From Paramicrosporidium saccamoebae KSL3 (Eukaryota; Fungi; Cryptomycota), in NCBI GenBank assembly GCA_002794465.1, contig MTSL01000076.1, positions 21,396-47,801 on the forward strand: DNA of 26,406 bases, given 5' to 3'. The notes under the pieces are model-generated. The model searched no databases. It was not told the origin of the DNA and saw nothing but the letters and a program-made list of their open reading frames with translations. The number at the start of each line of letters is the position of its first letter. The stretch's first letter is position 1. Made by a program: the position numbers and the translations under genes. Of the stretch, positions 1-26,406 are shown in pieces.

Positions 1-321
1 GTGGGTTGTGATGGTACATGTTACAAGAGAGTATGAGTCATGTGGGTGGATTGTATAAGATTGTAAAGATGGGTCAAAAGAGCGGAAAGGTTGTTTCTAT
101 ACTACGGATGTGCTACCCCAGCCTGACCGAGTCTCCATCTATTAGAGGGCCAGTATAATTTGGAAGGAGCATAGTCGCTGAGACTGGCGACAGAATTGGA
201 TGTCGACCTTGACATGGTATTGATGAATCACAGCCAGCCCCGTACTAGTGCGACGGGGACACGGACAGGGGTGTCCGCTGGTCCGGCAACCTGACTGTTG
301 ACCTTTTCTCTTCCCGTCCCT

Positions 322-1158
322 ATGCGCGACCCAAGCGAAAAAGAACCCTTTGGTGATCAGTTTGGACCTTTGATACGCGTAGCCAGCGACCCGTTGTTTC
401 CCTCTAGTCCCAGTGGACTTCACGGGGCCGTGGGCGAGAGGAGTCGTCCCCCCAGTCGACCGGCGTCTACAGCCCCCGAGCCGCTTGACCGATGGTTCTC
501 CTCCCTCCAACTGGATCTTGATGACTCCAGTTGGACGCCCATTGCCAGACCAGCGTCAGCCTCGCCTGTTGGTCCTATTCCGAGTCCCCTGGCCTTGCCT
601 ACTGACGATGATCCCGTCTTTCGAAATGATCTGGCACATGTCTTGGTATGGTTTTCTGACGACTTGGCCAGTCAACAGCGTCTTGTGGCCGCATATACAC
701 TTGCCAAGACCCTTCCTCGGTGGCAGATAGAATTCCTTCTGAAGCTGCTGGCTCAGGACGTGGATGCCGATGGCCATGCTTCTCACTTGGCCTCTCCCAT
801 CGCTTCGGATTCAGAGCCCAATCTTCTCAGCTCTAGTGGATCCTGGCGACGTGTTGCCGATCCAGAACCAACACGCTCTGTTGCCAGGACTTGGAATCCC
901 GAGCGAGATTCGGAGCGTATCAGCCCCACTTCAAGTTCTGACACTATTCCCGTAAGCTCCCATCTGTTCCACACTGACCTATCCGCCTGGTTGCGTCTAC
1001 ATCGTCTTCACAAGTATCAGGCAGTCTTCCAACGCATCATGGACCGTAAAAAGCTCCTTGCCATGGATGAAGATGGACTAGAAGCCATCGGCGTTGCTGC
1101 ATTGGGAGCTCGACGAAAATTTATTCGTCTGTTTGAGCTTATTAGGACTGAAGTATAG
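322..1158 (+). CDS. VTS1: Vts1/Smaug-family RNA-binding protein with C-terminal SAM domain
   Basis: The C-terminus DLSAWLRLHRLHKY...LEAIGVAALGARRKFIRLF matches the Vts1/Smaug SAM domain. VLVWF...QQRLVAAYTL...WQIEFLLKLL matches the conserved upstream helical block. The track start at 298 is TTG; the first ATG is at 322. Confidence 0.88.
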   Translation: MRDPSEKEPFGDQFGPLIRVASDPLFPSSPSGLHGAVGERSRPPSRPASTAPEPLDRWFSSLQLDLDDSSWTPIARPASASPVGPIPSPLALPTDDDPVFRNDLAHVLVWFSDDLASQQRLVAAYTLAKTLPRWQIEFLLKLLAQDVDADGHASHLASPIASDSEPNLLSSSGSWRRVADPEPTRSVARTWNPERDSERISPTSSSDTIPVSSHLFHTDLSAWLRLHRLHKYQAVFQRIMDRKKLLAMDEDGLEAIGVAALGARRKFIRLFELIRTEV

Positions 1159-1290
1159 ACTGTCAAGTTTCTAGACAAACATAGATATATAAAAGCAAAT
1201 GTGCTATGAGTTGTGGTATGCAGGTTGTGTGGGTGTCGTATGCGGGTTGTGGGGTGTGGAGCGTGTGCTAGGTATTACGGGTTGTGTACT

Positions 1291-1380
1291 GTGTAGACAT
1301 GTATCTACAATCGTATACCGTGTGGACATGTATCTACAACCGTATACCGTGTGGACATGTATCTACAATCGTGTACCGTG
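1291..1380. repeat. 29-bp tandem repeat, 3 copies (GTGTRGACATGTATCTACAAYCGTRTACC)
   Basis: Units begin at 1291, 1320 and 1349, with 1-2 substitutions between copies. Confidence 0.95.
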
Positions 1381-1425
1381 TTTCACAAATTTACTATACA
1401 CAAAGTACGCTCTACATAGTATCAT

Positions 1426-2634
1426 TTAGATTTTCCTTCGCAAGTGATTCACCAGTGAATTCAAATCTTCTCTATTGTGGATTTCACTTTCCCTGAATTC
1501 GACAGTACGGCCCATTACCAGTGCTTGAAATTGCATCTCAAGAGACAGAGTGTCTTTTGACTGAAATGGCATCTCGGGAGGCAGAACGTTTTTTGATTGG
1601 AGTCTCTGGAATTTTCGGTTCCATGAGCAATAGCTGGTCTGGTAGTGTCCATCTGGTAATGCGGTGATACCAAGCTTGGCAAACTGCTGATCTAGCCATT
1701 CTTTAGGATCCGTAATGTTTTCTGGGAGAATGAGCTCTATGACGGAAGCATGAGAACGCTTGCGAAGATTGTGAAACGTCCAAGCAAGTACCCATCTCTT
1801 TGTCTTGCCAATCTGGGAGGGCATTACTTTGATTGTTGGCCTCGGCACTAACAGCTCTAGTTTCTCCTGAAGCGGCCTGATCGAGTCTTTTAGGCCCACA
1901 AGACTCGTGTACCACGTAATCTTTTCTCTTAGTTGCTCACTCTCCTCGATAATCCGAGAGATGAACGCCACCTCTCCACCCGGATATATCGATTCGCTGG
2001 CAGAATACTCGAGATTTGTTCTGGACTTGCTCCTTTTCTCAGCCTTTCTAGAGCAAATATCTTTAGTGCTACTGTAAAAGGGTGGATTGCAGACTATAGC
2101 AGTGCAGCCAGTCTCTTTAACAAAACTAAGCAACGGTGCATTTTGCGACTCGATTTGAAAAAGTTGAATTTGATCATTTAAACCATTAGTCGCCACATTT
2201 CCGTGAGCCGATTCGTATGATGCGGGATCAATCTCGGTGGCAATAAATGTCCAGTTATCATGTAGCCTGGCTCCAAGTAATGGGTATATACAGCAAGCAC
2301 CGGTGCCACTATATTATATCACCACTGAACATAGAACGTACATGTCATAGATACTGACGGGCCGAGTGCGATAACTAATAGATGCAGCATCAAGCAAGTC
2401 TTCAACAAGATGCAAATAATCAAGACGATTCGCAATGGTTGGGCACAAATTCACAGATGGAATGTCTACATTGAGATTGAAATCAGCTTTTAGTAGCGCT
2501 CTATTCAACACACGAACAGCCTCGTTAGAAGTAAAATCCAATTGACCATCATTCAGGAGCAAACTAAGCTCGGGAGAGACTTTGGCGACAAGTTTGTAAT
2601 TGGGAGGGGTGTTGTACCTATTTCTCCTATGCAT
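1426..2634 (-). CDS. METTL16: METTL16/RlmF-family m6A methyltransferase (U6 snRNA methyltransferase); exons 2634-2342 and 2308-1426, 391 aa
   Basis: N-terminus MHRRNRY..P.Y, plus LCPTIANRLDY. Removing intron 2341-2309 restores the SAM-binding motif YDIGTGACCIYPLLG and joins the frame carrying EID and the catalytic CNPPFY motif. Confidence 0.92.
2309..2341 (-). other. 33-nt spliceosomal intron in METTL16 (GTACGT...ATATAG)
   Basis: Splicing is needed to join two ORFs and rebuild D-I-G-T-G. The intron contains an in-frame TAA. Confidence 0.9.
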
Positions 2635-2770
2635 TCTGTGCAGTTAATAATTAAAGAGGTGTTGAGGCGGCGCTGGACAAGTGATGGAGAAGTAATAAAG
2701 AAGCGCTGAAGAGTTGTATTTCTCGTGCAGGGCCAGTGTCTCTAAGAATCGTATTCCCCCCGTGGGCTCT

Positions 2771-2788
2771 CCAATGCACCCTATAAAA
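2771..2788 (+). promoter_or_regulatory. CCAAT and TATAAAA upstream of RPN11 in the 187-bp divergent METTL16/RPN11 spacer
   Basis: CCAAT at 2771-2775 and TATAAAA at 2782-2788; the ATG is at 2822. Confidence 0.5.
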
Positions 2789-2821
2789 GGGAAATGTGAA
2801 TAAAATACCTCGTCTTTTCTC

Positions 2822-3745
2822 ATGGATTTGGAACAGCTGTTGAGTGGGGGAATGAACATGCCCGCACCTGGGCAAGACGTGCCCACAATGGATACTTCTG
2901 AAACCATTCAGATATCCTCTCTGGCACTTTTGAAAATGCTCAAGCATGGTCGCGCTGGTGTGCCAATGGAAGTAATGGGTCTCATGTTGGGCGAGTTTGT
3001 CGACGACTACACTGTCCATGTTGTGGACGTCTTTGCCATGCCGCAAAGCGGAACTGGTGTCTCTGTGGAGGCCGTAGACCCAGTTTTCCAGACCAAAATG
3101 TTGGACATGTTGAAACAGACTGGCCGCGCCGAAATGGTAGTTGGCTGGTATCATTCGCATCCAGGATTTGGGCCTTGGTTAAGTAGCGTCGACATTAACA
3201 CGCAAATGAGTTTTGAAGCACTGAACAAGCGCGCTGTGGCGGTGGTAGTGGACCCTATTCAGTCAGTAAAGGGAAAGGTCGTCATTGATGCATTCCGACT
3301 GATTAGTTCGCAGTCAATGATGATGCAACAGGAGCCTCGTCAGACCACTAGCAACATTGGTCATTTGCACAAGCCGTCCATTGTGGCTCTCATTCATGGA
3401 CTTAACAGACATTACTATTCCATGCCGATCGACTACAGAAAGGGCGAATTGGAGCAGAACATGCTTATGAACGTCAATCGCGAGGCATGGACCGGTGGAC
3501 TCGGATTGAAGGACTTTGCCACGCACGCAATTAATAATGAGGCAGCAGCTAGGGCGATTGTTACCTTGGCAGAGGCGTACAGCAAGTCACTCCACGAAGA
3601 GCTCACTCTAACTCCTGAAGAGCTCAAAAATCGCCATGTTGGAAAGCAAGATCCTAAGCGCCATCTGCAAGAAAAGGTTGAGCAAGCTGTCGCTGCCAAT
3701 GTTGTGCAAATCCTCGGCGCCATGGTGAATCGAGAAATCTTCTAA
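2822..3745 (+). CDS. RPN11: 26S proteasome lid deubiquitinase Rpn11/POH1 (JAMM/MPN+)
   Basis: [27 protein letters not shown], [17 protein letters not shown] and [24 protein letters not shown]. Confidence 0.98.
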
Positions 3746-3812
3746 TAATGTATTGTAACAATAAAACCATCCAGGCTGTGTGACACAGAATCTTTATTTT
3801 TCAACAATCGGC

Positions 3813-3986
3813 TTAGGCTTGCATGGCGTTCTTGTTGTTGTGCTTCTTGGCGAAACGCTGATTCTTCAAGAACTTGGAGTCGACACCACGGAGGGACGGG
3901 AAGCGGTGAGACTTGACCTTTTTGATACCATTGCGGTGGTTCTTCTTGTTCTGGTTGTGGTTGGTGTGGTTCTTTGACTTGGCCAT
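3813..3986 (-). CDS. RPL29: 60S ribosomal protein eL29, 57 aa (absent from the ORF track)
   Basis: My translation: [57 protein letters not shown]. It carries the eL29 signature [19 protein letters not shown]. Confidence 0.96.
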
Positions 3987-4090
3987 CTACCAGTTAGTAT
4001 CGGCCTGAGGTGGAAGCTATATAGAGACCCTCCATGCTATGCAAATGATGGATGGATGGTCAGTGGAAAGATATAGGAACGATAACTTAC
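3987..4090 (-). other. 104-nt 5'-UTR intron of RPL29
   Basis: On the minus strand: donor GTAAGT at 4090, branch point TACTAAC at 3999-3993, and acceptor TAG directly abutting the ATG. Confidence 0.85.
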
Positions 4091-4160
4091 CTTGACTACT
4101 TAGCCTATCCTAGCCCCTGTTCCGTAGTAGGCTACCCCCTGCAATCATTAATGCGGTGAG

Positions 4161-4330
4161 TGATTAGTATGTAGCGAGTGTGATTAGTAAGTGGTGCGTG
4201 TGATTAGTGTGTGGTGAGTATGATTAATATGTGGCGAGTGTGATTAGTATGTGGTGAGTGTGATTGGTATGTGGTGAGTGTGATTAATATGTGGTGAGTG
4301 TGATTAATATGTGGTGAGTGTGATTGGTAT
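4161..4330. repeat. 20-bp minisatellite, ~8.5 copies (TGATTAGTATGTGGTGAGTG)
   Basis: Units start every 20 bp from 4161 to 4321, with few substitutions. Confidence 0.97.
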
Positions 4331-4480
4331 GGTGGATTATATTAGTTGGTTTGGTTAGTCAACTTTATAAGTTGTATATAATTATTGACCTGCTAAGCTA
4401 TCGAATTAGTAGCCCCATGAACTGTATCGAGTTATCAGCTCAGTCAACTCGCCTCTATTAACCGTCTCATACTTCTCGGC

Positions 4481-4550
4481 TAGCTTACTCCATGATTTGC
4501 ATCTCATCACTCGGATAGCTTACTCTATGACTTGCATCTCATCACTCGGA
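4481..4550. repeat. 35-bp tandem duplication spanning the HSP104 stop codon
   Basis: 4481-4515 versus 4516-4550: 33 of 35 positions identical. Confidence 0.93.
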
Positions 4551-7180
4551 AGTGGCGTGATTACCAGACGCAGCATATCATGGTCATGGACGGCGATATA
4601 TTCCATAGGAGGCGGTACATCAGTGGTCGTAATTGTGACCAAAGTGTTATCTGCGAGATTGCCAGCAAGCATCATTCTACTGAGCTCGGTAACAACCTTT
4701 TTCTCCAGGTACCGACGCAGAGGGCGGGCTCCATAGGCGGGATCATACGCTTCGGCTATGAAGAGCCTGGCGGCTGACGAATCTAGGGCGAGCTTAATGT
4801 TCCGAGATTCGAGTCGCTCTCCCAAATCTTCAACGAGGAGCTGGCAAATGCGCATTAAATGCTCTTGATGTAAGGCGGAGAATACAATAATGTCATCGAG
4901 ACGGTTAAGAAACTCTGGACGAAAATGTTGTCTCACTTGTCCCATGACTAGCTCCCTCATTTGGGACGGACTCTGTCCGGAAACTTGAGCACTGACCAAA
5001 AATTCCTGACCAACATTGGATGTCATGATGAGAACAACGTTGCTAAAGTCCACAGTCCTCCCTTGACCGTCAGTGAGACGGCCATCGTCCATCAGCTGTA
5101 ATAGAACATTGAGTACCTCAGTATGAGCCTTTTCAACTTCGTCCAAGAGGACCACGTTATATGGCCTTCTGCGAACCGCCTCAGTAAGCTGACCTCCCTC
5201 TTCATATCCAATGTAACCAGGAGGAGCCCCAATCAGCCGGCTCACGCTATGCTTCTCCATATACTCACTCATGTCAATTCTCACCATGTGGTGGTCATCG
5301 TCAAAGAGTTCAGCCGCGATAGCCTTGGCAAGTTCCGTTTTACCAACGCCAGTGGGTCCGAGGAACAAGAAGGATCCGATGGGCTGGTTTTGCTTCCCCA
5401 ATCCGGATCTTGATCTCAGAATTGCATCTGCAGCGGCTTCAATGGCGCCGTCCTGGCCAATAACTCGTTGCTTTAGACGATCTCCGAGTGAAAGGATCCG
5501 TTGAGATTCAGTTTCGCTCAGTTTGTTGATGGGGATTCCCGTCCATCGACTGACAACATTGGCAATTTGGTCTTCAGTAATGACTTCGGTTAGAAGAGAT
5601 GTTTCCTGTTGGTCTTTTTGGCTTTTCGTATTCAACTCGCCCAGGCGTTTTTGCACTTCGGGAATTGCAAAATAGCGCAGATCAGCAGCAAGTGTGAGAT
5701 CATGACGACGCTCAGCTTCGGCTGCTTTGGTCCGCAGCTCATCAAGCTTTTGGTTTAATTGTCGGAGCTCGTCAAGACGTCCTCGCTCCTTTTGATGCAT
5801 GGCAATCAAGGGCTTTAGTTCTTCATCAATCTTTGAAAGTTCTTCCCTGACCTTGGCCAGACGCTGCTGTGATGAAGCGTCTTGTTCTTTTGCCAAAGCG
5901 GTCGCCTCAATTTCCAGCCGGAGATGTCTTCTCTGCAAGGCGTCAATAACCTCGGGCTGACTGTCAAGTTGGACGCGAGTGTTGGCACAAGCTTCATCAA
6001 CAAGGTCAATGGCCTTGTCGGGAAGGAAACGCCCCTGGATGTACCGGTGTGCCAGTTGGGCCGCAAGAACGAGGGCATTATCGGCAATCCGAACTCCGTG
6101 GTGCATTTCGTAGCGCTCCTTTAGTCCACGCAGAATGCTGATAGTGTCAATTACGCTGGGTTCGCCGACATAGACGGGCTGGAAGCGACGTTCAAAGGCG
6201 GCATCCTTTTCTACATGCTTGCGGTATTCGTCTAGAGTTGTGGCACCAATACAGCGGAGCTCGCCACGTGCCAGCATAGGCTTGAGCAGATTAGCTGCAT
6301 CCATTGAGCCTTCGCCTTTACCAGCACCCAAAACCAGGTGGATTTCATCAATAAATAGAATAATTTCGCCTTGAGCGTCCTGGACTTCTTTTAACACCGC
6401 CTTTAATCTCTCTTCAAATTCGCCGCGGTATTTGGCACCGGCAACAAGCGCACCCATATCCAGACTAAACAGTCGACACTTGAGAGACTCTGGAACATCT
6501 CCTCGGGCGATTCGCTGTGCAAGACCTTCGACAATGGCTGTCTTTCCAACTCCAGGCGGACCGATGAGCACAGGATTGTTCTTTGTTCTTCGAGCAAGCA
6601 CCCGGATCACACGGCGAATTTCCTCGTCTCTTCCAATGACAGGATCGAGTTTTCCCGACACTGCAGACTCTACCAGATCGTGTCCGTACTTGTTTAGGGC
6701 ATCGTAGGTTGCCTCTGCGTTTGCTCCCGAGACTTTGCGGCTTCCCCTAATGGACTTGATGCTGTTCTCCAGGGCGACTTTGGTTATTCCCGCCTCCTGA
6801 AGGACGGGCTGAAAGTCGGCATTCTCTCCCAAGGCCAGAATCATATGGTCTACGGCAACGTGAGAATCTGCATTGGCGCGTTGTAATTCTTGGCACTTTT
6901 GCAGAAAAGTCATAAAGCTCCGCGATGGTGAAATAACGTCGGGAGCGGGTTCTTGTTTCGGCAGTCTGACGAGCGCTTTTTTTAGAGCACGCTCTAGAGC
7001 CTGCTGGTCAGCTCCTATCCTCAGAGTCAATTGGCGCAAAAGTCCATCGCGGTCATCATACAGGACGGAGGATATGTGGGCAGGATACAGCTGCACGTGG
7101 TTGTTCTCACGCGCAAGAGATTCGGCCTGTCCCAAAGCGGATATGGCTTTTTCGGTGAATGTATCAGGACCTATTTGCAT
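4520..7180 (-). CDS. HSP104: Hsp104/ClpB AAA+ disaggregase, 886 aa
   Basis: Clp N-domain; NBD1 ([30 protein letters not shown]); coiled-coil M-domain; NBD2 ([39 protein letters not shown]). No organellar presequence. Confidence 0.97.
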
Positions 7181-7207
7181 TTTCTACTAAAACTGGTCTG
7201 GCGTGTC

Positions 7208-7272
7208 TATTTATATGGCCGCCAATAGGCTACTAGACTATTCGAGAAACATCTAGGTGAATCCCAGCCAAT
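7208..7272 (-). promoter_or_regulatory. HSP104 promoter: TATA box, heat-shock-element-like array and CCAAT boxes
   Basis: TATAAATA on the minus strand at 7215-7208. Array aGACt-aTTCg-aGAAa-cATCt at 7235-7254 has two perfect and two one-mismatch nGAAn units. CCAAT at 7222 and 7268. Confidence 0.6.
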
Positions 7273-7568
7273 CACGAGCGGTGTTTCATCAGGCCCACCA
7301 TTGGTTCGGCTGTTGTGGGGTGGCGGATGGATTAGCTGGGCATCTGGAGATGATTCTCTGGGCTGGTGATTTTTGTACTTGAATAAACCAACGAAAGACG
7401 GCGAGATTTGTATCTTTACCATTTGGGGATTATTAGTACGTCATTTACGAGATTAGGAGTAGGCCGTTGGATTGGTGGTGGGCGGCAGTGTGCGGCCCTC
7501 TTTCCTTTTGATAAATTCCGCGGAGTCTTTCTTACTACGTGACAACCTTTACCATCTAATCTACCACA

Positions 7569-8360
7569 ATGCAAGCAAGTGTCATGTTGATCTGCGGCGC
7601 TGTTATCCTTGCTGCCGTCTATGGAAGCATACTGATATACTCTGGGCCCGGAACCAGTCTTGAGCTGATTGAACATTTGGAGAGCACACTTGTATCTTCT
7701 GGAAGGACCAACTATATAAGAGTATCCCCTGACTGTTTGTCCACAACCAGTTGGACTGATACATGTGATTTGCTGATAATTCCTGGTGGACGTGATTTGG
7801 AATATGTTCGCTTACTTGACATTGCCACACTGGCCCGGATTAGAGACTATGTCAATCGTGGAGGACGATACCTAGGCCTTTGTGGTGGCGCATATTTTGC
7901 ATCCTCAAGAGTAGAATTTGAAGTTGGCACGCAGTTTGAAGTAGTAGGAACGCGTCATCTTTCACTGTATAATGGAACAGCTCACGGATCTGCATATCGG
8001 CCATTCACGTATAGTCCCAAAGATGCACGTGCTGCTGGCATTGTCATGAATGAGTACAAAGATCGCAACAAGGTGGTAAAGTTGTTGCACTCTGGTGGAT
8101 GCTATTTTGATGCAGATGAGGTAAAGGCTTACGGTTGGCGAGTCATCGGAACGTATGCACATGGCCGAGGGATTGCTATCATTGCCAAAGATATTGGAAA
8201 GGGCTATGCTGTTCTGTGCTGTCCCCATATTGAATTTAATCCACACATGCCAAGCTCATTCAACCACGGATCAATCCAGTCTGAAGTTATGAGCTCTTCT
8301 GTCCGTCGTCAAAACGTTTTTAACTATATTCTTTCCAATGCACTCCAATTGCGGCCATAA
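7569..8360 (+). CDS. Stand-alone BPL_N (biotin-protein-ligase N-terminal, class I glutamine-amidotransferase-like) protein with hydrophobic N-terminus
   Basis: ILIYSGPGTS, LLIIPGGRDLEY, IRDYVNRGGRYLGLCGGAYFASSRVEFEVG and PHIEF are BPL_N motifs. No catalytic ligase domain follows. Confidence 0.85.
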   Translation: MQASVMLICGAVILAAVYGSILIYSGPGTSLELIEHLESTLVSSGRTNYIRVSPDCLSTTSWTDTCDLLIIPGGRDLEYVRLLDIATLARIRDYVNRGGRYLGLCGGAYFASSRVEFEVGTQFEVVGTRHLSLYNGTAHGSAYRPFTYSPKDARAAGIVMNEYKDRNKVVKLLHSGGCYFDADEVKAYGWRVIGTYAHGRGIAIIAKDIGKGYAVLCCPHIEFNPHMPSSFNHGSIQSEVMSSSVRRQNVFNYILSNALQLRP

Positions 8361-8561
8361 TATAGAGTCGCGGGGTAATGAGTTCAAACAAAAAAGGGCA
8401 AAAACTCTTCATCCCTGATCTGTATAAACTATCACAATGAATCTGTTGATGGGTAAACTTGCTTTTATTAAAGTATATGGCTTCTTTATAGGTGGCTATT
8501 CTTAATCTAACCAGACTGGACTGTGAGGCCGCCTATCTGGGTCGGGCTCACCAATAGTAAG

Positions 8562-8750
8562 TGTGACGTAGGGGCAGGGGCAGGGGCAGAGGCAGAGGCA
8601 GAGGATTGATTGATTAGTCGGGTATTTGACGTAGAGGGTTGATTAGTTGCTGGGTACTTGAGGACAGTGAGATGTGTATCCATACTATTCTAGGATTAGC
8701 AGTGAATAAACCCCCCTTCCCGTCTGTGGCATTATCCCCACTACGCGACA
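8562..8750 (+). mobile_element. Dispersed repeat copy A (TGTGACGTAG...CTACGCGACA), solo-LTR-like or MITE-like, with duplicated head and (CAGRGG)n insertion
   Basis: The 53-bp core at 8652-8704 is 51/53 identical to each of the other two copies. Terminal inverted repeats match at 8 of 10 positions. Confidence 0.65.
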
Positions 8751-8828
8751 AGTGGATGCTGTTTAACAGAATCTTTAATCTCCGAATCGCGATATATTCT
8801 CTTACACCAGTATCAATATTTTATTGAG

Positions 8829-11102
8829 CTACTGCGTGGCTGCTACGGCCAATTTCTTCAAATGGTCAAGGAACACTTGAAGACTGACATCATCGGTGAA
8901 AATGGCCTGTCCTTGGGCCTGTCCCGCGCTTTGACCACCATAGGTAGCCGCAGTGTTAACGTGGGTTGTCGAGGGATTCAATTTGGAAATTAGGAAACGA
9001 GACTGGCTTCCATGCTGGTCACAAACTACATACATTGGAATGGGATAGCGATCCGAGAGGAGATCTTTTGCATCCTGTGCGGGGGCCTCGAGCAGGGCTT
9101 TGAGATTTGCAAACTCGGGCTTCATGTGGTATCCTTGATTACGCCACATGGCTACATGTTCCCCGTGGAAGATGACAATGTGGAAGAATGAATCCAACAT
9201 GAGAATTATTTCAGGACGGATAGAAATGGAATCCAGGAGCACTGGCTCGGGCGCCACATCTAGGGAATATGCAGTAAGAGTCGGCTGAATCATGATTAGA
9301 GAATTGTTCACGCTTTCTCGGTTTAGAACATGACGATAGAATGCAGTCTCGTCAGGAGAATTGTTAAAGACGTGCAGGAACTGGGAACGACGGAGATAGA
9401 ACATGAACTGGGGATACATAGAAAAGAGCGAAGCAAGACGGAAGCTGCTGGGATCATCTTTGCGATAATCTCCGTATTTTTGACAAATCCGAATCAGCAG
9501 ACGATCAAGCCAGCGGAGAACATCTGGAGAATCATCCACCTCTGCTTTGAAAACTGCAATCCTAGCCATTAAGACGGCTGCGGCTTCTTGGTCGAATGCG
9601 TTTTGAATGTTTGGAGAAGTGCCATCCTGGATGGACCGAGCGACTGTGGTCACGCGCAGACGCATCTGACCGGAAGAATGTTGATACTGGGTAATAAATT
9701 GAACCATTCCCATCGCACCAGGAGCAGCGGGACCAGTTCCGACAATTTCAAAATAAAATGCCTGGGTAGTACGTGGGGACAAGGTACACATTTTCCACTG
9801 GTGCGTTCCTCCAAGGCCAATTTCTGTATCAGACACTGAGGCGTTCCGTTTCTGCATGGATACAGCCGGACCAATTAGGCCACACAGGCGCAGTTCTCGA
9901 CTCACAACCACATCGGTGGTGGCATTAAAAGCCATGGTTAGATTGCCTTGTGCATCTTTTAAAAAGATTCTTTGACAGGCCTGCTTGAACATGTTCGTGT
10001 TGAATGATTCAGCCAGGACCATATTTCCACCAGTGTAATTTGACAACGTTTTCATTTCAGATAATCCGACCTGATCGAGACATCCAGTGAGAATATCCAC
10101 AGAGTGGCCATTAGTCGAGGCCCGTTTAGCAAGAGACTCGTAATACTGATTTGCCTTTTTGTAGTATTTGACCCGATCGGCGTCAATATCGTGATGGGAA
10201 CGAATAGACTCGCGGAGCTCTGGACCCACGACCATTCCTGGCCCCACTGTACAAGGACCACCAACAAACATCATGATGCGTGCGCCGCAATTGGGAAAGA
10301 GTGTCTCCAGGAGACTGATGGAAATGGAAGCAGCCACTCCCGTGGCGCGCTGTGGTCGCTTGTCCGAGTCAACTGGCCAAGGATCACGTTGTAGCTGTTC
10401 AAAAATTTGTGATAATGTAAACTCGCACATTTCCGAGGGCATTAAAAAGCGATAGGCATTACTCTGAGGAGTGCCTGCTGGACGACCGGCAGCAGGCGGA
10501 TTGAGTCCCAACATGTCTTGAATTTGAGTCTGAGAATAGTCCTTTGTTCCACGGAAGACGTAAGACTTTGGAATTTCTGCAAAACCTAGCTCGTGGACCT
10601 GGACCATGGTTCCGTAGGTGACGAGGCCAACCAGAGACTTTGGAGGGAGGAGGGACAGACTGATGACCAGTGACTCTCGAAGAGACTTTAATTCCTCCTC
10701 GTCCAGACAAGTATCCACTACAAAGAAGAAAATGGGCGGAACTGGGGAAGGCTTCATGAGGGTGTACTCGATGGTAGTGTAGCTTGGGAGCAGCTCGGCG
10801 GGCAGGTTGGTGACGCTAATGTCTTTGTACTGGGCGGGGAATTGGTTGCGCTGCAGACAAAATGGACAAATCCAAAACTTGCTTTCTACGTCAATCTGAC
10901 AATACGGGTTCAGCACCGCGCGACAAGGCGCCTTGCACACGACTGGTTCATAAGGAATAGGCGCCAAGTCTTGGCGTTCCTTAAGAGGAGTGAAGAGACA
11001 GCTAATGGGAACAACCAGCTTGTTGGCGTCGAGCCGTGCAGACGGCCAAATGTTCCAGCTAAAGCGTACCCCGTCGCGGTCCTCAATCTCTTCAAAATTC
11101 AT
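8829..11102 (-). CDS. SEC23: COPII coat inner subunit Sec23, 757 aa
   Basis: [14 protein letters not shown]; zinc finger C..C...LNPYCQID....W.CPFC.QRN; trunk FVVDTC; gelsolin-like C-terminus; [18 protein letters not shown]. Confidence 0.98.
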
Positions 11103-11247
11103 ATCCGGTGAGCACGAGTGTGCGTTAACGTGTTAATGAGAAAACAATTTGTACTATGAAATAGTATAATCACAGACCGGGGATATTATGTAGTGGATCA
11201 CACAATTAAATGTCATATTTATCAGCAGGCTCTGGCTCTATGGGCGC

Positions 11248-13251
11248 TTATTTCTTATCGGCGTCCTTGAATTCGGCCTCCTGGGCCTTGGGTTCTTCAG
11301 ACTTGTTCTCTCCCATCTTCTTTTGATACACCATGGCAAAAAGATTCATGCTAGCTTGCTGCAGTTCGTTGACTTTGGTCTTGAGGACTTCAGCATCTTC
11401 AGCCGTTTTAAGGAGCTCGCGGACACTGGTGATGAGGTTGCGGACCTTGGTCTCCTCGTCCTTGTTGAGCTGGTTGGCAAATTGTCCGAGATTCTTTTCA
11501 ATGTCCGTGATGGTTCCATCCGCAGAGTTGACGGCTTCAATGAGCTCACGCTTCTTAGAGTCGGATTCGGCGAAGCGTTCGGCATTCTTGATCATGTTCT
11601 CAATTTCGTCCTTGTTAAGACCGGATGAGGCAACAATGGTGATGGACTGATCCTTGTTGGTGGCCTTGTCTTTGGCAGAGACGTTGACAATGCCGTTGGC
11701 ATCAATGTCAAAAGTGACCTCGATTTGGGGAACCCCACGAGGGGCAGGGGGGATTCCAGTCAAGTTAAAGGTTCCCAGCTGCTTGTTATCCGTGACCAAT
11801 TCGCGCTCTCCCTGATACACGCTGATTTGCACCTGAGTCTGACCATCAGCCGCAGTGGAGAATACTTGAGACTTTTTGGTGGGAATTGTAGTGTTGCGAT
11901 TGATGAGACGAGTGAACACGCCTCCAAGAGTCTCAATTCCAAGCGACAGGGGCGTAACATCGAGAAGGAGAATATCCTTGACTTCTCCTGCAAGAACTCC
12001 TCCCTGGATGGAAGCGCCAATGGCAACAGCCTCATCCGGGTTTACGCTGCGAGTAGGCTCCTTGCCAAAGATTGTTGTCACAGTCTCGAGAACCTTTGGT
12101 ACACGGGACATGCCTCCCACAAGAATAATTTCGTCAATCTGGTTCTTTGACACTCCGGCATCCTTGATGGCCTTGTTGCATGGCTCAATGGTGCGATCAA
12201 TAAGCTCCTTAACCAGTGACTCTAATTTGGCACGGGTAAGCTTCATTTGCACGTGCTTGGGCCCAGACGCATCGGCAGTAATAAAGGGAAGGTTAATATC
12301 GGTTTGCAGGGTAGAGGACAATTCAATCTTGGCCTTTTCTGCAGCCTCTCGGACACGCTGAAGGGCCATGCGATCATTGCTAATGTCAACTCCTTGGGTG
12401 GACTTGAGATCATTGACAATGTAGCGGACGAGGACATTGTCAAAGTCTTCACCGCCAAGATGAGTGTCACCGTTGGTGGACTTGACCTCAAAGACTCCCT
12501 TTTGGATTTCAAGAATGGAAATATCAAACGTTCCACCTCCCAGATCGTAGACTGCAATGACACGGTCGCCAGAACGGTCCAGACCATACGCCAACGCGGC
12601 AGCAGTGGGCTCATTGATTACACGGAGAACTTCAAGCCCGGCAATAGCGCCAGCATCCTTGGTAGCCTGGCGCTGCGAATCGTTAAAGTACGCGGGCACA
12701 GTAATGACGGCGTTTTTGATGGGCTTGTTCAGGTATGACTCGGCCGTCTCCTTCATCTTGCCGAGGACAAACGCTCCAATTTGAGAGGGAGAGTAGCGTT
12801 TTGCGTCGGTAGTTTCCACCCAAGCATCTCCGTTGGTGTGTCGAACAATCTTGTATGCAACAATTTTACGATCTTGTTGGACTTCTTTATCTTCAAAGTT
12901 GCGGCCAATAAGACGCTTAGTGGCGAAAAGAGTGTTTTCGGGATTAACCACGGCCTGTCTTTTGGCGGGCTGACCGACCAGCAGCTCGCCTTCCTTGGAA
13001 AAGGCTACCACCGACGGAGTGGTACGTGCGCCTTCACTATTTTCAATCACACGGGGTGTCTTGCCCTCCATTATAGCAACGCAAGAATTGGTAGTTCCCA
13101 AATCAATACCAATGACGGCGCCCTGAACTTTGGAACTCATGTTGCGCATCGCACGCCATTCAGCGGACGCACACATGGCCATGACGCTCTACAGATGCAA
13201 CGGAATGATGGATGCACCTACCTTTAATGAGGATGCACGTGAAGAAAGCAT
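11248..13251 (-). CDS. SSC1: Mitochondrial Hsp70; exons 13251-13222 and 13188-11248, 656 aa
   Basis: [41 protein letters not shown] and [16 protein letters not shown] (DnaK/mitochondrial type). An upstream 10-codon exon completes the presequence [29 protein letters not shown]. Confidence 0.95.
13189..13221 (-). other. 33-nt intron in SSC1 (GTAGGT...CTGTAG)
   Basis: Phase 0. Its terminal TAG is an in-frame stop, and splicing links an ATG-initiated presequence exon. Confidence 0.82.
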
Positions 13252-13410
13252 GCAAGTCAAAACGACAACTTTTAAGAATTCTTGTCCCTGGCCCGGTCAA
13301 TAATATAATATTAGGAGTTTTACAAAGGTATAATTGTTTTGTAGTTTTGACGGGTCGACAAACAGAGCACGAACAAGACACGGACATTACACGGTTTATT
13401 CATGCTGTAC

Positions 13411-13942
13411 CTAAGGTCCGTTCACTTTGGGATTATGGAATGGAGTATGTTCGCCATCACCCCAGAAGAATTTCTAGACACATCAAGTCGCGATTAGCAG
13501 TGTTACCTTTGAGCGGATTCTTAGATGAGGATATTCCGGAGGGACATGAGGATGTTCGGCCAAATGCTCAGAGTGTTCCTTTTCAAGATAATACGTATTA
13601 GCACCAACTAGGAGCGTCAAGGGGACTCCCACGTACCAAAACACCTTTCGCCAATATTCGGCCGTCTCTACAGTGCGTGAAGGATGATCAATTGTTTCTA
13701 CTCTTGGCTTCATTGCTCATCTCAATTTCTTTCTTGAAATACTTTGCCATTGTGGGAGTGAGCTCGCCTTTGGTGAGCAGCTCGTCCACTTGCTTCACCT
13801 CGGTCATCAGGTCTGGACGAAGGCGCAGGAGGAGTTCGTCTACCTTTCGGAAGCCTTGGTAAACACTACCCACTGTGGGCCCGTGCGAATAATTGCAAAC
13901 TCGATGGCCGAAATTTGGCACCCAAGTCCGACAGCCGAACAT
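13411..13942 (-). CDS. COX13: Cytochrome c oxidase subunit VIa (Cox13/COX6A); exons 13942-13702, 13667-13507, 13473-13411; 154 aa
   Basis: The spliced product reads EAKKTAEYWRKVFWYVGVP(TM)...NTYYLEKEH...[28 protein letters not shown], matching the COX6A signature Y.++.IR.K.F.WGDG..T.F.N. Confidence 0.92.
13474..13506 (-). other. 33-nt intron in COX13 (GTAACA...GTCTAG)
   Basis: Joins RIRSK to KFFWGDG. Contains an in-frame TGA. Confidence 0.92.
13668..13701 (-). other. 34-nt intron in COX13 (GTAGAA...CTGTAG)
   Basis: Phase 1. Splicing joins ORF 13688-13942 to ORF 13483-13713 in frame. Confidence 0.85.
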
Positions 13943-14170
13943 GCGCTAATGTTGCTCGCCAGGGCTTGTAGGGCCACACTTATCACGTCCGTGGGGCAGT
14001 AGCTCTCATGTTTATTAGCCAATAAATGCATTGCTTTATGTGTTGAAAGTCATATAATAGCTTCTCAACCTAGTTTATTGTAACCAATTGGCAAGCCAGG
14101 GGAGCAGCGACCAGCCCTCTGTTTAGTAGTAGACACTGTTGGTGTAGCTTGAACTGCTCTGTAGGAAGAA

Positions 14171-15989
14171 ATGTCGTCACCCGTGTTTCCTGACACTGGT
14201 GGAACTCATGAGAGGGGCACCAGCAGTTTGGTGTCGCCTGTCACTCCCAGTGGCCGGTCTTCAGACCACCTGACTCCTCTAACTCATTCTAGCATGCTTT
14301 CCTCGCGTCGCTGGCCTGCCGACGAGCCGAGACCAGCTGCCTCGCAGGGAACGCCGACCAAGCGGAACGACAGTGCGGCTTCTGACGGCACCGGAAAGTC
14401 AGAGCTCCTTGGCCTGGATATGAGCGGCTCCAAAATCAAGACTTTGACTCCCGGAATCTGCCGGTTTACCTTCCTAACTGAGCTTCGGCTAAGCAACAAC
14501 TTTATCACCAGGCTGCCGCCTGGCGTTGGCCAACTTCGCTCATTGGCCTTTCTGGACTTGTCAAATAACCAACTGACCGAGCTGCCCTCTGAGGTGGGAT
14601 GGCTTTGTAACATGAAGGAGCTTTTATTGTTTAACAATCATATCCAGGACCTGCCTGGCGAGATGGGATATTTGTACCAACTAGAAAATTTTGGTATCGA
14701 AGGGAACCCTATCAATGAAAATTTGCTCCAAATTGTCCACAGTCAAGGAGCTCTTGCGATTATACCATTCTTGAGGGATCACATGATCAGTACATTTGGG
14801 ATTAAGTCTAATATTGTAGCCATTGCGCCTCCATCAGACCGGTCTTGGCTTAACGTTGATTCGTATGCAGGTGGCTCGAGAAATGCAGTCACTGTGTTGT
14901 GCTACAATGTGTTGTGCGACAAGTATGCAACAAGCCAGATGTTTGGCTATGTGCCCTCCTGGTTTCTGAATTGGGATTACCGGAAACAGCTCATCCTCCA
15001 CGAAATTTTGTCATACGATGCCGATATTGTCTGTCTCCAGGAAGTGGAATCTAGCCAGTTTGACCAGTACTTTAAGCCGCAGCTCAGAATGAGAGGAGGC
15101 TATGATGGCGTCTTTAGTCCAAAGTCTCGGGCACGGACAATGAGCGAATGGGACAGGTCGTACGTCGATGGTTGTGCGACATTTTTCAAAGCTGACAAGT
15201 ACAGTGCGACGGGTACCTCACGTTTTTAGGTTTAAATTTGAAGACAAGACGCTGGTCGAGTTTAACCAGGTCGCTTTGTCGAGGCCTTCCCTGCGCAAAC
15301 ACAAGGACATGTATAACCGGGTCATGACCCGAGACAACATTGCCGTGATTGTCAGGCTTGAGCACAAGGAATCCCGCCAGGAAGTGCTGGTGGGCAATGT
15401 CCATATCCACTGGGATCCCAGCTTCCGAGACGTCAAGCTGGTGCAGACCATTATGTTGATTGAGGAGCTTGAAAAGATTAGCATGGTGCATCCCAAGGCC
15501 GCCATTATTGTTTGTGGAGATTTTAACTCTCTACCTGGAAGTGGCGTTTGTTCATTTTTAGAGACTGGAACAGTGCGGCCGGACCATCCCGACTTTATGA
15601 AACATACATATGAGCCCTATACTACGGAGGGAGCCAACCATTCCCTGAACCTGAAGAATGCCTATTCATTGGCGCCGGATCCTCTCAATTTTACCAGTTT
15701 TACCCCCATGTTTTTGGGTGTGATTGATTATGTGTGGTTCCGGCCTGGCGGATTGTCGGTCAATGGATGCCTTGGACCGGTGTCGACAGAGTATGCTAGA
15801 CAAATTGTTGGTCTTCCATCGCAGCATCTGCCATCAGACCATATATCCTTGCTGGTCGAGTTTAAGATAGAATCATCCCCCCAGGCCTTTAAAAGGGAAG
15901 GAGGAGGTCTACGATACCAGACTAGCCATCCCGACATGAGTGGCCCTGCGAGACGCATGTACTCTAGAAATAAAAACGCGATGACATAG
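14171..15989 (+). CDS. CCR4: CCR4 deadenylase (LRR plus EEP nuclease); exons 14171-14789, 14820-15198, 15230-15989; 585 aa
   Basis: LRRs (LTELRLSNN, LDLSNNQLTELP, LLLFNN) followed by EEP motifs CYNVLC, LQEVE, DGCATF, HIHWDP, CGDFNS, IDY and PSDH. Confidence 0.96.
14790..14819 (+). other. Probable 30-nt in-frame intron in CCR4 (GTACAT...TCTAAT...TTGTAG)
   Basis: 30% GC with a branch-like CTAAT. Removal gives FLRDHMITIAPPSDRSW, which fits Ccr4 LRD..PP..R spacing. It has no stop, so splicing is not strictly required. Confidence 0.7.
15199..15229 (+). other. 31-nt intron in CCR4 (GTACAG...TTTTAG)
   Basis: Required to join the two ORFs: FFKADK-FKFEDK. Confidence 0.93.
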
Positions 15990-16183
15990 ATTGTCGCGAC
16001 TTTGATGTGAGTTGGGAGTGTGGGGTGGGATGAGATGGGATAAAGGGAGGGGGTATCCTAGATCCATGGTAGTTTGATTAGATGCCATTTTGGTTCCTTG
16101 ACCCCCCCCCTCCCGAATGATATGCGAGCCAGGGTCATTCTGGCCCCTCTAATCCCTCGGGTTTACTAGTCAGTCTATTAATA

Positions 16184-17072
16184 ATGGCTCCCAAGAAGGA
16201 AAAGGCACAGAAAATGTCTCTGGCAGATTTCACAAAGACTTTACAGGTTGAAGGTGAACCTACCACTGCTGCGTGGGCGGACGAAGAGTTTGAGTTGCCT
16301 AGTGGCCCCCTTGGACAAGAACGTCCTTCGTATGATAACCGTCCTGGCCGTGTGCCAGCTCGTGGCTACGGCCGTGATGAGGCACCCCAGCCCGTCGTTA
16401 TAGACCAGCATGCTCTTCCGCGTGCCCCTCCCTTCATGGCGTTTGTTGGAAACCTCTCGTACGAGGCGGGCGAAGAGGATATCCGAGAGTTTTTTGCCGG
16501 AATTGCCATCAAAGGCATCCGGTTCCCGCGTAGCGCCGAATCTGGCCCCCGAGGATTTGGTTATGTTGAATTCCACTCGGTTGAGGGTCTTACTGAAGGA
16601 CTATTGCGCAGTGGCAAAGTAAGAAAACGTGATGGGTGTGTCTAAAGTTTAGCCTATAAAAGGTCGCCCCTGCCGCATTGATCTTGCCAGTGCCAAGAGT
16701 GAAGAGCGCGAATCTCGCATCGCCGCAGGAAACTGGCGCGATGGCCACCAGGTTGTTGAGAGTTCTCGGATGGAACGAGCGGCACCTCGCGGCGCTGCGC
16801 CAGTATTTGCTCCGTCTGGCAACTGGCGTGACACTGCCAAACCCGTAGACGCTGAGAAGCCGGCTTTCCGCTCAGCTCCAGTTGAGACGAAACCAGCAAT
16901 GACTGGTCGGAAACCCGAAATCAAGCTTCTTCCCAGAACCGTTCCCGTAGAATCCGATGGCCAGAAGCTGGCTACTGGAGATTATCAGAAATCCAGCAAG
17001 CCAAACCCGTTTGGTGCTGCCAAGCCTCGCGAGATTGTCCTTGCTGAGAAGCACGCAGAGCCCAAGGAATAG
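16184..17072 (+). CDS. TIF3: Translation initiation factor eIF4B (RRM); exons 16184-16618 and 16653-17072; 284 aa
   Basis: MAPKK...KMSL.DF, WADE, PPFMAFVGNLSYE (RNP2) and RGFGYVEF (RNP1). The spliced frame continues GRPCRIDLA, has two NWRD motifs and includes KPNPFGAAKPRE. Confidence 0.9.
16619..16652 (+). other. 34-nt intron in TIF3 (GTAAGA...GTTTAG)
   Basis: Restores the end of the RRM and is in frame with ORF 16770-17072. Confidence 0.9.
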
Positions 17073-17092
17073 AGTCCAGCAGTGGTGTAGCT

Positions 17093-17217
17093 TGAGATTA
17101 TTAAATATAACATGAGATTATTAAGTATAACGTGGGATTGATTATTAAAGATTGTTCTTGACGGGTTACAAGGCCAGTGATGGTGTCATGTGAGATTATT
17201 AAACAATTATTCTTGAC
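17093..17217. repeat. Degenerate repeat of (T)GAGATTATTAA; 20-bp period at 17093/17113/17133, with another copy near 17190
   Basis: Read directly from the sequence. Confidence 0.7.
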
Positions 17218-17305
17218 TGATTAGCACCTAAATCCATGTTTGGTCTTTGTCAAAATTGGTCAGCAAAGTAATGGAATGATATCTTTGTTTAGAGCATGAT
17301 CAGGT

Positions 17306-17437
17306 TGTGACGTAGCGGACTGATTGGTTGGGTATTTGAGGACAGTGAGATGTGTATCCATACTATCCTAGGATTAGCAGTGGACAGGTTCTCTTCTCGC
17401 CCAAACTGGGCCGTGGTATTATCTTCACTACGCGACA
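17306..17437 (+). mobile_element. Dispersed repeat copy B (132 bp)
   Basis: TGTGACGTAG...core 17330-17382...CTACGCGACA. Confidence 0.65.
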
Positions 17438-17601
17438 AGATGACGCCTTTACATGGCCAATAGCATTGTATCGATAAAATCAGCCAATCTGAAACATTGT
17501 GGCTTGAGAGATGACCAGATATAGTAATTATATGCTCATCGAAAGTCCATAAAGGAGCCGCAACTGTCTTGTCCAAGGAGCAAAAGGCCCCCTTCAGGAG
17601 G

Positions 17602-19155
17602 ATGCGAGTATTCGGCGCATTGTGTTTTTTGGCTGTTGCCGGCCACTGCAAAGCATCATCAAATTTATCCGACTTGCTGAAATATGGAAGAGGGCTGTCA
17701 CTAAAGGACTTGAATGCAAAATTGGAATGGGCTAGCATGAAACCTAGCATTTCCCTCTTAGAAATGTGTCTTATTCCTATGGAAAGCCAGGCTGTAGAGA
17801 TGGATACTGTTGATGTGATCAAAGAGTCTCTTCGTGAGGGATATGATAAGATCCTTTTGTGTGCCCAAAGTAAAGCGTTTGCTGGTTGGAAAAATTCAGG
17901 AGATTATCACTGGTTCTACGCGCTCTCAATGGGGAAGGGTTGGTTCAAAGAAGAGCTGTGGGACTGGGCGGCATTTGATTGGGAAGCTAATTTTGACGCA
18001 ATTTTGAGAGCAGACAATCCAAGTTTCTTCCAACACGCCTTGGACCAAAAGCTTGCCCCTACCAGTTTAAATGCGGAAACTTTGCCATCCCAAGGTTTAC
18101 TTGAGCAGTATGATGCGGCCAAAATTATGGACCATTTGAGGATGGAGATAAAGTCGGATGAACTCTCGATACAGAAACTAGTGGATTGTGGTAAAGTCAA
18201 CACTATGCGGCTGCTGCAAGAAAGCGGGGTTGATGTTTTTGGACACTCCGATCTGCATACATGGACGGCAAATCTTGACCATCTTGATTTTGCTCTATCC
18301 ATCAATCCTGGTGGTGCCAAAGTTCAAGAGGAAATCCAAGTTGCATTCATCTGGTGTAATTTGGAGCATATCAAAGTTCTTTTCCGACACCACGTTATAG
18401 TTGCATTGGATCAAGGTTTTGTCACCTCTGCTGCAGAGTCGGGTTGCCTAAATATTATTCAGTGGGCGCACTCGATAGACCCAACTCTTGAACCAACCAA
18501 AGACTGTCTAAGCAGTATTATGGTTAATGGTCATATTGAAGTATTCAGATACCTCTACAGCCGCAATGCCAAATTTCTGCCCGAGCCGTATCAAGAAGAG
18601 GCAGCAAGTTCTTTAACCATGTGGGATCATGACATGATTGTTGAATGTTACTACATTGATTCTAGACTGATCCCACTGGAGAAGCTACATTGTCATGCCA
18701 TGAAACTAGGCAAGCACAAGGTGGTCGCCTGGACATGGGACAAGATTCACGAGCAAACTGGCCTGGCTCCAGTACCCACGGCACATGATCTTGAACGCGC
18801 AATTAATTCTTGTGTATGGTTATTGGTGCGCTGGATTGTGGATAAGAATCCGACTTTGTGTCCCAGCCGACACGTAATCAGCGCTATAAAGACGTGTGCT
18901 ACTCGTTTAGAATGTAAGAAAGAAGTGTTGAGCGAGTTTTTAGTCCTCCTAAAAAGCTTGTACGAGTTGAGCGGTGATGCCGAGTATCTGCCCACTGTGG
19001 ATGAGTTGCGCAATCAATCGGTAAGACATGTGAAATGGGTGCATAATCAAGCTCCGAATCATTTATCTCACGAAGATCTTGTTGCTATTTGTGCGTCGCA
19101 AGATGTGGGATCGGATTTTCACGAGTGGTGTGAGCAACTGATGCACCCACAATAG
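17602..19155 (+). CDS. Uncharacterised signal-peptide protein with degenerate ankyrin-like repeats (family member 1), 517 aa
   Basis: The track start at 17569 is TTG. ATG 17602 gives MRVFGALCFLAVAGHCKA, which is signal-like. Repeats include SAAESGCLNIIQWA, IMVNGHIEVFRYL and AMKLGKHKVVAW. Confidence 0.8.
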   Translation: MRVFGALCFLAVAGHCKASSNLSDLLKYGRGLSLKDLNAKLEWASMKPSISLLEMCLIPMESQAVEMDTVDVIKESLREGYDKILLCAQSKAFAGWKNSGDYHWFYALSMGKGWFKEELWDWAAFDWEANFDAILRADNPSFFQHALDQKLAPTSLNAETLPSQGLLEQYDAAKIMDHLRMEIKSDELSIQKLVDCGKVNTMRLLQESGVDVFGHSDLHTWTANLDHLDFALSINPGGAKVQEEIQVAFIWCNLEHIKVLFRHHVIVALDQGFVTSAAESGCLNIIQWAHSIDPTLEPTKDCLSSIMVNGHIEVFRYLYSRNAKFLPEPYQEEAASSLTMWDHDMIVECYYIDSRLIPLEKLHCHAMKLGKHKVVAWTWDKIHEQTGLAPVPTAHDLERAINSCVWLLVRWIVDKNPTLCPSRHVISAIKTCATRLECKKEVLSEFLVLLKSLYELSGDAEYLPTVDELRNQSVRHVKWVHNQAPNHLSHEDLVAICASQDVGSDFHEWCEQLMHPQ

Positions 19156-19690
19156 AGAACCTAGCAGAGGGTTTTGTCACCAGCTACGGGGCAGTGTCTA
19201 CAATAGAGGGATATAAGAGATACCACCTGCCAATAAAAAATCTTGTTCGCAACTGTCCATTGTTCACCACGAACGGGGGCTGTTCAACGCGACCGCAAGC
19301 GCTGAATTGGATCATTGTGTAACGACCATCAGTATACCTAGACTTTAATGCAAAGGCTAATGAGGAATTGTTGTATCGGGTATTTGAACGAAAGCCCACA
19401 TACCTCTCGAATTTAATACTTTTTGAACAGTATTGCCACCGGAGACAGTGTTACGCAAAAAGAAAATCCTATCAAAGGACAAGCACTGGGAATGGGTTTA
19501 CAGTAGACCTTACATGATAATTTAGGGGCCATGATTCGCCTCATTACGACCACTAAACTCGGTTGACAGCCCTTCGACAATCTTTAAACGCTCCAGTTCT
19601 ACTGTTTCGATCCCAAACGCCTCCAATCTAAATGTTTCGATTCTAACTATCATGATTCTCTAGCCATTCTCACACGTAAAAATAGATAGT

Positions 19691-20764
19691 TCATTTCTTT
19701 TTGGTCTGTAACCACTCTAGTACTTCAAGGCTGCCACTCTCGATAGCAGCACTGCAAAGATCCTCGTGATCGTATTTGAAACTAGGATTTCCCAGCAATA
19801 TTTCTTGCACTAGCGATAGGCAGTTATGTTGGACGAGCCAGTCTAAACAGTTGGTATGAACTATCGGCATGCCATTTTGTAATCCCAGACAACACATTGG
19901 GATACGGTTATAACCCATGTGTAAGAGATATTGAAGAGTGCCGGCAGATTTAACATCACAAGGGTCAACGTGGCTGGTGTCGGGACGCAAATCTTTAACG
20001 GAATCAATGATTTGGTCCATTACGCGGGCCGGTGCATGCTGGATTACTAAATCGACATTGATTGCAATCTCTCTGATAGCTTCCGAGTGGAAATGATTAA
20101 GGATCTTGACCGCGTCAAACTTGATAATGAGGTTGCGCAATTCGTCTTTTGACAGTCCACTTAAACACAATTCATGGCGCATCACCTCGTAGAATGTAGG
20201 ATTGTCAGCCTTAAATATTACCTGCCATAGTGAGCCCCAATTGAATTGCTGTTTCTTCCAAATGCTCATATCAAAGGCCTGGGTTCCAAAGATTTTAGCC
20301 CAGAACCAATGTCTCTGCGTTTCATCTTCCCAAACAGGGCGATGCACAAAGCATCTCAGAACATTGTAACATCTAATATCAAGTGCCCGCTGCACTGCCT
20401 CTTCGAAATTGCGGAGCGCGGGGCAGGCGGTCATTATGGCCAAAGCCTCACGATAGTACTCGGCGATTTGATCATCCGTGCCTGCAAGTAGACGGCGCTT
20501 CTTAAGAAGAGACTCGAGGGATCGGAGGTTCAGGTTGCTACCCATCTCTATCAGCTTACTGTCTTGTAGCGGCTTGATGTCTTCAACTATACTCTCAAGG
20601 CTCGAGCTGCCACGAGCTCCATCCAAGCCAGTCACAGCCAAGCCTGTTTCTCTCAGACTGACCACGCCCAAGCCTGATTCTTCTAAGCCGATCCCACCCA
20701 AACCGGTTGCACCCGTTCTTTGGCTCAGGAGCAAAATAAACGAGATTACTGTAGGCCACAACAT
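19691..20764 (-). CDS. Uncharacterised signal-peptide protein, paralog of 17602-19155 (family member 2), 357 aa (376 aa if ATG 20821 is used)
   Basis: Signal-like MLWPTVISFILLLSQRTGA. Shares HWF.A..G..F...W...F.W....I..ADNP.F, then DA.KI..H and SA.ESG.L....W with member 1. Confidence 0.78.
   Translation of the reverse strand: MLWPTVISFILLLSQRTGATGLGGIGLEESGLGVVSLRETGLAVTGLDGARGSSSLESIVEDIKPLQDSKLIEMGSNLNLRSLESLLKKRRLLAGTDDQIAEYYREALAIMTACPALRNFEEAVQRALDIRCYNVLRCFVHRPVWEDETQRHWFWAKIFGTQAFDMSIWKKQQFNWGSLWQVIFKADNPTFYEVMRHELCLSGLSKDELRNLIIKFDAVKILNHFHSEAIREIAINVDLVIQHAPARVMDQIIDSVKDLRPDTSHVDPCDVKSAGTLQYLLHMGYNRIPMCCLGLQNGMPIVHTNCLDWLVQHNCLSLVQEILLGNPSFKYDHEDLCSAAIESGSLEVLEWLQTKKK
20623..20712 (-). 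repeat. Six 15-bp coding repeats encoding xGLxx pentapeptides
   Basis: CCAAGCC-like motif recurs with a 15-bp period at 20623, 20638, 20653, 20668, 20683 and 20698. Confidence 0.85.
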
Positions 20765-21365
20765 GCAACGAAACAAGTCAGTGGGTCTTATCGTACGACT
20801 GCGCCACCCCCTGCCAATCATTTATCCCCTCGGTAAATTAAATCTCGATGGACTCGTCAATTGTAACTGTGGATATTTATCGGCTGATCTAGACGTAGGA
20901 TGGTGTGGTCGGCTCGTTGTCTTTATCGTTGCGTAGCGGAGAAGATGTTACGCGGCCAGTCGGCGAGCAGCAAACTCCTTTATTGTTAATTTAACGGCTT
21001 CCTTATAGGCTCTCACCAATAGCAATGTACCTAAATGTCCATCTATTAAGACGACCTCTCTTCCCCCCAGTTAGAGCTATTATTAATAAAGAATCGGGTG
21101 ACTACACTACTACATTGCATAATAAAAGGCATTGCGCTGTTGAAAGAGCAAAATTGACTGTATTAAAGTCTGTGGCGCCTTTGTTTTATCATGGGCGAAA
21201 CACCGTGTAGTCGAGTTGAAATTCTTTTATTGGCTGCCACAATATGTGCGATGACTGTTTGCAAGCAGTACTTTTTATTGGTCGGGAGAGTGTGCCCAGG
21301 GTCAGTGCAATTTGAATAAATTCTTGACAACGGGGTGCGCCAGGGCGTACACTACTCCTGAAAGT

Positions 21366-24300
21366 ATGAAGCTTGCAGTCGTAGCTCTTTGTTCTGGAGG
21401 AGTATCAGTGGTACTTGGGAGGAACAACAGTCTCTCTAGTGCAAGCTTGTTAAGTGTCGCTATCGCGGGAGCACTTCAAATACACAGTGTAGACTCCAGC
21501 GGTAAGCCCGTGTGAGCAGTCTTATTTATTTCTAGGTGACATTCCGAATCCTAATGATTTTCTTGACTGGAGATCTAAATGGGGATCGTTCTGGCACCGC
21601 CTGCTTCGTGACATAGACATTAAAGAAGCGGGCGCAGCTCAGACGGTAATTGCCAACTGGAGCAACCGACCATCATACTTTTTGGAACATCTTACTGCTA
21701 GCGGTGCCGAAACTCTAGTCAACACTTTTATTTATAAAAGCAGACATGAAGGCTACCAGAGGCTCGACTCGAAAGCTCTTGAAAAGTTTTTTGGTGCCAT
21801 GAGTGAACAGGAAATTGATGATTGGAGCTATCCAGTTTGCGAAAAGTTTGTTCGCTTTTCTCCATGGCTCAAACATCCTGAAGCTATTTCGCACGAACGA
21901 TGCCGGAAGCACATGTTTGACATTTTAAGCGCTGAAAGCAGGGTCGAACTGAAGACCATTAACATCCCGGTGGATTTTGCGATTAGATATGCAGAGCCGA
22001 TTCTAGGATGCATCAGCAAGCTTTCACCTGCCCCGTGGAATGAGATCCGCTCTGCACTTTTGAATACAATCCTGAGTGATCGAGAGGCCGTTAAAAAGCA
22101 CTTTAAATTCGACCAGATCCTCTCGTTTGTACCAGAAAAACTGAGGGCTATTACCTCGGCTGCGATGGCTGTTATCGGGGGAGACGTAGAGTCTGAACAT
22201 TCGCTGGCAAAGACTGATATTGGATCGATTTTGGACGTGCTACAAGGTGACATTTTCTCCGAATACAACGGTCCGCTCCACCCTGAAACTTTGAAAAAGC
22301 TGCGACCAGCACAACTCGGGAACTTTGGCGAGCGCCTTGGCACCCCAGTATGTCAGAATTTGGATTTGTCTTCATTGGGTCGCGCTTTCAACCGGGATAT
22401 TTCAGAAATGTGCCTGATAGGCTACTGGTCCACCGGACCACGGCCTGCGCTTGGTCTACGGTCTATTCCAGATGTGATCAGGGATTATCTAGGAGACACT
22501 ATTATGAATATCCACACGACAGATTTACAAGGACTTTCAGTTCCGTGCCTAGACAAACTCTTTGAGGATTTCCAATTGCTTAAAACGAGACCAATTGGCG
22601 ATTGGTTGTCGTTGGAGACGAACCGGGACCTTTATTCTGTGCACCTTACGGCAACGACATTTTCAGCGCTGCTCAAGTTGCATCCGGAGCTTGCTAGTGT
22701 ACTTTTGAAAAAGGTCAACAATCTTCCCGATGATATTTTTAGCTCATGCGACACAACTCTGTTGATACAGCTTTCCGGCGACTGCGGGTCCGACCGCCAA
22801 ATAGCGGGCTTACCATACTTGAACAATGTTATTCAAAGACGCGCCAATGCAGTGGCAATTGGGCACCATCTCGCAGAGGAAACTTTGTTTTGCGAGCACT
22901 TGTCTGAGGATGACTATAAGAGTCTGGTCTGGCTACGTAAAGCTATCGGACCAAAAGGAAAGGCCAGAGTTAGATTTGCTGTAGACGAGCTAAAGTACCC
23001 AGAACTGTCTGGTGACAGTGAGGCATGGAAAAGGTGTCTGCATCAAGAGCATATTGATGGCGATTTAATGGCTTTTCTTGTTCAGCAAAAAGGCTTTTGT
23101 GAAGCGATGATGGGCGCAGCAGGCTTTGTCGAGCGGGCCGATGAACGCACGTATCTTTTTGTGGAAGGCCCCTGTCTGTTGGCTTTTAAAGGTCATATTT
23201 CTCCCGGGAATGTCGCCCAACTGGCACAGACCGCCTTTTCATCGTTTACCTCGGCAGACTTTGAGTCTTTATTTGAGATGGGAATACATTTGAAACACCT
23301 AAATAGTGGGCAAATCAATCGTATATCGGAGGAAGCGTGGTCAAAAATGCCCATACAAGAGGTCAATGAACTTGCTGATGAGCAAATCAGTGAACTGAAT
23401 ACAGAGAGATTGTCTTTGATGGATGACTTGGCCGAGCTTAGCTTGAGAGTTCTAAAACGCCTTTCAGATTATAACCCTCCTCGTGTCAAGGAGCTTGTTA
23501 AGCCGGAAATGATCAACGAATTTCCTGATGACCTGTTTGACTCATTTACACCTAAGGAATTTTCAAAGTTCAAGCTCAAAGATCTGGCCTTGGGCCAGTT
23601 GCAGAATTTGGGGCACGATCTTTTGGCAGAGGTGGAAAATGGTGATATTAATGATCTCGACGAGGAGCAATTTGAAGTTATTAGCAATAACCTAAGTTTC
23701 CTGAAGAGCCTCAGCGGGTTGAACAAGGAGATTTTGGGAGTGATCGAACCGTACCAAGTTTCTGACTTGATTGATACTATTGATGCAGAGAGCTGCAAGT
23801 ATTTTAGCGATTCGGCGTTTATGGACATCTCACCCAAGAGTCTTGAAAGGTTCCGACCAGCAGATTTCCGCATTGAGCAGATTAATAAAATGCCAAGAGA
23901 GATTCGTGGCCTTTTCAAGGAGGAGGACATTCTGTTATTGAATGATAAAGACTTGCTTGAAGATTACAAATCATGCCGAGAGGACCTTTTGAGAACGAAG
24001 GATCGTTTCGTCACGGCTGCTGTGTACGCGGTAAAACTGGATGCGGTAGATCTAAACGCCGGATGGGCAATTCTAAAGGAGTACAGACGGGAGATAAAGC
24101 GTAACGTCGTTTACCATGGGCAAAACTTTGAGGAAATTTCTTACTACGCAAATGATCCGAAACTTTGGTTTGCCGGAGCTGTAGACATTTGGGACTTGTT
24201 GGCATCGGTCAGTCTTTTGTCGAAGGGAGGCACGTCCAAGGAGCTGGAATATCAAGACGGTTGTTTTGATATTGCCGAATCTATGAAGTGGATTTTAGAT

Positions 24301-25422
24301 TCCCCTGATGAAATTACTGCCGCGCCAACGACAATTAGAGTCAAAGGTGACACGAGCTTTGCTAATCGTCGTATTGATTGGGTGAAAGACATGTTGGGGC
24401 AACTTTTGGTGCTTACCGAATCGACGGAAATGGGTGAACATCGTTTCAAGTGGCTCGTTGACTCTGGCACTGGTGATGCACTTGGAATCCTGTTTGGCCT
24501 GGCAGCCAATTTCGGGGTGGCTATTCCTGTCAAGATTGAGGCGAAATTTCTAGATTTGGTGTTCCATCATATCATGGATATTGGCAAGATTGTTGCCTAC
24601 TATGAAGAGACATACAAGAAGGAAATTGAGGCGTTTGGCAAGGACCTAAAGCCGACCAGTTTTATCAATTTTGCAAGCGAGATTGGCGCTCCGATCCGAG
24701 AACGAAATCCCAAAGGCCAAATCATGGACCAGTTTATTGACTTTGTCTTTTCCTTCCACCAAGGCTTGTCTAAGGTGTTTCCTATTGGATATGTCCAGTA
24801 TGCACGCGAATCTATTCGCTCCACCCTCTCACGCAATTTCTTTTATCCACCAAAGATTGTAGACGAAAGCCGGGCCGAGGACGAAGCACAAGGAAATGTC
24901 ACGCTGTCACTTGTTCCAGGATACATGTTAACCATTGGAGACGTGTTCAAGTCTTTTATCATGGCGTTGGAAGGAGATGCAAAAGAAAGACTGGTTCAGC
25001 TCACTGGGACAAATGACCACAATGTCGCTTACTTTAATGACTATCACACTGCCAAGACCATCTTTGCTGATCTTGCTCCTGCACTAGCCCCAGCCCCAGG
25101 CGAGGATAGTTACGTTCCTCATGAAGGACACTATTTTTTTGCAGAGAGTCCAGAGGTCGTGATTCACCGTGGTCAGGAATATTTTGGCTACTTTAAAAAA
25201 GTTTTTGAAATCCAATGCGAAATGCTTAACCTCCAGATGGGCGATATTGATTCAAATTTTCTTGAGGACGCCCACCAGTTTGAAAAAACTCATCAAAAAC
25301 TGGTTCAGCAGATTGACTGGGATGGCGAACGGTTCGAGATTCCGCACCAGCCGGCCTCTTCACTGATTCAAGGCTTTGTGACATGGCTAAATAAGGAGGA
25401 CCGTGAAGTTGCCGACTACTAG
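21366..25422 (+). CDS. Large signal-peptide protein with helical repeats and a C-terminal divergent HECT-like domain; exons 21366-21501 and 21536-25422; ~1340 aa
   Basis: The track start at 21682 is TTG and the frame is open upstream to the intron. Exon 1 begins MKLAVVALCSGGVSVVLG. HECT-like blocks: AESMKWILDSPDEI..TTIRVKGD..RRIDWVKDML, LGILFGLAANFGVAIPVKIEAKFLDLV, FHQGLSKVFP and FKSFIMALEGDAKERLVQLTG. Confidence 0.75.
21502..21535 (+). other. 34-nt intron (GTAAGC...TTCTAG)
   Basis: Phase 1 (G|GT) with a pyrimidine-rich 3' end. Splicing fuses the signal-peptide exon to the long ORF in frame. Confidence 0.85.
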
Positions 25423-25666
25423 TGTTGTGCGCGGGGACCCAATATGCCTTGAAGGACAGTGTGGGCAATTGCTGTTCCCACATTCAGATGGAAAAATTAC
25501 CATAAAAACAATCTAGAATTACTAAAAATCTGTTCTCGTTTAGTGTGTGAAGTTTAAATATAGACCCTAGGCATTGAAGATTTTTACGTTATTTACGAGA
25601 CCATAACAGGCCGTTAGAGTAGCAATGAAAAATTCTCTTCTTCTCGCCTTGAAAATTTTGTGGTAT

Positions 25667-25825
25667 TGTCGCGTAGTGGGGAAGAGGATATCACGGCCCA
25701 GTTTAGGCGAGAAGGAGGGGTTTGTTCACTGCTAATCCTAGAATAGTATGGATACACGTCTCACTGTCCTCAAATACCCAGCAACTAGGTCTTTTCCAAA
25801 CTAGAGAACTATCCTCTACGTCACA
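25667..25825 (-). mobile_element. Dispersed repeat copy C (159 bp, inverted relative to A and B)
   Basis: The reverse complement begins TGTGACGTAG at 25825, has its core at 25779-25727, and ends CTACGCGACA at 25667. Confidence 0.65.
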
Positions 25826-26099
25826 TGACAATGATCTAGATATCAGTGTACTATAACGATCTTTCTTTAAACGCGAGCTGGCCCACCACGCAGCAGCTGG
25901 GGCGGTGCCATTTAAGTAGACCGGGAGGGAAAGATCAGAGGCGAGAACGTATGGTTGGCGGGCTTTGAGCTTTCGTCATGGGTAAGTAACCTGCTGATCA
26001 GTCTACCACAGCGCGCTACCATGGCACTTGACAACGCGGTCGTGTGGGAAGAGTGGCGGGCAGGTGTTTTGAGAATTTAAAAGATCTGATGGACCGAGG

Positions 26100-26406
26100 C
26101 TAGTCGGTATCCGCTAAATAGGGATAAGCGGGTGTATTCGCGGTAGCACCTGTAAGATAATTGAACAATACTAGCCCAGTTATTTCAGAGTGAGTTTTAT
26201 TTGCGTAGTGGTCCGCATTTTCTACTATTCTGTGGTTGATCAGGCTCGGGTTGTATTCTGTGGACACTTCTTGTCCAGCCATTCCAAGACAATCTTCTTC
26301 TACACCCCTTGACTTTTCTCCACCGCGGTGCGCACTCCACGAGTGCACACTAACGACGGATCGCGTGCGTATATCGTCTCTAGAATTTTGAGGCTGCCAG
26401 CCTCTG
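26100..26406 (-). pseudogene. 3' fragment of a probable third ankyrin-like family member, frame-disrupted and running off the window
   Basis: The frame from 26404 reads EAGSLKILETIYARDPSLVCT (compare ESGCLNIIQWAHSIDPTLEPT) and then hits TAG at 26302-26300. A shifted frame reads YNPSL...GLVLFNYL...AYPYLAD (compare KNPTL...FLVLLKSL...EYLPTVD). Confidence 0.45.

Follow-up and report, generated by a model that had tools for sequence, protein, structure and literature searches.

PSACC_01062 of Paramicrosporidium saccamoebae, a probable cysteine-less pseudo-ligase in a lineage-specific family of HECT-like proteins

The gene PSACC_01062 of Paramicrosporidium saccamoebae probably encodes a secreted, catalytically dead HECT-like paralogue, that is, a pseudo-ligase. 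We give this reading a probability of about 0.65, and we infer the inactivity of the protein from two changes in its domain. The intact gene encodes a C-terminal domain of predicted two-lobed HECT fold, belonging to a lineage-specific family. The presumed catalytic cysteine of this family is replaced here by Asp-Trp-Asp, and the N-lobe stretch at the E2 position is shortened. Given both changes, formation of a ubiquitin thioester is most likely impossible for PSACC_01062, which probably serves instead as a paralogue that binds or scaffolds other proteins but does not catalyze.

The window, the whole stretch of DNA analyzed, comprises 26,406 nucleotides of contig MTSL01000076.1. The gene occupies positions 21366–25422 of the window, and all features described below lie, like the gene, on the + strand. 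It encodes 1335 amino acids and has a single intron of 49 nucleotides; the annotated protein (P0001) matched the locus at 100% identity by tblastn. According to this mapping and to the DNA itself, exon 1 (21366–21486) contains the initiation codon and encodes a hydrophobic N-terminus resembling a signal peptide. The intron (21487–21535) was read from the sequence with GT..AG ends, and its removal joins QIHS to DIPN as in P0001. Exon 2 (21536–25422) is open to the stop codon at 25420–25422 by ORF reading and tblastn, and its reading frame is intact, with neither a stop nor a frameshift. The ORF found in the window runs from 21682 to 25422, and the residue numbers D1212, D1214 and Cys 1179 used below follow the numbering of this ORF. 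Neither a tblastn search of the window with the protein nor a self-comparison revealed a paralogue there or an internal repeat.

The HECT-like domain escaped every sequence model when PSACC_01062 itself was the query. Neither Pfam nor NCBIfam returned a match for the full-length protein or for two pieces of its C-terminal part, even at E ≤ 10, so the PF00632 search of the C-terminal pieces proposed in the original prediction gave no match for this protein. A phmmer search against PDB sequences returned nothing relevant, and the same was true of the paralogue P0018; when the C-terminal region was the query of a word-based protein search, only PSACC_01062 itself was recovered. Such blanks in Pfam, NCBIfam and the PDB sequences are what would be expected from a chance resemblance, in which the region is unrelated to HECT. 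The relatives argue against this explanation, however. In five of them, Pfam HECT (PF00632) was the best or near-best sub-threshold Pfam match, with colinear coordinates and scores of 12.4–19.1 bits against a cut-off of 23.9. Three independent searches of the PDB sequences with family profiles (alignments A1, A2 and A5) placed HECT chains on top each time, with a best E-value of 0.035; AREL1 appeared at E = 0.035–0.13, and 9 of the 12 matches at E ≤ 10 were HECT. By sequence profiles alone, HECT membership of the family is not established.

An AlphaFold2 model of the C-terminal domain was built on the family alignment, which held only 14 aligned relatives. The model had a mean pLDDT of 65 and a pTM of 0.55, with values of about 80–88 in most of the N-lobe core. 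Foldseek comparison with the PDB gave 60 matches at E ≤ 1e-3, and the best 50 of these 60 were all HECT structures covering the whole domain, with E-values from 5e-6 to 6e-4 and 294–469 aligned columns (mostly 320–370). NEDD4, SMURF1/2, WWP1/2, HUWE1, E6AP, UBR5 and Tom1 were among these best 50. The TM-scores to HECT structures were 0.31–0.44, at moderate model confidence. The C-terminal 400 residues of PSACC_01062 are predicted in this way to take a two-lobed HECT fold, which upholds the HECT-like domain proposed at the outset, and the exclusive HECT matches make a chance resemblance extremely improbable.

Within the domain, the N-lobe (24229–24933) was recovered by Foldseek, was modeled at pLDDT of about 76–88 over most of its length and keeps 18 of the 28 family-conserved positions. 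The C-lobe (24934–25419), also delimited by AlphaFold2 and Foldseek, keeps 10 of 15; it runs to the C-terminus, so that the domain reaches the last residue of the protein, as in HECTs. The sequence blocks on which the original prediction was based are real, since they are conserved across relatives, and blocks 2, 3 and 4 were all found in the ORF, as were the TAKTIF (25048–25065) and PHEGHYFF (25117–25140) segments at the positions it gave. Block 2 (LG.LFGLA..F...IP, 24478–24564) has a Gly, an Ala and a Pro conserved family-wide, and block 3 (F.QGL.KV.P, here FHQGLSKVFP, 24754–24783) has a Phe conserved in the family. Block 4 (F..FI.AL....KERLVQLTG, 24946–25008, with TG at 25003–25008) forms the opening helices of the C-lobe; it is here that the family profile aligns to the solved HECT chains of AREL1, SMURF1/2, TOM1 and E6AP. 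The conservation of the blocks in relatives, together with the best 50 structural matches being HECT only, argues that their likeness is genuine despite the blank Pfam result.

An exhaustive HMMER search showed that PSACC_01062 belongs to a small family found in Paramicrosporidium and in uncultured eukaryotes with compact genomes (34 hits, E down to 1.5e-25). Most of the 34 hits fall on the N-terminal module, which about 30 relatives share; P0025 matched the region of the C-terminal domain at E = 7.3e-8 in the search of the whole library. The contigs of the metagenomic relatives are compact and eukaryotic. Four paralogues in the same genome, PSACC_03196, PSACC_03195, PSACC_03654 and PSACC_02888, are named 'HECT domain-containing protein' in UniRef and share the architecture of PSACC_01062, with homologous N- and C-terminal modules. 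The P. saccamoebae genome holds at least five genes that fuse a HECT-like domain to the N-terminal solenoid module. Identity between PSACC_01062 and its complete paralogues in the C-terminal domain is only about 20%, and PSACC_01062 forms the longest branch of the family tree. The C-domain alignments A2 and A5 contain 10 invariant columns, and PSACC_01062 keeps 28 of the 43 family-conserved positions, a number that falls inside the spread seen among the other members; its domain is therefore not degenerate overall.

The absence of a catalytic cysteine was judged from the family alignments. Downstream of the Cys codon at 24262 there is only one more, at 25216, and the last 67 residues are free of Cys. 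A Cys-free stretch of 70 residues is unremarkable by itself, with P = 0.40 at the 1.3% Cys content of PSACC_01062. Of the 17 complete members, 14 have Cys at one alignment column, about 30–38 residues from the C-terminus; these 17 include PSACC_01062, so that 14 of the 16 complete relatives carry the residue. In nearly all members this column precedes a conserved Asn near the C-terminus by exactly 22 residues, and the distance from TG to the column is 79–105 residues in the family and about 105 in PSACC_01062. The three members without Cys are PSACC_01062, P0013 (Ser) and P0011 (Gly); Cys has been lost at least twice within the family. At this column PSACC_01062 has Asp-Trp-Asp (25315–25323; alignments A2, A4 and A5), 32–34 residues from the C-terminus, the aligned residue being D1214 in alignment A2 and D1212 in A5. 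The predicted lack of an active-site cysteine thus holds at the family's own conserved column, whereas three complete paralogues of the same genome keep S-A-T-C-F there.

The S-A-T-C-F..LP context of the paralogues resembles, at the level of motif, the active site of canonical HECTs. From this motif, its position and the order of secondary structures, the conserved Cys of the family is presumed to be catalytic. Canonical HECTs have a His at the second position upstream of the Cys; it is absent even in Cys-bearing relatives, and the enzymatic activity of the whole family is therefore unproven.

The active site had been sought in two other registers, TAKTIF and PHEGHYFF. Both were rejected: they lie within an insertion after TG (25009–25152) that is modeled with low confidence (pLDDT <50 at model residues 296–343) and varies in length in the family. 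The 70–120 extra residues formerly read as a tail are really this family-wide C-lobe insertion and two family-wide helices. A different register is suggested by HMMER, which puts the active-site stretch of the SMURF2 C-lobe on an earlier A-x-x-x-x-V-V-I-H segment at E = 0.3. If that segment were the canonical active-site strand, the family Cys would not be catalytic, the whole family would be Cys-less and its last ~70 residues would be a family-specific extension. We consider this register unlikely. The SMURF2 alignment lacks significance, and this register would not explain why 14 of 17 members conserve a Cys. The T-C-F..x-L-P motif, its distance of about 30–38 residues to the C-terminus and the strand and helix that follow it all fit a canonical active site. 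Under the earlier register too, PSACC_01062 has no Cys at the active-site position.

With the conserved column retained as the presumed active site, an active ligase would need a relocated nucleophile, either the Cys at 25216 or a non-cysteine residue. The C-lobe does contain this one Cys (codon 25216–25218, ORF residue 1179), the insertion has rearranged the C-lobe of the family such that its geometry could depart from the canonical one, and the Ser at the Cys column of P0013 hints that members without Cys are tolerated. However, the Cys at 25216 lies in a non-conserved column, where every relative has His, Leu or Arg, and it is predicted in the middle of a helix (model residues 351–367), about 35 residues upstream of the active-site loop. 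It was rejected as a nucleophile for its lack of conservation. The cut stretch at the E2 position is a further point against an active ligase, and the relocated nucleophile that the original prediction had allowed for is very unlikely.

The second change in the domain concerns the stretch between blocks 2 and 3 (24613–24735). Between two invariant anchors, this stretch has 39 residues in PSACC_01062 compared with 82–131 in all 16 relatives and 122–129 in the complete paralogues, and model residues 176–194 within it have pLDDT <50. From the order of the motifs, it probably corresponds to the small E2-binding subdomain of canonical HECTs. Over half of this N-lobe stretch, at the place where canonical HECTs would have the subdomain, is missing from PSACC_01062.

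This loss bears on the proposal that an inactive HECT serves as a decoy sequestering host E2~ubiquitin. A HECT fold without Cys, a signal-peptide-like N-terminus and an intranuclear lifestyle would suit such a decoy. However, a stretch cut to 39 residues argues against an E2 trap; it is modeled as disordered, and several family-conserved N-lobe residues are altered as well. Sequestration of E2~Ub is weakened accordingly by the short stretch and its low model confidence, and it has a small chance of being correct.

The N-terminal part of the protein was analyzed for its fold and likely location. The module encoded at 21565–23718, delimited by HMMER relatives, alignment A3 and AlphaFold2, is an all-alpha solenoid with conserved cysteines. 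Its model is helical throughout, with pLDDT of 85–95 over residues 10–630, and Foldseek returned generic HEAT/ARM-type solenoids only (TM ≤ 0.2). Weak LRR_5 and LRRC15 matches had raised a leucine-rich repeat as a candidate, which was rejected in view of the all-alpha model and the HEAT/ARM-type matches. An acidic helical linker (23719–24228) joins the module to the HECT-like domain and has pLDDT <50, both at model residues 728–862 and at residues 1–34 of the C-domain model. The hydrophobicity maximum of PSACC_01062 is its N-terminal 10-mer, as in the full-length relatives, and relatives that consist of just the N-terminal module have a single transmembrane anchor at their end. The family architecture is lineage-specific, with a signal-peptide-like N-terminus followed by the Cys-containing alpha-solenoid module and then by the HECT-like domain. 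From its N-terminus, PSACC_01062 would leave the parasite cell as a secreted protein.

Paramicrosporidium lives inside the nucleus of its amoeba host, so an exported PSACC_01062 would end up in the host nucleus. In a wider picture, which we offer only tentatively and regard as doubtful, Paramicrosporidium and the uncultured relatives would send HECT-like ubiquitin ligases of one family into their hosts (here the amoeba nucleus) on a shared alpha-solenoid carrier module. PSACC_01062 would then be a catalytically dead offshoot that retains the fold in order to bind partners; it could be a substrate trap, an adaptor or a regulator of its active paralogues.

This parasite of amoebae is an early-diverging fungus, and it joins a HECT-like domain to a module which in related proteins would lie outside the cell. 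If exported, the family would give a first set of candidates for HECT-like effectors that a eukaryotic intracellular parasite directs at its host, and it would include a natural active/inactive pair; if not, PSACC_01062 nevertheless extends the HECT fold by a branch of pseudo-enzymes. The case also indicates that a HECT fold can evade every sequence model and yet stay recognizable through structure prediction. In literature searches, neither a HECT without its cysteine nor a signal-peptide-bearing HECT family was found described. According to a survey of HECTs across eukaryotes, fungi have few of them and show little diversification of their domains (PMC3673628).

Compared with the canonical HECT E3s (NEDD4/Rsp5, SMURF1/2, WWP1/2, E6AP and HUWE1), PSACC_01062 shares the predicted two-lobed fold, the order of blocks 2, 3 and 4, the location of the domain at the extreme C-terminus, and the strand and helix after the active-site loop. 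It differs from them in having no significant sequence match, no Cys at the active-site column and a shortened stretch at the E2 position. A thioester Cys is the defining feature of HECT ligases, which are considered enzymes of the cytosol or the nucleus, whereas PSACC_01062 begins with a signal-peptide-like N-terminus followed by a Cys-containing alpha-solenoid. The family as a whole departs in spacing, with 79–105 residues from TG to the Cys column; in canonical HECTs, about 30–40 residues separate TG from the catalytic Cys. The complete Paramicrosporidium paralogues differ from PSACC_01062 in that they keep both S-A-T-C-F and an N-lobe stretch of 122–129 residues.

UEV domains (Tsg101 and Mms2), which are Cys-less pseudoenzymes of the ubiquitin pathway, have an E2 fold that has lost its thioester Cys, and the known cases act by binding (see also PMC11725782). 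They resemble PSACC_01062 as a fold of the ubiquitin cascade without the thioester Cys, and differ in that the fold is that of an E2 and not a HECT.

The bacterial effectors SopA and NleL are active, Cys-dependent HECT-like ligases that are delivered by type III secretion and have a beta-helix N-terminal domain. They resemble PSACC_01062 in concept, as a HECT-like domain from an intracellular parasite or pathogen would meet the ubiquitin machinery of the host (PMC3013003, PMC5241803). Neither was among the best 50 of the 60 Foldseek matches of the PSACC_01062 domain, and PSACC_01062 differs further in being eukaryotic, signal-peptide-like and Cys-less, with an all-alpha N-terminal module in place of a beta-helix. 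If export of the HECT-like family is true, it would represent a eukaryotic counterpart of these bacterial HECT-like effectors.

PSACC_01062 (window 21366-25422, + strand) lies close to the end of contig MTSL01000076.1 among ordinary eukaryotic housekeeping genes; the genes flanking it in the window encode Hsp104/ClpB, Sec23, Hsp70, a CCR4-like LRR-nuclease, Rpn11, and a biotin-protein ligase N-domain. The encoded protein is identical to the 1335-aa 'hypothetical protein PSACC_01062' of Paramicrosporidium saccamoebae, a rozellomycotan parasite that inhabits the amoeba nucleus (PMC5701793). The reading frame is unbroken from start to stop, and nothing points to viral DNA, a human contig, or a damaged gene. 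According to the protein annotation, it begins with the ATG at 21366 (+), and a 49-nt GT..AG intron (21487-21535, +) links exon 1 to exon 2, the larger part of which is a long ORF (21682-25422, +). Exon 1 encodes a hydrophobic, signal-peptide-like N-terminus, and the first exon-2 residues align with those just after the hydrophobic N-termini of relatives, which supports the gene model.

Directly upstream are two long divergent ORFs (17569-19155, +, 528 aa; 19691-20821, -, 376 aa), a paralogous pair (BLASTP E=2e-12, 30% identity over 87 aa) in which both products have a hydrophobic start and neither has a Pfam match; the public annotation there consists of short spliced products only (126 and 172 aa). 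The ORF list divides the CCR4-like gene (LRR and endonuclease/exonuclease/phosphatase domains, 14171-15989) between two frames that overlap; its public annotation is a single 582-aa product, which fits a short intron. An intergenic tandem repeat adjoins the Hsp104 3' end (4160-4331; 20-bp unit, 8.6 copies, 87% matches), and smaller ones occur at 1212-1381 and 4475-4550.

A word-based protein search with the C-terminal region returned PSACC_01062 itself only. An exhaustive HMMER search yielded 34 proteins at E<=1e-3, most of which have the N-terminal 500-600 residues in common. One of them, P0025, specifically matches the HECT-like region (E=7.3e-8) and is colinear with it across blocks 2-4 and the last 88 residues, both proteins ending in A-D-Y. 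When the comparison was limited to the C-terminal 475 residues, the domain was also found in the homologous proteins P0013, P0018, P0022, P0023, P0004, P0007, P0011, and P0019. P0018 is the same-genome paralogue PSACC_03196, named 'HECT domain-containing protein' in UniRef, and a word search seeded with it gave three further Paramicrosporidium paralogues (PSACC_03654, PSACC_03195, and the partial PSACC_02888). An automatic pipeline had already placed the HECT label on the paralogues, but PSACC_01062 itself is unlabelled. The remaining relatives come from metagenome or read-archive assemblies, in which their contigs are compact, poor in introns, and carry eukaryotic housekeeping genes.

PSACC_03195 and PSACC_03196 form an intronless, Cys-bearing HECT-like tandem pair on another P. 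saccamoebae contig (L005 2392-5712 and 6001-9450). On two metagenomic contigs (L006 and L010), the HECT-like gene has PIG-F upstream and a convergent subtilisin-type peptidase (Inhibitor_I9 + Peptidase_S8) downstream; the identical neighbours indicate that synteny is conserved in two related genomes of uncultured organisms. The closest C-domain relative (P0035/P0025, L002 about 10500-11000) carries an acidic C-lobe insertion of about 150 residues with an internal near-duplicate, ..RSMGFSVGLVSDLDN.SNEEDFSE.., present twice.

The HECT motifs of the original prediction (blocks 2-4 at 24478-24564, 24754-24783, and 24946-25008, with TG at 25003-25008), its two candidate active-site registers, and all Cys codon positions were exactly as described. 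The Pfam comparison that it proposed gave no match at E<=10 for PSACC_01062 or its C-terminal pieces, and neither did NCBIfam or PDB sequence searches. In five relatives, the Pfam HECT profile matched below threshold, always colinearly (profile positions 43-260, E 1.1e-3 to 0.12). Profiles from three family alignments placed HECT chains first in the PDB (AREL1, E=0.035-0.13, then SMURF1/2, E6AP, and TOM1); 9 of 12 matches at E<=10 were HECT, the aligned stretch being block 4. The sequence evidence for HECT membership is consistent but weak. An AlphaFold2 model based on the family alignment (mean pLDDT 65, pTM 0.55) reached pLDDT of about 76-88 in the greater part of the N-lobe and in some C-lobe regions. 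Foldseek gave 60 PDB matches to this model at E<=1e-3, and the best 50 were all HECT domains (NEDD4, NEDD4L, SMURF1/2, WWP1/2, ITCH, HUWE1, E6AP, UBR5, and Tom1), with 294-469 aligned columns, mostly 320-370. The TM-scores were modest (0.31-0.44), as expected when the hinge between the lobes is mobile and about 100 residues are modelled with low confidence. Within its limits, the modelled structure is decisive for a HECT fold in the C-terminal domain (24229-25419), as originally predicted, and a chance resemblance is extremely unlikely.

The residues encoded by 21565-23718 are predicted to form an all-alpha solenoid (pLDDT 85-95 over 620 residues) with invariant cysteines, which in Foldseek resembles generic HEAT/ARM-type repeat proteins only. 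In the Paramicrosporidium proteins P0017, P0021, P0029, and P0033, this module is fused to alpha/beta-hydrolase domains, in proteins annotated as 'Proteinase (Secreted protein)', and to PGAP1-like domains; in a dozen relatives from metagenomes, a single transmembrane helix comes immediately after it, and then a short basic tail. All full-length family members have a hydrophobic N-terminus. Together, these features point to an extracytoplasmic location of the module and of any domain fused after it with no membrane span in between, which in an intranuclear parasite would mean the host nucleus. The module has the look of a shared carrier or targeting unit of exported proteins. The P. saccamoebae genome paper makes no mention of HECT, ubiquitin, or secreted proteins.

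In the family tree, the branch of PSACC_01062 is the longest, and in the G-G-x-x-R and G-K-A-x-Q motifs it has lost residues that the family conserves. Of the positions conserved in at least 70% of the other members, it retains 18 of 28 in the N-lobe and 10 of 15 in the C-lobe, which is inside the range of those members; the domain shows no general decay. Between two invariant anchors around the space separating blocks 2 and 3 (24613-24735), it has 39 residues, compared with 82-131 in all 16 relatives, and the remnant is modelled at pLDDT <50. In canonical HECTs, a small subdomain at this position binds E2 (E6AP-UbcH7 structure, 1c4z); judging from motif order, the shortened segment is probably its counterpart.

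The presumed catalytic cysteine was read from alignments A2, A4, and A5 (the last comprising C-terminal domains only, given as DNA references) and is conserved in 14 of 17 complete members. It lies 30-38 residues from the C-terminus, at a fixed 22 residues ahead of a conserved Asn in the last helix. As the proposed comparison with paralogues revealed, the motif around it in Paramicrosporidium paralogues is S-A-T-C-F-x-x-[ILF]-x-[LF]-P, a close likeness of the active site of canonical HECTs apart from their His two positions ahead of Cys. PSACC_01062 has D-W-D here (25315-25323, 32-34 residues from the end); which residue occupies the column varies by alignment, as PSACC_01062 and P0013 both have a loop longer by 6 residues. 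In this column, P0013 carries Ser and P0011 carries Gly; since P0011 is part of the other main clade, the cysteine has been lost at least twice.

The absence of Cys for about 70 residues after TG carries no weight alone, as the chance of such a run is about 0.4 for a protein with this Cys content. The originally proposed registers, TAKTIF (25048-25065) and PHEGHYFF (25117-25140), did not hold, both falling in model residues 296-343, a stretch with pLDDT <50 whose length differs between family members. A nucleophile relocated to the sole late Cys (25216) is very unlikely, since this residue aligns with His, Leu, or Arg in relatives and lies inside a predicted helix (351-367). An HMMER alignment to the SMURF2 C-lobe would place the canonical active-site stretch of the whole family on an extra strand before the Cys column; being non-significant (E=0.3), it leaves this register unlikely, and PSACC_01062 likewise has no Cys at that position.

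We propose that PSACC_01062 is secreted or exposed at the surface and that its HECT-like domain can probably no longer accept ubiquitin from E2, as the thioester Cys is absent and the putative E2-binding region truncated; the protein probably works through binding, since the HECT fold is kept. That it acts as a decoy for E2~Ub, as first suggested, is unlikely. In the literature searched, we found no paper on Cys-less HECT domains or on HECT families with signal peptides in Rozellomycota or microsporidia, an absence that is not proof.

In the AlphaFold2 model, the Cys-column loop leads into a short strand and then the final long helix, matching the order after the active-site loop in HECT C-lobes. 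The distance from TG to the Cys column is 79-105 residues across the whole family, and this spacer holds a variable insertion, a strand, and two helices that are absent from canonical HECTs.
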